NCBI GenBank assembly: GCA_034670305.1
Contig: JAXMNT010000040.1
Location: 1-64,000, forward strand
DNA: 64,000 nucleotides
Source: Deltaproteobacteria bacterium
GTDB lineage: Bacteria > Myxococcota_A > Polyangia > Polyangiales > Houyiibacteriaceae
Direction: 5' to 3'
Shown in pieces: positions 1-64,000 of the stretch. The notes beneath the pieces were generated by a model. It did no database searches. It saw only the letters and a list, made by a program, of their open reading frames with translations, and had not been told where the DNA came from. Position 1 is the first letter of the stretch; every line of letters begins with the position of its first letter. The position numbers and the translations under genes were made by a program.

Positions 1-30
1 CCGTTGCCCTTGCCCGTGCCCTTGCCCGCG
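1..30. repeat. (CCCTTG/CCCGTG)n hexamer tract; inverted partner of the GGGCAA tract at 627-666
   Basis: ccgttgcccttgcccgtgcccttgcccgcg is approximately the reverse complement of cgcgggcaagggcaaaggcaaggg at 627+; the tract may continue left of the window. Confidence 0.8.
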
Positions 31-164
31 TCGTGGACGCCGTGTGTTTCGCGACGGCGAGGCGCGAATCGGAGCGCGATGCCCAGCGGACGAAGCCGCC
101 GGGCATCGGTCGGTGCTACGCGGCGCGCTCCGCAGCCGCGCGACGCGTAGGAGGTTGTATGCGG

Positions 165-624
165 CGCCGGCCAGGTAGGCGGCGAACTGTGTCTTGCGTC
201 TGCCTCGATATTGCTGGTCTCTCGCGGGGTTTCTACGGGCTCGGACGCCTTCGGCTTTCCGAACCCTCGAAAGCGGCTCCGGACCTGCTGGTCGCTTCGC
301 TCCTGCGCGGGCCCAGAGCCTCCCGCGCGAGAGACAATATTGTCTGGTCTCTCGCGGCGTCCCGACGGGTGCGGACGCCTTCGGCCGTCCTGGAACCCGT
401 CGGGAACGGCTCCGGACCTGCTCGTCGCTTCGCTCCTGCGCGGGCCCGAAGCCTCGCGCGCGAGAGACAATATTCGACAGCGTGCAGCCTCGCGAAGCGA
501 GCCAGCGGTGTCACCGGGACGGGGTTTGGGGGCTGTGCCCCCAAAAAATATCGAACGGGCTCTCGCCCACCTCGAGCAGGTTGTCGCGATGCTCGTCGCG
601 CTGATCAAGCGATCTGACCGCTGA
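165..624 (+). pseudogene. Remnant of a four-helix-bundle (IVS/Avd-like) protein gene, interrupted by palindromic elements
   Basis: ...CVCLDI lies left of the insertion (to ~212) and IERALAHLEQVVAMLVALIKRSDR* right of it (549-624), resembling the family's C-terminal helices; flanked by inverted hexamer tracts; no intact N-terminus. Confidence 0.5.
208..474. mobile_element. Two tandem ~133-bp palindromic MITE/REP-like units
   Basis: Units 208-340 and 337-474 both run ATATTG..TGGTCTCTCGCG...CGGACGCCTTCGGC...GGCTCCGGACCTGCT.GTCGCTTCGCTCCTGCGCGGGCCC...CGCGAGAGACAATAT, with imperfect terminal inverted repeats. Confidence 0.7.
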
Positions 625-626
625 TC

Positions 627-666
627 CGCGGGCAAGGGCAAAGGCAAGGGCAGGGGCAAGGGGCAG
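627..666. repeat. (GGGCAA/GGGCAG)n hexamer tract
   Basis: cgcgggcaagggcaaaggcaagggcaggggcaaggggcag directly after the stop at 624. Confidence 0.8.
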
Positions 667-708
667 GCTGCGAGAACGCCCTACGGGCGTTCTTCAGCAG
701 CCTGCTAG
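663..708. repeat. Hairpin resembling fused IS terminal inverted repeats
   Basis: gcaggctgc..agaacgccc-tac-gggcgttct..gcagcctgc-tag; TTCAGCAGCCTGCTAG resembles IS5/IS1182-type ends; no transposase. Confidence 0.4.
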
Positions 709-816
709 AGGCCGCGCGCTCCAAAGCTGCTGCGCTTCCACCACATCCCGCGTGGTACGGTCCGCGTCCCTTGGCCGAATCCGTTGGCCTCATCGCCTCC
801 CAGATCGGATCCCCCT

Positions 817-1917
817 GTGCGCACCTCTCTGCTGCTGACCTCCCTGCTTCTCGCCCTCGCTGCCTGCGGGGACGACGACACCATGACCACCGCGGATGCG
901 GGCCGGCGCGACACCGGGGGGGTGGACGCGTTCGTGGGGGACACCGGCGGGGGCGTCGACACCGGCGGGGGCGTCGACACGGGCCCGGGCGAGTCGTGCT
1001 CGGACGGAATGCGCAACCAGGACGAGTCGGACACGGACTGTGGCGGCGTGTGCACGGGCTGCGACGAAGGCCAGTCTTGCAACACGCCGTCGGACTGCAC
1101 GATGGGTGCGTGCGAAGGCGGCGTCTGCGACGCGAGCGTCGACTGGGGGATCACGAACATCGAGGTGGTGAGCGCGACGCCGCCGCTGCTCGAGAGCGGG
1201 CAGCGCTGCGAACAGGTCAGCTGCCCGGAGGGCAAGCAGGTCATCGCGGGCGGGTTCCACACCACCTCGACCGAGAACAACCCGCACGACGGGACCAGCC
1301 GGCCGATCACGGACACCGCCTGGGAGGTGTGTTCGAGGGCGAGCATCGGCGAAGACACCGAGACGGTCCTCTACGCGGTCTGCGCGAACGTCGCGTCCCA
1401 CGTGATCGACACCGTCGACGCAGTCTTCCCCGCCTCGACGGACGGGATGCGCCACGCGGTGGACCTGACCTGTTCGAGCGGCGCGACGACCATGGTGGGC
1501 TACGGGCCCATGAGGGACGATTCGCGCGGCAACACGAACATGGCGCCCTACTCGACCCCGCTGCCCCCGGGCATGGCGCGCGCGCTCTATCAGCCCCCGC
1601 CGTCAGTGCGCCGCGGCTACGCTGCGCGGAGCTACGCGGTGTGCGCGGCGAGCGAAGGACCGAACACCAACAGCGAGATGGTGGTCGCGGACCTGGGTGC
1701 GACCGGCTGCGTGACGGCGCGGTGCCCGACGGGGCAGGTCATGGTGGGTGGCAGCCACGAGTTCTTCTCGACCACCGACACCAGCGAGTGGAGCGACACC
1801 AACCGCCTCGCGGCGAGCCGGCCCGAGGGCACCGACGGCTGGCACGTCTGCTACAACAACAACACCGCCAGCCGGACGCAGGTCACCGCCCGCGTGCACT
1901 GCATCGACGCGCCCTAG
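817..1917 (+). CDS. Cys-rich lipoprotein with three tandem C-x(2)-G-x(4-5)-G beta modules
   Basis: GTG start, lipobox LALAA-C, DTGGGV linker, CSDGMRNQDESDTDCGG repeat; modules begin SCPEGKQVIAGG / TCSSGATTMVGYG / RCPTGQVMVGG. Confidence 0.8.
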   Translation: MRTSLLLTSLLLALAACGDDDTMTTADAGRRDTGGVDAFVGDTGGGVDTGGGVDTGPGESCSDGMRNQDESDTDCGGVCTGCDEGQSCNTPSDCTMGACEGGVCDASVDWGITNIEVVSATPPLLESGQRCEQVSCPEGKQVIAGGFHTTSTENNPHDGTSRPITDTAWEVCSRASIGEDTETVLYAVCANVASHVIDTVDAVFPASTDGMRHAVDLTCSSGATTMVGYGPMRDDSRGNTNMAPYSTPLPPGMARALYQPPPSVRRGYAARSYAVCAASEGPNTNSEMVVADLGATGCVTARCPTGQVMVGGSHEFFSTTDTSEWSDTNRLAASRPEGTDGWHVCYNNNTASRTQVTARVHCIDAP

Positions 1918-2099
1918 GGAGGTCAGCTCACGGCAGCGCGGAGGCGAAGAGGCCGAGGTGTTCGTCGAGGCACCCGGCTCCGCGTGCGCTGCAGGCGACG
2001 CCGCTCACCTCGACCTGTCACGACGGCGTGGCCGCTCGCGATGAGCTGCGCCTCGCCGGATCGAATGCTCACTCGCGGGGCCTACCTGAAGGACCGCCG

Positions 2100-3017
2100 C
2101 TACAATCCGATGCGGACGTCGACAACCGGCAAGACGTGGGTTCGTACGCCGACTGGGTAGCGGCCGTGGGCGATGCGGGCGCCGAGGTTCACGCCGAAGT
2201 GTTCGTTGGCGTAGACCTGCAGCGCGCCTCCGGCTTCGAGGATCCAGCCGGCGCCTCCGTTGCCGTCCGCGATGGGGATCGGCGTGAAGCGCGCGTCGAT
2301 TTGCCAGGCGATGCGGCCAGCGAAGCTGCCGGTGAGGCCGAGCCCGAGGTACACGGTCGCGCCGGTCTCTACGGCTGCGAACCGGGAGTAGAGGAACGGG
2401 AAGTCGAGCACGATGCGGTCGCCGCCTTTGGCTTTTGGCGCGACGAAGAGGCCCAACTCACCGGTCACGCGGAAGCACTCGCACGGGCTCCAGGTGGCGA
2501 GGTACGCGCTGTCGAGACCCAACACGAAGGGCACGTCCGTTTCGGCTGGGAGCAGGCCGAGCGCGCCCTCGCGCGCGAAGAAGTCGAGCATCGGTGTGAT
2601 GTAGGAGAGCCGGTGCCGGGTGGCGATCGCGAGCGTGCCCCGTCGCCACCACTGCAGCTTCACTTCCAGGTGCGGCCAGATCGCCGCCAGGATCGGATGC
2701 GCGGAGAGTTCGATGGCATCGGTCACGCCCCAGTGGATGGGATGAAAGAGGCCGAACTCGGTCCGCCCGGCCGGCACGGTCAACGCGGTGTCGCTGGACC
2801 AACGCTGCGCCGATGCGAGCGGGTGCGCTTCGGATTCCGGTGCGTCCGCAGAAACCGCGTCCGCATCCACGACCGGGGCGTCCGCATCCGCGACTGGTGC
2901 CGCGACCGCCGCATGCGCGACCGGGGCATCCGCATCCGCGACCTGGGCGCCGAACGTGAGCGCGCCGAACGTGAGCGCCATCGCTGCGAACGCCATCTCG
3001 GGCCGGCCAGGGGTCAC
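2100..3017 (-). CDS. Exported protein, probable outer-membrane beta-barrel
   Basis: GTG overlaps the upstream stop (GTGA); alternative ATG at 2996; signal-like N-terminus, DADAP linker, amphipathic strands ending VDVRIGL. Confidence 0.65.
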   Translation of the reverse strand: MTPGRPEMAFAAMALTFGALTFGAQVADADAPVAHAAVAAPVADADAPVVDADAVSADAPESEAHPLASAQRWSSDTALTVPAGRTEFGLFHPIHWGVTDAIELSAHPILAAIWPHLEVKLQWWRRGTLAIATRHRLSYITPMLDFFAREGALGLLPAETDVPFVLGLDSAYLATWSPCECFRVTGELGLFVAPKAKGGDRIVLDFPFLYSRFAAVETGATVYLGLGLTGSFAGRIAWQIDARFTPIPIADGNGGAGWILEAGGALQVYANEHFGVNLGARIAHGRYPVGVRTHVLPVVDVRIGL

Positions 3018-4093
3018 GGCAGCACGACCTCGCCCACGATCGGCGCGTGGTCGGAGAGCGGCATCGTCGGCAGCCCGGTGGCCCGGTCCTGGTGCACCAC
3101 GCCGGAACCCGCTCGCCACGTCTGGTTGGTGAACAGGTAATCGAGCTGGCGGTTCCAGTACCCTCGACCGTCCACGGTGTGGGTGAAGTGGCGCGCGTTG
3201 TCGGCCTGGATGTCGGCCAGCGGTACGAAGTGCGCGTAGCGTGCGAAGAGCGGGTCGAGCCAATCCGCCTCGGGGCGGTAGTCGTCGGCAATGAACTCCT
3301 CGTCTTCGCAGACGCTGTCCGGGAAGTCGTGTTGCTGTTCGGCCCCCGGAGGGAGCGCGTTGAGGTCGCCGCCGCCGATCACCACCGCGCCCGCGTCGTC
3401 GAGCGCGTTCATGACGTCGGAGAAGCCGTCGATGTGGCGCAGCTTGGTGCCGTCTTCGCCGTAGGCGTCGGTGTGTACGTTCACCACCCAGACGTCCCGT
3501 CCGGCCGCGCTCCCGGCCGGCAACTCGAGCCGCGCGGAGAGCACGTTGCGTCGCAGGTAGAAGTAGCGCGTGAGGCTGCTCTGATCGGTCCGCAGCGGCA
3601 GCGCGTGGCGCTCGGCTTCGGCAATCGGCCACCGGCTGAGAATCGCACTCCCGTTGTCCATCGCCCCGAGGCCATCGCTCGGAATGAAGTCCGCCTGCCA
3701 GTGCGACGCATACACGGCGTGGTTCAGCTCGGTGTGATCGAGCAACCACTGCAGCTGGTCGAGGAACGCCGAGCGTTTGGAGTTCACGTCGACCTCTTGC
3801 AGGAGCAGCACGTCCGGGTTCACCTCCCGGATCTTCGCCGCGAGCCCCTCGAGGTTCGTGACCACCTCGTCGCGCGTCATCAGCACGCGCTCGCCGAAGC
3901 AGTCGAAGAAGAAGTCGATTCGTGCGCCGCCGAACTTGACGTTCCAGTCCATCACGACGAGCGACGTAGGCGGCTCGGCCGCGGTGGGCTCGGCCGCCTC
4001 GTACAGACGGGGCGTGCTCTGTTCGAGCTCCGTGTGGAACGGGTCACAGCTGGCGAGCAGGACCAAGAGGAGCACAGGGTGCGAACGCGGCAC
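3014..4093 (-). CDS. Endonuclease/exonuclease/phosphatase (EEP) family lipoprotein
   Basis: Lipobox LLAS-C; motifs WNV, LLQEVD, NVH, GGDLN, LDYLF, SDHAP. Confidence 0.9.
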   Translation of the reverse strand: MPRSHPVLLLVLLASCDPFHTELEQSTPRLYEAAEPTAAEPPTSLVVMDWNVKFGGARIDFFFDCFGERVLMTRDEVVTNLEGLAAKIREVNPDVLLLQEVDVNSKRSAFLDQLQWLLDHTELNHAVYASHWQADFIPSDGLGAMDNGSAILSRWPIAEAERHALPLRTDQSSLTRYFYLRRNVLSARLELPAGSAAGRDVWVVNVHTDAYGEDGTKLRHIDGFSDVMNALDDAGAVVIGGGDLNALPPGAEQQHDFPDSVCEDEEFIADDYRPEADWLDPLFARYAHFVPLADIQADNARHFTHTVDGRGYWNRQLDYLFTNQTWRAGSGVVHQDRATGLPTMPLSDHAPIVGEVVLP

Positions 4094-4166
4094 CGCCGCA
4101 GTCTACGCGGTTTCGTCTCGCCATCGCGTGGTGTTCAGACCGCGTCCAGACCGCGGCGGGGCGAGA

Positions 4167-4811
4167 TCAGAACGTCAGGCGGGCGTGGAAGGGGAGCGTT
4201 GCGGATTGTCGCACTCCGTCTCGGTCCTCTAGGTAGACCTGCGCCTCGAGCGGGCGGTCCTCGAGGTCACTCGGTGTCGCGTCGACCACCACGAAGTACG
4301 AGAGCCCGACCAGGCGCCCGTCTCGTTCGGTGAGCGCGACGCGGTCGCGGTAGCTGGCGACGACTCGGCCTTCGTCCAACACGTCGATCTCGATGAGTGG
4401 GCTCTCGCTGCCGGCGGGCCGCTCTGGATCGCCCGGGTAGACGCCGTCGGTTCGGATCGCGAACACGAACATCGGGCTGCCCTGAAAGCCGATCACCATC
4501 GGGACCTCGGCCGCGGGCTCGTACCGCTGGAAGCGCCCGTCGGCGACGTCCCCGAAGCAGTCCTCCCCATCCGGTTTCGCGCATCGGCCGATCTCGAGCT
4601 CGGGCGCCGCGGGCGCGTCGGTCGGGGCGACGTCCGCGACGAGGGCGTCGATGCCCGCGGCGTCGTCCCCTGCGTCGGGCATCCCTTCGGAGACGTCTTC
4701 CAAGGTGGCGTCGACCGCCCCCGCGTCGGGCGCTCCGGCATCGATGGGCTGGCTCCCTCCACAGGCGAAGCCGAGGAAGAGAGTCAGGCACAAGATCCAG
4801 CCGCGTCTCAC
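4167..4811 (-). CDS. Hypothetical lipoprotein
   Basis: GTG start, LGFA-C lipobox, DAG-rich linker, GFQG-containing C-terminal domain. Confidence 0.7.
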   Translation of the reverse strand: MRRGWILCLTLFLGFACGGSQPIDAGAPDAGAVDATLEDVSEGMPDAGDDAAGIDALVADVAPTDAPAAPELEIGRCAKPDGEDCFGDVADGRFQRYEPAAEVPMVIGFQGSPMFVFAIRTDGVYPGDPERPAGSESPLIEIDVLDEGRVVASYRDRVALTERDGRLVGLSYFVVVDATPSDLEDRPLEAQVYLEDRDGVRQSATLPFHARLTF

Positions 4812-4923
4812 CCTCGGCACTCTGGCGCACCGGCGACCTCTCGCGCAACCGAAGCCGCGACGCCGAACCCAGCCGAGCCGCGCGGTGATCGACAAGCGGA
4901 GGTGTCTCCGTCATCGTGAACGG

Positions 4924-7900
4924 GTGCGCGCGCTCGCGGTCCTCTTCGTTGTCGTGCTGGCCCAACCAGTGAAGGGACAGTTCACAGACATCAGCGCGGC
5001 CATGGGCACGACCGGTGCGTACGGGGATTCCTACCTCATCGGTGGTGGGATCTCGGTGGCCGACATGGACGGCGACGACCGGCTGGATCTGGTGGTCACG
5101 GCTTTTGGGTTGACCGTCTACCGCCAGACCGAGGCCGGGGTCTTCGAGGTGCTTCCCGACGTGCTCGCAGATGCCGGCGTGCCCGCCGATCTCGCCCCGA
5201 GCGGCAACCTGCCCTTCGACATGGACGGGGACGGAGATCTGGACCTGCTGCTGGTTGGGACCAACGCGACACTCCTGCTCCGCAACGAGGGGGCGGGCGC
5301 GTTCACGGACGTGAGCGCGACCCATCTGCCGGGCCACGGCATCGCGACCAGCGCCGCAGCGCCGGCGGACTTCGACGGCGACGGGGACGTCGACCTCTTC
5401 GTCACGACCTACATCGAGACGGCCCTGTACCCAGTGCACGAGTGTGGCCGCGATCTGCTGATGCTGAACGACGGCGCCGGTCGTTTTGTCGACGCAACGG
5501 ACGCGGCCGGCATCGGGGGCTTTGGGTGCGGCTTGGCCGTCGCCGCGCAAGACATGGATGGAGACGGCGACCCCGACCTCCTCGTCGCGAACGACTTCGG
5601 CCTCTTCCTCGAACCGAACCAGTACTGGCGCAACCTCGGCCCAGGCGAAGACGGTGTCGCGGTCCACTTCGAAGACGCCTCCGCAGCGACGGGCTTCGAT
5701 CGCGGGGTGTATGGGATGGGGGTGGCGACGGGCGACGTGAACCTCGACGGCGCCCCCGACGCGGTGACGACCAGCATCGGTTTGCCGAGCCTCGTGGTGT
5801 CCGGCGCCGGCGGCGTCTTCGCGGACGAGACCGAGGCGCGCGGGGCGGGCGTCGTGTTCTCACGCGAAGGACTGCAGGTCACGTGGGGGGCTGTGCTGGA
5901 AGACTTCGACCGCGATGGTCGCCTCGACATGGTTCTCGCCGGGGGCGAGGTGGCGGCCGCCCACTACCTTCGCTCCGGCGTGTACCAACCGAACGTCGTG
6001 AGGCGGGGAACCGTCGGCGGGTTCGAACCCGCACCGACGTGGGGGCTCGATGAACCGAGCGGCACCGGACGAGGTCTCGCGGTCGGCGACCTCGACCGCG
6101 ACGGCGACCCCGATCTCGTGATCGCGCACTCGAGCGGCAGCGTCGCGGTCCATCGAAACGACTTCCCCGGCACGCTCCCCTTGCGCATTCAGCTGCGGGC
6201 CTCCGAGACGTCGCGGGACGCCGTCGGCGCATCGGTCGAGGCGCGCTGCGGCGGTCACACCCGAACCGTGTGGCGGGTGGGTGGGGGCAGCTTCGCAGGC
6301 ACCTCTACGGATGAGCTCCGGGTGGCGTTTCCCGCACCGTGCAGCGACCCGGGCGCCCCGATCGATCTGCGGGTGTCCTGGCCGAGTGGCTACCGCCAAG
6401 CGCTCGCGGCGACCACCGGGGGCGCGGTCACCATCGAAGAGCCGGACTGGCTCCGCTTCGAAGGCGGGGTGCTGCGGGCCGAGCCCACGGACGAGTCGGG
6501 TGTGCCGGTCTCATCGGGATCGCTTCACGTGCGGGTCGGCGGCACTGCGCTTGGCGACGCGCCTTACGTGGACGGCGCGTTCGAACTCGACCTGGCGGGT
6601 GCGACGGGTCGGGTCGACCTGACGCTCGATGGACGCGCGCTCGGGGTGCACCCGGTCGTGGGTCCCGATCTGCGCATCGTGCCGCGACCCCATCACGTCA
6701 TCGGCGGCGACCCGATCACGTGGGTGCTCGTCGGACGAGACGTCGAAACGCTCGCGGGCGACACAGCGGTGGCGGTGACGGCGGGAGGCCGCACCGTCGC
6801 GCTCTCCCGGGAGGCCGGTGGGCACTGGGTCGGCACCGATGCCGTCGGTCTGCCCCAAGGTCCCCACGTCGCCACCCTCACCCTCGATGGGCTCGCAGCC
6901 GGCCCTGCGATGAACCTCGTCGCCGAACCGGAGGTCGACGACGACCGTTCCTACATCCGGTTCTGGAGCCTGTATCAGCAGCGCATGCCGTTCTTCCAGG
7001 TCCAAGGGGTCTTTCGAGATGCCAATGGCCGGGCCCGCGCCATCGAAGACGACCGGGTGGAGATCCGGATCGCCTCGGAGGCGCGCGCGCCCACGGTGAG
7101 CGCGAGCGGCGATGGCGCGTTCGACTACACCGTCAACAACAGCGGCGCGGCGCATGGCGCCCGCGTCGAGCTGACGGTCGACGGACGGACGGTGGGTCCG
7201 GCGCAGTCGCTCGTGCTCTTGGAGGGACCCGAAGACATCGTGGCGTACATCGATCCGGACCGAAGCCGCTGTGCGCCGGTGATGCGGCGCATGGCGGCGG
7301 ACGGGCACGACGTACTCGACTTCCTGGTCGTCCTCCGTGACGCGCACGGCCAACCCCTGCCCGCCACGCCCGAGAGCGCGCCGGTGTTGGTCGGTCCACT
7401 CACGCAAGTCACCGAAGTCACCGTCCGCGACGACAGCTCCCACGCCGCCTACGGCCGCTACGCTGGCGACGGCCCGATCGAGATGCAGATCCGATGGCAC
7501 GACACGCTCGTGCCCATCCGATGCACGGTCGAGTCGTTCGTGCCTTCCTCGACCGAACCGTCGAGCGAGCGCAGCGAACTCTCCGCCCGACCCCGAGAGC
7601 TCGACCTGGATGTGCCGGAGATCACCTCGCGCCTCGAGTGGCGGCCAAGGGATGAGGCCAGTCGGTTGCTCGGGAGCCGCGCAGGACCTGGGGCGTGGTC
7701 GACGGAGATCGGTCGTTTGGGGCCCGGACCGATCTACGCCGGGCTCGGTTTGTGGGTGCACGCGCTCGCCCCAAACGACCTCCCCGGCACCGACGTCGTG
7801 CGGGTCCGAGTGGGTGGCTCCGAAGTCGAAACGGAGGTCACGATCCGGGGCATGGCGCGCGACGCAGGACTCCCCGACGGGGGACCCGTGCCGGATGGCG

Positions 7901-8112
7901 GCGCGCCCGACGCGGGCATGGAATCGGACGCCGGAGCGGATGGCGGCAGCGTGGATGGCGGCGTGCGCACCGACGACGCGAGCGTGGTTCCGGACGGTGG
8001 GGTGGAGGCCGTCGAGCCCGGCGGCTGTGGGTGCCGAACCGAGCGCAGCAGCGGCCATGCGCTGCTCTGGATCGGCCTATTCATGCTTGGGCGGCGACGA
8101 CGGCTCGTGTAG
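4924..8112 (+). CDS. FG-GAP/CRTAC1 (ASPIC-UnbV-like) protein with Ig-like domains and MYXO-CTERM-like anchor
   Basis: Repeated DxDGDGDxDL Ca-binding loops, AVGASV...WPSG ASPIC-like segment, C-terminal GGCGC + TM + RRRR; start inferred. Confidence 0.85.
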   Translation: MRALAVLFVVVLAQPVKGQFTDISAAMGTTGAYGDSYLIGGGISVADMDGDDRLDLVVTAFGLTVYRQTEAGVFEVLPDVLADAGVPADLAPSGNLPFDMDGDGDLDLLLVGTNATLLLRNEGAGAFTDVSATHLPGHGIATSAAAPADFDGDGDVDLFVTTYIETALYPVHECGRDLLMLNDGAGRFVDATDAAGIGGFGCGLAVAAQDMDGDGDPDLLVANDFGLFLEPNQYWRNLGPGEDGVAVHFEDASAATGFDRGVYGMGVATGDVNLDGAPDAVTTSIGLPSLVVSGAGGVFADETEARGAGVVFSREGLQVTWGAVLEDFDRDGRLDMVLAGGEVAAAHYLRSGVYQPNVVRRGTVGGFEPAPTWGLDEPSGTGRGLAVGDLDRDGDPDLVIAHSSGSVAVHRNDFPGTLPLRIQLRASETSRDAVGASVEARCGGHTRTVWRVGGGSFAGTSTDELRVAFPAPCSDPGAPIDLRVSWPSGYRQALAATTGGAVTIEEPDWLRFEGGVLRAEPTDESGVPVSSGSLHVRVGGTALGDAPYVDGAFELDLAGATGRVDLTLDGRALGVHPVVGPDLRIVPRPHHVIGGDPITWVLVGRDVETLAGDTAVAVTAGGRTVALSREAGGHWVGTDAVGLPQGPHVATLTLDGLAAGPAMNLVAEPEVDDDRSYIRFWSLYQQRMPFFQVQGVFRDANGRARAIEDDRVEIRIASEARAPTVSASGDGAFDYTVNNSGAAHGARVELTVDGRTVGPAQSLVLLEGPEDIVAYIDPDRSRCAPVMRRMAADGHDVLDFLVVLRDAHGQPLPATPESAPVLVGPLTQVTEVTVRDDSSHAAYGRYAGDGPIEMQIRWHDTLVPIRCTVESFVPSSTEPSSERSELSARPRELDLDVPEITSRLEWRPRDEASRLLGSRAGPGAWSTEIGRLGPGPIYAGLGLWVHALAPNDLPGTDVVRVRVGGSEVETEVTIRGMARDAGLPDGGPVPDGGAPDAGMESDAGADGGSVDGGVRTDDASVVPDGGVEAVEPGGCGCRTERSSGHALLWIGLFMLGRRRRLV

Positions 8113-8131
8113 GGTTCCGCCCGAGGTGAAG

Positions 8132-9997
8132 ATGTACAGATACGCATTGTTTGCATGCCTGAGCGTGGTGCTCGCGTGCGGAGACGACGACTCGATGATG
8201 ATGGACGCCGGCGGCGGCGGCGACGCCGGACTCCCGGATGCCCCCATGGGTGTGGACGCCCCCATCGGCATGGATGCCCCCATCGGCATGGATGCCCCCA
8301 TCGGCATGGATGCCCCCATCGGCATGGATGCCCCCATGGATGCGGGCACGGACGCCCCCGACGTGCCTTGCGGCGACGGGACGGTGGACGATGGAGAGGC
8401 CTGCGACGACGGCAACACGGAAGACGGCGACTACTGCTCGGCCGACTGTTCCACGGTGACCGGCGCGTGCGGCGACGACGAGGTCCAGACCAACGAAGCC
8501 TGCGACGACGGCAACACCGACGACGACGACTACTGCTACGCCGACTGCACCATGGTCGGGTTCTGCGGAGACGATCTCATCCAGCTCGACGAGATCTGCG
8601 ACGACGGCAACATGGAGGACGGTGACTACTGCGCCGCCGACTGCACCGCCGTCACCGGCGCCTGTGGCGACGACATGCTCCAGACCAACGAGATGTGCGA
8701 CGACGCGAACACCGACGACGGCGACTACTGCTCGGGCGATTGCACCGAAGTGACGGGCGCGTGTGGCGACGACGAAGTCCAGACCAACGAGGTCTGCGAC
8801 GATGGCAACACCGACGACGACGACTACTGCTCGGCGGACTGCCAGACCGAGATCGGCTTCTGCGGGGACGGCGTGCTGCAGGCCACGGTCGAGATGTGCG
8901 ACCCCGGCGTGCTGCCGCTTGGACCTGCGGACCTCGGTGAGCCGTGCGGCATCTCCGACGACTGCACGAACCCTGCGGCCCCGATCTGCAGGACGGGCGA
9001 CAACGTCTGCGTCGCAGGCAACGCCGGATCTCCCTGCACGTTGGACTCGGACTGCGGTAGCGCCGCGCCGGTGTGTGGGGCCAGCGGGCAGTGTCGCGCC
9101 GATCGCTGCACCTCCGGCGCGGAGATCTGCGATGGCTTCGACAACGACTGCGATGGAATCGTGGACAACGGATGCGAGACGCAGTGCGACCGCGACGACT
9201 CACCGGTCGTGAACCTTCCCGAGAGTTGCAACTACACGTGCGACGGGACCCTGCCGGCCGGCAGCCTCATCGTGCCCTGTGGTGCCGTCGTGACCCTTCA
9301 CGGCGCGCTCAACTACTCGACCGTCTTGATCGATGGAATCGTTCGGGTTCCCGCTCGAACGGGCGCCGCGCCCGACCAGGGCTCGCTCGATCTCACCGCC
9401 GCCACGACCTTGACGGTCAACGGCCTCATCGACGCCTCCGAAGCTGGCTTCCCAGCCGGTCAGGGCGACGGAAACGACGCGACCTGCGAATCGAACGGCG
9501 CGGGCTACGGCGGCATCGGCGGTGCGTACCGCGGGTGCGCGATGAGCGGCCCGACCTACGGCAGCCCGTCCAGCCGCACCGTCGAGCTTGGATCCGGCGG
9601 CACGAACGGAACCCGCTCCGAAGCCGGCGGACGGGGAGGCGGGCGCGTCATCCTTCAGGGTGACACCGTGACCGTGGCAGGCATCGTCGATGCCGATGGC
9701 GGACGCGGACTCGCGGACGACACCTTCTCCGAGGGTGGCGCTGGTTCGGGCGGCGGCATCCTGCTGGATGCCACCTCGAACATCGACATCCAAGCCACGG
9801 GCGTGCTCCGTGCGCGGGGCGGCAACGGCCACTCGACCGGGTTCACCTCGGGCGGCGGCGGCGGCGGACGCGTGAAGCTCTTCGCCCCGGCCGGAACCAT
9901 GATGGGGGTGGCGCAGGTCAACGGTGGAACCGGCGGCGTCCAAGGACCGTTCAACTCGACCGGCGGAGCGTCCGGGAGCTACTTCCAGCTCTTCTGA
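8132..9997 (+). CDS. Lipoprotein with myxobacterial Cys-rich repeats and Gly-rich C-terminal domain
   Basis: SD GAGGTG, VVLA-C lipobox, five-six CGD..E.CDDGN..D.DYC..DC repeats, EICDGFDNDCDG motif, GGAGSGGGI Gly-rich domain. Confidence 0.85.
   Translation: MYRYALFACLSVVLACGDDDSMMMDAGGGGDAGLPDAPMGVDAPIGMDAPIGMDAPIGMDAPIGMDAPMDAGTDAPDVPCGDGTVDDGEACDDGNTEDGDYCSADCSTVTGACGDDEVQTNEACDDGNTDDDDYCYADCTMVGFCGDDLIQLDEICDDGNMEDGDYCAADCTAVTGACGDDMLQTNEMCDDANTDDGDYCSGDCTEVTGACGDDEVQTNEVCDDGNTDDDDYCSADCQTEIGFCGDGVLQATVEMCDPGVLPLGPADLGEPCGISDDCTNPAAPICRTGDNVCVAGNAGSPCTLDSDCGSAAPVCGASGQCRADRCTSGAEICDGFDNDCDGIVDNGCETQCDRDDSPVVNLPESCNYTCDGTLPAGSLIVPCGAVVTLHGALNYSTVLIDGIVRVPARTGAAPDQGSLDLTAATTLTVNGLIDASEAGFPAGQGDGNDATCESNGAGYGGIGGAYRGCAMSGPTYGSPSSRTVELGSGGTNGTRSEAGGRGGGRVILQGDTVTVAGIVDADGGRGLADDTFSEGGAGSGGGILLDATSNIDIQATGVLRARGGNGHSTGFTSGGGGGGRVKLFAPAGTMMGVAQVNGGTGGVQGPFNSTGGASGSYFQLF
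8237..8344 (+). repeat. In-frame 18-bp tandem repeat (DAPIGM) x6
   Basis: gatgcccccatcggcatg units; first and last imperfect. Confidence 0.9.
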
Positions 9998-10020
9998 GAA
10001 CGGGTCTGACCCATGCGAGG

Positions 10021-10058
10021 AGGCCGTCGCCCAACCCTGGGCGGCGGCCTTTCTCGTT
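10021..10058 (+). terminator. Intrinsic terminator
   Basis: Stem aggccgtcgccca/tgggcggcggcct followed by ttctcgtt, 24 bp after the stop at 9997. Confidence 0.7.
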
Positions 10059-10146
10059 CCGTCGCAGGATTCGCCTGCGGGCATCGCGATGCCACCGCCA
10101 GCTTCGGCTTCGGCTTCGGAGCCTCCCCAGCCTCCGCGAGGCACGC

Positions 10147-10152
10147 TATCGT
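10147..10152 (+). promoter_or_regulatory. -10-like hexamer 6 nt before ATG (leaderless-type)
   Basis: TATCGT-gatcgc-ATG(10159), no SD. Confidence 0.5.
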
Positions 10153-10158
10153 GATCGC

Positions 10159-11688
10159 ATGAACCGCCGTTTCGCCTTCGCACTTGCCCTTCTCACCACG
10201 AGCGCCTGCGGCAGCAGCGTGGCGCTCGAGGACGCCGCCGTGGATGCGAGGGTGGAAGACGCGGGGCCGGATGCGTTCGTCACCGAGGACGCCGGCACAC
10301 GGGACTCCGGCGGTGAAGACGCGGGCGGCGATTGCGCACCGGTGGGCAGCATGGAGACCGTCGACTGCGGCAACTGTGGCAGCCGGACGCGCGTCTGCAC
10401 CGAAGCCGGATGGGACGAGGGCGTGTGCGCGGACGAAGGCGTGTGCGAGGCCGGCACCACCCGCTCGAGCACGTGCGGCAACTGCGGAACGCTCGAGGAG
10501 CGATGCGACGCGACGTGCGCATGGATGCCGGTGGGCGATTGCACCGACGAGGGTGAGTGCGCGCCGGAGGGAACGCTGATCACGGAGGACGGCTGTCCGG
10601 CAGACGAGACCCGCGAGCTGCTCTGCAACGCGTCGTGCGTGTATGAAGAAGTGTCTGCGTGCCGAGGCGCCGCGTGCGATCCGCCGGGCGCGCTGGAAGA
10701 GGTGCCCTGCGGTCTGTGCGGGACCCGCGAACGTTTCTGCACGGTCGATGGGGTGTGGACGTACGACGAGTGCGTCGAAGCGGGCGAGTGCGCACCGGGC
10801 ACGCGGGACATGGTCGACTGTGGCTTCTGCGGGACCCAGGCGCGCCGGTGCACCGCAGACTGCATGTGGGAGCCGGGCGCGTGCGAAGGCGAGCTCGATT
10901 GCACGCCGGCGGCCCCGACCTGCGTCGACGCATCCACCCTCCGCATCACCGAAGTCGCGGGCTGCGCGGCCGACGCATGCATGTTCACCGAGCGTGAGGT
11001 GACCTGCCCGTGTGCCGACGGCCGCTGCAGTGGATTGATCGAAGGGCTCGGCGGACCGGCGGGCTACGGGACCGAAGCCGTGCCGGTCGGAGACGACGTC
11101 TCGTCGCCGGCGATCTCGGTGACGACGGCGTTCCCCACCGGGATCCACTTCTACGACACCTTCCACACGTCGGTCTTCGTCAATACGAATGGCAACATGT
11201 CGTTCGGTGCAGCGCGCACGACGTACACCGCGGCCGCTTTCCCCGCGAGCCCGGTGCCGTTGATCGCCACGTGGTTTGGCGACGTGGACACCCGCACCGA
11301 TGGGCGCCCGGCGCAGAACAACGTGCACTGGTTCGTCGACGGCACGCGCGTGATCGCGACCTGGCACCAGGTCGGGTACTACGCGATGCACGAGGATCTT
11401 CTGAACTCGTTCCAGATGGTGATCACGGAACGGAGCGACGTCGCGCCGGGCGACTTCGATCTCGAGCTCCGCTACGGCCAGTGCGAGTGGACGACCGGCG
11501 ACGCGAGCGGCGGCACCGGCGGCCTCGGCGGCTCCGAAGCGCGCGCCGGGTTCGATGCGGGAGACATGCTGCGCGGCCAAGAGCTCCCCGGCTCGGGGAC
11601 CCCTGCGGTGCTCGACCTCTGCACGATGGGCAACGCCGGCACACCGGGCGTGTGGTCGTTCCAGTTCCGCGACGGCCTGCCGCTCTGA
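10159..11688 (+). CDS. Cys-rich lipoprotein with C-terminal nidogen-like (NIDO) domain
   Basis: TSA-C lipobox; CGxCG..R.C...C.W..C repeats; VNTNGNMSF, WFGDVDTR, ATWHQVGYY, NSFQMV, EWTTGDASGG. Confidence 0.85.
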   Translation: MNRRFAFALALLTTSACGSSVALEDAAVDARVEDAGPDAFVTEDAGTRDSGGEDAGGDCAPVGSMETVDCGNCGSRTRVCTEAGWDEGVCADEGVCEAGTTRSSTCGNCGTLEERCDATCAWMPVGDCTDEGECAPEGTLITEDGCPADETRELLCNASCVYEEVSACRGAACDPPGALEEVPCGLCGTRERFCTVDGVWTYDECVEAGECAPGTRDMVDCGFCGTQARRCTADCMWEPGACEGELDCTPAAPTCVDASTLRITEVAGCAADACMFTEREVTCPCADGRCSGLIEGLGGPAGYGTEAVPVGDDVSSPAISVTTAFPTGIHFYDTFHTSVFVNTNGNMSFGAARTTYTAAAFPASPVPLIATWFGDVDTRTDGRPAQNNVHWFVDGTRVIATWHQVGYYAMHEDLLNSFQMVITERSDVAPGDFDLELRYGQCEWTTGDASGGTGGLGGSEARAGFDAGDMLRGQELPGSGTPAVLDLCTMGNAGTPGVWSFQFRDGLPL

Positions 11689-11706
11689 GTCCCGCAGTTC
11701 GGCAGA

Positions 11707-12882
11707 CTAGCGCTGCGTGAGGGCGCGGAAGTCGGTGCGGGTCCGGAGCGGTGCGAGATCGGCGTCGGTGGCGGCGGCGCGAAGGCGCGCGCGGCAGTCC
11801 GTGCACCCCGCTTCGGCATCCTCCGCGAGTTCACGCAGGCGCACCATCGCCTGCTCAAGTCGACCGAGGCGGGCGTAGGCACACGCGGCGTCGAAACGCG
11901 CGGCGGCGTACGCGGGCTGCAGTTGCAGTGCCTGGAGGAAACTCGCGAGGGCGGCTCCGTAGCGACGCGCACGGTGGTCGCGCAGACCCTGACGAACCAG
12001 GTGCCGCGCGACGTCTTCGGGTGGGGGAAGCGCCGCGATCGGCCGGAGGTAGATGTCGTCGCTGGCGGCCGCCTCGCGGACCTGGACACGGATGCGCTCG
12101 CGCCACGCATCGGACTGCGGGGACGGCCGCACCACACCATACACGGGCACCGGCTCCTCGACCGAGGGCGGCGGCGGTCCGGTCAGCTCCACCATGTGCG
12201 GCTCGTCTCCAAAGAGGCCAATGCCGGGGTCCTGGTCGGTGCCGGTGAGCAGCAGCAAGCCATGGTCCCCGCTCGGTGCGAGCGCGATGCGCGCGGTCAG
12301 CGTCGTCAGCCCGTAGTAGGCCAACGCCTCGTTCGCGGTCGGGGCGCGGGCTTCCTCTATGAACTCGGGTTCGGTGTCCCCCTCGTCGTTCTCGCCGCGA
12401 AGAAGCACCACGTGGAGGCGCGCTACGACGGTCCATTCGGTTCCGTTCCAGTACCGGACCTCGACGTCTGCATTCCCAGGTACGTCGTCGTCGTCGTCCT
12501 CCACCGCGCGCCAGACGACATCGATGCGCGACGCCTCCACCCAGCGCACGGGCTGCGGAAAGAACGCCTCGCGGCCGGTGGCAGCGACCGGGTCGCCGTA
12601 GTCGCCGTCCCGCACCCGATCGCACGGGACCGCCCGCTGCGGGGTCTCCGCTTGCCGGTCGAAGCAGTGCACCGGCGCGTCCTGCCCCCGCCGCCACACC
12701 TCTTCGAACTTGTGGATCGAACAGCCCGCCATGCGTGAGACGCCGACCCGCACGCCACGGTCCGACCAGCCGAGCACGGTGCGGCCGACCGTCCCATCGC
12801 AGCACGCACACGCCGCCGCGACCGGCTGCCAGACGAACAGCGACACGACCGCTGCGACACACGCGAGTCCTCGAAGTCTCAT
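11707..12882 (-). CDS. Exported protein with C-terminal TPR
   Basis: Signal peptide ending AAA-C; TPR-like YGAALASFLQALQLQP...FDAACAYARLG..., DADLAPLR. Confidence 0.75.
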   Translation of the reverse strand: MRLRGLACVAAVVSLFVWQPVAAACACCDGTVGRTVLGWSDRGVRVGVSRMAGCSIHKFEEVWRRGQDAPVHCFDRQAETPQRAVPCDRVRDGDYGDPVAATGREAFFPQPVRWVEASRIDVVWRAVEDDDDDVPGNADVEVRYWNGTEWTVVARLHVVLLRGENDEGDTEPEFIEEARAPTANEALAYYGLTTLTARIALAPSGDHGLLLLTGTDQDPGIGLFGDEPHMVELTGPPPPSVEEPVPVYGVVRPSPQSDAWRERIRVQVREAAASDDIYLRPIAALPPPEDVARHLVRQGLRDHRARRYGAALASFLQALQLQPAYAAARFDAACAYARLGRLEQAMVRLRELAEDAEAGCTDCRARLRAAATDADLAPLRTRTDFRALTQR

Positions 12883-13012
12883 GCGCCGAGGGTACCCGCT
12901 CCCGGACATCGACGCGTCGGCACGCCCGCCAACGCCCGCGGGCGCTGCCTGCAAAATCGCGCGGAAGCCGGCACCGGGAGGATGTTCTCGGACAACGCGC
13001 GTACCACGGGGC

Positions 13013-15196
13013 ATGGCCCGTTTCCTCCCGCTCCTCCTGATCGCGGCTTGCGGTGCGAGCAGCCTCCGCCTCGAGACGCTGCCGGACGACGTCGATCCGG
13101 GCGCGTCGGAACCCTTGCTCGCCAACGCGCCACTGTCTCTGCGACGGGCGCTGATGGAGGTCGAGGATTCGGCGACGCGTGGCCTGCTCGACGAGGCGCT
13201 TCGAGAAGGACGCACCCTCGGCGCGCAGGAACTCATCGTGGCGATGTTCGTCATGGAGGCCCGAAGCGACCAAGCGTGCGACACCCGCTGCCTCTCGCAT
13301 CTCGAGCTCGTGTACCGCTTGCTCTCGCTTCTCGGCGACACGGGGTTCCAGGACACGCTGGCCTGGTTCGAACCCTGGATGGCGCGGTTCCAAGATGCGG
13401 AGAGCGTCGAGGCGCAGCAGTCGATGGCGTTCTTGCGCGAGATCTTCGAGCGCGCGCCAGAGCGGCACGACTGGGCGGCCGCGCGGCTTCTTCGAGCCGA
13501 TGTCGACGCCCACGTACACGGCGAAGTGGTCCTCGGGTTGGCGCAGCGCGCACGCTCCGGCGGTGACCTCGAACGGGCCCGCAACCTCTTCGGCTTGGCG
13601 ATCCCACTGCTCGGCGACCACGCGCGGGTCGCGGACGTGTCGGGGCTCGCGCGCGCTTGCTACGCGGTGCTCGACTTCGCGTGCGGAGACGCGGCGGCCG
13701 CGCGGCTTGGTGCGATGCCGAACGCGGCCGAGGACGTGCGGCGGGTGGACACGATGCGGGACGCGGCAAGGCTGGTTCGAGGAAGCGCGCGGGGACTCGA
13801 CGCACGCCTGGCCCGAGCCGACGCGCTGGTGACCTTGCATCGCGACGCGGAGGCGACCGCGCTCTACCGCGACCTCGCCTACGATCATCCGGACGATGCC
13901 CGACCGCACGTGGGGCTCGCCCACCTGGTGTTTGCGCGGCACGGAGGAAGGCTCGTGTCCCCGACCGAGGCGGGGTTCGAAGCCCACGAGAAGATGCGCG
14001 GCCACCTGCAGGCTGCGGGCGGTCTCTCGAACCGAGGCGAGCGCTACTACGGTTTGAGCATGCTCGGGTGGAACTTCCGAGTCCTCTGGACGGTGACCCG
14101 TCGGGTGCTCGCGAACGCGGAGCAGGGTGTGGAGGGACCGGCCCTCGACCCGGCGAGCCTCCGCGCGTTTCGCGAGGAGCTGCACGCATTCACGGACGAC
14201 TTCCGTCGCTTCGATGGCGGGACCGCGACCGCGTTTCGCGCGCTCGGGGATTTTCAGCTCGCCGTCTTGAGTCGGCCGACAAGTGTCCCGGATGCGAACG
14301 GACACACGAACGAGCCGAGCACGGCGGAGCTCGTGGCGCCGAGCCTGGGTGCCGTCCGGGCGCAGCTCGACTCCAGCCCGAACAACGTCGCGACGTATCG
14401 GGTCGCGATCTTGATCGCGATGCTCACCGAGGACGAAGCGTTCGTCACGCGTGCACTGGCCGGACTTCCACCAGCCACGGACGACGACGAACCCACGGCG
14501 CGGGCTCGGTCGCGCGCGAGCCTCCTGGTGGGCCTCCGAAGCCGCGACCCCAACGTGCCGCGCGACGGGAGCGGGGACGCCGAGACCGATGCACTGGTGC
14601 GGTGGGCCCGCACTGCGGTTCCCACAGCCAACACTGCGGTTCCCACAACCAACACCGCCGACGCAGACGCGGCGGCTGAGCTCGAACGCCTGGTGGCGTC
14701 GGCCCCACCCGAGTCGCGCGCACGCGTGCTGAACAACGCCGCGGTCGCGCGGCACCGCGTCGGCGACGGGGCCGCCGCACGCGCGCTGCTCGAGCAGGCA
14801 CAACACGAAGAGGGGTGGGATGTGCTCCGGTACAACACGCTCGCGCTCCTCCCGGAGGCGGAGCGCGACGCGCAGTGGGCGGAGCGGCTGTCCCAGCTGA
14901 CCGAACCGACCGCCCGCTCGGCGGTCCGTTTGCAGGCCGCGCGTTTGCACTCGCACCACGCCGGAACGCTGCACCCTCGGCTCGCCGAAGCGCGCGAAGC
15001 GGTGCGACGAGACCGCATGCCCGAGCAAGCCGCGTTCGTCGAGAGCTACCAGGTCGGGCTCGGCTACACGTCCGAGAAGGGCATCACGACTTCGGGCACC
15101 ACCCCTCTGCCCTGGCTGCTCCTTGAAGCCCCCCGCCCCCCACGGGACGTTGGGGTCAGACCGCTGGCGCCAAGAACACCACCGACGTTTGAGTAG
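13013..15196 (+). CDS. TPR-like helical lipoprotein
   Basis: LIAA-C lipobox; helical TPR-like segments (PDDARPHVGLA, VLNNAAVA). Confidence 0.7.
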   Translation: MARFLPLLLIAACGASSLRLETLPDDVDPGASEPLLANAPLSLRRALMEVEDSATRGLLDEALREGRTLGAQELIVAMFVMEARSDQACDTRCLSHLELVYRLLSLLGDTGFQDTLAWFEPWMARFQDAESVEAQQSMAFLREIFERAPERHDWAAARLLRADVDAHVHGEVVLGLAQRARSGGDLERARNLFGLAIPLLGDHARVADVSGLARACYAVLDFACGDAAAARLGAMPNAAEDVRRVDTMRDAARLVRGSARGLDARLARADALVTLHRDAEATALYRDLAYDHPDDARPHVGLAHLVFARHGGRLVSPTEAGFEAHEKMRGHLQAAGGLSNRGERYYGLSMLGWNFRVLWTVTRRVLANAEQGVEGPALDPASLRAFREELHAFTDDFRRFDGGTATAFRALGDFQLAVLSRPTSVPDANGHTNEPSTAELVAPSLGAVRAQLDSSPNNVATYRVAILIAMLTEDEAFVTRALAGLPPATDDDEPTARARSRASLLVGLRSRDPNVPRDGSGDAETDALVRWARTAVPTANTAVPTTNTADADAAAELERLVASAPPESRARVLNNAAVARHRVGDGAAARALLEQAQHEEGWDVLRYNTLALLPEAERDAQWAERLSQLTEPTARSAVRLQAARLHSHHAGTLHPRLAEAREAVRRDRMPEQAAFVESYQVGLGYTSEKGITTSGTTPLPWLLLEAPRPPRDVGVRPLAPRTPPTFE

Positions 15197-15220
15197 GCGC
15201 CGAAGGAGCGGTAGGCCTGC

Positions 15221-17395
15221 TCACTCCAAAGACAACACCGCGCGCTGCAGTGGGTTGCCGCTGTGGGGCGAGGCGCGCAGCTCGTATGCGATGGATTCGA
15301 GGAAGAACGCGCCGACGTCGGTGTGCCAGTACCGAAGGTCCGCGAGGCGAAGCTGCATGGTGACCGGCGCGGTCTCGCCGGGCTCGAGGGTGACCTGGGC
15401 GAAGGCGCGCAGATCCTCCGGCGCCCGGATCACCGACGAGCCTCGGGCCTCGACGTAGAGCTGCACGGTCTCGGTCGCGGCGCGGGTGCCTTCGTTGGTC
15501 ACGTCGACCGTCACCTCGAACACATCGGGGGCCGCTTCCGCGAGTGCGATCGGTCCGTAGGAGAACGTGGTGTAGGTCAGGCCGAAACCGAACGGGTACC
15601 GCGGCTCGGCGCCTTCGTTCTGCAGGTGCCGGTACCCGTGGAAGTAGTCGTAGGTGGTCGACATCGGCGCGGGTTGCCACGCGGGCAGGTCGGACTCCGC
15701 GCGCGGGATCGAGAAGGGCAGCCGGCCCGAGGGCGCCGCGTCGCCGGACAAGAGATCCGCGATGGCGTGGCCGCCCTCCGAGCCGGGGTAGAACGCAAAG
15801 AGGATCGCCTCCACCGTCTCCGCCCATTCCATGAGCACGGTGGCGCCGCCCTCGACCACCACCACCACGCGGTCGTGCAGGCCGGCCGTCTCGGCGATCA
15901 ACGCACGGTCGGCCGCACTCAGTTCGAGCGTCTCGCGGTCGCCGGCGCCGATGGTCGCTTCGCCTTCGTCCTCGGCGGTCAGTCCGACGACCACCACCGC
16001 GACATCCGCGGCCTGGACCGCGGCTCGGCCGGCGGCGTCCAGCGTCGTCACCGGGGTGACGTCGAAGCGCGCCCTGAGCCCCTCGAGCACGGTGACGACG
16101 TCGGTTGGCAACACGTTGCTGCTCCCGGTGTCGCCGATGTTCCACTGGTCCGCGAGCGGGCCGACCACGGCCAAGGTCTGCGTGGTCGCGAGCGGCAAGA
16201 GCGGTTCGGCGTCTCCCTCCGGGATCTCGTTGCGCAAGAGCACCGCGCCGCGCACCGCGACTTCCCGTGCGAGTGCCAGGTGTTCGGCGGTCTCCCGCGC
16301 GCTCGCATCGTCGGTTCGGTCCCGGCCTTCGAGCCCGTAGCAGAACTGCGCGCGAAGAATGCGGCGGACCGAGCCGTCGATCTCCCGCTCTTCGATCGCG
16401 CCCTCCTCCACGCGTTGCGGCAGCCGGCGGAAGTTGGCGCCGCTCGGCATCTCGATGTCGAGCCCGGCGCGCACACTCTCCACGTCGCCGTGGGTGCCAA
16501 GGAACCAGTCCGACTCCACGAAGCCTTGAAAGCCCCAGTCGTCTTTGAGGATGTCGGTCAGGAGCGGACCGTTCACGTCGGCGTACTGGCCGTTGATCTG
16601 GTTGTACGCGCTCATGACCGACGCCACCTGCGCCTCCTGCACCGCGCGCAGAAAGTGCGGCAGGTAGATCTCGTGCAGCGTGCGTTCGTCGACCTGCACG
16701 TCGACCGAATGCCGCGAGTCCTCGATGCTGTTCGCGGCGAAGTGTTTCGCGCTCGCGAGCACCCCCTCCGACTGCACCCCTTCGATGAACGCGACGCCCA
16801 TCTCCCCGAGGTGCATCACGTCTTCGGAGTACGTCTCCTGCGCGCGGCCCCACCGCGGGTGACGCAAGATGTTGATCGTCGGCGCGAGCAAGACGTCCGC
16901 GCCCGCCGAACGATGTTCGCGCGCCATCGCCGCGCCCACCCGTCGTTCGAGCTCGGGATCCCAAGTGGCGCCGCGCATCATCGCCACTGGAAACGCGGTG
17001 CCGTTCTTCTCGGTGAACGCGCTGAGGCCGCGCGGGCCGTCGAGCATGTGCAGGCCAGGGATGCCGTGGTCTGCGTGCCCGTCGACCTCCCACGTGCCGT
17101 TGCGCAGGGTGAGCGCCGCGCCGTGCATGAGCCGGACCTTCTCGCGCACCGAGAGCACCCGGAGCAGCTCGGTGATGCGCGCCTCCACCGCGTCCACCGC
17201 GTCGCGCTCCAGCGGACAGTACGCGTAGGTCGCGTCGGTCGGAACGAAGGGCTCCGGCTCGTACATCCGCGGCGCATCGAGTGGCGCGTCCGAGGATGCG
17301 TCGTCCCGGGCGGCATCCGCCCCTGCGTCCGAGAGACCGGCGTCGTCGCCGCAGGCCAGAAGGGAGACGCACGAGAGCAGGAGTACGAAACGCAT
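15221..17395 (-). CDS. GH3 beta-glucosidase lipoprotein
   Basis: LLA-C lipobox; DGPRG, WGRAQETYSED, KHFAAN, MSAYN, SDW nucleophile motif, YPFGFGL, FnIII-like tail. Confidence 0.95.
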   Translation of the reverse strand: MRFVLLLSCVSLLACGDDAGLSDAGADAARDDASSDAPLDAPRMYEPEPFVPTDATYAYCPLERDAVDAVEARITELLRVLSVREKVRLMHGAALTLRNGTWEVDGHADHGIPGLHMLDGPRGLSAFTEKNGTAFPVAMMRGATWDPELERRVGAAMAREHRSAGADVLLAPTINILRHPRWGRAQETYSEDVMHLGEMGVAFIEGVQSEGVLASAKHFAANSIEDSRHSVDVQVDERTLHEIYLPHFLRAVQEAQVASVMSAYNQINGQYADVNGPLLTDILKDDWGFQGFVESDWFLGTHGDVESVRAGLDIEMPSGANFRRLPQRVEEGAIEEREIDGSVRRILRAQFCYGLEGRDRTDDASARETAEHLALAREVAVRGAVLLRNEIPEGDAEPLLPLATTQTLAVVGPLADQWNIGDTGSSNVLPTDVVTVLEGLRARFDVTPVTTLDAAGRAAVQAADVAVVVVGLTAEDEGEATIGAGDRETLELSAADRALIAETAGLHDRVVVVVEGGATVLMEWAETVEAILFAFYPGSEGGHAIADLLSGDAAPSGRLPFSIPRAESDLPAWQPAPMSTTYDYFHGYRHLQNEGAEPRYPFGFGLTYTTFSYGPIALAEAAPDVFEVTVDVTNEGTRAATETVQLYVEARGSSVIRAPEDLRAFAQVTLEPGETAPVTMQLRLADLRYWHTDVGAFFLESIAYELRASPHSGNPLQRAVLSLE

Positions 17396-17477
17396 GCCCG
17401 GACGATACGGTTCCTGGCCCGGACAACCAACCGGCCTTGTCCGTGGTCACCGAGCTCGGTGTCGGCGGAGGGCGTTG

Positions 17478-18098
17478 CTAGCCCATGGTGTCCAGCAACT
17501 GAACCGCCGCCGCGTGCCCTGCGCGCTCGGCGGCGTCACGCGGAGTCGCGCCGTCGTCGTCGGGTTGCCGCGGATCGGCACCCACCGAGAGCAACCAGCG
17601 CACCACCTCCAGGTGCCCGCCTTCCGCCGCGAAGTGCAGCGCCCGCCGCCCGCGCTCGTCTTGCAGATCCGGATCGGATCCCGTGTCCACCCGCTGTCGA
17701 ACCCGCTCGAGGTCTCCCGCGTGCGCCGCGTCGTGCAGCGGCTGCCGACGTCGGCCCACCACCTCGAGCGTGCTGCCGGCATGAATGGTCATCGAGCCAC
17801 CGGAGATGGTGAGCTGCGAGATGCGCAGGTGTTCGATCACGATCTTCGCCGCGCAGTGCGCGCAGTGTTTGGCGCCCCCGACGTTCGTCGCGCCGCAGAA
17901 CGGACACGCACGTTCCTCCGCGCCGCCGAGCACCACGTGGGCGCCCTCGATGTGCACCCGCCCCTGCGCATCCTCGCGGACCCCGCTCCCCACCGCGGCC
18001 TCGAACCCGGTCGCCTTGCCGCAGTACGGACACACCCGAACACAATCGGCCGCCGGCGCCCCACACGCACCACAACGCAAAACGAAATGAGTCCGCAT
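17478..18098 (-). CDS. Double zinc-ribbon plus ankyrin-repeat protein
   Basis: CGAC/CPYC and CPFC/CAHC pairs; PLHDAA, ALHFAA, GATP ankyrin motifs. Confidence 0.85.
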   Translation of the reverse strand: MRTHFVLRCGACGAPAADCVRVCPYCGKATGFEAAVGSGVREDAQGRVHIEGAHVVLGGAEERACPFCGATNVGGAKHCAHCAAKIVIEHLRISQLTISGGSMTIHAGSTLEVVGRRRQPLHDAAHAGDLERVRQRVDTGSDPDLQDERGRRALHFAAEGGHLEVVRWLLSVGADPRQPDDDGATPRDAAERAGHAAAVQLLDTMG

Positions 18099-18107
18099 CC
18101 AGCGATC

Positions 18108-18614
18108 TTACCTCCGTCGCGATCCGATCTGGCGCTCGGCTCTTCGGCGGGCCCCGGCACTCGAGAAGCCGACCAACACATCGCGGTGCTTCAAGACGCC
18201 ATGCAGGAACAAGATGCGGGACTGTTCGGGCGTCGGGCTTCGCGTGACCGCGTAGAAGCACTCCTCGCCCAACGCACGTGGGAAGGAGATGCCGGACAAC
18301 GGATGGCTGGAGCCGAACCCTGGTGTCCCCCGCAGCGTCGACAAAGAGACACGGCGCTCGCGGACCAGCGAGTTCAGGCCGAACCGCACGTAGGCCCTGT
18401 CGCCCTCCACGCAAATGGTCGCGCACGCAGGGCTGAGGAAGAACACCCAACCGATCGCCGCGAGGAATGCGAGCGACGCGAGGACGCTGGAACCCGCGAC
18501 GGACAGGCCAAGGCCAAGTCCGTACCCGAGCGCCATCCCGATCATCAAGCGGGTGTGAAGCCGTTGGATGACTTGCGACCCGATCGCGACGGCTTTCGAT
18601 CCGGAATCAGCCAA
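18108..18614 (-). CDS. Hypothetical membrane protein
   Basis: Two hydrophobic segments; fills the gap between neighbours; start uncertain (ATG 18545 possible). Confidence 0.5.
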   Translation of the reverse strand: MADSGSKAVAIGSQVIQRLHTRLMIGMALGYGLGLGLSVAGSSVLASLAFLAAIGWVFFLSPACATICVEGDRAYVRFGLNSLVRERRVSLSTLRGTPGFGSSHPLSGISFPRALGEECFYAVTRSPTPEQSRILFLHGVLKHRDVLVGFSSAGARRRAERQIGSRRR

Positions 18615-18757
18615 CCGGCAGCCACTCGTAGTCTGGATCTTCGACGCCCGTGCAGAGCGAGACCGGCATCCACCGAGAATATCCGACGCCGTGAAGCGGA
18701 GTGAAGCGCTGGGAGTTCTCGCGCAACCGGGGGCGGGTCGGGGCGAGGAGGGGCGTC

Positions 18758-19357
18758 ATGAACCACGAACTCTCCTCGCCGACGGCGGCCTTCGATGTCT
18801 TCGATGCCTCGCAGGTTCCCCTTTCCCCATCCACCCCGGCCGCATCCCCACTGCGACTCCCCGCCGCGCTCACCGTCGGTGGGCTCGCCGCGCAAGGCGT
18901 GCTTGGGCTCGGGGTGCTGGCGGGTCTCGTGCTCCCGGTTTCGGTCACGGCGGATCTGGTCCTGGTCTTTGCGACGCTCGGCAAACTGAGCGCGTACCTC
19001 TTCACGGTCTTCGCGTTCCTGACCTGGTTCGGTCGCTGCTACGACGCGACCATTCAGCGCAGCGGCCCCCTCTCGCTGTCCAAGAACCTGGCGGTCGGCG
19101 GGTTCTTCATTCCGGTCTACAGCATGGTCGGTCCCTACCTCGCGGCGCGCGACATGTGGCAACGCGCCGAAGGCTCGCTGACCAGCCGCGCGTTGCCCGT
19201 CATGATTTGGTGGGGGCTCTGGGTTGCTCGGGTGTTCTCGCCCATGGCAGGAGACGTGGGCGCCGCCATCCTGGAGCTCGCCGCCATCGTCGCCGCGATC
19301 GTCTTCGTTCGCGGCCTCACGCGCATGCTGCAAGGCGAGACGCCTCGCGCGTTCTGA
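18758..19357 (+). CDS. DUF4328-like membrane protein
   Basis: Four TM segments; FLTWFGR...AVGGFFIP...PYLAARDMW...WWGLW. Confidence 0.7.
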   Translation: MNHELSSPTAAFDVFDASQVPLSPSTPAASPLRLPAALTVGGLAAQGVLGLGVLAGLVLPVSVTADLVLVFATLGKLSAYLFTVFAFLTWFGRCYDATIQRSGPLSLSKNLAVGGFFIPVYSMVGPYLAARDMWQRAEGSLTSRALPVMIWWGLWVARVFSPMAGDVGAAILELAAIVAAIVFVRGLTRMLQGETPRAF

Positions 19358-19370
19358 ACAGCGACCGGTG

Positions 19371-21284
19371 TCAGTCGGCTTCGGCGGCTCGGTCGCGCAG
19401 CATGACGAAGCCACCGTGGGCCCAGTCCGCGAAGATCTCGAGGTTGGTGTAGCCGGCGGCGTTGACGAAGGTGGCGCCGTCGAGCGTCCAGGTGCCACGG
19501 ACCCCCTCGTGGTCGCGCTCGCCGACCACCAGCCCATGCAGCCGTTCCCACGCGTCCGCCATGCCGTCGCGGTCGGTGTCGGCGTAGGGGGCGGCGGCAG
19601 CGGGCAGCGTGGGTCGGACGAACGCGCTCTGAGCGCGGAGGAAGTGGTCGTCCACGCCGTCCACGGCGTCGTCGAGGTACCCCTGCGTGAGCGGCAACAC
19701 CTGGCGCTGCCGCATGCCGTCCTCATCGACGACGTACCGCGCGCCGACGTGGCCTCCCTCGATGTTGTATCGGAAGGCCTCCGCCGCGGTCCGCGGTCGC
19801 ATGTCGGTGCCGAGCGGGTGCGGTGTGTCGACGAAGAAGCTGTCGGGGAGCGGGTCGCCGGCGGTGAAGCCACCCGAGGTGATGTGGTGAAACCACAGCA
19901 CGCGGTTGTCCCCGTCGGGGTCGTCGAAGAACCCGGTCATGATGTTGCCGGCCGAGTAGAACTGCGGTGGCGGGTTCCACAGAGGGCTGTCGGCTTCCTG
20001 GTGCGCGTTCCACATCTTGCGCGGGGACGAGCTCGTGCGCGGCCCGCGGCGGTAGTAGTTGTTGATGTCGTTGTGGACGGGCTGGAACTTGTGTGACTCG
20101 GTCCGCGTGCCCCAGTTGAAGGCGAACTGGTTCACCACCTCGTAGCGGTCGGTCTCGAGACCTTGCGCGTTGGGGAAGCGGTGGCTGATGTGAATGTAGG
20201 CGTTGTCGTGCGCGCTCATCGTGCGTGCGCCGGCGTTCTCGGTGTCGGCCGCAAAGATGCTGCCCACGTTGTGGTCCGGGTGTCCTTCGAAGGCGACGTT
20301 GCGCTGCGCGAGCAGCCCCTCGAACCGCCGTACGCTGTACGCCTCGTCGGCGCCCCAGCCGAACGTGTTGTCGGCGAGCGCCAGGTAGCTCGGCCCATCC
20401 GCCGAGAACGTGTCGTTCGCGCCAGCGCTCAGCCCATCTCCGCCAAGGAACGTCACCCCACGCACGACCCAGTCGCCCGTGCCCCGGAGCGTGAAGGACC
20501 CGCCATAGAAGACCACGCCGGGCGCGGGTGCCGTCGCGCCGAGGATTGTCTTGCGGGCACCGTCGCGGCGGAAGGTGTAGCTCGCGCCGGAGCCGACCTC
20601 CGCCAGGCCCGCGGTGCGAAACACGATCACGCCAGGGTCCGGATGCTCGAGCGCGTAGCGGAAGGTGCCGGTGTGGGTGTTGGTGTCCGGGTCGTAGCTG
20701 CCTTCGTCTCGGTTCGCGAGATCGGTGACGAAGAAGATCGCACCACCGCGGCCGCCTTCGATGTCTTCCGCGCCGAGGCCGAGCGCGCTGGGAAACGCTT
20801 TGCGGGTCTCGAGCACGACGACGTCGCCGCCACCGCCGTCTCCCGCATCGGACATGCCGGCGTCGAGCGGTCCGGCGTCGGGTGCCTCGGCGCGGTCGCA
20901 AATGCAGAGATCGGAACCGTGGCCCGTCGGCGCGCAGCCGAGCGACGTGCCGTCGTGTTCGCATCCGGTGCCAGGGGTGTCGAGCGCGTCCACGCAACGG
21001 CGGCCGATCGCCTCGCAGACCACGGCACAGCCCGCCCCGTCGTCGAACGCGACGGAGCATCGGTCCCCCAGATCCTCGCAGACCGACCACCCACGTTCCG
21101 TGGCTTCCTCGCACGAAGGCAGCGGCACGAACGCATCGACGCCTCCGTCCCGATCGGGGGCATCGACGCCCGCGGCATCGGCCGAGGCATCCGCGCGACC
21201 CCCATCGACTGTGCCGTCGTCGTCGCCACAGCCGGAGACGAGGAGAACGAACGCGAAGAAATGAGACACGGTACGCGTGCGCAT
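19371..21284 (-). CDS. Pectate lyase (PL1-like) lipoprotein
   Basis: LVSG-C lipobox; AFP.A.G.G...GGRGG, GTFRYA, TILGATAP, WGADE, HRFP; C-terminal DTDRDGMADAWE. Confidence 0.85.
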   Translation of the reverse strand: MRTRTVSHFFAFVLLVSGCGDDDGTVDGGRADASADAAGVDAPDRDGGVDAFVPLPSCEEATERGWSVCEDLGDRCSVAFDDGAGCAVVCEAIGRRCVDALDTPGTGCEHDGTSLGCAPTGHGSDLCICDRAEAPDAGPLDAGMSDAGDGGGGDVVVLETRKAFPSALGLGAEDIEGGRGGAIFFVTDLANRDEGSYDPDTNTHTGTFRYALEHPDPGVIVFRTAGLAEVGSGASYTFRRDGARKTILGATAPAPGVVFYGGSFTLRGTGDWVVRGVTFLGGDGLSAGANDTFSADGPSYLALADNTFGWGADEAYSVRRFEGLLAQRNVAFEGHPDHNVGSIFAADTENAGARTMSAHDNAYIHISHRFPNAQGLETDRYEVVNQFAFNWGTRTESHKFQPVHNDINNYYRRGPRTSSSPRKMWNAHQEADSPLWNPPPQFYSAGNIMTGFFDDPDGDNRVLWFHHITSGGFTAGDPLPDSFFVDTPHPLGTDMRPRTAAEAFRYNIEGGHVGARYVVDEDGMRQRQVLPLTQGYLDDAVDGVDDHFLRAQSAFVRPTLPAAAAPYADTDRDGMADAWERLHGLVVGERDHEGVRGTWTLDGATFVNAAGYTNLEIFADWAHGGFVMLRDRAAEAD

Positions 21285-21519
21285 GGCCCGATCGTACGTG
21301 ACCAGGCGCTCCAGCACAGCGTCGATGCCGTGGTCGAATGGTACATTGACCGGTGGCCCTTTCGTGCGGCGCAGGTCGATCCACACGGCGTTCTCCAAGC
21401 CACACCGCGTTCCCCAAGCCACACGGTATCCTCGAGCGACACGGTATCCTCCGTTCCGAAGCGAAGCCGGGCGGCGCGTACCAGTTCGGCACCGCAGGCA
21501 GCGACCGATCGGAGTGTTC

Positions 21520-22431
21520 GTGGAGTGGCTCAACTACCATCACCTTCTGTACTTCTGGACGGTCGTCAAAGAAGGTTCGGTCACCGCTGCGGCGAAGAGC
21601 CTGAGCCTCTCGCAGCCGACCATCAGCACCCAGATCAAAGCGCTCGAAGAGTCCCTGGGCGAGCCGCTGTTCCGCCGCGTCGGGCGCACCCTCGAGCCGA
21701 CCGAGATGGGCAAGGTCGCGTTCCGCTACGCGGACGAGATCTTCTCCCTCGGACGCGAGATGCAAGACGTGCTCGCGCGGCGGGCGGAACAGGGCACCCA
21801 GAAGCTCTCGGTCGGGGTGAGCGATCTGGTTCCGAAGATCGTGCTGCACCGGCTGCTCGAACCCGCCCTCTCGATGGAGAACCCGCCACGCATCATCTGC
21901 CGTGAGGACAAGACCGAACGGCTGCTCGCGGAGCTCTCCATCAACGATCTCGATCTGGTGCTCGCGGAGGCGCCGATCGCGCGGCAAGCCAGCGTGCGCG
22001 CGTTCAACCACCTGCTCGGCGAGACCGATGTGAGCTTCTTCGCGAAAGCACCCCTCGCCAGGAAGTACACGAAACACTTCCCGGCCTCGCTCGACGGCGC
22101 GCCGCTCTTGTTGCCCACCGAGAACACGCTGCTGCGCCGGGATCTCGACCACTGGTTTCAGGACCACGACATCCACCCGCGTGTGGTCGCCGAGTTCGAG
22201 GACAGCGCACTCCTCAAAGCGTTCGGCAGGGAAGGGGCCGGTCTCTTCCCGGGACCTCAGGCGATCGAAGACGAGATCTGCGACATGTACCGGGTGAAAG
22301 TCGTCGGGCGCACCCACAGCGTCGTGGAGCGCTTCTACGCGATCACGATCGAGCGACGGATCACCCACCCCGCGGTGCGCGTCATCAGCGAAGCGGCGAA
22401 GACACGCCTCTTCCCCGCCCGGAAACCATAG
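21520..22431 (+). CDS. nhaR: LysR-family transcriptional activator, NhaR-like
   Basis: LNYHHLLYFW..EGSV..AA..L.LSQPTIS.QIK.LE; EFEDSALLKAFG; ERRITHPAV. Confidence 0.9.
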   Translation: MEWLNYHHLLYFWTVVKEGSVTAAAKSLSLSQPTISTQIKALEESLGEPLFRRVGRTLEPTEMGKVAFRYADEIFSLGREMQDVLARRAEQGTQKLSVGVSDLVPKIVLHRLLEPALSMENPPRIICREDKTERLLAELSINDLDLVLAEAPIARQASVRAFNHLLGETDVSFFAKAPLARKYTKHFPASLDGAPLLLPTENTLLRRDLDHWFQDHDIHPRVVAEFEDSALLKAFGREGAGLFPGPQAIEDEICDMYRVKVVGRTHSVVERFYAITIERRITHPAVRVISEAAKTRLFPARKP

Positions 22432-22485
22432 AGAATCTGGATACCAACGATGGACTCATAAGAACGGCAACCATCGCCTCGGTTC

Positions 22486-22528
22486 TTGATAGTTAGGTTT
22501 TCTCTAATTATTAGATGGCGATTATCAA
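22486..22528. promoter_or_regulatory. AT-rich putative LysR operator
   Basis: T-N11-A dyad TCTAAT-T-ATTAGA (22503-22515) nested within TTGATA...TATCAA inverted repeat. Confidence 0.6.
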
Positions 22529-22633
22529 TAGGACCTCTGAGTCCGCTTCGCTTAGTTTCATCTGGGTGGAACGCCGGACCCTTGGCGACTTCGGCGCGCG
22601 CTCCATCGTACCCGCGGCTTGGAGGAAGAGCGG

Positions 22634-23187
22634 ATGACCCTCGATGCCTTGAGAAGTCTTGCCGCCGCGGTCCTGTTCGTGGCCGGTCTGATGCTGTGGA
22701 CGCGGGCGAGCATGCACGTCGAATCGAACGCGGGCTCCCCTGGAACCGTCGCGTCGTGTGAAGAAAGCGAAGTGGACGCTGCGCACCCCGACGTGGAGCC
22801 CCCGGCCGCGCAGGGCGAGTGCCCGCCGACCGACGCCTTCGCCCTGATGCTGCGCAGCGGCTGGCACACGGTGGATTGCAGTACGCTCGGCCGATGGGTG
22901 AACCCAAGGTCGAAGGCGTCGAGCTCGAGCTCGAGGTGAAGTGGCTTGGCCGCGCCGACCTGCTCGCCTTCATCGTCCGCATCCACAACCGCTCCCGCGG
23001 CGATGTGCCCGCCGGACGACGGGTCGGCATCTTCGAGAAGAAGCGCCGCGCCTGCGTGGAGACCGTGACCCTGGAAGCCCCGCTCCCACCTGGCGAGACC
23101 TTCCACCACGCCTTCACCATCCCAATCGTGTCCGAAGACTTCGAACGCGACCACACCATCCACTGGCTCGACGACCCAGAAGCCTGA
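22634..23187 (+). pseudogene. Exported protein split by an apparent 1-nt frameshift near 22896 (or sequencing error)
   Basis: SD GGAGG and signal/TM ORF 22634-22939; protein-like sequence continues in another frame (GEPKVEG...WLDDPEA*). Confidence 0.5.
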
Positions 23188-23300
23188 GCGCTGTGCGGCC
23201 CTTCACTCCCCCGAAACGGACGGGCGCTGCTGAGTCGTAGGTAGGACCCGTCCGCGGTTGGACCTCGAGGCCCAGGACCTCGGCGACGCGGTCGGGAGCG

Positions 23301-24107
23301 TCAGGACAGCGGGGCGTTGGTGAGGGGGAGCGCGGTCCATCGGTTGTCGTGGAAGCGGTGGAGGGTGTCGCTTTCTGCGAAGAAGAGACCGACCGGCGTG
23401 CCGAAGAGACAGGTGTCGCGATGGGTCTCGCCGGTGACCTCGAGCTGGGTGACCTTGCCGTCGAGGTCGATGCGCTGAACCTGGTGGTTGCTCCAGGCGT
23501 AGAAGGCGCCGGCGTAGGAGGTGAGGCACCAGCAGTCCGAGAGTTTCGCCTCGCTGACCTTCTTCTCACGCACGAGCTGGACGGTGCCGGCGCGGGAGCC
23601 GGCGGCGAACACCTTCTGGTTCGGCTCGAAGGCGACGGTGTGCAAGTGGGGCAGCGGTTTGGCGAGCGTCTTCCACTTCGGGTCGGAGAGCGCGCGGCGG
23701 CGGGTGCCGGCGCTGCCTGCGTGCCAGACGAACCCTGGGCCGGCTTCCACGGCCGAGAACGCGCCGCCCGATCCGAACGCGTGCACGACGTCGTCTTTGT
23801 CGAGCACATGCAAGCCGGTGACGGCCTCGAACGCGGCGTGGCGCTCGATGCCGAGCTTCTGGTTGGCGCCGCGTTTGCCAGAGTGCGGCTGGACCGAGAG
23901 TTTCTCGATGCTCCAGAAGACGCTGTAGCCCTCGGTGCCGTCGTGGCCGGACCACATCTCTTCGGAGGGCGGGGAGACCTTGCGCACGAACTCGAACTGG
24001 TCGTCGCGGAGGCGCAGCACGAACCGCTTCGGCCCGGAATAGACGAGCACGAGGACGCAGTTCGTTTCAGGTTCGTGGGCGACCGAGCGAGGCGTGGTGC
24101 GAGGCAT
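23301..24107 (-). CDS. Hypothetical protein, beta-propeller-like
   Basis: Codon-biased ORF with short beta-rich repeats; TATCCT-N6-ATG start. Confidence 0.7.
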   Translation of the reverse strand: MPRTTPRSVAHEPETNCVLVLVYSGPKRFVLRLRDDQFEFVRKVSPPSEEMWSGHDGTEGYSVFWSIEKLSVQPHSGKRGANQKLGIERHAAFEAVTGLHVLDKDDVVHAFGSGGAFSAVEAGPGFVWHAGSAGTRRRALSDPKWKTLAKPLPHLHTVAFEPNQKVFAAGSRAGTVQLVREKKVSEAKLSDCWCLTSYAGAFYAWSNHQVQRIDLDGKVTQLEVTGETHRDTCLFGTPVGLFFAESDTLHRFHDNRWTALPLTNAPLS

Positions 24108-24206
24108 GCGGGGAGGATACGGCAACTTCGGCAGCGTGAGCGGCACGGCTGACGGGTCGCGGGGCGCGTGCTGGGCGGGCGTTGGATGCGCGGGTAGCAT
24201 CGCCCC

Positions 24207-24998
24207 ATGCGGGCATCGTTTCGAATCGCGCTTGGCTTCTCGGTCGCGTGCACCACGGTCGCGTGCACCACGGCCTCGGGTGGCGAGTCGAACCATCCGG
24301 CCACCACGCCCGACCCCGCCACCGAAGCGGAGCCGGTTCCAGTCGAGCCGGTCGTGGGTACGGTGGCCGCGACGCGGCTGACGGGTCCGTTCCCGACGCG
24401 CTGCGCCGCCATCGAGGCCGCCGAGGAAGACGCGGACTGTGATCTGTTGCAGGACGGACCACGCGCGGAACAGCCTCCCGCGCCTTTCCTGGACGTGCGG
24501 TTCGACGAGGCCGTGTTCGAAGACGGCCTGCCCGACTCCAGCTGCAACCTGTTCGTTCGAACCGAGGCCGGATGGTTCCACCACGACCTCGACGGCATGC
24601 TCTGCGGCAACTCGGGCAGCGTGCGGGTCTCCGTCAGCGCCTCGTTCGAGTTCCAGCCGGTGGGTCCAGAAGGTCTGCCGCGGCTCGTCGCGCGCGTCGG
24701 CGAGTACTATTCGCACTCCGTGGACGGCGAAGAAGAGCGTTCAAGGGAGATGTTCTGCGGCACGACCGAAGACCACGGGGTCGCGTGCACGTTCTGGTGG
24801 GTCGCGCAGACCGTCACGCCTTTCGATCCCGACGATCAAGACGGAGACGGGGAGCCCGACGAGAACCCCACACCGCCGCCCCACTGGAACGCGGGGCTGC
24901 GCTACGAGGCGACCGACGCCGTCGTGGTGGGCGCCCACACGCCGCCCGAGTACGGCGCGAACCTGCCGGGCATCGGACGTTTTCAAGTCACGTTCTGA
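24207..24998 (+). CDS. Hypothetical lipoprotein
   Basis: FSVA-C lipobox (VACTT duplicated); TAGCAT-N6-ATG. Confidence 0.8.
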   Translation: MRASFRIALGFSVACTTVACTTASGGESNHPATTPDPATEAEPVPVEPVVGTVAATRLTGPFPTRCAAIEAAEEDADCDLLQDGPRAEQPPAPFLDVRFDEAVFEDGLPDSSCNLFVRTEAGWFHHDLDGMLCGNSGSVRVSVSASFEFQPVGPEGLPRLVARVGEYYSHSVDGEEERSREMFCGTTEDHGVACTFWWVAQTVTPFDPDDQDGDGEPDENPTPPPHWNAGLRYEATDAVVVGAHTPPEYGANLPGIGRFQVTF

Positions 24999-25040
24999 GG
25001 CCTGGTTGCGGCGTCTGCGCGATGCGCGGTAGTTCCGGGG

Positions 25041-26456
25041 ATGCGCTTCGTCGTTCTGATCCTCCTGCTCGGGTGTCCGGCCGCCACGACCCCGGCCGCC
25101 ACGATCCCGGCCGCCACGACTCCGCCGCCCGCGGTCGCACCGGCACCGACCACCCAGTGTCGCGTCGAGCAGCGGGAGGTCCAGGTCGAGTGGACGCTCG
25201 ATGCGGCGGGGTTTCCGACGAAGCAGTACGTGAACAACGACGCGGCAGCGCATCAGTTCGCGACCGAGTGGGTGCGCGACCGAGACGGACGCACCTTGCG
25301 GGTCGAGACCGAGATGCTCGAGGGCATCGGTGAGGATCGCCACTTCACTCGAACACTCACCCATCGAGAGAGCAACCGAACGGTTGAGGTCCGGTACGAG
25401 GAACGCGGCGAGGTCCACAGCGAGCGCTACTTCTACGACGACCGCGGCCGCCCGATTCGAATCGAGTCCGTCGTCGGCGACGGCGAACCCCGCATCACTT
25501 CGTGCAGGTACGACGACCGTGGCCGGGTCGTGATGCGCGACGGGGTCATGTACGAGTACGTGGGCGATCGAACCATGCCGAGCCATGCCCGCTACGACGC
25601 CTTCGAGCGCGCGCCCTTCGTCGCCGTGGGCGACGCCGTCTTCGAAGGGGACCCCCTCGAGCCCTACCGTCACAACGCGGAGATCCAACGCTACCTGGGC
25701 GACTGCACCGACGTGTTCTTCTACCCGTGCAGCCCCGTCTTCGCACCACCGCCTGCGGCTGGAGACACACGCGGTGTGCGCCTGCCGCGCTTCGAACGGA
25801 GGCCGGCAGCCTCGATGGAAGCGGTGGTGGAACAGAGCCTCGGGTGCAGGAACAACGGCGCGTCCGGCGAAGACGCGCCGGACGAGACCGCGTCCGACGA
25901 CGACGACTGGGTGGATCTGGGTGCCGTCCGATGCACGGTGGAATCCGTACAGACCGCGGTGGGCACCGGCAGGGTCCGCGGCGTCGCGCTGGTCACCATC
26001 GCGCGTGGTGAGGAGGCGGAGGAGAGCACCCATCTTCTGCTCCACCTCGAGGACGGTTGGTCGCTCGGACCCGAAGTCGCCGACGGTCCGTTCAACGGAA
26101 ACCAGACCGTGGGCACGCTTCGGTTCGCAGTCTCCCGAGTGGCCCTGCAGCCGGTCCTCTCTCCAACCGAACTCGGGCTCGTGGCGCACTACGAGACCGA
26201 GACGAACGTGGCGGTCGACGGGGCGGAACGCGCCATCCGGGAATCCGGGCTCATCCTGTGCACCGGCCTCGCGTCCGCCATGCTCCAGTGCACGCGCGTC
26301 GCAGAGTCGATTCACGAACAGGTGGGCGACCAAGTGACCGAAGCCAGCGCACGTCTGCGGATCGTCGGCGACGGGACGATCGCAGTCGATCAGGTCAGCG
26401 GCCGCCACCAGCGCGTGCCGGCGGACACGTTCGTCGTGGAAGACTGGTTCGAGTAG
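25041..26456 (+). CDS. Lipoprotein with YD/RHS-like repeats and a C-terminal domain like its upstream neighbour
   Basis: LLLG-C lipobox; YDDRGR twice, DRDGR, DAAG turns. Confidence 0.75.
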   Translation: MRFVVLILLLGCPAATTPAATIPAATTPPPAVAPAPTTQCRVEQREVQVEWTLDAAGFPTKQYVNNDAAAHQFATEWVRDRDGRTLRVETEMLEGIGEDRHFTRTLTHRESNRTVEVRYEERGEVHSERYFYDDRGRPIRIESVVGDGEPRITSCRYDDRGRVVMRDGVMYEYVGDRTMPSHARYDAFERAPFVAVGDAVFEGDPLEPYRHNAEIQRYLGDCTDVFFYPCSPVFAPPPAAGDTRGVRLPRFERRPAASMEAVVEQSLGCRNNGASGEDAPDETASDDDDWVDLGAVRCTVESVQTAVGTGRVRGVALVTIARGEEAEESTHLLLHLEDGWSLGPEVADGPFNGNQTVGTLRFAVSRVALQPVLSPTELGLVAHYETETNVAVDGAERAIRESGLILCTGLASAMLQCTRVAESIHEQVGDQVTEASARLRIVGDGTIAVDQVSGRHQRVPADTFVVEDWFE

Positions 26457-26654
26457 CGGGGCAAGGGCAAGTGGGGTGCGCAGGGCCGAGTACGGTGACG
26501 TGGTACACCGCTCGCGTGTCCGTCCTAGGTCCCCAACGAAAGAGAGCCGGATGAACCAACCCCTGGTCAGCGCACCGTACGCGCAACCGCAGGTCGAACT
26601 GCGCCATCAGACGCCGACTGAGGCACCCCGCTCCTCTGAAACGGACGTGTCGTG

Positions 26655-27494
26655 ATGGACACCATCTGGAACCGGCTGGCGGAGCTGTTCTCGCCGACTC
26701 GGATCGGTGGCTACCTCGCCGACAGCCTCGTGCCCGACCTCATCGCGGCCGTCGCAGCGTTTCTGGCGCTTTGGTTGCTGTACAAGCTGGTCGACCGGGC
26801 GCTCCAGGCGTCGCTCCGGCGGACCGACCTGGACAAGACCGCGAGCCTCTTCATCCGCACCGTCGTGCGCTACGGCATCCTCACCATCGCCGTCGTGACG
26901 TCGCTCGCGCAGCTCGGGGTCGACGTGACCTCGCTGCTCACCAGCCTCGGCGTGGCCGGCCTGACGATCGGTTTCGCGGCAAAGGACGTGCTCAGCAACG
27001 TCATCAGCGGCCTGTTCATCTTCTGGGACCGGCCCTTCGTCGTCGGCGACCTGGTGGAGATCGGCGACCACTACGGCACCGTCCAGGAGATCACGATGCG
27101 CAGCACCCGCGTCGTGACGGTCGACGGGCGCATGCTCGCGATCCCGAACTCCGAGATCGTCTCGAAGACGGTGGCGTCCTACACGAACTTCCCCGGCTTG
27201 CGGCTGGACGTGGACTTCACCGTCGCGGTGACCGAGGACCTCGGCCGGGTGCGCGACATCGCGCTCGGCCTGGTCGCCGAGGACGCACGCTTCAGTCCAG
27301 ACAAAGCGCCGACCATCGTCGTGACCGCCCTCAACGACTACAACTGTGCGATCCAGCTCCGGGTATGGCTGCTCGACGAACGCAAGCACATCGCCACACG
27401 GTTCGAGATTCGGGAACGACTCTTCGAACAGCTGCGCGAAGGCAACGTCGACATGCCGTACGAGACCCTCGAAGTCCGCACCCGCGCGGCCTGA
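26655..27494 (+). CDS. MscS-family mechanosensitive channel
   Basis: GVAGLTIGFAAKDVLSNVISG, RPFVVGD.VEIG, GTVQEI.MRST, IPNS. Confidence 0.95.
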   Translation: MDTIWNRLAELFSPTRIGGYLADSLVPDLIAAVAAFLALWLLYKLVDRALQASLRRTDLDKTASLFIRTVVRYGILTIAVVTSLAQLGVDVTSLLTSLGVAGLTIGFAAKDVLSNVISGLFIFWDRPFVVGDLVEIGDHYGTVQEITMRSTRVVTVDGRMLAIPNSEIVSKTVASYTNFPGLRLDVDFTVAVTEDLGRVRDIALGLVAEDARFSPDKAPTIVVTALNDYNCAIQLRVWLLDERKHIATRFEIRERLFEQLREGNVDMPYETLEVRTRAA

Positions 27495-27509
27495 ATCTGA
27501 ACGGTCTGG

Positions 27510-28379
27510 TCAGCCGGAGTCGTCGGAGCCGGAGTCCTCCGACCCGGCGACGGCCCCCCCGTGTCCCTCGATGGCGGGGCCGGGGCCGCCAGGATCGAAG
27601 ATCATGCGAGAGCCAGGGACCGCGATGGCCTCTGCGTCGAACTGGCGGCGCACCTCGATCTGAAGCTCGCTGCGAACCTCCAGGTAGATCTCGCGGCGGG
27701 CCCAGACAGAGAACTTGATGAGCACACCGTCGGCCTCGAAGTCCTGCGCCACGAAGACGGGCTTGGGCTCCTCCAGAATGCGCGGCTCCCGGGCCGCGAT
27801 GCCGTCCAGAATCGCGCGTACCTGTTCGAGGCCTTGGCCGTAGCCGACCCGCAGCAGCAGATCGATGCGACGGAGCTCGAAGCGGCTCAGGTTGGTGAGT
27901 TCGGCTTTGATCAACATCTCGTTCGGGAGGCGGACGAAGAGGTTGTCGAACGTGCGGAGCTTCACGGAGAGCATGTCGATCGAGAGGACTTCCCCGCTGG
28001 TCGTGCCGACGCGAATGACGTCGCCGACACCAAAGGCGCGTTCGCCAATCAGAAAGAGACCGCTGATCAGGTTCGAGGCGGAGGTCTGCGAAGCGAAACC
28101 GACCGCGACGGTGAGTGCGCCTGCGGCGCCGAGCAACACGCTGAGATCGAACCCGGCTTCCCGCAGTGCGCCGAGCACGCCGACGCTGGCCACACTGTAG
28201 AAGATCGCACGCCGCACCAGGATGCTGCGCTGCATGTCGTCTCGCCCAAGCCAACGCCCTGCGGCCGCGGCTGCGACCCGCGCCAGCAACAACGTGAACA
28301 CGAACACGAGACCGGCGCGCGCGAACGTCTCCCAGTGGTCGGAGGTCCAGGTTCGCAGGGTGTTCCACAGTTCATCCAT
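27510..28379 (-). CDS. MscS-family mechanosensitive channel
   Basis: GAAGALTVAVGFASQTSASNLISG, F.VGDVI, LPNE. Confidence 0.95.
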   Translation of the reverse strand: MDELWNTLRTWTSDHWETFARAGLVFVFTLLLARVAAAAAGRWLGRDDMQRSILVRRAIFYSVASVGVLGALREAGFDLSVLLGAAGALTVAVGFASQTSASNLISGLFLIGERAFGVGDVIRVGTTSGEVLSIDMLSVKLRTFDNLFVRLPNEMLIKAELTNLSRFELRRIDLLLRVGYGQGLEQVRAILDGIAAREPRILEEPKPVFVAQDFEADGVLIKFSVWARREIYLEVRSELQIEVRRQFDAEAIAVPGSRMIFDPGGPGPAIEGHGGAVAGSEDSGSDDSG

Positions 28380-28418
28380 GGCGGTTCACCCCGTCGACCG
28401 GCTTGAGTGTGCGGGCAT

Positions 28419-29162
28419 TCATGACCAGAGCGCCGCCAGCGCGTGCTTCCAAACCGAGCCGCTCTTCTGGCGCGGCGCGTTGAGCACCTTGGTGTCTTTC
28501 GGAAGCGCCTCGACCCGGAGCTCGGCGTTGTGGGCATCCTTGCGGACGAGCCGGACCGTTTCGGTCACCAGACACTCCGAGGAGGCATCCCACGCGAGCG
28601 TCAGCCGCGGGAGTGGCAACCGGATGCTTTTGGCCTCCAGCGTCTCAGCGCCTTGGTTCTCCAGCATCACCTCGGTGACCGCGCGCGTGGCCGGGACCGA
28701 GAGTTCGGCACGCTGGCGGGTCCCGCTCGTGCGCGACGCGTAGCAGAGCTCCCCGACCACGGGGGATGGACCGAACCAAGTCTCGGGCGGGTCCCAGATG
28801 GAACGTTCTCCGAGCGCGACGCTTCCCGCGAGCAGCAGGACGTTCAGCGGGGTCGTCACGAAGATCGAGACCCGCTGACCAGGCGGCAGGTAGACGGGAA
28901 TCAGCGGCCTCACGACGACCGACCTCTCGGCGAGGCGTGGTTGAAACGCGAAGGTCTCGACGACCTCCGACATGACGAAACGCCGGACCTCGAGGTCGGG
29001 GGGCTCCGGGGCCTCGTCGAACTCGAGTCGGTCGGACGCGACATCGCGATCGCGACGGGAGCTCACGATGACTTCGCCTGCTTCGCGTCGGATCCACAGG
29101 CCGAGCTCGCCGAGCTGGGCGTGAAGGCATTCGGGGCCGAGCGGACGGGGGTCCCACCACAT
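28419..29162 (-). CDS. DUF432-like protein
   Basis: RSVVVRP, TWFGPSP..GELCYASRT motif; lies directly upstream of mscS. Confidence 0.65.
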   Translation of the reverse strand: MWWDPRPLGPECLHAQLGELGLWIRREAGEVIVSSRRDRDVASDRLEFDEAPEPPDLEVRRFVMSEVVETFAFQPRLAERSVVVRPLIPVYLPPGQRVSIFVTTPLNVLLLAGSVALGERSIWDPPETWFGPSPVVGELCYASRTSGTRQRAELSVPATRAVTEVMLENQGAETLEAKSIRLPLPRLTLAWDASSECLVTETVRLVRKDAHNAELRVEALPKDTKVLNAPRQKSGSVWKHALAALWS

Positions 29163-29259
29163 GGTCGCCAGCGTCGCAGAATCGCCGCATGGACCCCAGA
29201 ATTCGGCGTCTTTCTTCCCCCCGCGCCTGGCATCGCGGGGCGGCAAGCCCGCGATGCCG

Positions 29260-30360
29260 TTACAGCCAGCGTTTGCGGCGGAAGTAGAACAGCATGCCGA
29301 CCGCCAGGCTCAGCATGAGGGCGATCAGGATGGGGTATCCCCACGGCGACGAGAGCTCGGGCATGTTGTAGGGCGACGCCTGGGTGTCGAAGTTCATGCC
29401 GTAGAGCCCCGCGATGAAGCTGAGCGGGATGAAGATCGTCGCGATCATGGTCAGCACCTTCATGACCTCGTTCGATCGGAACCCAAGCGTGCTCAGATGC
29501 GCCTCGCGGAGCGCGCGGGCGAGTTCGCGTTGGCCCTCGAGCAGGTCGACCATCTGGGTCAAGTGGTCCTGGCAGTCGCGCAGGTAGAGCCGCACGTCGC
29601 CATCCAACAATGGGTGCTGGTCGCGGACCAGTCGCACGATCGCTTCGCGGAGTGGGAGGATGGCCCGACGAACCGCGACGAGCGCGCGGTCCACCGAATG
29701 GATCTCTTCCATCAGCGTGGTGTCGTGCGAACGAAATGCCTGCGCGTCGAACGCTTCGAGCCGGTCGTCGTAGGCCTCGAGCAGTGGGAACATCGCGTCG
29801 ACGGCGGCGTCCAGCAGCGCGTAGGCAAGGTAGCCCGCGCCTTGCTTTCGAATGCGCCCAGTACCCGCGCGGATGCGTTCGCGCACCGGATCGAAGCAGT
29901 CGCCGGCCCGCTCCTGAAAGGTGATGACGAAGTCTTCGCCGAGGAACATGGCGACCTGTTCGATGTCGAGCTTGCCGTCGACCTCGCGGGCGATCCGGGT
30001 GACGATGAAGAGGGCGTCGGTGTAGCTCTCGACCTTGGCGCGCTGACCCGGTTGCAAGGTGTCCTCGAGCGCGAGCGGATGCAGCTTGAACGCATCGCCC
30101 ACTTGTTTGATGAGCTCCAGCGATCCGAGACCGACCACGTCGATCCAGGTGACGGCACGGCGGGGCGCAGTGAGCGATTCGGACTCGGAGAGGTGCTCGG
30201 CGTCGTAGGTGATGATCCGGAGCTCGGACGCGGCGGCGCCGACCGGTGGCGTGAGGGTGCCAGGCGGTTTGGCTCGGTTGCGCCGCGTGGTGGTGTTTCG
30301 AAACGACGATCGATGGTGTCGCACGGGCTTGTGGGACGGTTTGGGTTTCGAGGGGGCCAC
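29260..30360 (-). CDS. corA: Magnesium/cobalt transporter CorA
   Basis: PPGTL, HPLALED, QR.KVE.Y, NEVMKVLT, YGMNF, MPEL, two C-terminal TMs. Confidence 0.95.
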   Translation of the reverse strand: MAPSKPKPSHKPVRHHRSSFRNTTTRRNRAKPPGTLTPPVGAAASELRIITYDAEHLSESESLTAPRRAVTWIDVVGLGSLELIKQVGDAFKLHPLALEDTLQPGQRAKVESYTDALFIVTRIAREVDGKLDIEQVAMFLGEDFVITFQERAGDCFDPVRERIRAGTGRIRKQGAGYLAYALLDAAVDAMFPLLEAYDDRLEAFDAQAFRSHDTTLMEEIHSVDRALVAVRRAILPLREAIVRLVRDQHPLLDGDVRLYLRDCQDHLTQMVDLLEGQRELARALREAHLSTLGFRSNEVMKVLTMIATIFIPLSFIAGLYGMNFDTQASPYNMPELSSPWGYPILIALMLSLAVGMLFYFRRKRWL

Positions 30361-30417
30361 GGGTTCTCTCCTGAGGGCCGCATCCTATCAGCGGGCGGGC
30401 GAGGTAGACTGCGCGTC

Positions 30418-31443
30418 GTGCTGTACCTCCTCGTGGGCAACCCCACCGCACAGTCCGGCCGCGCCGCCGACCACCTCGACCGCACCGCCGCCTCGGTGCG
30501 CGCGCGTGGCAGTCGGGTGCGGCTTCTGGCGACCGAGCCCGCGGGACGAACGGTCGGCCTCGTGACCTCGGCCATCGAAGAACTGCGGCCCGATGTGGTG
30601 CTGACCTTCGGGGGGGACGGCACCTTCAACGAGGTGGCGCGGGGGATTCTCGCTGCGCCCGGCGATCCGGTCCCGCTCGGCATGTTGCCGATGGGAACGG
30701 CCAACAACCAGGGGCGTTCGTTTGGCCTCGGCGCGGGACCGAAAGCGATCGAGAAGAACCTCGACGTGGTGTTCGGGGGACACGTGACCCAGCTCGACGT
30801 CGGGTACCTCTCCCTGCTCGACGTGGACGGGCGCGTCACGCACGAGAGCGCGTTCTTCGACTCGGTGGGTTGGGGCATGCAGGCCGACATCCTCGCGCAA
30901 CGCAACCGCGACCGCGCGGCGGTGAAGGAGATCCCGCTCTTGCGCGACGTCTGGCGCGACCAGGCCGTGTATGCCGGCGCCACGATCACGAAGTTGCTGG
31001 AGAGTTACGTGCAGCCGACGAAGTTCGACGCGCGCATCGTGAGTGAAGGCGAAACGCACCTCTACACGGGCATGACCGACATCGTCATCAGCAACACCGC
31101 GCTCTACGCCGGCGAGTGGATCGTCGACCGGAACTCGGAGCCGGACGATGGCCGCTTCGAACTCGCGCCGTTCCAAGGCCGCCGCGATTGGCTCTCGAAG
31201 ACGATTCGCGATCTGACGGTGCTCGACATCAAACAAGAGGACCTCGACGTGCTCGGCATCACCCACTCCGTCGGGTACACCGCCAAGGACTTCGACGTCG
31301 AACTCACCCGGTTCGGCAACGAAACGGTGGCGGCGCAGCTCGATGGCGAAGAGTGGAGACCAGGGCGCCACTATCGGGTGCGGTGCGAACCGCAGGCGCT
31401 GCCGCTGCTCACGCCGCGCCGTTTCGTCCCGCCCTGGCGGTGA
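30418..31443 (+). CDS. Diacylglycerol/lipid kinase family protein
   Basis: NPTA, GGDGTFNEV, PMGTAN, DDGRFE, QLDGE. Confidence 0.9.
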   Translation: MLYLLVGNPTAQSGRAADHLDRTAASVRARGSRVRLLATEPAGRTVGLVTSAIEELRPDVVLTFGGDGTFNEVARGILAAPGDPVPLGMLPMGTANNQGRSFGLGAGPKAIEKNLDVVFGGHVTQLDVGYLSLLDVDGRVTHESAFFDSVGWGMQADILAQRNRDRAAVKEIPLLRDVWRDQAVYAGATITKLLESYVQPTKFDARIVSEGETHLYTGMTDIVISNTALYAGEWIVDRNSEPDDGRFELAPFQGRRDWLSKTIRDLTVLDIKQEDLDVLGITHSVGYTAKDFDVELTRFGNETVAAQLDGEEWRPGRHYRVRCEPQALPLLTPRRFVPPWR

Positions 31444-31484
31444 CGAACTTCGCTGAGGGTTCGGCGGTGTGCCAGAGTACCGGC

Positions 31485-32357
31485 ATGCGCTCGTTGTTCT
31501 TGTTCGTGTCCGTGTTCGCTCTGCTGGCCTGTGAAACGGACGACCCCGCGCCGCCGCCTCCCACCGACACGAGCGGCGTGGACGGTGGAGCGCGCGACGC
31601 GGGCATGCTGGACGCCGCAAGGCAGGACTCCGGCGCAATGGACGCAGACATCGACAGCTCGGTCGACGCTGGCCCAGGCGAAGACACGGCGACCGATGCG
31701 GGCGCCCAAGACAGCGCCACGCCCGACGCTGGACCCATGGTGCCCAGAATCGATGGTCTGATCGGCGAAGACGAATGGGCCGGTGCGGTACGGGTCGCCG
31801 ACGTCACCCTCTCCAGCACCGGCACGCCCTTCGAAGGCAACGCGTTGCGGGCGCTGCTGGTGTTGCGCACCGAAGAACGGCTCTACCTCGCGGTCGACGC
31901 CGATCTCACCGATGGCAACGCCTTGCTCGTGTACATCGACGGAGACGTGGGGGGCGGTGAAGGCGTCGTGAACACCAGCGAGCTCGGCGACCTCGTCGGC
32001 GCGCTCGACGCCGCGTTCTCCACCAAGACCGTGCTCTTGCCGTCCGAGTTCCGGCTCGACCAGGTGTGGGGGACCCTCGACATGGGCCGCGCGCTCACCG
32101 CCGACGATGACCGGATGGGCTGGCGCGACGTCTCCACCAACCCGAGCCTCTTCCGAGCCTTCACGCCCGACGTCAGCGCGTCGGTGTGCAGCGCGGCGGC
32201 GTGTGAGGCGTCGGTGCGGCTCGACGAGCTCGGCACCCTCGGCACGATCGGGGTGTTCGTCCGGCTTGGTTCGGCCACCACCGCCAACCTCTCCAACCAG
32301 ACGCTCCCGATGGACGCGGACCCCGAGTTCGTCACGATCTTCCTCGAAGCGCCCTGA
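31485..32357 (+). CDS. Lipoprotein with DOMON/CBM9-like domain
   Basis: LLA-C lipobox, DAG linker, PRIDG..GEDEW, ERLYLAV, LLVYID. Confidence 0.7.
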   Translation: MRSLFLFVSVFALLACETDDPAPPPPTDTSGVDGGARDAGMLDAARQDSGAMDADIDSSVDAGPGEDTATDAGAQDSATPDAGPMVPRIDGLIGEDEWAGAVRVADVTLSSTGTPFEGNALRALLVLRTEERLYLAVDADLTDGNALLVYIDGDVGGGEGVVNTSELGDLVGALDAAFSTKTVLLPSEFRLDQVWGTLDMGRALTADDDRMGWRDVSTNPSLFRAFTPDVSASVCSAAACEASVRLDELGTLGTIGVFVRLGSATTANLSNQTLPMDADPEFVTIFLEAP

Positions 32358-32422
32358 CCCTGCCTTCTGGCGGTGTCCAGGCGCACACGGGGCGGTCCGG
32401 AGTTTGCAGGGGACCGGGCATC

Positions 32423-34045
32423 ATGATCAGCGAAGTCCCTGTCGAACACAGCCGCCAAGTGGTGGGATCGTTCGATACCCTCGTGCGCAGTGCGCGATTC
32501 GCGCCTGCTCAGTCGCTGATGCTGGCGGACCGGGCGTGCACCCACTGGAGGCTCGACCCCGCACTCTTGCTCGAGTTCTCGAGCGACGGACTCTCGGTTC
32601 GGGACGAACTGATTCTGGTCCCCGACGACGCGCACCGGTCGTGGATGCTTCCCGTCGTGATGGCCGGTCTGCGATCGATCCGGATGCGGCCGGAAGCCAG
32701 CCCCGACGACTTCATCCAGCTGGCCCTCGAACTCTCCGCGGTGCAGGTCGACGAGGACTCCATTCGTTCTTTTCACGACTGGGTGTGGGCGGATGGCGCG
32801 GAAGGGTTCGACATCGTGCTCACGCGTGGGTTCGTGGAAACGAGTGACTCGTTGCGCTTCGGAGACGAGGCCGAAACGAGCGCCATCGGCGTCGTGCGCG
32901 GGCTGGCTTCGATCGCGACCGAAGGCGGCATCGAGGTGCTGTCCAAAGACCTCGACGTCGCGGTCTTGCGGCCCGAGATGGAGGTCGATGTGGACGCGTT
33001 CGATCTGGGCGCGCGACATGGCGCGTTCGACGCGAGCCAAGCCGAGATCGAAGCGCTTCGGGAGCACGTGGAAGACGCCGCGGCCTGGTCCATGACCGAG
33101 ATGGAAGCCCTGCTCGACAGCCCTTCGTTGCGAGAAGGGTTGCCGCCCAAAGTGTTCGCGCGGCGTCTGTCCGCGCGGCTCGTGCCGCCGGTGAGGGTGG
33201 AGTTCTTGCGGATGCTCCGAACCGTCGTTTCCTCCGACGACGACTACCTAGAACGCGCGAGCGCCCACCTGGACGAGCTCGACGTGGGCCAGCGCCTCGG
33301 GCAGGCCCTGACCCTGAGCGAAGAGGCGCTGGCGGTCACATCGGACTTGATCGAGGTGCTCCCGCCGCAGAGCGCAGCACGTCTGACCGGGGCACTCTTC
33401 GAGCGGGCCGGCAAAGAAGAACCCGCGGCGCGCATGCTCACGACGTGGATCGATCTTCAGGGTATGCCGAAGGTCAGCACGGCCACGTTCTCCGCCCCGG
33501 CGGCCGTCGGATTGGTGGAGGTCCTGCAGCGGTCGAGTCGCGAGGGCGCGGCACGCATCGCGCTCCACACGCTCTCCGACGGGTCGTTCGTCAAGGCGCT
33601 TCGCAAGGACCCCACGCTCATCATCACGAGCAGCCTCGAACGGCTCCGGGAACTCCTGGAGTCCGGTTCCGAAAAGGCGATTGGCCGCGCCGTCATGCAG
33701 CTCGACCAGAGCAACGCCTGGAGCCTCGACGTGCTCACGATGACCATCGAGGTGTTTGCCCAGCGGGCGGAGGGTTGGCCGGCTTCCGCGGTGCGTCTGG
33801 TCGCGCGCGCGGCACGCCGGCACAAGGTCGATGCACGCGCGTGGGTGCCGCTCGCGCGGGCAACGAACGTGGACGACGACGTGCGGCTCGCGATCCTCCA
33901 GGAACTCGGGCAGGTCCCCGAGTTCCGCGACGCGGTGCTGAAGTTCCGGTGGTCTAAGATCCTGGACTCGGGCGCCGTTTCGGTCGCGATTCGTGAGATG
34001 AAGGCCGAGTTGACGGCATCTGCCACCGATCCCGAAGAGGAGTGA
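32423..34045 (+). CDS. Helical (HEAT-like) protein of the type paired with HD-GYP-like proteins
   Basis: N-terminal L.L....L.V.....GLRSI.M domain, long alpha-helical remainder. Confidence 0.65.
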   Translation: MISEVPVEHSRQVVGSFDTLVRSARFAPAQSLMLADRACTHWRLDPALLLEFSSDGLSVRDELILVPDDAHRSWMLPVVMAGLRSIRMRPEASPDDFIQLALELSAVQVDEDSIRSFHDWVWADGAEGFDIVLTRGFVETSDSLRFGDEAETSAIGVVRGLASIATEGGIEVLSKDLDVAVLRPEMEVDVDAFDLGARHGAFDASQAEIEALREHVEDAAAWSMTEMEALLDSPSLREGLPPKVFARRLSARLVPPVRVEFLRMLRTVVSSDDDYLERASAHLDELDVGQRLGQALTLSEEALAVTSDLIEVLPPQSAARLTGALFERAGKEEPAARMLTTWIDLQGMPKVSTATFSAPAAVGLVEVLQRSSREGAARIALHTLSDGSFVKALRKDPTLIITSSLERLRELLESGSEKAIGRAVMQLDQSNAWSLDVLTMTIEVFAQRAEGWPASAVRLVARAARRHKVDARAWVPLARATNVDDDVRLAILQELGQVPEFRDAVLKFRWSKILDSGAVSVAIREMKAELTASATDPEEE

Positions 34046-34149
34046 TGGGGACCTGCCCACGGGTGGGGGGGACCACCGACACCCAGGTCTGAGATCGGCC
34101 GCGATCCCAAGCTTCACGCCTGGGATGGTTCTTGCAGAAGTCGACGGGC

Positions 34150-35409
34150 ATGACGCTCTCCATCCGCCCGCGGTCGCGGCCGCCCGGCCAATCCACGGTC
34201 CGTCCGCGTGCAACCGTCGGGACGGACAACCTGGTCGGCGACCTGGTGGACGCGCTCTTCGTCCTACATCGCACCACCCAGCTGCACGGCCCGACGCACC
34301 CGTCGGTGTCCCGCGCCGCGGGCCGCGCGCGTGAAGCGCAGGCCAAGACCGGACCGCTCACACTGCAGGTCGTCGAGGGCATGCTCTTCCGAGACGGTCG
34401 CCTCGTCCCGCTCGTCTCCGAGGACCACGAACGACTGCACGTACTCCAAGATGCCATGGACCTGCGAGGGGTCGGAGAACTCGTCTTCGGCGCACCGACG
34501 CTCCAGTCGTTCGTCGCACTCGCCGCGGCGCTCTGCGACCCCTCCATCGAGTTCTCCGAGAAGGAGATCACCCTCTCGGAACTCGACGTCGAACGCGGCG
34601 ACGAGAGCGAAGAGGTCGCACCCGAAGTCTTCGTCGCCACCCAGTTCGCGCTCGCCATCTCGGATGCGGAGACGCTCCGACGGGGCGACGGGTGGGACGA
34701 GCGGCACGCGCTCGCGGTGGTGCGCCGCATCGAACGCGCGTGGGAACGGAGCGGCGCGTTGGCCGGCGCCATCCTCGAGCGTGCGCCGGGGGAGTGGAAC
34801 GTCGCCCGTCGCGCGGTCGCCGCCGTCAGCCACGCCACCGCGGTGCTGACCCGGCTCGAAACTTCGCGGAGCATCCGCCGGGTGGTCTGCCACGCCGTGC
34901 TGATCACCTCGATTCGAGGGTTTCGCAAACGCTCCGGTTTGCCGTTCGAGGAAGCCATCGGTCGCGCCCGCACCGAAGTCGAGGCGCTGCCGACTCGGAA
35001 AGCCTCGCTCGACCCACACCGCCAACGACTCGTGACCTTGCTCCACGCCGCCGCGTCCAAGGAACCCTCGCTGGGCATCGTGTCGCTGCTGCAGCTCGCG
35101 TACGGCATCGAACGCGAGCGTTGCCCGGACGGCGAAGACGGCGCGCTCGAAATCACCGATCTGTTCGCCTACGCCGCCGCCAACATGGGTCGCCTGTTCG
35201 ATGTGCGGTGGGTGCGCGCGTTCATCAGCCTCTATGGCCTGATGCCGGCCGGGACCCGCGTGCGTCTCGAAGACGGTCGGATCGGGGTGGCGCTCGGACC
35301 TGGTCGGCGCGCGGACCGGCCCATGGTGCTCGTCGAAGGGCTCGTGCAAGAAGCCACCGGCCCGGTCACCCGACTCACGTCGGAACCGGCGAACCGCAAG
35401 GTGGGCTGA
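34150..35409 (+). CDS. Degenerate HD-GYP-like protein
   Basis: LHGPTHP N-terminal motif; C-terminus FD...V.AFI..YG.MPAGT.V.L.DG.IGV typical of HD-GYP tails; no HD dyad or GYP seen. Confidence 0.65.
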   Translation: MTLSIRPRSRPPGQSTVRPRATVGTDNLVGDLVDALFVLHRTTQLHGPTHPSVSRAAGRAREAQAKTGPLTLQVVEGMLFRDGRLVPLVSEDHERLHVLQDAMDLRGVGELVFGAPTLQSFVALAAALCDPSIEFSEKEITLSELDVERGDESEEVAPEVFVATQFALAISDAETLRRGDGWDERHALAVVRRIERAWERSGALAGAILERAPGEWNVARRAVAAVSHATAVLTRLETSRSIRRVVCHAVLITSIRGFRKRSGLPFEEAIGRARTEVEALPTRKASLDPHRQRLVTLLHAAASKEPSLGIVSLLQLAYGIERERCPDGEDGALEITDLFAYAAANMGRLFDVRWVRAFISLYGLMPAGTRVRLEDGRIGVALGPGRRADRPMVLVEGLVQEATGPVTRLTSEPANRKVG

Positions 35410-35415
35410 ACGTTC

Positions 35416-36672
35416 ATGGAGTTGCCGGACCTCGTGCTCGGTCGCTACCGGGTGGAAGGCCTGCTCGGTGAGGGCGGCATGGGCTTGGTCTTCCGCGGAC
35501 GCCACGCCGAAGTCGATCTCCCGGTGGCGATCAAGGTGATCCTCGGCGAAGCGAGCGCGTCGCTGCGGGCGCGTTTTGTCCGCGAGGCCCAGCTGATGGC
35601 CAAGGTGCGACATCCCAACGTCGTCGCGTTTCACGACTTCGGGATCCTGCCCACCGGCGAACCCTGCATCGTGATGGCGCTCGTCGAAGGAGAACCGCTC
35701 GACGAGTACATCGATCGCAAGCGCGCCCTCGCCTGGCCGGAGGTGGTGGAGATCGCGAGCGACATTCTCGAAGGCCTCGCCGCCGTGCACGCACTCGGCA
35801 TCGTGCACCGGGATCTCAAAGACGCGAACGTCATGCTCTCCACCCCACCGGGATCCCAGCGCCGACTCGCCCAGCTGCTCGACTTCGGCATCGCGCGGCC
35901 GGACGCGTCGTTCGAGAAGCTGACCAAGACCGGCAGTCTGCTCGGCACGCCGCACTTCATGGCGCCCGAACAAGTCACGCACTTGCATGCGATCGACCAC
36001 CGCGTCGATCTCTTCGCGCTTGGGGTGATGATGTTCGAGATGCTCAGCGGGCTGCCACCCTGGGAGGTCGACTCGCACGCCGCGCTCTTCCGGCGGGTGC
36101 AGCAGGAACCGCCGCTTGTGAAAGCGGCCGCCCATCTCGAACCGCTGCCCCCCCGCCTGGTCGAGACCGTGGCCCGGTTGCTGAAGATCGATCCCTCGGA
36201 TCGGCCGGCCGACGCCCGCGCGACCCTCCAACTTCTGACCGACACAGCGGCGGCTCCGATGGCGCCGCGCACCTCCCAGAAGCAGACGGCACGAGGCGGT
36301 GCCGCGCGGATCGCCGACACGATCGCCGTCGCAGAGGACGCCCCGCAACCGTGGCTGCTCGCCGCGCGCGTGCCTGCACGGAAGTTGCGGCAGAAGAGCC
36401 TGCGACAACAGCTCGCCGCGCTGCTCCCGATCGGCGGCCGGGGCTACACGTTGGGGGCGGAGCTGTGGTTCGCGACGTTGCCCGAAGACCTCGACGCCAG
36501 CCAGCGGGTGCGGGTCGACGCGCTGCGACAGGCGCTCACAGCGCTGCTGGGCGAGGTCCCGATCGAAGACGTGGGCGCCGGTCCCGACTTCCGACTGCCG
36601 GCCAGCGCACTTGCTGGGGCGACCCCGTTGCCGGCGACCCTGCAGCGGCTCGTCACCCGACTGCTCGCTTAG
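35416..36672 (+). CDS. Hanks-type Ser/Thr protein kinase (cytoplasmic)
   Basis: GEGGMG, VAIK, HRDLK..N, DFG, GTPHFMAPE, DLFALG; no TM. Confidence 0.95.
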   Translation: MELPDLVLGRYRVEGLLGEGGMGLVFRGRHAEVDLPVAIKVILGEASASLRARFVREAQLMAKVRHPNVVAFHDFGILPTGEPCIVMALVEGEPLDEYIDRKRALAWPEVVEIASDILEGLAAVHALGIVHRDLKDANVMLSTPPGSQRRLAQLLDFGIARPDASFEKLTKTGSLLGTPHFMAPEQVTHLHAIDHRVDLFALGVMMFEMLSGLPPWEVDSHAALFRRVQQEPPLVKAAAHLEPLPPRLVETVARLLKIDPSDRPADARATLQLLTDTAAAPMAPRTSQKQTARGGAARIADTIAVAEDAPQPWLLAARVPARKLRQKSLRQQLAALLPIGGRGYTLGAELWFATLPEDLDASQRVRVDALRQALTALLGEVPIEDVGAGPDFRLPASALAGATPLPATLQRLVTRLLA

Positions 36673-36694
36673 CCGCCGCGCTTCCGGTCCGCCT

Positions 36695-36754
36695 GGACGG
36701 TCCATCGGGATTGTGCATCGGGACGGTCCATCGGGACGGTCCATCGGGGCGGTC
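36695..36754. repeat. 13-bp tandem repeat (GGACGGTCCATCG) x~4.5 between convergent genes
   Basis: Direct inspection; the second unit is degenerate. Confidence 0.85.
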
Positions 36755-39074
36755 AATCAGGGCGGAGCTCGCGCGCCCGCCGTTCGGCGCGTTCCCACAT
36801 GCGCAGGTAGCCCTCGGCCGACCGAAAGAGCGGCTCCAGTTCTTCGTCGGTCATGCCGTCTCGGCGCGCGTCTTCGATGAGCTCCGGCACCAGGCCCAGG
36901 TGGATCATGCCTTCGGTGTTGAAGTCGACCGTGCGTTCGCCGAGCTGCGGCTCGGTGAAGGTGACGTCGCCGCGGTACGACTGAAACGGATAAGTGATCG
37001 GGTTCTCTTGCCCTTCGCCGCAGCCGCTGTTCTCCCCGAAGCGCGGGCGCGGTGACCCGGCGAAACCATTGAGGTCGAAGCCGAAGCCTTCGGCCGGGTA
37101 GCCGCCGTGGTCCCGGATGAACTGGATCTGCTCGACGAACTGCCGCCCCATTGCCCCAGGCACGCCAGGTTCGCCGCATCGCCCGAGGTTGATTTTGGAC
37201 AGTCCGCCGAGTTCGTAGAGGAGCCCATTGTTGTTGCGGCCATGACTTCCGACGGCCGGGTAATCGTTCTCGACCAACAGCTCGTACGCGCGCTCGTACG
37301 AGCGCCGCGGCAAGTGATCGACTTCCAGGATCATGCCGCGAAGCATCATCTCTCGGATCAACGTCTCGCCCAGATCCGTCAACCCGGTCGCCTGACAGTA
37401 CTGCCCCTCGAGTGCGGGTTCGCCGAACGCGTCGAGAAACGGCAAGAGCGTGCCGATGGGGCTGTCCGCGAATCCGCTCATGTCGTTCGGCGCCGGATCG
37501 TCGTAGTTCGCGCGCGGCATGTTCAGCCCGCCGAACACGACCCCGCCGTTGTCGAACGCCGCTTGGCTCTCGGGACAGTCGGTGACGAAGTTCGAGTAGT
37601 GGCCGCTGTTGATGAAGCTGCCGATCTGCCCAACGTTCCGGTCCCCGTCGCCGGCGGAGAACGCGTTGTCGAACTTGTGCACCGGGAAGAGCACCCGCAC
37701 GCCGCGCTCGTAGTACTCGTCGAGTTGCGCGCGCACGTAGTTCGCATCGCAGTCGGGGAACCCTTCCCGCGGGGTCAGAAAACAATCGAAGAGGTTGGAG
37801 GTCTCGATGCCGAGCAACACCGCCATGCGGCCTTCGTGGATGACGCGCCGCGCGTCTGCCGGCGAAGTGACCACGCGGAACCAACCTTGCCCAGGCCCGC
37901 CCGACTGCGCGTCGATGTAGCGCTCGAGCGCGTAGGTCTCTTCGATCTGACGGTCGACCGCGACCATGTCGTTGCATGAGTAGCGCCGCGGCTGCGCACG
38001 AATGCCGGAGATCAACTCGCACAGCACCGAGTTGCTCGTCGCGTCCTGGACGAGCAACCGCAGGCCGGACCGATACGCGCGCTCGATCCAGCGGTGGTAT
38101 TGCGCTTGGTGGGTGGAGCTGTTCCAAGCGTTCGGCCAGTCGGTGAAGGTCGGGTAGCCCTCCGGGTGGTGGTTGAACTCCGGGGTCCGCCCAGTGATGA
38201 AGACGCCGATCAGCGCGTCGGTGTCGAGCTCTCCGCCGAGGCCTGAGAACGCGTACCCGATCAGGTCCCGCCGGCCGGTCGGGCCGTGGAACTGTTGGCA
38301 GCTCGGCAACGCGTGTTCGACCCCGAGCCGGTGGTAGGGCGACCCGTGGAACATGCCGGCGCCTCCGAAACCGAAGTTGGTGAAGAGGTGCGCGTGGGTC
38401 TCTACGAAGCCGTAAACGTCTCCGTCCTCCCACGCCGCTCCATCGACGGTGCCCTCTGCGTCAACGGTGAGTTCTGGGAACTCGGCGCACCCAGTCGCTG
38501 GATAGAACGAGATCGTGGCGGCCGAGTTCACGTCGCTGACCAGGGTGCCGTCCGAGGTCAGGTACGCGCCGGTCGCACGGTGGCGCAGTTGCAGGCGCGT
38601 CTCGTCGGACACGGCGATCTCCACGTCCCACTCCGCCGGTGAGACGAATGCGTCGTCGAGGCGGGTGAGGTCCGATTCGAGCGTGATCCGGCGACGCAGC
38701 GAAGCGACGGGCGCTTCACCTTCCGGCAGCTCGGGCAGCTCCGCCATCTCCGCGCCGTTGGGCACGTCGAACACGACGTAGCGTCCGTCCGCGTCGTAGA
38801 GGAGGTACGTGCCGAGGTCCGCGGCGCGCAACAAGAGCCGCGACGCATTCTCGGGATCCGTGGCCGTGAACTCGAACGTGGTGCCGAGTTCGTCCGTGGT
38901 GAGCCAGCGGGTGTTGGTCGAGCCGGGCGCGGCCGCGTCCATCGTGAAACATCCGTTGGCGAACGAATGCACGCCGTCGTGCGCAGGCGCCTCCGGCCGC
39001 GGAACGACGACCTCGGTGGGCCCGCAGGACACGAGAACGAAGAGCAACGAAAGAACGCAAGGCGCAGAGTGCAT
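36753..39074 (-). CDS. Amidohydrolase (membrane dipeptidase M19 / ceramide N-deacylase-like) lipoprotein
   Basis: LVS-C lipobox; ETHAH metal motif, LGIE, PVHKFDN, EVDH, SH, FDLNG, GMIHLGLVPELIED. Confidence 0.8.
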   Translation of the reverse strand: MHSAPCVLSLLFVLVSCGPTEVVVPRPEAPAHDGVHSFANGCFTMDAAAPGSTNTRWLTTDELGTTFEFTATDPENASRLLLRAADLGTYLLYDADGRYVVFDVPNGAEMAELPELPEGEAPVASLRRRITLESDLTRLDDAFVSPAEWDVEIAVSDETRLQLRHRATGAYLTSDGTLVSDVNSAATISFYPATGCAEFPELTVDAEGTVDGAAWEDGDVYGFVETHAHLFTNFGFGGAGMFHGSPYHRLGVEHALPSCQQFHGPTGRRDLIGYAFSGLGGELDTDALIGVFITGRTPEFNHHPEGYPTFTDWPNAWNSSTHQAQYHRWIERAYRSGLRLLVQDATSNSVLCELISGIRAQPRRYSCNDMVAVDRQIEETYALERYIDAQSGGPGQGWFRVVTSPADARRVIHEGRMAVLLGIETSNLFDCFLTPREGFPDCDANYVRAQLDEYYERGVRVLFPVHKFDNAFSAGDGDRNVGQIGSFINSGHYSNFVTDCPESQAAFDNGGVVFGGLNMPRANYDDPAPNDMSGFADSPIGTLLPFLDAFGEPALEGQYCQATGLTDLGETLIREMMLRGMILEVDHLPRRSYERAYELLVENDYPAVGSHGRNNNGLLYELGGLSKINLGRCGEPGVPGAMGRQFVEQIQFIRDHGGYPAEGFGFDLNGFAGSPRPRFGENSGCGEGQENPITYPFQSYRGDVTFTEPQLGERTVDFNTEGMIHLGLVPELIEDARRDGMTDEELEPLFRSAEGYLRMWERAERRARELRPD

Positions 39075-39140
39075 CGAGCCCCTGTGTAAAAGACCTTCGT
39101 CCTCGGGTCGAGTGGCGTTCTCCTCGAGTCGCGGTCTGAC

Positions 39141-39779
39141 CTACGCAGGTGGCTTGTCCACCCGGAGTCGCGCGGCAGTCTCCGCGTCCACCGGGTAGAC
39201 CCGCTCACTCGGGGTCTGCAACTCGTCGCGGGGACGGTCGCGCTGTTCGATCACGAACGGGGTCGCGTCTTCGATGCGGACGATGTCGTCGTGGACGTAG
39301 CGTTCGACCGCGGGACCCCGCAGCCCGATCTGGATCGCGCGCCGTTCGAGTTTCTCGCCGCCGGGGCCGTGGTCCGGATCCCACTGCAACCGAACCGACG
39401 AGTCTTTGACCGCTCGCTTCCACTCGGCCTCGGTGTCGAAGAGGTGGCGGGGCCAGCTCGAGTGCACCGCGGCCGCGAGGTAGCTGTCGAACGCGTCGCG
39501 GCGAAGATGGAGGGCGAGCACCCGCTCCTGGCCCTGGCTGCGCGCCCAGTCCGAGCGGTACATCATCCAGAGGAAGTTCGGTTTGATCCACGTCATGCGG
39601 GTCATCGAGAACGGCCCGCCGAAACGCTGGTGCGTCAGCGCGTGCTCGGCGATGGCGACTGGGTAGGCCTGGTAGACGACGATCACGGCGTCGTCCCAGT
39701 GCGCCATCACGTGACGGCCTTCGCTGGGCCAGCGGGTGTGCTGATCGATCCAGCGTTCGGTCGGGAGAGAGAACTTCAT
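39141..39779 (-). CDS. DUF4291 family protein
   Basis: VYQAY...IA, RMTWIKPNFLWMMYRS.W, VRLQWDPDH, RRAIQIGL. Confidence 0.9.
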   Translation of the reverse strand: MKFSLPTERWIDQHTRWPSEGRHVMAHWDDAVIVVYQAYPVAIAEHALTHQRFGGPFSMTRMTWIKPNFLWMMYRSDWARSQGQERVLALHLRRDAFDSYLAAAVHSSWPRHLFDTEAEWKRAVKDSSVRLQWDPDHGPGGEKLERRAIQIGLRGPAVERYVHDDIVRIEDATPFVIEQRDRPRDELQTPSERVYPVDAETAARLRVDKPPA

Positions 39780-39829
39780 GCGCGCCGAAGGTCGTCACGA
39801 TGAGCGAGACGTCAACCACAGGTGAGCGA

Positions 39830-39957
39830 ACAGCGGCAGACACAGCGGCAGACACAGCGGCAGACACAGCGGCAGACACAGCGGCAGACACAGCGGCAGA
39901 CACAGCGGCAGACACAGCGGCAGACACAGCGGCAGACACAGCGGCAGACACAGCGGC
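39830..39957. repeat. Perfect 12-bp intergenic tandem repeat (CAGCGGCAGACA) x10 plus partial
   Basis: Direct inspection; no spacers. Confidence 0.95.
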
Positions 39958-40023
39958 GCCGGCTCTCTGCACGGCGACTCACTGGCCGTGACTGCGTGGC
40001 TGGTCACGCCACGAGAAAGGCGC

Positions 40024-40776
40024 TCAGGGCGTGATGGTCACGGGCAGGGTTCGGTCGAGGCCGGCGACGCGGACCGTGAGGGTGGTCTCCCCCTCGAGGT
40101 TGCCGGTGACCTGGACGATGGTGCCGGTGAGGGCGTCCGCCTCGTAGGTGTGCAGCCCACCGCGAACCGTCGTGGCGAGTTCGGTGTCCGCGACCGACGC
40201 GTGCTCGTAGTTGGCGGCGAGCAAGTGACCCTCGGCGTCGACGGGGAGGATCTCGAGGCTGCGTGTCTCGCCCACCTTCAGGTCGAGCCGGGTGAGCTCG
40301 CCTCCGAGGTCGAGGTCGAGCACCGCGACGTCCACCGCGTCGCGCACGAACACGCGCTGCGTCACGTCCCGTTCCCCATCGGTCCAGGTCAACTCGGTGT
40401 CGCCGGCCGTGTCGAAGTTGGCGTTGAACGCGGTCGCCTCGCCACCGAACTCGGACACGCTCCAGCCGGCCTCGGGCACCACGGTCACCTCTTCACCGGC
40501 CGCGACATAGGTGTCTTCGCCGCCTTCGCAGCTGCTGCAGTCGAGGTGGCCGACCCGCGCACCCGAGACGTCGAGGTACTGGTGGTCGTAGTCGAGTCCG
40601 CCGTAGAGGACGCCGAGCACGAGGATCGCGGCGTTGATGCCGCCGTTGAGCGCGACGTCGAAGGCGACGCCCACGACCAACTCGACCAGGTTGACGGCGC
40701 CGCGCACCAGACCGCAGCCCTGGGCGGCGACGAGGAGGGCGGTGGCGGACGATGAGATTCGAAGCGTCTTGTGCAT
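40024..40776 (-). CDS. Hypothetical lipoprotein with Ig-like domains
   Basis: SD GGAGG; AAQG-C lipobox then hydrophobic segment; beta-rich C-terminus. Confidence 0.7.
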   Translation of the reverse strand: MHKTLRISSSATALLVAAQGCGLVRGAVNLVELVVGVAFDVALNGGINAAILVLGVLYGGLDYDHQYLDVSGARVGHLDCSSCEGGEDTYVAAGEEVTVVPEAGWSVSEFGGEATAFNANFDTAGDTELTWTDGERDVTQRVFVRDAVDVAVLDLDLGGELTRLDLKVGETRSLEILPVDAEGHLLAANYEHASVADTELATTVRGGLHTYEADALTGTIVQVTGNLEGETTLTVRVAGLDRTLPVTITP

Positions 40777-41021
40777 GCCGCCCTCCATCTCAAGACCCGT
40801 GCCACCCGTTTGTGGTCACAAACCCCGTAATTCTTGGGTTTGGCCGCAGATCGGGACTGTGAACACGGGTTCCGATCGGCCTGGATCGCCAACTCGCGGT
40901 GACGCTGGGTCGAAGCGACCCCACTGCGAACTTCGGTTCTCAAGGGTGGATGGAGTCTCTGCGCGAACCATGTTCCGAAGCACGGGTGCGGAGGCTGTGG
41001 CTGGGTCTCTCGGCCCCAAAC

Positions 41022-41052
41022 TTGACCGGGCGCGACTGCACACCTGTAAAAT
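41022..41052 (+). promoter_or_regulatory. Sigma70-like promoter, leaderless-type
   Basis: TTGACC-N19-TAAAAT-N6-ATG(41059); the spacer is longer than ideal. Confidence 0.5.
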
Positions 41053-41058
41053 GTGGGA

Positions 41059-42291
41059 ATGGAGGATCGTGCGCTCTCGGCTTTTCGCCGCCTACTGGCC
41101 GATGGGGCCGCCGGTGGGCAGTCGAAGGTGGATGCGCTCGTCGCATTGGCTCAGCGCACGGTCTTCGTCGCGACGTGGACGGCGGGCGGCGACGACTTCC
41201 GCACCCTCATCAACAGCAACGGCCAGAACGCGCTTCCCCTCTTCACGGATCTCGCGGAGCTCGAAGGCGCCGCCCAGCGCCTCGGTTGGGTGACCGCCGA
41301 CGGCCGGATCCCGCACCAAGAGATTGGCGCCCGTCGCGCGTTTCGACACCTGATCGCGCACGACCTCGGCTTCATCATCATCGACATCGCGGCCGACCAC
41401 TCTCTCGAGTGCGAACGGTCGGAGATCGAACCGCTGATGCAGCGCCGGGGCAACGACCAGACCGGGCCCTTCGCAGGGGTGGGCCGGATCAGCGAGACCA
41501 TGCTGCAGGCGGTCAAAGCGACTCCGTCGAAGGGGACACCCATGGTGGGCGCGGTCGATCCACCGTCGAAGCTCCCGAGCGGCGCGTTGGTCCCATCGAG
41601 TCCGGGCACGACCACGAGCCCGGGCGAACAGTCCAGTCCGGGCGCATTCGACAGCCCTTCCCAGTCTTCGCCGGGCACCCAGTCTTCGCCCGGCACCCAG
41701 TCTTCGCCGGGCACCCAGTCTTCGCCGGGCACCCAGTCTTCGCCGGGCACCCAGTCTTCGCCGGGCACCCAGTCTTCGCCGGGCACCCAGTCTTCGCCGG
41801 GCACCCAGTCTTCCCCTGGCACCCAGTCTTCCCCTGGCAGCCAGGCCGCCCCGTCCTCGCCGGGCGATCTCCCGACCCCCGACATGGACCCGCCGGCACC
41901 GGGCCTCTCCGTCTCCGACGCCCTGCCCTCGACCACCTCTGCGGCCACGTTCGGATCCGGCGCGAGCACCGTGGAGATCCAGCCGATCTCGCAGGAGCCG
42001 AGCAACGAACTGCTCGATGCGATCAGTGCCGTCTTGAGGGGCTACCCGGAGATCGAATGGGCCGCGTTCTGCATGACCTCGCGCGGACCTGCGGGTGCGT
42101 TGCCGACCATCGGGCTCCGTGTCGACACGAGCTACCGCGCGCGGGTCAACGAGATCATCCGTGACATTCGGACGGCGGGCGATGGGCGCGGGGCCAGCCT
42201 CGATGTGCTCTTGCTCGACGACCCTTCCTTGGTCCGGGCAGCCCGCAGCTCGGCGATTGTGTTCTTCCCGTGGCGCCGCCGCTCGAGTTGA
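41059..42291 (+). CDS. SseB-family protein (N- and C-domains) with a Ser/Pro repeat linker
   Basis: ALPLFTDLAEL SseB_N motif; LLDAISAVL...PEIEWA SseB_C-like domain. Confidence 0.8.
   Translation: MEDRALSAFRRLLADGAAGGQSKVDALVALAQRTVFVATWTAGGDDFRTLINSNGQNALPLFTDLAELEGAAQRLGWVTADGRIPHQEIGARRAFRHLIAHDLGFIIIDIAADHSLECERSEIEPLMQRRGNDQTGPFAGVGRISETMLQAVKATPSKGTPMVGAVDPPSKLPSGALVPSSPGTTTSPGEQSSPGAFDSPSQSSPGTQSSPGTQSSPGTQSSPGTQSSPGTQSSPGTQSSPGTQSSPGTQSSPGTQSSPGSQAAPSSPGDLPTPDMDPPAPGLSVSDALPSTTSAATFGSGASTVEIQPISQEPSNELLDAISAVLRGYPEIEWAAFCMTSRGPAGALPTIGLRVDTSYRARVNEIIRDIRTAGDGRGASLDVLLLDDPSLVRAARSSAIVFFPWRRRSS
41662..41841 (+). repeat. In-frame 18-bp tandem repeat (QSSPGT) x10
   Basis: cagtcttcgccgggcacc units. 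Confidence 0.95.
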
Positions 42292-42376
42292 CCGTGGCGC
42301 GCTGAAATCCGTACGCGCCACCTGGAAGACGTGAGACCTTCACCCATCGCGACCGACGCGTCGCATGGAGGGATTC

Positions 42377-42727
42377 ATGGTCGACAAGAAGAACCTGGGC
42401 GCCGGCAAGGCAGGGGCAGTGGCTGGCAAGAAGACGGGTGGCAAAGGCGTGCCTGGCAAAGCTGCGGCACCGGCGAAGACCGCTGCCAAGGGCGCGGGCA
42501 AAGCCGCCGCCAAGGGTGCGGGCAAAGTCGCCACCAAGGGGGCCGTCGCGGGCAAAGGCGCGGCCCTCGCCAAGGGTGCAGGCGCCGCTGGAAAGGGCGT
42601 GGGCAAGGTGGCCGGCAAAGGCGCAGCGCCTGCCGCCAAGGGCGCCGCCAAGGGTGCCGCCAAGCCTGCCGCCAAGGGTGCCGCCAAGGGTGCCGCCAAG
42701 GGGGGCGCCGCCAAGGGCAAGAAGTAG
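42377..42727 (+). CDS. Lys/Ala/Gly-rich basic histone-H1-like protein
   Basis: SD GGAGG; AAKG repeats, almost no acidic residues; hairpin at 42738-42764 after the stop. Confidence 0.75.
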   Translation: MVDKKNLGAGKAGAVAGKKTGGKGVPGKAAAPAKTAAKGAGKAAAKGAGKVATKGAVAGKGAALAKGAGAAGKGVGKVAGKGAAPAAKGAAKGAAKPAAKGAAKGAAKGGAAKGKK

Positions 42728-42814
42728 CGTTCCGGACACGCCGGCGGATCTCTTCCGTCGGCGTCGTCCTCCGCTCCGGTTGACGATTCCAACCGGGGAC
42801 TGCACGCCTTTGGT

Positions 42815-44161
42815 GTGAGTGCAGACTTCGACGAAGAGCGAACGGACCCTTCGAACCACGCGTTCGGGTCGTGCGCGCCGAAGATCTGGACGCCCGTGCC
42901 CGGCAGCACCTCGCAGGCCCTCGTCGAAGTGTTGGCCCGCACCGAGTGCCCCGCATTCACCGCGCGTCGGGCCCGTCGTGCCGAGACCTCGGGGGCGTCC
43001 GCCGATCCGATCGTCTGGACGCGGGCGGTTGGATCGAACGTCGGCGACGCCGACGGAAACATCTACGTCGATCTCACCTCTGGATTCGGCGTCGCGGCGA
43101 TCGGGCATGCCCACCCCGCCGTGACCGCGGCGGTGACGGTGCAAGCGGCCAAGCTCTCACACGCGCTCGGCGACCTTCATCCGTCCGCGGTGAAGATCGA
43201 ACTCCTCTCACGGCTCTGCGCGATGGCGCCATTCGAGGATGCCCGCGCCGTGCTCTCGCTCAGCGGCTCCGACGCGGTCGAGACCGCGCTGAAGACCGCG
43301 ATGCTCGCCACCGGAAAGCCGGGGGTCCTCGCATTCGACGGGGGCTACCACGGGCTCTCGCACGGACCGCTGGCCGCCTGCGGCTACAGCCTTGGGTTCC
43401 GGAGACCCTTCGCGGCACAACTCAACCCGCACGTTCGGTTCGCGTCGTGGCACGAGGTCGACGCTGGGGCTGCGATGGAAGCGGTGGAGCACGCGTGGAC
43501 CGAAGACATCGGCGCGGTGCTCCTCGAACCGCTTCAGGGACGCGGAGGTTGTCGGCCCTCCGCGCCCGGATTTCTCGCGTCGCTCTCAAAGTTCTGCCGC
43601 CAGCGCGGCGCCTTGCTGATCGTCGATGAGATCCTCACCGGGCTCGGCCGCACCGGTCGTCCTGGTGGCCGGATGTTTCTCAGCGACGCGCTCGGCGCCT
43701 CGCCGGATCTTCTCTGCGTCGGCAAAGCACTCGGAGGCGGGCTGCCGGTGAGCGCGTGCATCGGGCGCGCCGAGGTGATGCAGGCGTGGGGCGACCCCGA
43801 TGGAGAGGCGCTGCACACCGGCACGTTCTTCGGTCATCCGCTCGGGTGCGCCGCGGCCCTCGCCGCACTCGACGTGCTCGAGTCCCTCGGCGACCGCGCG
43901 ACGGTGATCGGCGAGGCGTGGCGCGCGCGGCTGCGACGCATCACCGGCCGGCCGGTCACGGGCGCCGGGCTGCTCCTTGGTGTCCGGTTCGACCACAACG
44001 TGCTCCCGCTCGTCGCGCGGCTGCTCGAACGCGGCTACCTGACGCTGCCCGCCGGCGCCGACGCACACACCCTGCAACTCGCGCCACCGATCCCGATCGA
44101 CGAAGCACTCCTGCACGGATTCGACGCCGCGCTGGCCGAGGTCCTGGCGGACGCCGGATGA
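42815..44161 (+). CDS. Class III PLP aminotransferase
   Basis: DADGN.Y.D, GH.HP, SGSDAVE, YHG, EP.QG.GG, DEILTGLGRTG, GKALGGG (PLP Lys). Confidence 0.93.
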   Translation: MSADFDEERTDPSNHAFGSCAPKIWTPVPGSTSQALVEVLARTECPAFTARRARRAETSGASADPIVWTRAVGSNVGDADGNIYVDLTSGFGVAAIGHAHPAVTAAVTVQAAKLSHALGDLHPSAVKIELLSRLCAMAPFEDARAVLSLSGSDAVETALKTAMLATGKPGVLAFDGGYHGLSHGPLAACGYSLGFRRPFAAQLNPHVRFASWHEVDAGAAMEAVEHAWTEDIGAVLLEPLQGRGGCRPSAPGFLASLSKFCRQRGALLIVDEILTGLGRTGRPGGRMFLSDALGASPDLLCVGKALGGGLPVSACIGRAEVMQAWGDPDGEALHTGTFFGHPLGCAAALAALDVLESLGDRATVIGEAWRARLRRITGRPVTGAGLLLGVRFDHNVLPLVARLLERGYLTLPAGADAHTLQLAPPIPIDEALLHGFDAALAEVLADAG

Positions 44162-45198
44162 GTCCCGAGTCCGAACGCGCGCGGCTGCGCAGCGCGATCC
44201 TCGAGTTCATGCCGCGCTCGATCGAGTCGCCGGACGAGAAAGCGCTCGGTGCGTTGCTGGACGATGTCGCCGAATGGCAAGCCCGGCACGTGCCGCCCTA
44301 CGCGCGGTTGGTCGCCGCGCGGGGCATCGGTGCAGCGCTCCCGACCGATGTGTTTCGACACGCCCGCGTCGCCGCGCACCCGCTGTCCCAAGACGTCGCG
44401 GTGTTCCGCACGAGCGGCACGACCGCGAGCCCCGGCGAACACTTCTTTCGGTCGCTCGAACTCTACGAGACCGCGGCGCGGCTCTGGGCATCGCAGCTGC
44501 TTTTCCCGAGCGACGTGCGGATGCGCTTTGTGCTCATGGACACGCCGCGCCCCGGCTCGTCGCTGGCGCACATGGTGTGGTCGTTCACCGACTGGTTCTC
44601 CGCGGGCGATTCCAGCCAAGTGACCCCCTGCGATCCGAACAGCGCGGCAGAGGTCGCGCAGACGATCGAAGCCGCCGCTGGCGACGGTCCGGTGTGTCTG
44701 CTCGGCACCAGCTTCGCGTTCGTCTTTGCGGAGGAGGCCCTGCGCGAATCGGGTGCGAGCTTCCAGTTGCCCGAGGGCAGCCGCATCATGCACACCGGCG
44801 GCTTCAAGGGCCGCACCCGCGAGGTCGAACCCGCCCACATGATCGAACAACTCGCCGCGCGCTACGGCGTCGCGGAGAATCACGTCGTCGCCGAGTACGG
44901 CATGACCGAGCTCAGCTCGCAGGCCTACGAGACCACGCTCACAGAGCCCAACACACCGCGCCGGTTGAAGTTCCCGCCTTGGGTGCGCGCAACCGCCGTC
45001 GACCCCGCGACCTTGGAGCCCACTGGCGACGCGCCCGGCATCCTGCGCCTCGAAGACCTCGCGAACCTCGACTCGTGTTGCCGGATCCAGACCGCCGACA
45101 TGGCCCGCCGCGAAGGCGACGGTTGGGTGCTGCTCGGTCGCGCGCCCGGCGCGGTGCCACGCGGGTGTTCACTCGCCACGGAATCGGCGCTCGCGTGA
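44158..45198 (+). CDS. luxE: Acyl-protein synthetase, LuxE family
   Basis: FRTSGTT, TGGFKGR, EYGMTELSSQ, IQTAD, LLGR...RGCS (acceptor Cys); ATGA overlap with the upstream gene. Confidence 0.9.
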   Translation: MSPESERARLRSAILEFMPRSIESPDEKALGALLDDVAEWQARHVPPYARLVAARGIGAALPTDVFRHARVAAHPLSQDVAVFRTSGTTASPGEHFFRSLELYETAARLWASQLLFPSDVRMRFVLMDTPRPGSSLAHMVWSFTDWFSAGDSSQVTPCDPNSAAEVAQTIEAAAGDGPVCLLGTSFAFVFAEEALRESGASFQLPEGSRIMHTGGFKGRTREVEPAHMIEQLAARYGVAENHVVAEYGMTELSSQAYETTLTEPNTPRRLKFPPWVRATAVDPATLEPTGDAPGILRLEDLANLDSCCRIQTADMARREGDGWVLLGRAPGAVPRGCSLATESALA

Positions 45199-46361
45199 GT
45201 TACCGGGTGACCCGCGCCGATGAGGTACGCGCCCGCGTCGATGCGATCCGCGCAGCGGGCGTTGGCCTGCGCGCGCTGACCAAGAAGGATCTGGAGGCTT
45301 TGTGTCGGGCGGTGCGGTGGGTCGCCGACGACAGCGACCTCCGTTCCGCGATCGCACGACGGACGGGTCTCTCGACGCCGATGGTCGAGTGGGGGCTGCG
45401 TACCAGCGTCGAATCGCTGGACGCGGAACGGCTGCTCGAGGTCCGCGAGCAGCTGGGGCTCGACTGGGAGAGCAACGCATCGGGACACGTGGCGGTGGTG
45501 CTCAGCGGCAACCTCTTCACCGCCTGCCTCAAACCGATGCTCTGGCCGCTGGTGCTCGGGGTGCCCGTGATCGCGAAAGCCACGGCACGGGACGACGTGC
45601 TCGTCCGCGCCCTTGCGGATCGATTGCCCGATCCGTTCGCAAATGCGATCGCGGTCGAGACATTCTCTCGCGACGAGACCGCGTGTCTTGAGGCACTGCT
45701 GCAGACGGACGTCGTCCACGTGTACGGTGGTGCGTCGGCGATCGAAGCGGTGCGTGCACAGGCACCGGCTCGGGCCTTGGTGGTGCCGCACGGGCACGGC
45801 TTCGGTGTGGCCTTGGTCTCCTCGGTGGGATTCGAAGCCACACAGGCAGACATGCTGGCGCTCGACGTCGCCGCCTACGACCAGCACGGCTGCCTCTCTC
45901 CACGCGAAGTGTGGGTGGTGGGAGACGCCACTCAGGTCGCCATCGATCTCGCCGCCGCGCTGGATCGGTTGGAGGTCCGGCTGCCACGGGGTGCCGTGTC
46001 CGATTCGGGCGCTCAGCAAAGCTGGCTCGGCACTGTCCAGTCGCTCGGCGACGTCCGAGTGGGACACAGTTCGGTGGTCGCGATCGAACCGCAGGGCAGT
46101 GCGCTCCCCCGCGGGCTCGGAGACCGGACCGTCGTTGTCCGTGGGGTGGCCAGCTTCGAGGCGGCCGGACTGGAACTCGCTGCGCTCGGGCCGCACCTCA
46201 AGTGTGTCGGCTACTACTGGACGAAGGCCCACCCGACCGTCGTGCCGGTGCCACCGATGCCTTCGGCGCCGCGCTGCGTGCCGATCGGACAGATGCAGAC
46301 GCCGTCGTTCTTCGACCGCCACGACGGATGGGAGCCCTGGCTCGGACTCGTCCGGCGCTGA
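45195..46361 (+). CDS. luxC: Acyl-CoA/acyl-protein reductase, LuxC family
   Basis: SGN, YGG..AI, HGHGFG, YDQHGCLSP (catalytic Cys), GQMQ.P...HDG; GTGA overlap with luxE. Confidence 0.88.
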   Translation: MSYRVTRADEVRARVDAIRAAGVGLRALTKKDLEALCRAVRWVADDSDLRSAIARRTGLSTPMVEWGLRTSVESLDAERLLEVREQLGLDWESNASGHVAVVLSGNLFTACLKPMLWPLVLGVPVIAKATARDDVLVRALADRLPDPFANAIAVETFSRDETACLEALLQTDVVHVYGGASAIEAVRAQAPARALVVPHGHGFGVALVSSVGFEATQADMLALDVAAYDQHGCLSPREVWVVGDATQVAIDLAAALDRLEVRLPRGAVSDSGAQQSWLGTVQSLGDVRVGHSSVVAIEPQGSALPRGLGDRTVVVRGVASFEAAGLELAALGPHLKCVGYYWTKAHPTVVPVPPMPSAPRCVPIGQMQTPSFFDRHDGWEPWLGLVRR

Positions 46362-46364
46362 CGT

Positions 46365-47099
46365 TCAGACGCCGATGAAGAGGCGGTGGCCGAAGTTGCG
46401 TTCCAGTTTGGACTGGAAGATCTTCGAGGCGGCCGCTTCGATGTCGTACTCGACTCGGCGGAACCCGAAGGTGCGCGTGTCGGTGTCGAAGGTCGTGTAG
46501 CTCGCGCGGTTGTCGTAATCGCGCGGCTGGCCGACGCTGCCCACACTCACGATGTACTTCGCGCCCTCTTCCAGCTGGAAGTCCTGCGCAGTCATCTCTT
46601 CGACCTCGCCCGGCGTCAGCTTGAACACCTTGCAGAGGTGCGAGTGGCCGATGAGCGTGATGTCGCCGAGCTCGTCCCAGATCTGGAGACACTCGCGCGC
46701 CTGCTCGGGCGCAAAGATGTACTCGAACTCTTCGAGCCGAAGCGGTGAGCCGTGGCAGAGGTGCACGCCGCAGTCGAGTTCGTGTTTGTACGGAAGGGTC
46801 TTGAGCCAGTCGACGTTCTCTTCCGTCAAGATGCTGGCGTGGTAGTCGAGCGCCTGACGGGCCGCCTGGTAGTAGTACGAGTAGTCCATCCGGCCCGCGA
46901 CGGCTGCGTCGTGGTTGCCAAGGATCGTCACCTTCGCGGTGTCTCGGATGATGTCGGCGCACTCGTTCGGACTCGCCCCGTAGCCGACCACATCGCCCAG
47001 ACAGTAGAACTCGTCGATCGCCTCGGAGTCGTACCCCGCCATCACAGCCGAGAGGGCTTCGATGTTGGCGTGGACGTCGCTGAAAATCCCGAGGCGCAT
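46365..47099 (-). CDS. Metallophosphoesterase
   Basis: SDVHAN, GDVVGYG, GNHD, HGSP, GHSH, GSVGQPRD. Confidence 0.93.
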   Translation of the reverse strand: MRLGIFSDVHANIEALSAVMAGYDSEAIDEFYCLGDVVGYGASPNECADIIRDTAKVTILGNHDAAVAGRMDYSYYYQAARQALDYHASILTEENVDWLKTLPYKHELDCGVHLCHGSPLRLEEFEYIFAPEQARECLQIWDELGDITLIGHSHLCKVFKLTPGEVEEMTAQDFQLEEGAKYIVSVGSVGQPRDYDNRASYTTFDTDTRTFGFRRVEYDIEAAASKIFQSKLERNFGHRLFIGV

Positions 47100-47193
47100 G
47101 GGGGTGGGTCGCGACGCGGAGAGGTCGCAGACCGAACCTATCTTGTAGAGCCCGCGGGGACAATTGTCCACGACGGTTTCTCTGGGGTGAACC

Positions 47194-49878
47194 TCAGCCG
47201 CGGACCGCCGCGACCACTTCGTAGAAACGTCGGCTGAATCCATGCACCCCATCGTCGGGGTCTTTTCGGCTGCCCTGCACGATCGCCGCATGATCGTCCA
47301 CGAGTTGGCGGTGGGTGCGGGCTCCAGCCGCGAGTTTGCGGACCGAATCGTGGGAGTCGTCGTGCAACTGGTCGAGCTTGCCCACTTCGAGCCGAGTCAT
47401 GTGTGCGATGGTGTAGGAGAAGCGCTCCCCCGCCCCTTTGGGCTCCCGCATGGCCCGGGCCAGTGTCCGGATCGCAGCACTTCCGAACAGGGCCAGGACC
47501 CGCCCGACCTCGTGCCAGACCTCGGTCGGCTCGTCGCGCAGCAGCTGCACGAGTGGGGAGATCGCACGCCGGAGTTTCAACTCCCCGAGGGCGAGGGCTG
47601 CGGCTTGTCGCACGAACGTCTTTCGGGCGGCGAGCGCGTCGATCAGGGCGTCGGCCCCCTCTTCTCCGAAGGCCACGACGCGTGGCACCACCTCAAGCAC
47701 CTCTTCGCGCGGCATCTTGCGGGTGGCGCGCAACACGAGTGGAACGAGTTTCGCGTCGGTGCGCGAGAGCAACTCCAGCGCAGCCGGCAAACGCATCTTC
47801 GGGTGCTCGAGCAGCTCGCTGAGACGCGGTGGCGGGAGCGTCTTCAGCTCGGCTTCCTCGACCACCGCCGGGCCGGTCTCTCCCTTGGCCGCGTTGATGT
47901 CTTTCCACGCCGCTTCGTGGGTGTCGCTGTCGAGCGCGACCTCGTACGCATCCGCGAGCGCGAGCAGCCGCTCCCAGTTGCGCGCGACCGCGTCCTCGGA
48001 GAGTCCGCCCCGCTCTGGCAGCGCCGCGGTGCCTCGGAACGAATCGGCCACCCGCAACACGAGCTCTCCAGGTTCTGCGACGACGCCGAGCGAGACCGCC
48101 CGGGCGATGAGTCGCTCCGAGATCGCGACGCCGTGACGAATCGCGTCGTCGAGCACTCGACGGAAGCTGTCGTCCACCAGCTGGCGGGGAAGCGAGAGCC
48201 CGAGCAGCGCCAGCTCCATCTTGACCGGCGTGCTCCACTTCGAGAGCGCCGCGACGGCCTCGAGCGCTTCGGATGCGGTTTCGGCATCCGCTGCGACCAC
48301 GAAGGGATGACCGCGAAGTCGGACGGGCGGGGGCGCCGCCAACGCACGCTCCATGGACGTGATGCCGTCTCCGGTGCCCTCGGCGCGGTCCGCGTGTTCC
48401 AGCGCCATCGCGAGGTTGAGTTCACGCTCGGGCACGTGAAGCTCCAAGGTACGTTCGTAGCTCCCCGACGGCCCGAAGAGCGCCACCTTCAATCGCAGAT
48501 CGGTGCGCAGCAGATCGAGCATGGCGCGATCGCCCGCCTTGCGCGGATCGAACGCTGCCCGACGGACGTACGGGCGGTCGTCGCCCCAGTCGACGAGCGC
48601 CAGCAAGACGACCGGGTAGTCTTCGACGGCCACGTACTGCACGAGCAACTCGGCCCGTTTGCGGAAACTCTCTTCGTGTCCTTCTTCAAGGCGCGCGAAG
48701 AGCCAAGGCCCATCCGCCATGCGGGCCAACATCTGGATCTGCCGATCCTCGAAGAGTTCGGGAGGTGGGGTCGCGGCGCCGGAAAGCGGGCCATCCATCA
48801 CCGGTGGCTGCTCGCTCCGGTGCACGCCGGTGGTGTCGACCTCGGCGATCTCGAGCACGTCCGAGTCGTCGAGTTCCTCGCCTTCGACCAGTTCTTCGAC
48901 GTCCTCCAGCAACTCCGCGGCGAGCTCTTCCACGTCTTCCTCGTGCAACCCATCGGGTGCCTCAGAGACATCGCGCGGATCGACCAGACCGAACGGCGCT
49001 TGCTCCAACCCATCGTCCGGCTCGACGATGTCCGGCTCCGCGTCGTCGACCAATTCAACCGACTCGACCAGCGGTGCGGGCCGTTCCGATTGCGCCATCG
49101 TCGGTTCCGCGTCGAGGTCGCGCACCTCTTGGACGAGGTCGTCGGTGAGCTCCCCGGGCAGATCGCCGGATGTGATCTCGTCCGCGAACTCTCCGAGTTC
49201 GGCGGCGTCGTCGGAGAGCGCGTGGACCTCTTCGAGCATGTCGCGCTCCCGTTCGCGCAAACTCTCGAACCGCGTGTCCAGCTCCTGCTCGCGGAGCGCG
49301 ACTTCTCGTCGTGCGGCCTCGAGCCGTTCGCCTTCGAGTCGCAGCTCGTCTTCGCGCGCGGTCACCGCCTCCGCGCGTGCCCGCAAACGCGACTCCCGAT
49401 CGGCGAGCAGTTCTTCGCGTGCTTCCGCTTCCCGCGCCCGGACCGCCCCCACCCCTTTGGCGTGGTCGCCGCTCACCCGCAGGCGAAGCGCTTCGAGCGA
49501 TACGACAACTTCTGCGTCGGCGACGTAGGGCGGCACAGGATGCGCGTGGTCGTCGCCGATGCGGCGGAGCAGATCCGCGCGCTCGTGAAAGATGCGGTGC
49601 GCGAGGACCTGCGGGACCACGAGTACGAAGATGTGTCGGCTCGGGTCGTGGTAGACGAACGGAAGCGCCAGAGCCTGGCCGTCGTCGAGCACATGCAGCG
49701 TGCCGGACAGCGCCCGCTCGCCGAGACCCGGGTCGGTCGCCACGTTGACCACCCGGTGCAGCAGCACCGCGACCATGCCGCGTTTGCCGCCCGTCGCATC
49801 ATCGGTGGGTGCGGGCACATGCACCGGTTCGGTGCGTGTCTGTCCCTCTCGGCCCTCGTACGCGAAATGTTCGGTCAC
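47194..49878 (-). CDS. Large protein with coiled coil, acidic linker and C-terminal HEAT repeats
   Basis: REAEAREELLADRE coiled coil; D/E-rich tract; FVRQAAALALGEL HEAT-like repeat. Confidence 0.8.
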   Translation of the reverse strand: MTEHFAYEGREGQTRTEPVHVPAPTDDATGGKRGMVAVLLHRVVNVATDPGLGERALSGTLHVLDDGQALALPFVYHDPSRHIFVLVVPQVLAHRIFHERADLLRRIGDDHAHPVPPYVADAEVVVSLEALRLRVSGDHAKGVGAVRAREAEAREELLADRESRLRARAEAVTAREDELRLEGERLEAARREVALREQELDTRFESLRERERDMLEEVHALSDDAAELGEFADEITSGDLPGELTDDLVQEVRDLDAEPTMAQSERPAPLVESVELVDDAEPDIVEPDDGLEQAPFGLVDPRDVSEAPDGLHEEDVEELAAELLEDVEELVEGEELDDSDVLEIAEVDTTGVHRSEQPPVMDGPLSGAATPPPELFEDRQIQMLARMADGPWLFARLEEGHEESFRKRAELLVQYVAVEDYPVVLLALVDWGDDRPYVRRAAFDPRKAGDRAMLDLLRTDLRLKVALFGPSGSYERTLELHVPERELNLAMALEHADRAEGTGDGITSMERALAAPPPVRLRGHPFVVAADAETASEALEAVAALSKWSTPVKMELALLGLSLPRQLVDDSFRRVLDDAIRHGVAISERLIARAVSLGVVAEPGELVLRVADSFRGTAALPERGGLSEDAVARNWERLLALADAYEVALDSDTHEAAWKDINAAKGETGPAVVEEAELKTLPPPRLSELLEHPKMRLPAALELLSRTDAKLVPLVLRATRKMPREEVLEVVPRVVAFGEEGADALIDALAARKTFVRQAAALALGELKLRRAISPLVQLLRDEPTEVWHEVGRVLALFGSAAIRTLARAMREPKGAGERFSYTIAHMTRLEVGKLDQLHDDSHDSVRKLAAGARTHRQLVDDHAAIVQGSRKDPDDGVHGFSRRFYEVVAAVRG

Positions 49879-50042
49879 GAAACACGATCGGTATCACAGC
49901 AGGGCAATGTGGTCATCCGTGACGATCGCAGTCTGTGTCCGGGGACGGTCGGATCCGCCACCCATCCGGCCAGCCATCCGACCCAGTCACACGGCCGGCT
50001 CGACGAGGTGCCCGAACGGACATTGCGGGCTATGTCGGGGCG

Positions 50043-50663
50043 ATGGCCGACGCCCCGACCCACGTGACCGATCTGGCGACCGCATGTGTGCACAGCGTGA
50101 AGCAGACGCTCGACATCGCGCTCGACCTCCAACCCGACACCCTGCCGATCCTCGACCACTATGTCCGTGAGATCCTCGAACGCGACGCCGAGGGTCTGGC
50201 GCTCGGGGTATCGATCTGTGGGGCCTACTTTGGTGAGGTGGTGCGGCGCCGGTTCGAGTCGGTCCGGTGGTTCGCGCCTCAGGCGATCTCGGACGTGCTG
50301 CGCACAGAGGAGCTCGCGCACGGCGAGATGGCCGGCGACCCCTATCCCGAGTGGCGCCTCGAGTTCGAGCAGGTGTTTCTCCACTTCAACCCGCTCGGGG
50401 TGGCGCTCGAGGTGGCGGAGACCGCCGACGCGGCCGGCTGGAAGGCGCACCTCGGGGTGCAGAAGCGGGACCGTGAAGCCGTGGACGCATCGGTGGCGCT
50501 CTTCGGGGTGGCCCGAGAACGCGACTACTACTCGTTCACGGTTCGGTTCGAGGTGCTCGAGCAGGTGGTCGAGGCGCTGGTCCGCGAACGGCAACACCGC
50601 AAGGAGTCCCCTGGGTCCTACGGGCCGGTCGACTACGCGAGCGCGCCGTCCATCCTCTCCTGA
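50043..50663 (+). CDS. Hypothetical protein
   Basis: LD..PDTLPILDHY, GAYFGEVVRR, FNP motifs; good codon bias. Confidence 0.75.
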   Translation: MADAPTHVTDLATACVHSVKQTLDIALDLQPDTLPILDHYVREILERDAEGLALGVSICGAYFGEVVRRRFESVRWFAPQAISDVLRTEELAHGEMAGDPYPEWRLEFEQVFLHFNPLGVALEVAETADAAGWKAHLGVQKRDREAVDASVALFGVARERDYYSFTVRFEVLEQVVEALVRERQHRKESPGSYGPVDYASAPSILS

Positions 50664-50720
50664 CGCCGCCGGAGGTTCGCGTCAGCGCTCTCCTGACGCC
50701 GCCGGAGGTTCGCGTCAGCG
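50655..50720. repeat. 33-bp direct repeat x2, each a hairpin, between convergent genes
   Basis: ctctcctgacgccgccggaggttcgcgtcagcg twice; stem ctgacgc/gcgtcag. Confidence 0.85.
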
Positions 50721-51803
50721 TGGAAGGTTGATGCGGCCAGGTACGACCACCGGCCGCCGCGCCGCGGTCTGCAGACCAAACGGACGCATCGCACCCACCT
50801 GATAGGTCCCCGGCCGAAGTCCGACGAAGTGCGCGGTGGCGCCCCGGTCGACCCAGCCCACGGGCGTCCCACCAACCGTGACGATCATGCGGGCGCGCCC
50901 GCGGTTGGTGATGATGAGCCCTTCGCCCGGTGCATCGTCGGCGGGCTCCGGGGTCGGCCCGCGCCTGGGACTGATGCGCGCCATCAACTCCGGAGACAAG
51001 AACGCTCGATGCGCGACCTGCGCGGAAGGCCTCGGCGGGTCTTCGTGGTCGGCTCGGAGGGCTTCGCGCGGAACCTCCACCGCCACATCCGCGGTGCGCT
51101 CCATCCGCCACAGGCCCACCCGCATGCTCGGCGGCGCCCCACCCTCCCCGCAGCGACGCGCGAGCGTGTCGGGGGGACTGTTCGTCCACTCCGCCACCAA
51201 ACGACACAGCAGATCGCCCGGACCGCTCTGTTCACGGGACGGCGGGGTGTTGATCCGATAGCGGGGTTCGAACCGAGTGCGTCCGCCTTCGAACCACTGC
51301 GCGAGCTGCCCTGGTCCAAGCGGTCGCCCATCGGGACCATGGAATACGTACACGCCCGGCTCGTCGCGGCGCAATCGAACCTCGGCTCCGGGCGGAAGTG
51401 ACCACCCTCCTCCGGCGAAGCGTGCGCGCAGCCGGTCGCGCGAAACGTCCACGTACAGTTCGGCCGCTGGGCTCGGCACCGACGGATCGGCGACGCCCAG
51501 ACTTCGAGGCACACGCAGGGTCACCCGGTAGACGAGTCGCCGAGCGCTCTCGGGGGTGCCACGCGCATACTCGTCGTCCGCCGCGAACGCGGGTTGAATG
51601 CGACGCGCGCGGTCGGGTTCGGTCTCGCGGGAGGGCAAGCCTGGAACCGGCGCGACCACCTCTTCCGGAGTCGGCGCGGCGAGCGGGATCTGAGGCTCGG
51701 GCGGCAGCGGAGGCGCCTGCAACGGAGGCTCCCGACTCTCGCAGGCGAACATGCCGAGGCACAGAGACACGGCCGCAAGCAGCGTGCGCGACGACGCGTT
51801 CAC
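50715..51803 (-). CDS. Hypothetical lipoprotein
   Basis: GTG 5 nt after the upstream stop; GMFA-C lipobox; C-terminal beta domain. Confidence 0.75.
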   Translation of the reverse strand: MNASSRTLLAAVSLCLGMFACESREPPLQAPPLPPEPQIPLAAPTPEEVVAPVPGLPSRETEPDRARRIQPAFAADDEYARGTPESARRLVYRVTLRVPRSLGVADPSVPSPAAELYVDVSRDRLRARFAGGGWSLPPGAEVRLRRDEPGVYVFHGPDGRPLGPGQLAQWFEGGRTRFEPRYRINTPPSREQSGPGDLLCRLVAEWTNSPPDTLARRCGEGGAPPSMRVGLWRMERTADVAVEVPREALRADHEDPPRPSAQVAHRAFLSPELMARISPRRGPTPEPADDAPGEGLIITNRGRARMIVTVGGTPVGWVDRGATAHFVGLRPGTYQVGAMRPFGLQTAARRPVVVPGRINLPR

Positions 51804-51807
51804 GCGT

Positions 51808-53136
51808 TCAGAACTCGAAGACGACCTGGCCGCCGGAATCTTGGCCGAGATCATCTCCGCCGCTGGCCACGACGGCGATGGCGATCACCGCACCGAGGAC
51901 GACCGCGCCACCGATGGCGGTCCAGAACCACCACTTCCCTGTGATGCTGTCGTTGTCGTTCTCTTCGGGCTCGGTCCCCACGGGATCCACGACGATGTTG
52001 CCGATGATGTTCTCGTCGTCGCTGCCTTGGGCCTGCGGTCGCAAGATGTTCTCGATCGCAGCCTGGATGGAGCGCTGCACGACCGGCTCGAGTTCACCGA
52101 GCGCACGCGGCGCCATCACTTCGCCGCGGAGCAGGCGCCGGCCGGTGGCGGCGTCGAACATCACGAGCTCGAGTTTCACCGTGTCCTGCGAGTCGCCGTA
52201 CGAGACGCGGATGACGCCGATCTTGTCGAGGTTGAGCGTCTGGGCGACCGTCGCGATCGGCCCGTCGCCTTCTTCGAGCTCATGTCCTGTGATTCCCCGA
52301 ACCGCCTCGGCCAAGCCTTCGTTGCCCTCGATCTCCATCAGGAATGCGTTGACCGATGCGTCGGTGGACCGGCGGGTCAGGTTCACGTTCTCGATGTACG
52401 GCGTCGAGCCGGCGAGCGCTGTGCGCACGCTGTGTTCTCCACGAGCGAGGCCATCGATCGCGAGCGGGGTGAGACCGCGCGGGATGAAGTCCACGTACGC
52501 GACGGCCCCGGGCGGATCGCTCTCCACCGTGATCGTTCCGTCGGTGCGGCTCGGCGCCGCCGCTTCGTAGCGACTGACCACGTCCGGCGGGAAGACCTCG
52601 GGGTCCGGGCGAATGTGCGGCATCTGAACGTGAAGCCGCTCGAAGGTCGTGCGGGCACCGCGGCTGTCGCCGTTGAAGGACTGGGAGGCACCCAGGTAGA
52701 GAAGCGCGTCGCCTAGGTCGGAAGGATCTTCGAGCGCGCTCAAGGCCTGGTTGAAGTTCTCCACCGCGCCGGTGAGGTGCTGGGTCGCTTCGTCGAGGCG
52801 CAGCTCCAGGTACGCGGTCCGGCCTTCCTCGAGCTGCTCGCGCGCTTCACGCAGGCGTACGAGGGTGTTGTCGTCGTAGCCAAGGTACTGCTGATCCGCT
52901 GCCTGCCAGTCCGCGCCATCGACCCGCCGCATCGCAGCGCGCGCCGCGGCGCCGGCCCGGGCGGCCACCGCTTCGAGTTCGGGGTCGATGGCCGCGGCGA
53001 CCACGTAGACCCGCTGCATCTGGACCGGCCCCTGTGCGCTCGCGCGCGGAGTGTCGACCGCACCCATCGAGAGTGCGACCAAAACGGTCGCCACGAGCGG
53101 TCGGGGGAACGATCGAACAAACGTACGCGTCAACAT
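51808..53136 (-). CDS. PEGA-domain protein with TPR-like region and C-terminal membrane anchor
   Basis: Signal peptide; VESDPPGA.AYVD...G.TPL...L..GEH.V; KWWFWTAIG TM. Confidence 0.9.
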   Translation of the reverse strand: MLTRTFVRSFPRPLVATVLVALSMGAVDTPRASAQGPVQMQRVYVVAAAIDPELEAVAARAGAAARAAMRRVDGADWQAADQQYLGYDDNTLVRLREAREQLEEGRTAYLELRLDEATQHLTGAVENFNQALSALEDPSDLGDALLYLGASQSFNGDSRGARTTFERLHVQMPHIRPDPEVFPPDVVSRYEAAAPSRTDGTITVESDPPGAVAYVDFIPRGLTPLAIDGLARGEHSVRTALAGSTPYIENVNLTRRSTDASVNAFLMEIEGNEGLAEAVRGITGHELEEGDGPIATVAQTLNLDKIGVIRVSYGDSQDTVKLELVMFDAATGRRLLRGEVMAPRALGELEPVVQRSIQAAIENILRPQAQGSDDENIIGNIVVDPVGTEPEENDNDSITGKWWFWTAIGGAVVLGAVIAIAVVASGGDDLGQDSGGQVVFEF

Positions 53137-53188
53137 CGAGCCTCGTTGGGAGTGGTTCCCATGGGTGCAGTACAGGAGGCCGCGCAGA

Positions 53189-53560
53189 TCACGAAGCCCG
53201 TTCCAAGTCTCTCACGAGTTGGACCAATGCTGGGTCGTCCTCGAGCGTTGCGCGCAAATGCGCCTCGAGCTGTGCGCGGCCGCTTTCGTCGAGGAGCTGG
53301 GCCTCGGGGGCACTCAGCGCCGCCGCGATCACCCGCTCGAGCGCGGCCGCCGCATCGATCGCGCCCGACTTCAGATCCGCCGCGGTCTGAGAGACCGCAT
53401 CGACGGACGCGGCAGACGAGGTCTGCTCGGCGGTGACGTCGCCGACTTGTTCCGCGGCCATCGACTCCGAGAACTCGGCGCCAGCCGGTTTGCCCGACGT
53501 CGCGGGGTCCGGGGCGCCCGGGGGTTTGGGGCCGCCAGGGGGTTTGATGGGAGAGGTCAT
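53189..53560 (-). CDS. Small hypothetical protein
   Basis: SD GGAG; Pro/Gly N-terminus, helical C-terminus ending LEDDPALVQLV. Confidence 0.75.
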   Translation of the reverse strand: MTSPIKPPGGPKPPGAPDPATSGKPAGAEFSESMAAEQVGDVTAEQTSSAASVDAVSQTAADLKSGAIDAAAALERVIAAALSAPEAQLLDESGRAQLEAHLRATLEDDPALVQLVRDLERAS

Positions 53561-53618
53561 GATCGGGCTCCAGCGGAGGGTAACGAACCGGGGAAGCGCA
53601 CCGCAAGATGCGCTTGCG

Positions 53619-54074
53619 TCATCGCACGTTGCCGATGACCGCCTTCGCGGTGTCGTGCCTCGCCTTCATCACGTTGGAAACCGTCTGAAAGGAGCGCTGT
53701 TCCATGGCGATCTCCTGCTGAAGCACCAGCAGTTCCATGGAGCTGCTGGTGTGGGCCGCGAGCATGTCCGAGGACGAAGGGCCCCCGGTCCCGGGTCCGT
53801 TGAGCCCGCCGCCCGGGCCTTCGGGAGAGGTTCCGCCGGCCGAGGTGCTGGCGAGACTGGCGCTGCCGACCCCAGAACCCGAGCCGCTCGACCCTCCTCG
53901 GATGGCGGCGGTCAACGCCTGGCCGCCGGGCACCAAACCGGCGACCTGTTCGACCCCAGCCAGCAGCTGGCTCGCGCCGGAAGCGAGCGCGTCCCGAAAT
54001 GCGTCCGATCCGGTGCGGGGTGTCTGACGGGGCTGGGTGGTTCGGGTGGTGAGTTCATCGGAGATGCGGGTCAT
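53619..54074 (-). CDS. Small protein with T3SS needle (SctF)-like C-terminal helix
   Basis: SD AAGAAGG; C-terminus LLVLQQEIAMEQRSFQTVSNVMKARHDTAKAVIGNVR. Confidence 0.65.
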   Translation of the reverse strand: MTRISDELTTRTTQPRQTPRTGSDAFRDALASGASQLLAGVEQVAGLVPGGQALTAAIRGGSSGSGSGVGSASLASTSAGGTSPEGPGGGLNGPGTGGPSSSDMLAAHTSSSMELLVLQQEIAMEQRSFQTVSNVMKARHDTAKAVIGNVR

Positions 54075-54244
54075 GTCGTGCCTTCTTTCTGCGCTCCACG
54101 AAAGAGCGACCGTTGGCTTCCCTCCTCGGTGGCACGCTGGGCCGGTTGCGTCGTTTTCGTACTTTCGCCTCCGAGCCGCTCTGCCTTTTGTCGTCGCGGG
54201 CAAACGTGCAAGGATCTGGATGTGTCGAAACCGAGGACAGGGAC

Positions 54245-54823
54245 GTGAGTGTGGACCGAGCGGCGGCCGCCGCAGCGATCGAGGCGTTCCTGACTGCGCT
54301 CGGACATCCACCGGACTCCGACCCCGAACTCGCAGAGACCGGCGTGCGGGTCGCGGAAGCGTTCGGCGAGGACCTGCTCGCGGGCTATCGGATGGATCCC
54401 GCGAAGATCCTCCGGGAGACCTGCGGGGTCGACGGCGACTCGGAAGGGCTCGTGGCGTTGTGCGACATTCAGACCACAATCGTCTGCCCCCACCATCTGT
54501 TGCCGGCGACCGGGGCAGTGCACGTCGGGTACCTGCCCGGAGACAGCCTTGTCGGGCTGGGCGCGCTCGGTCGATTGGTCCAGTGCCACGCACGCCGGCT
54601 CGCGCTTCAAGAGGATGTTTGTAGAGACATCGCCCGGTCGCTCGTGCTCCACGCCGGGGCCCGCGCGGCGGCATGCACCGCAGATCTGGCACCCGCCTGC
54701 GTGCGTGCCCGAGGCGACCGCCAAGCCCACGCGCGCAGTGTGACGATGGCCTATGCCGGAGACGCGGACGAAGGGTTCCGCGCTGCCTGGCTCGCCCACC
54801 TCACGGTGCGATCGCATGCGTGA
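54245..54823 (+). CDS. folE: GTP cyclohydrolase I, divergent
   Basis: T..RVA, CPHHLLP..G.VHVGYLP, ARRL.LQE, C...RG. Confidence 0.8.
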   Translation: MSVDRAAAAAAIEAFLTALGHPPDSDPELAETGVRVAEAFGEDLLAGYRMDPAKILRETCGVDGDSEGLVALCDIQTTIVCPHHLLPATGAVHVGYLPGDSLVGLGALGRLVQCHARRLALQEDVCRDIARSLVLHAGARAAACTADLAPACVRARGDRQAHARSVTMAYAGDADEGFRAAWLAHLTVRSHA

Positions 54824-55472
54824 TGTCCCAGCACTGACCGAGTCGGAGCTGGAGGCCCTGCCCATCTTCCCGCTCCCGCGCGTGGTCTTCTTTCCGGGCA
54901 CGCTGTTGCCGCTTCACCTCTTCGAAGAGCGGTACCGCGATCTGGCGGAGTGGTGCACCACCCATGGACCGGCCGCGATGGCGATCGCGTTGCTCGAGCC
55001 CGGCTACGAAGACGAGTACGAGGGGCGCCCCTCGATCCGGCCCGTCGCGGGCGCAGGCCGCATCGTCGCGCACGAACGCAACGACGACGGCACCCACGAT
55101 CTGGTGCTGCACGGCGTCACCCGCGTCTCACTCGAAGAGTTCGGCACGGACCAATCCTTCCGGATCGGCAAGGCGACCGCGCTTCGATCCCACGAAGGCA
55201 GCCTGGGTCACCGCGACGTGACCACCCTGGTGACCTGTGCGACCCAGGTCGCACAAGTGGTGCGCCGGAAACATCCAGACTTCTCACTCGGCGTCGGCGT
55301 GGCCGACCCGCCCGGCTTGGTCGCAGACACCATCGCCGATCGGTTCGTGGCGGATCCCGACAAACGCCAGGCGATCCTCGAGGCCCTCGACCTCGGCGAA
55401 CGCGTGCACCTCGTCACCGACGCCGTCGGCGAGCTGCTCGCGATGCTCGCCAGCAACGACGTGAGTTCTTAA
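54816..55472 (+). CDS. LON N-terminal (substrate-binding) domain protein
   Basis: LPIFPL..VVFFPG..LPLHLFEERY; overlaps the folE end. Confidence 0.9.
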   Translation: MRDVPALTESELEALPIFPLPRVVFFPGTLLPLHLFEERYRDLAEWCTTHGPAAMAIALLEPGYEDEYEGRPSIRPVAGAGRIVAHERNDDGTHDLVLHGVTRVSLEEFGTDQSFRIGKATALRSHEGSLGHRDVTTLVTCATQVAQVVRRKHPDFSLGVGVADPPGLVADTIADRFVADPDKRQAILEALDLGERVHLVTDAVGELLAMLASNDVSS

Positions 55473-55513
55473 TTGGCGCTACGGGCCTGGCTCGCTTCGC
55501 GAGACTGGCGGCC

Positions 55514-56200
55514 CTAGCTCTTGCGGAGGGCGCTGAGGTCGATCGGTGCGGTCGGTGCCACGGCGTCCTCTTCGTCGTAGACGTGGCCCATGCGCGCACG
55601 TTTGGTCTCGAGGTAGCCGCGGTTGAGCGCGTGCGGTTCGATGAGGTGCGGCACCCGTCGCTCGACCAGGACACCTTCCGCACGAAGCTGCGTCACCTTG
55701 GAGGGGTTGTTCGTCATCAAGACGATCGACTTCACCCCGAGGTCCGCGAGCATGTCCGCCGCCATGTGGTAGCGGCGCAGGTCGTCGCCGAAACCGAGGA
55801 CGCGGTTGGCGTCCACGGTGTCGTAGCCCTTCTGCTGCATCCCATACGCGCGGATCTTGTCGCCGAGACCGATGCCGCGCCCCTCCTGACGGAGGTAGAG
55901 CACGACGCCGCGGCCGGCCTTCGCGATGCGCCGCAGCGCGAGGTCGAGCTGTTCTCGGCAATCGCATTTGAGGGAATGAAGAACCTCCCCGGTGAGGCAC
56001 TCGCTGTGCGCCCTCACCAGGATCTCTTCGCCTCCCCGAACGTCTCCGCAAACGATGGCGAGGTGCTCGGCGGCCACTCCCTCTTCACGGTAGCTCAGGA
56101 CTCGGAACTCACCGTACTCGGTGGGCAGAAGGCACTCAGAGTAGCGTTGAACGTGTGGTGCGACCGGTAGTGGCAGCACGTCGGAAGTTGATCTGCTCAT
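55514..56200 (-). CDS. ribA: GTP cyclohydrolase II
   Basis: VRAHSECLTG...S..CDC..QL, QEGRGIGL..K, DTVDAN, LMTNNP.K, YL.TK...MGH. Confidence 0.95.
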   Translation of the reverse strand: MSRSTSDVLPLPVAPHVQRYSECLLPTEYGEFRVLSYREEGVAAEHLAIVCGDVRGGEEILVRAHSECLTGEVLHSLKCDCREQLDLALRRIAKAGRGVVLYLRQEGRGIGLGDKIRAYGMQQKGYDTVDANRVLGFGDDLRRYHMAADMLADLGVKSIVLMTNNPSKVTQLRAEGVLVERRVPHLIEPHALNRGYLETKRARMGHVYDEEDAVAPTAPIDLSALRKS

Positions 56201-56272
56201 CGACGGATAGTTCCCTCGGGTGTTGAGAGGGGGCGCCGGGCTGAAGGCTCTGGGAAGCCAGGTGGCTCGGAC

Positions 56273-56300
56273 AACCTAGGGGTTGTGGGGGCCTAGTCAA
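56273..56300 (-). promoter_or_regulatory. Putative sigma70 promoter of ribA
   Basis: Minus strand TTGACT-N16-TAGGTT about 70 nt upstream of the ATG. Confidence 0.5.
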
Positions 56301-56397
56301 GACGGCCCAGTGAGCGATCCGTTACAGGGTTCCCCCCAGACAGCCGCTTTCAACGAGGGTTAAGGGGTCCGGCGGAGCCGCTGAAAACCGGCGCGGT

Positions 56398-57468
56398 TTA
56401 CTCGCGGGAGGTGTCGTCGAGCATCGCCGCCCGTTGATGGGCGCGCAGGGCGTCGAGGATCTCGTCGAGCTCCCCGTCGATGATCTTCTGCAGCGCGTGG
56501 CTGGTGAGGTTGATCCGGTGATCGGTGACGCGGCTCTGCGGGTAGTTGTAGGTGCGGATCTTCTCGCTCCGCTCTCCGGTGCCGACCATCGTGCGGCGCT
56601 CACCCTGGATCGACTCGTTCTGTTCTCGAATCGCTTCTTCCAACAGACGCGCTCGAAGGATCTGCATGGCCTTGGCCATGTTCTGGTGCTGCGACCGTTC
56701 TTGTTCGGAGCGGATCTGGATGCCGCTCGGAATGTGCAGAAGGTTGATCGCGGAGTTGGTGGTGTTGACCTTCTGGCCACCCGCGCCGCCGGCCGCGGTC
56801 TTGGTGATCTTCAGATCCTTGTCGTCGATCACCACGTCGACTTCGTCCGCCTCCGGAAGCACCGCGACGGTGGCGGTGGAGGTGTGGATGCGGCCCTGCG
56901 ACTCGGTGCTCGGCACGCGCTGCACCCGGTGCACACCGCCTTCGAACCGGAGCCGCGAGAAGACCTTGTCTCCCCGCACCAGCGCGATGACTTCTTTGAA
57001 GCCACCCGCGCTCGCCGCGCTCGAGCTCATGATCTCGACGCGCCAGCCCACCTTGTCCGCGTAGCGCTGGTACATGCGGAAGAGGTCCGCCGCGAAGAGC
57101 GCGGCTTCTTCGCCGCCCGTGCCCGCGCGGATCTCGAGGATGGTGTCTTTGGCGTCGTAGGGATCTTTGGGGAGCAGCAGAAGCTGGATCGCCTTCTCCA
57201 GCTCCGCCCTCTCCGCACGCAACTCCGGCAACTCGGCTTCGGCCAGCGCCCGCATCTCCGGATCGTCGAGCAGCTCTTCGCCATCCCGGATCTCGCTCTC
57301 GACCACCTGGTAACGATCGAACGCGGCCACGAGGTCTTCGAGCTCCGCACGCTCCTTCGTGAGCTTGGTCAGCCGGTCCGAGTCGGAGGTGATCTCCGGA
57401 CGGCACAACATCTCTTCGATTTCTCGCCAGCGGGCGGCGAGCGACTCCAGCTTGTCGATGGGCAACAT
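56398..57468 (-). CDS. prfA: Peptide chain release factor 1
   Basis: EIRAGTGG.EA.LF, GVHRVQRVPSTE (PxT), GGQ, ERSQ.QN, RSEKIRTYN.PQ.RVTDHR. Confidence 0.97.
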   Translation of the reverse strand: MLPIDKLESLAARWREIEEMLCRPEITSDSDRLTKLTKERAELEDLVAAFDRYQVVESEIRDGEELLDDPEMRALAEAELPELRAERAELEKAIQLLLLPKDPYDAKDTILEIRAGTGGEEAALFAADLFRMYQRYADKVGWRVEIMSSSAASAGGFKEVIALVRGDKVFSRLRFEGGVHRVQRVPSTESQGRIHTSTATVAVLPEADEVDVVIDDKDLKITKTAAGGAGGQKVNTTNSAINLLHIPSGIQIRSEQERSQHQNMAKAMQILRARLLEEAIREQNESIQGERRTMVGTGERSEKIRTYNYPQSRVTDHRINLTSHALQKIIDGELDEILDALRAHQRAAMLDDTSRE

Positions 57469-57480
57469 GGGCGGGTCTCT

Positions 57481-58503
57481 TCAGACCGAACGGAGCGTGG
57501 GAAGCGCCTCGACGAACCCGTCGAAGTTCGGAAACACGAGCGGCTCTTCGCCCTTCACTTCGGCGCCGGCGCGTTCGCGCCACGCGGCGGCTTCCATGGC
57601 GGTGATGGCGACTTCGATCTGGTCTTCATCCGGCTCGCGGGTGCTGATCTTCTGGAAGAGAAACCCCGGCCACAGAAGAAACTGGAGCGGGCCCGTGGTG
57701 CAGTAGCGGGCTGTGAAGCGCTGGAACTCGAACGAGATCGCGGCGATGACGGGGAGCAGACCGATGCGGAGCGCGAGCAACTGAATCTGTCCGAGGAACC
57801 CTTCGGCGTTCGGCAGCAGCAACGGCGCAGCGATCGCACCGACGATGATCGAGACCATCACGACCACGACGAGGAACGTGGTGCCGCAACGCGGGTGCAT
57901 GGTCGTCTGCGCTTTGACGTTCTCGACCGTCAGCGGCAGCTCGCGCTCGTAGGCGTTGATCGTCTTGTGTTCGGCGCCGTGGTACTGGAACACCCGCCGG
58001 ATCTCGGGGATGCGGCCGATCAGGAGCAGGTAGCTCAAGACGATGAGCAGCTTGAACCCGCCGATGACGATGTGGAAGTTGGCTTCGCCAAGTCCGAAGT
58101 CGTGTCCGAAGAGTTTGCCCGAGCCGGCCGCCAAGAGCTGCGGGAGCGCGACGAAGAGGCCGAGCGCGAACATGGTGGAGAGCACCATCGCGAGGCGACC
58201 GCCGCCCGACTCCTTTTCCTTCTCTTCTTCCGTCATCTGCTGCTCCGCGCTGAACTGCAGCGCGCGGAACCCGATCTTCAACGACTCGACAAGCGTCGCG
58301 ACTCCGCGAAGGCCTGGCATCTTCCAGAACTTCTTGTCGAACCGGGTCGAGTACGGCCCCTCTTGCACGATCAGCGAACCGTCTGGGCGGCGAACCGCCA
58401 CCGACAGCCCGTGCGGTGCCCGCATCATCACGCCTTCGATCACGGCCTGACCACCGATGTAGGGCGTCTTGGCGAGCAGGGAGAGCAGAGCGGCACGTTT
58501 CAT
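57481..58503 (-). CDS. DUF1385 membrane protein
   Basis: IGGQAVIEGVMMR, YHGAEHK, HPRCGT, T.EPD..QIEVA; usual neighbour of prfA. Confidence 0.92.
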   Translation of the reverse strand: MKRAALLSLLAKTPYIGGQAVIEGVMMRAPHGLSVAVRRPDGSLIVQEGPYSTRFDKKFWKMPGLRGVATLVESLKIGFRALQFSAEQQMTEEEKEKESGGGRLAMVLSTMFALGLFVALPQLLAAGSGKLFGHDFGLGEANFHIVIGGFKLLIVLSYLLLIGRIPEIRRVFQYHGAEHKTINAYERELPLTVENVKAQTTMHPRCGTTFLVVVVMVSIIVGAIAAPLLLPNAEGFLGQIQLLALRIGLLPVIAAISFEFQRFTARYCTTGPLQFLLWPGFLFQKISTREPDEDQIEVAITAMEAAAWRERAGAEVKGEEPLVFPNFDGFVEALPTLRSV

Positions 58504-58678
58504 AGGGAACGGCGAGCATAGCCCCCATCCGGGCCACGTCGAGGGAGAGGGCGCTCGGGCGTGGGGGCCGGGTCCCCCGGGGACAAGGCTTGCCTGAACA
58601 GGCCAGGGGGGTAAGCCAGGGCTGTCGGAAAGTTGCCCTCGCCGGGGCAGGACTGGCAGAAGCAAGGGACTACGAGGA

Positions 58679-58960
58679 ATGGGACAGAAACGCATCCAGC
58701 TCATCGCACGCGGCCGCGTGCAGGGCGTCTTTTTCCGCGCCACCGCGCAGCGCGAGGCCCGTCAACTGGGCCTCACCGGATGGGTCAAGAACCGTCCGGA
58801 TGGCTCCGTCGAGATGGTGGTCGAGGGAGAAGAGGATGCGGTGAAGGACTTTCTCGCATGGGCACAACAGGGACCCACAACGGCCCGCGTGGACAAACTC
58901 GAGACCCGATGGCGAAGTCATACCGGCGAATTCTCCGACTTCCGCATCGCCAAACCCTAG
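58679..58960 (+). CDS. acyP: Acylphosphatase
   Basis: GRVQGVFFR, GWVKN.PDGSVE...EG, GP. Confidence 0.95.
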   Translation: MGQKRIQLIARGRVQGVFFRATAQREARQLGLTGWVKNRPDGSVEMVVEGEEDAVKDFLAWAQQGPTTARVDKLETRWRSHTGEFSDFRIAKP

Positions 58961-60909
58961 CGGCTTGGTGTGTGGCGTGGTCCGTCTGCTTCACGGCAGG
59001 CGTGCGCGCGCAGACGCCGGAAGGCACCGGCGACGGCTGGTCCCGTGACCGCATCGAAGCGCTCGCCGCCCGGCTGCGGAGCGACCGTGGCGAAGAGCGG
59101 GCGCGCACCATCGAAGCGCTCTTGCACCTGCCCGAAGAAGCCCTTGGAGCCATCCGTGCCCGCGTCGAGTACACCCGCCGGCAGATCGTCCCAGGCGAAG
59201 ATGGCCTCGAAGCGCTGCGCTCGTTCCGCCACGCCACCGGCAGTCGTCGGGCCGACGACATGGTGGACATCGCGACCGGCATCGAGGCGGTGCTCGAAGA
59301 ACGGCGGGACGACATCACCGCGCGGTCGGCCGAGCGGGTGCTGCTGATTCGGTCGCTCGAGGGCATCGGAACGCTCGATGCCCAACGTTCGATCGCCGAC
59401 ATCTTCTCGCTCACGAACGAGATGTGGCGGTGGGAGCAGCGGCGGATCCTCGAACGGATGGGCGGGCGAATTCTCGCGGGGCTGATCGTGGCCCGCGGGC
59501 ACGCGGACCGCGGCGTGCGGCGGTGGGCCCGCGAAGCCACCCGCACATTGAACATGGAGAACCCGGCGATGGCGCTCCAAGAGGAGACCGCGTCGATCCT
59601 GCAGGATCGGATCACCGCCTACGCCGAAGTGCGCGACCTGGACGCGATGCCGGTGATCATCTCCTTCGTCGACCACCCCGACCCGGGCGTGCGGGATGCC
59701 GCGCGCGCCGCGATGGAGCGCTACGGACGCAACGGGATCTGGCAGTTGCGCGAAGCGATGCAGAACACCCTCGGGGAGCGGGCGGACGAGAGCTGGGGAT
59801 GGCGGCGCACCATGACCGCTCTCTACTCGAAGCTCGACGAGCGCCGGCTCGCGCCCTACGCGGCGCAGGTGGACGAAGCGCGCGCGTCGTTCGACGCAGG
59901 CGACCTCCCGGCGGCCCGTGCCACCCTCGACCAGTTGCTGCTCGATGCCCCCGAGCCGCCCCGCGCGGCGGACATCGCCGCGCTCTACGCGGAGATGTCT
60001 GCGTCCGTCGACGCGCCGGTGGAAGCGCGGCGGCTGATGCAGCGCGCGGTCTGGCTCGGCGTCGAGCACCCGCACGTTGGGCAGTGGCGCGCACAGCTCG
60101 TTCGCATGGACGCGGAAGTCGACCAGGCGCGCGGCCTCGTGGATCCGACCGCGCTCGGCATCGAACGCCCCCAAGACGCGTCTGTTGCGAGCGCGGAGGC
60201 CACCCATGAGAACGGTGTGGAGAGCAACGGAGGCGGGTACGTGTGGCTGCTCGCGCTGCTGGGCCTGGTCGGCCTTGGTGTGATCGGCTGGCGGACCGGC
60301 TACATCCACACCGCGGCGCGCATGGCCGGCGTTCGGCTCCCCCGATGGCGGCTGCCGCGCGTGCCGATGGGCTCGGTGCGGGTCGCTGCGCGTTCCCTGC
60401 TGAGCAAGCTCCGGCCGACGCCACGCCGCTCGGCGCGGACCAAGTTCATCCGTCCCACGACATGCGATGACGCGGGATCCGAAGCCAAGGTCTCGCCCAA
60501 GGTCCGCAAGAAGGCGGAGCCAGTGGGCGCCGCGTTCGTCTTCGGTGCCGAGCCGGCGAAAACGAAACCGACCCGTACGCCCGAGACCGCCTCGCGCCAC
60601 GCGGACGACGAGGTGCTGCCCAGGAACACCGACCTCGGTGGGCTGATCCTGGGTGAACCAGACCGCGTGGACACCCCGCAGACCCCGCCAGAGGCATGCG
60701 CGCCCGCGGACGAGAAGAAGCGCCGCCGGAAGAAGCCGCTGCGGGGCCGGGCGGCGATCGGCCGTCGTTCGTCGGTCGGCCAGGACGCACCGATGCGGCT
60801 CGACGCGTGGATCCAAGGTGCAGGGCACGCGCCCGAACACGCGCCGGACACGCTGCCCGACCCCGCGGACACGGGCGAGCGCACGCTCCAAGACGCGCCC
60901 TTCCCGTAG
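58909..60909 (+). CDS. HEAT/TPR-like exported membrane protein with basic disordered tail
   Basis: HEAT-like VRDAARAAM; TM WLLALLGLVGLGVIGW; start uncertain (ATG 58909 or GTG 58972). Confidence 0.7.
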   Translation: MAKSYRRILRLPHRQTLAAWCVAWSVCFTAGVRAQTPEGTGDGWSRDRIEALAARLRSDRGEERARTIEALLHLPEEALGAIRARVEYTRRQIVPGEDGLEALRSFRHATGSRRADDMVDIATGIEAVLEERRDDITARSAERVLLIRSLEGIGTLDAQRSIADIFSLTNEMWRWEQRRILERMGGRILAGLIVARGHADRGVRRWAREATRTLNMENPAMALQEETASILQDRITAYAEVRDLDAMPVIISFVDHPDPGVRDAARAAMERYGRNGIWQLREAMQNTLGERADESWGWRRTMTALYSKLDERRLAPYAAQVDEARASFDAGDLPAARATLDQLLLDAPEPPRAADIAALYAEMSASVDAPVEARRLMQRAVWLGVEHPHVGQWRAQLVRMDAEVDQARGLVDPTALGIERPQDASVASAEATHENGVESNGGGYVWLLALLGLVGLGVIGWRTGYIHTAARMAGVRLPRWRLPRVPMGSVRVAARSLLSKLRPTPRRSARTKFIRPTTCDDAGSEAKVSPKVRKKAEPVGAAFVFGAEPAKTKPTRTPETASRHADDEVLPRNTDLGGLILGEPDRVDTPQTPPEACAPADEKKRRRKKPLRGRAAIGRRSSVGQDAPMRLDAWIQGAGHAPEHAPDTLPDPADTGERTLQDAPFP

Positions 60910-60913
60910 GCGG

Positions 60914-62671
60914 TCAGAACGTCGCGGGTTCGGCGTCCGCGCTCGGCTCGACTGGTTCCTCTTCGTCGTCGGGCCCGCCTTCGCCTTCGCCTCCGTCGCC
61001 CGAGTCGCCGGCGTCCGGGAACATCGACGCGATGAAGAGCATCGAGAACAGCGCCATCAGCACCGCCAGCGAGAGCGAGTACTGTAGGTAGATCGCGTAG
61101 CCGAACCCGAGCAGGATCGGCACGAGCGCGATGCGCACCCAGAGGTGCCCCTTGGTGTTGAAGCTGTGCTGCGGGTTCGCGTCTGCTGAGCGGACGACGC
61201 GATCGTAGATGAGCAGGAACTGGAGTGAGCCGACACCGATGGCGGTGAAGATGAGCCACATCGACGACGGGTCGTACGCCTCCCAGAGCAGCTCCCGCAG
61301 CTGCCACGCATCGATGCCGAGGTGGTTGGTCGCGAACTCGACGACGTTGGCCCGGTCGAGACCACTGACGGTGGCTTCGGCGAGCCCTTCGTGTTCGACC
61401 AGGTACTTCTGCGCGAGGCCGACCTTGTCGCCGCCTTCTTCGTAGAGGTGACCCGCGACCACGGAACCGACCGACCAGCCGATGCCGACCGTCATGTTCA
61501 CGTAGCCCATGTACAGGCCCTCTTTGCCCTTGGGCGCGATGCTCGCGAGGTAGCGCATCTTGGTCGGGCTCGCGGCCATCTCACCGATGGAGAAGAGCGC
61601 GATGCAGCCAACGATCCACCAGCCGTTCATCGACATGCCGAGGCCGTAGATCGCGACCGCGCTGACGCCGATGCCGACCACGATCGCGGTGAGCGATCGG
61701 AAGAAGCCGGTGAGGTAGCCAAACGCGAACGCGAGGAAGCTGATGAGCAACGCGTTCACGTTGATCATCCACTCCTGGGTCATGTTGCCGTCGTCGTTGC
61801 GCGGCACCCAGTCGCCGAGCGCGTCGGCGATCATGCGCGAGTCGACCCAGTCCTCGATGAAGTTCGGGAGGATGTCGAACAGCTGGTAGAACATCAGCCA
61901 GAAGCCCGCGAAGGCCATCGTGAAGAAGAAGAGGCGCGGCTCGAGCAAGCCGTAGACCGCGTCTTTGAGAAGCGAGAGCACGCCCTTCGTCTCCGACTTC
62001 TCGGGGTCCGAGAAGAAGAAGAGCGGGATGAAGTTGAGCGCGATGCCCGCGGCGCAGATCAAGAAGACGTAGTCCCAGTCGAGCACCCGCAGGTAGCCGG
62101 CGGCGAGCGGTCCGAAGAAGCCGCCGATGTTCACGCACTGGTAGAAGACGCCCCAGCCAAACGCCGCGCTCTCCTTGGGGAGCTCCTTGGCGATGAGGCC
62201 CTGCAGACCCGGCTTGAAGATCGCAGTGCCCGCCGCGAGGAACATCGCGCCGGTGAAGAACACTTCGTAGACATGGTCTACGCCCGCGTCCCGCGCATCG
62301 GCGAGCGACATGCCGTCGAGCATCTCGGTCAGCGGTATGCAGTACCCCATCACGAGGTAGCCGATGATCTTCAGGACCGTCGCAACCGCGATGTTGATGC
62401 GGCAGCCGTAGCGGTCTGCAAACCCGCCGGTGAAGATCGGGAGGAAACTCTGCACCACCGCCCACAGGCCGTAGATCGATCCCTTCTGCACATGGGTCAG
62501 CTCGGGGCCACCTTCGCTGACCGCGAGCACCATGTAGACCGGCAGGACGACCCGCACGCCGTAGTAGGCGAAGCGTTCGACCAGCTCCATCCAGTTGCTG
62601 ATCCAGAAGACCGCAGAGAACGACCGCAGCTGGGTCCAGAGGGGGGCTTTGGAGCGTTCGGTTTCGGCCAT
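60914..62671 (-). CDS. MFS transporter, POT/PTR peptide transporter family
   Basis: ExxERFxYYG (ELVERFAYYG), ADRYG, IFKP, FY..VNIG, GEM..SP; multiple TMs. Confidence 0.88.
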   Translation of the reverse strand: MAETERSKAPLWTQLRSFSAVFWISNWMELVERFAYYGVRVVLPVYMVLAVSEGGPELTHVQKGSIYGLWAVVQSFLPIFTGGFADRYGCRINIAVATVLKIIGYLVMGYCIPLTEMLDGMSLADARDAGVDHVYEVFFTGAMFLAAGTAIFKPGLQGLIAKELPKESAAFGWGVFYQCVNIGGFFGPLAAGYLRVLDWDYVFLICAAGIALNFIPLFFFSDPEKSETKGVLSLLKDAVYGLLEPRLFFFTMAFAGFWLMFYQLFDILPNFIEDWVDSRMIADALGDWVPRNDDGNMTQEWMINVNALLISFLAFAFGYLTGFFRSLTAIVVGIGVSAVAIYGLGMSMNGWWIVGCIALFSIGEMAASPTKMRYLASIAPKGKEGLYMGYVNMTVGIGWSVGSVVAGHLYEEGGDKVGLAQKYLVEHEGLAEATVSGLDRANVVEFATNHLGIDAWQLRELLWEAYDPSSMWLIFTAIGVGSLQFLLIYDRVVRSADANPQHSFNTKGHLWVRIALVPILLGFGYAIYLQYSLSLAVLMALFSMLFIASMFPDAGDSGDGGEGEGGPDDEEEPVEPSADAEPATF

Positions 62672-62729
62672 CGCGCGGCACCCTACCTGCAGACGTCGGC
62701 GGAGGGATCGGAGCACGTGCCACAACTCA

Positions 62730-62900
62730 CGGAGCCCTCGCTTCGTCAGGCGGCCCCCGTAGAGGATGGCGGAAGATGGGGTCGACTGGCGGAGCCCTCG
62801 CTTCGTCAGGCGGCCCCAGATTGCGCGTCCTCAAGGCGGAGCGCGACTACTGTCGGCGGAGCCGCAGAGGATGGCGGAAGATGGGGTCGACTGGCGGAGC
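62730..62900. repeat. Interleaved A-B-A-x-B direct repeats in the intergenic region
   Basis: cggagccctcgcttcgtcaggcggcccc at 62730 and 62790; agaggatggcggaagatggggtcgactggcggagc at 62761 and 62866. Confidence 0.85.
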
Positions 62901-62911
62901 GACGACGGAAC

Positions 62912-62944
62912 GACGAAGGCCCCGCCGCTAAGCGAGGCCTTGTC
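62912..62944 (-). terminator. Probable terminator hairpin after rplQ
   Basis: aaggcc.cgc / gcg.ggcctt stem; weak U tract. Confidence 0.5.
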
Positions 62945-62968
62945 AGAGTCCGAGTCGAACCTGAGGTC

Positions 62969-63493
62969 CTACTCTTCTTCAGCCTTCGGGGCCTTGGCCT
63001 TCTTGGGCGAGACCTGGGCACCAACGAGCTCGATGATCGACATCGGCGCGTTGTCGCCGTCGCGGCGGCCGATCTTGACGATGCGGGTGTAGCCGCCGCC
63101 CTTGTTCTCGAGGGCCCTCGCGACGTAGCGGGGCGCGACGTCGTGGAAGAGCTTGTGCACCAGATCGACGTCTTCGACGGTCTCGTCGTCGAGCGTCTTC
63201 GTCATGTTGCGCGGGAGGAACTTGGCCACTTCACGCTGGGCGTGAATGCGTGCGCCAACCACGCGGGTGCGCTCACCCTCATCGGCGATCTTGCCGATGT
63301 CGACCGTGAGGTCTTCACCGAGCCGGACAGCGCGCGTGATGAGTCGTTCGACGATGCGACGAAGTTCTTTCGCCTTCGCGTCGGTGGTCCGGATCCGCTC
63401 GTGGAGGATCAGGTTGCCAGCCATGTTGCGAAACATGGCGCGGCGGTGGGGGCTGTTTCGGCCGAACTTTCGGCCCGCTTTGAGGTGTCGCAT
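62969..63493 (-). CDS. rplQ: 50S ribosomal protein L17 with internal insertions
   Basis: MRH.K.GRK.GR...HR.AM, HERI.TT..KAKELR..VE.LIT, GGYTRI.K...R.GD.A. Confidence 0.97.
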
Positions 63494-63524
63494 CGTCTAA
63501 TCCAAAGTTGTCGGTCAGCGCCGC

Positions 63525-64000
63525 CTACGCGGTGGCTTGCTGAACCTTCCAGCGCTCGACCATCGCGGTCCAGTTGTCGATCTTCATGCCGAGGCTGAGG
63601 CCCATGTCGGCGAGGATCTCTTTGATCTCCTTGAGCGACTTCCGGCCGAAGTTCTTCGTCTTCAGCATCTCGGCTTCCGTCTTCTGGACGAGCTCGCCGA
63701 TGAGGTGGATGTTCGCGTTCTGGAGGCAGTTGGCGGAGCGCACCGAGAGCTCGAGCTCTTCCACGGAGCGGAAGAGGTTCTCGTTGAGCGGCTCTTCCTC
63801 ATCCTCGGTCTCGGTCGGCTCTTCTTCTTCTTCGAAGTTGATGAAGATGGTGAGCTGGTCCTTGAGGATCTTCGCTGCGAAGGCGACCGCGTCGGGCGGC
63901 TCGACCGAACCGTCGGTCCACACTTCGAGGCTGAGCTTGTCGTAGTCGGTGACCTGTCCGACACGCGCGTTGGTGACCGTGTAGTTCACCTTGCGGACCG
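63525..64000 (-). CDS. rpoA: RNA polymerase alpha subunit, C-terminal part (truncated by window edge)
   Basis: [39 protein letters not shown]. Confidence 0.97.

Follow-up and report, generated by a model that had tools for sequence, protein, structure and literature searches.

Results

The window, the full 64,000-nucleotide stretch of DNA that was analysed, contains three consecutive forward-strand genes that form the unit referred to here as the module. The first encodes a class-III (omega-type) aminotransferase of 448 residues with a GTG start (42815..44161), the second a LuxE-like adenylate-forming acyl-protein synthetase of 346 residues (44158..45198), and the third a LuxC-like acyl-thioester reductase of 388 residues, again with a GTG start (45195..46361). 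Their Pfam scores are 272.1 bits to PF00202, 44.8 bits to PF04443 and 83 bits to PF05893, against cut-offs of 30.5 (Aminotran_3), 24.9 (LuxE) and 21 (LuxC) bits, respectively. The aminotransferase stop and LuxE-like start share an ATGA overlap (44158..44161, reading ggATGAgt) and the LuxE-like stop and LuxC-like start a GTGA overlap (45195..45198, reading gcGTGAgt), in agreement with the open reading frames and coupling described in the sequence-only reading of this locus. The motifs it had named were likewise all located in the proteins: GKALGGG, with the PLP-binding Lys304 of the aminotransferase (codon 43724..43726, equivalent to K268 of E. coli GabT); RGCS, ten residues from the C-terminus of the LuxE-like protein (Cys337 of 346, codon 45166..45168); and DQHGCLSP, with Cys233 of the LuxC-like protein assigned by alignment as the catalytic cysteine (codon 45891..45893). 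Locus coordinates in relatives reveal equivalent 4-base overlaps between the module genes, and in one relative (L070) LuxE and LuxC are fused into a single 785-aa ORF. A promoter and terminator scan of positions 42300-46800 returned nothing beyond shuffled expectation.

Both Lux-family proteins retain their thioester cysteines. Cys337 is invariant in 26/26 aligned relatives and in all 21 members of a second set, the SGTT, GGFKG, EYGMTE and RGCS motifs are conserved among the aligned relatives, and the position of Cys233 is a cysteine in 100 of 100 aligned LuxC-like sequences. The LuxE-like protein matches chain E of PDB 7xc6 (E 1.3e-5), and the LuxC-like protein matches chain A (E 1.8e-5) with the DQxxC motif aligned and Cys233 corresponding to the DQQAC cysteine. 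The equivalent of Cys337 in Photobacterium phosphoreum LuxE is Cys364, a residue of known role (PMC12041015, available text). The LuxE-like protein passes Pfam PF04443 and fails the luminescence LuxE equivalog NF052244 (25.4 bits against a cut-off of 550), which marks it as a family member and not a functional equivalent of luminescence LuxE; the LuxC-like protein likewise passes PF05893 and fails NF052251 (32.2 bits against 750). The LuxE-like enzyme is predicted to adenylate a carboxylate and then load its own C-terminal cysteine, and the LuxC-like enzyme is predicted to reduce the resulting thioester to an aldehyde with NADPH. A luciferase link was ruled out: LuxD (PF02273) has no match in the source genome, which is 96% complete, and the sole luciferase-like monooxygenase match (PF00296) lies unlinked on another contig (C92). 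The genome holds one LuxE match and one LuxC copy, plus a weak 24.9-bit LuxC match on contig C90, and the module flanks carry no luxA-, luxB- or luxD-type genes. The earlier remark that the unit comes without luciferase or luxD was thus borne out, in the case of LuxD genome-wide.

The aminotransferase scores below every NCBIfam equivalog cut-off, reaching 240.9 bits against 410 for argD and 204.5 against 506.65 for GABA aminotransferase. Its PLP lysine is conserved in 92/92 aligned sequences (columns mapped via PDB 1sf2), and its pocket residues, with their GabT counterparts in brackets, are Phe91 (I50), Leu181 (R141), Arg243 (E211), Leu274 (Q242) and Gln421 (R398). Arg141, Glu211 and Arg398 of GabT provide dual substrate recognition in the AcOAT/GABA-AT subgroup (ArgD, GabT, LysJ); with Leu181, Arg243 and Gln421 in these positions and its sub-cut-off scores, the module enzyme falls outside that subgroup. 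Both carboxylate-binding arginines are gone in 86/89 relatives, R141 being replaced by L or M and R398 by Q, S, T, A, V, G, E or C, and in the same 86 the residues at positions 50 and 242 are aromatic or hydrophobic. Arg243 itself (codon 43541..43543, within EPLQGRGG) stands where GabT has its gating Glu211. An arginine is found in this column in 86 of the 89 aminotransferases from module loci, the source genome's three other paralogues tested have E or V there, and the same pocket signature recurs in 5/5 unlinked aminotransferase orthologues from other phyla. Judged from these alignments, an arginine at the Glu211 position is a hallmark of the module aminotransferase subfamily, and the rewired pocket appears to fit a flat substrate without a carboxylate. 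As the usual donor-binding Arg398 is missing from the enzyme, even ordinary transamination is presumptive here.

The aminotransferase-LuxE-LuxC arrangement is conserved far beyond chance. The aminotransferase adjoins LuxE in 28/29 loci of relatives and in 14/20 loci spread across the phylum, and in a wider genome collection an aminotransferase match lies at most 4 kb from LuxE in 43/80 loci, in two different gene orders. Aminotransferase orthologues also co-occur with the LuxE-like gene across the phylum, so that the concern raised at the outset, an aminotransferase unlinked to luxEC in relatives, is answered by linkage or co-occurrence throughout. No fourth gene is conserved, and what lies next to the module differs between lineages (GGDEF, HPPK, Rrf2, cation efflux, ABC ATPase, NUDIX and a dnaN-recF region), with HPPK (folK) a divergent neighbour in 9 loci. 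The module behaves as a single-copy housekeeping unit.

The distribution of the module is the mirror image of that of QueC and QueF. The same 401 genomes of the phylum were used for the LuxE-like protein, the aminotransferase, QueC (PF06508, E<=1e-30) and strong QueF (PF14489, at least 106 bits), and were tallied by hand from tables. The LuxE-like gene was found in 321 genomes and not found in 80; QueC occurs in 67 of the 401, comprising 59/80 without LuxE-like and 8/321 with it, and strong QueF in 51 (51/80 and 0/321), counts that are clade-structured and overstate independence. Strong QueF is absent from all eight genomes that combine LuxE-like with QueC. Two genomes (G280 of family f6 and G138 of f35) lack both the LuxE-like gene and the aminotransferase orthologue and each carry adjacent QueC-QueF, with the reverse pattern in their family mates. 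Neither LuxE-like nor QueC was found in 21 genomes; 10 of them, probably fragmented, still have the aminotransferase orthologue. A divergent QueF-like gene scoring 54-70 bits is present in 14 carriers (families f37, f42 and f49), and that of G152 reaches 72.8 bits where the cut-off is 86.9.

In a pathway panel of 10 carriers and 10 non-carriers, Tgt lies above its curated cut-off in 20/20 genomes, QueD/PTPS was found in 19/20 and a QueE-like radical-SAM protein in 20/20, adjoining QueC in four non-carriers. Strong QueC was found in all 10 non-carriers and in 0/10 carriers, and strong QueF in 8/10 and 0/10, respectively. Since Tgt, QueD and QueE-like proteins are kept, the gap in the carriers falls exactly at QueC and QueF, and the module would fill it. 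The source genome itself has a Tgt of 451.6 bits, a divergent QueD-like protein (64.6 bits against a cut-off of 89.25) and a divergent QueE-like protein (91 bits against 206) whose five best NCBIfam matches are all QueE types. Five carriers from other phyla were tested, namely two Longimicrobiales, one Dehalococcoidia, one Thermoanaerobaculia and Rubritalea tangerina; QueC was found in 0/5, Tgt in 5/5 and an unlinked aminotransferase orthologue in 5/5.

Physical linkage to que genes is rare. On one Gemmatimonadota contig (L147) only 2 bases separate LuxE-LuxC from the end of a preceding QueE gene (299.2 bits, TIGR04349 cut-off 300), and Minicystis rosea has QueD 2.5 kb downstream of the module. 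These are the only QueE and the only QueD among ~130 LuxE-bearing genome loci, wider flanks returned the same two, and no que gene was found near the module in 80 metagenome loci; the queries were Myxococcota QueD, QueE and Tgt proteins only, and many of the loci are short. No preQ1 riboswitch was found in 68 module loci or in positions 41800-43200 at the upstream end of the operon. In a sister group, the LuxE-LuxC pairs lie behind riboswitches, the only ones found there being of the TPP type, which suggests that non-lux members of the family serve cofactor metabolism elsewhere.

Discussion

We propose, with a probability of roughly 0.65, that these genes act together as a housekeeping unit standing in for QueC and QueF on the way to queuosine, converting 7-carboxy-7-deazaguanine (CDG) through 7-formyl-7-deazaguanine to 7-aminomethyl-7-deazaguanine (preQ1). 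We favour this reading because the module occurs in genomes without QueC and QueF; its presence mirrors the absence of both while Tgt, QueD and QueE are kept, which points to CDG as the substrate and preQ1 as the product. In the proposed scheme, whose order of steps is modelled on the solved LuxC-LuxE complex, CDG made by QueD and QueE would be adenylated on its carboxylate by the LuxE-like enzyme and held as a thioester on C-terminal Cys337. The acyl group would then pass to Cys233 of the LuxC-like enzyme and be reduced with NAD(P)H to 7-formyl-7-deazaguanine, which the aminotransferase would turn into preQ1 for insertion into tRNA by Tgt. The substrate, the amino donor and a role for the relocated arginine are presumed in this scheme. 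The intermediate itself exists: QueF mutants release 7-formyl-7-deazaguanine, and in the literature covered it appears only as this by-product, in one publication (PMC13740343, available text). Counting against the scheme are the scarcity of que genes nearby and of preQ1 riboswitches (none found), the eight genomes that combine LuxE-like with QueC, the divergent QueF-like genes of 14 carriers, the clade structure of the counts, the 21 genomes with neither LuxE-like nor QueC, the divergence of QueD and QueE in the source genome, and the loss of Arg398.

The underlying chemistry, acid to aldehyde to amine by a repurposed Lux reductase, is that of the sequence-only reading, and it fits; the fatty-acid, alkylamine or amino-lipid substrate envisaged there drew support from no result and is probably wrong. 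Were a fatty or other aliphatic acid the starting point, reduced and aminated to give an alkylamine or a building block for amino-lipids, the correspondence with QueC/QueF loss would be a coincidence of clade history. Such a substrate would be in keeping with the use of myristic acid by the LuxC-LuxE of luminous bacteria (PMC12041015, available text) and with the LuxC-like reductase TabE, which makes dodecanal in a tambjamine pathway ending in an alkylamine (10.1101/2025.08.11.669332, accessible part). An alkyl chain would also suit the hydrophobic aminotransferase pocket, and que genes are rare among the neighbours. We nevertheless regard an aliphatic substrate as unlikely: no lipid, ACP or fatty-acid gene is among the conserved neighbours, the module is single copy and present in 321/401 genomes, the scores against true LuxE and LuxC equivalogs are tiny, and neither the retention of Tgt, QueD and QueE without QueC/QueF in carriers nor the two within-family switches and five other-phyla carriers would be explained.

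The complementary pattern and the QueE adjacency link the module to the pathway and not to one exact substrate, and together with the divergent HPPK neighbours they leave room for a substrate other than free CDG: either a carboxylate that is polar and heteroaromatic or related to pterins, for example 6-carboxypterin or a derivative of CDG, or tRNA-bound CDG, with a deazapurine product other than free preQ1. However, ordinary bacterial Tgt enzymes require preQ1, a Tgt of this type lies above the curated cut-off in all carriers tested, and the absence of QueC and QueF opens no gap other than that from CDG to preQ1, which makes such alternatives quite unlikely. It is highly improbable that the aminotransferase simply serves the cell as its acetylornithine or GABA aminotransferase, with LuxE/LuxC as unrelated passengers. 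The source genome does lack an ArgD above the TIGR00707 cut-off (best 330 bits, a GabT-like paralogue), and in the complete relative G235 the module aminotransferase is the best ArgD-family match, at 253.7 bits. Yet 8/10 carrier genomes tested hold a separate ArgD at 386-505 bits (five above the 410-bit cut-off and three just below), and the identity with ArgD is therefore rejected as a general reading; in the source genome's own family it may have a side role as ArgD. The module enzyme has lost the arginine with which ArgD and GabT hold the carboxylate of their substrates, and stop/start overlaps and two independent gene orders tie it to LuxE/LuxC. Nor is it the only class-III enzyme of the source genome, which has 10 matches above the Pfam cut-off; the refuting case named earlier, a sole ArgD/GabT orthologue, was thus not borne out. 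A semialdehyde route in which LuxE/LuxC replace ArgB/ArgC or ProB/ProA was ruled out by the presence of all four canonical enzymes (argC 404, argB 256, proA 455.5 and proB 375.9 bits).

Under the preQ1 reading, the module would share its input, CDG, and its output, preQ1, with QueC (preQ0 synthase) and QueF (preQ0 reductase), to which it has no homology and from which its carrier genomes are largely separate (8/321 with both LuxE-like and QueC). The QueC/QueF intermediate is a nitrile and its nitrogen comes from ammonia, the donor used by QueC, whereas the proposed module intermediate is an aldehyde and its nitrogen would come from PLP transamination. Both routes would begin with ATP-dependent activation of the CDG carboxylate, as QueC does (10.64898/2026.04.15.718813, available text), and the module would need one reduction in place of the four-electron reduction by QueF (PMC13740343, in the part available).

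[quoted passage not shown] The relationship is only distant: matches to the solved chains reach E ~1e-5, and the equivalog models, with cut-offs of 550/750, give 25-32 bits; the module, by contrast, has no luxA/luxB/luxD context, is joined to an aminotransferase, and has a deazapurine carboxylate as its predicted substrate where LuxC-LuxE acts on myristate. The same logic of thioester to aldehyde to primary amine is found in the tambjamine enzymes TamH, which joins a transaminase and a thioester reductase in one protein, and TabE, a LuxC-like acyl-ACP reductase that falls in the LuxC sequence cluster (PMC9594044, available text; 10.1101/2025.08.11.669332, accessible part). Those cascades belong to secondary-metabolite clusters and take fatty acyl chains bound to ACP or CoA, whereas the module stands alone without a carrier protein, occurs almost throughout its clades and follows a tRNA-modification pathway in its distribution.

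To our knowledge, queuosine biosynthesis is regarded as completely worked out. Within the literature covered, which excluded supplementary tables that may list QueC-less genomes, no publication joins preQ1, QueC and QueF with LuxE, and none describes the proposed route. We consider it somewhat better than an even chance that a nitrile-free preQ1 route, built on a carrier-free LuxE/LuxC relay and a relocated-arginine aminotransferase, operates in most Myxococcota and in lineages of Gemmatimonadota, Verrucomicrobiota, Acidobacteriota, Chloroflexota and others, that non-luminous LuxE/LuxC proteins are generally reductases of heteroaromatic cofactor carboxylates, and that the TPP-riboswitch sister group acts on a thiamine pyrimidine precursor. 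If true, this would constitute a second, non-homologous route for the two most unusual steps of queuosine biosynthesis, nitrile formation and nitrile reduction, and large clades would no longer be scored as queuosine-incapable or salvage-dependent. It would also give a real function to thousands of 'acyl-protein synthetase / acyl-CoA reductase' annotations, and provide a compact ATP/NADPH/PLP cascade from a heteroaromatic acid to an aminomethyl group that may be of use in biocatalysis.

Results

Three genes of the window, which belongs to contig C40 of a 7.9 Mb genome with 70% G+C, all run in the forward direction as an overlapping operon: a class-III aminotransferase at 42815-44161 (Pfam Aminotran_3, 272 bits), a LuxE-like acyl-protein synthetase at 44158-45198 (Pfam LuxE, 44.8 bits) and a LuxC-like reductase at 45195-46361 (Pfam LuxC, 83 bits). 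The sequence-only reading of these ORFs, joined by an ATGA and then a GTGA overlap, was borne out, as were the catalytic motifs it had picked out, which are conserved in relatives: the PLP lysine (Lys304 of the aminotransferase), a cysteine ten residues from the C-terminus of the LuxE-like protein (Cys337, invariant in 26/26 and 21/21) and the reductase cysteine (Cys233, invariant in 100/100). Against the NCBI luminescence equivalog models for LuxE and LuxC the module scores 25 and 32 bits, compared with cut-offs of 550 and 750, and the aminotransferase lies under all NCBI equivalog cut-offs. Among solved structures, only the P. phosphoreum LuxC-LuxE complex 7XC6 supplied relatives of the LuxE-like and LuxC-like proteins, one from each of its two chains (E ~1e-5), with the LuxC-like alignment including the reductase cysteine motif. 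A genome-wide check for luxAB and luxD found no LuxD and one luciferase-like oxidoreductase, unlinked to the module; there is a single LuxE match, and a single LuxC copy besides a weak 24.9-bit match on contig C90. The flanking genes are unrelated, with a convergent metallophosphoesterase downstream and, immediately 5' of the operon (42365-42727, plus strand), a Lys/Ala-rich 120-aa protein of Lys/Ala/Gly repeats (AAKGAAKG...) that has no Pfam match and resembles basic proteins of the histone-H1-like kind.

Of the 401 genomes sampled from the phylum, 321 have the LuxE-like gene, nearly always in single copy, and are called carriers below. The aminotransferase adjoins this gene in 28/29 loci of close relatives and 14/20 loci across the phylum, so the linkage expected from the window holds in relatives, where stop/start overlaps also recur. 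Family f20 retains the aminotransferase orthologue yet unlinked, 640 kb away in genome G013. In genome G254 the LuxE-like and LuxC-like partners form one 785-aa ORF (L070:4821-7178), a natural fusion. Best aminotransferase matches, tallied by hand for each of the 401 genomes, reached E<=1e-75 in 292 carriers; 22 others had a match between 1e-60 and 1e-75, and the remaining 7 a weaker one or none. Of the 80 non-carriers, 9 reached E<=1e-75 and 70 had only paralogue-level matches (1e-33 to 1e-54). The LuxE-LuxC pair is widespread beyond the phylum, with an aminotransferase match within 4 kb of LuxE in 43/80 loci; it precedes the pair in Spirochaetales, Oligoflexales, Omnitrophota and 'Rickettsiales' bins and follows it in Vulcanimicrobiota/Eremiobacterota, Verrucomicrobiia and Acidiferrales. 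No conserved fourth gene was found around the module loci.

Because the aminotransferase most closely resembles ArgD, LysJ or GabT, we considered replacement of ArgB/ArgC or ProB/ProA by LuxE/LuxC, which was ruled out since all four are canonical and present. A role as general ArgD was likewise ruled out, as 8 of 10 tested carriers also hold an ArgD of 386-505 bits (5 above the 410-bit cut-off, 3 slightly under); the concern that the module enzyme might be the only ArgD/GabT orthologue thus fails generally. In the window's own genome, which does encode ArgB and ArgC, no ArgD passes the TIGR00707 cut-off, and the same holds for the complete relative G235, where the module's aminotransferase gives the best ArgD-family match.

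The substrate pocket was compared in an alignment of 89 aminotransferases from the loci and three paralogues, using E. coli GabT numbering transferred via PDB 1sf2 onto the own genome's GabT-like paralogue. A common signature unites 86 of the 89: Phe at I50 (Leu once), Leu/Met at R141, invariant Arg at E211, Phe/Tyr/Trp/Leu at Q242 (Gln once) and a non-basic, mostly small or polar residue at R398 (e.g. Gln, Ser, Thr, Ala). The paralogues keep R141 in 2/3, Q242 and R398 in 3/3, and Glu at 211 in 2/3. In this subgroup R141 and R398 of GabT bind the carboxylates of substrates; both have been lost and one new arginine gained elsewhere, and we read the pocket as suited to a substrate that is flat or hydrophobic and carries no carboxylate. 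The three exceptions (L152, L153, L155), two from Binataceae and one from a contig labelled 'delta proteobacterium', are of another type; they lie 3' of LuxE-LuxC, have Asp at 141, retain Glu211 and Arg398, and may act on a different substrate.

The distribution of the module was set against that of QueC and QueF, the standard enzymes converting 7-carboxy-7-deazaguanine (CDG) to 7-aminomethyl-7-deazaguanine (preQ1), which Tgt inserts in tRNA. In a panel of 10 non-carriers and 10 carriers, strong QueC matches occurred in 10/10 versus 0/10 and strong QueF matches in 8/10 versus 0/10, while Tgt was found in 20/20 genomes, QueD in 19/20 and a QueE-like radical-SAM protein, in non-carriers often adjoining QueC, in 20/20. 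Across all 401 genomes, which are related and so not independent, QueC was found in 59/80 non-carriers versus 8/321 carriers and strong QueF in 51/80 versus 0/321, including none of the 8 genomes that combine LuxE-like with QueC. In 21 of the 80 non-carriers QueC is missing too; 10 of these retain an orthologue of the aminotransferase and are likely to be carriers with fragmented genomes. In G280 and G138, two genomes inside carrier families, the module is swapped for an adjacent QueC-QueF pair. Five carriers from other phyla have Tgt (5/5) and an unlinked aminotransferase with the same pocket signature (5/5), and no QueC (0/5). In the carrier G192, which lacks QueF, a stretch of about 3 kb (C41:84757-87909) contains two copies of QueC; this locus may serve deazapurine modification of DNA or secondary metabolism rather than tRNA queuosine synthesis.

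Discussion

The module fits the step from CDG to preQ1 because that step alone is missing in carriers and the module's chemistry matches it exactly. In the proposed route, the LuxE-like protein would adenylate a carboxylate, putatively that of CDG, and keep it as a thioester, the LuxC-like protein would reduce the thioester to an aldehyde, and the aminotransferase would aminate the aldehyde to preQ1, with a postulated amino donor and a postulated role for Arg243. The two-cysteine relay is taken over from the solved LuxC-LuxE complex (PMC12041015), and the aldehyde, 7-formyl-7-deazaguanine, has been described as a QueF-mutant by-product (PMC13740343). The acid-aldehyde-amine chemistry of the sequence-only reading is retained, but its suggested fatty-acid substrate is probably wrong, given that carriers without QueC and QueF keep Tgt, QueD and the QueE-like protein.

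Several observations weigh against this assignment. Genes of the que pathway are rarely near the module: one Gemmatimonadota contig carries QueE, LuxE-like and LuxC-like genes in a tight row, and in Minicystis rosea, whose strain DSM 24000 carries the module, QueD is 2.5 kb from it, but these are the only two cases in ~130 genome loci, wider flanks returned the same two, and 80 metagenome loci gave none. No preQ1 riboswitch was found in 68 module loci or at 41800-43200 of the window. Also adverse are the 8 genomes in which LuxE-like and QueC coexist, the relatedness of the sampled genomes behind the counts, and the own genome's QueD and QueE, both under curated cut-offs. The five best matches of the own genome's QueE-like protein are all QueE models; that of G013 scores 280.7 bits (cut-off 300). 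A divergent QueF-like gene in 14 carriers of three families (f37, f42, f49) and in G152 also counts against the preQ1 assignment. This gene coexists with the module in QueC-less genomes; in G152 it encodes 219 aa (C1:1990216-1990437; L275:4115-4774, minus strand) with an N-terminal extension of ~80 aa, is flanked by glgC and glnS, and reaches 72.8 bits against TIGR03139, below the cut-off of 86.9.

Sister LuxE-LuxC pairs without the aminotransferase lie 3' of TPP riboswitches in Neobacillus, Priestia, Candidatus Pantoea formicae, Bosea and gut-metagenome contigs (genome contigs L222, L225, L228, L230, L233, L234, L239; metagenome contigs L291, L292, L298, L299, L300, L309, L323, L325). The riboswitch was detected in 7/9 sister-type loci among 12 loci scanned and in 8/14 in a second scan, and Neobacillus sp. 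D3-1R has the order thiD, thiE, riboswitch, thiW, nucleobase-type permease, LuxE, LuxC, SDR. The riboswitches and this gene order suggest that the sister group may supply thiamine synthesis with hydroxymethylpyrimidine by reducing a pyrimidine carboxylate; our literature search found nothing on such operons.

In the literature searched, we found no description of a QueC/QueF-independent preQ1 route, and a deazapurine genome-mining preprint of 2026 (10.64898/2026.04.15.718813) is silent in its main text on LuxE, acyl-CoA reductase and aldehyde. Taken together, the best-supported reading, to which we assign a probability of roughly 0.65, is that the module constitutes a QueC/QueF-independent route to preQ1, one that, as proposed, would be assembled from known kinds of enzyme.
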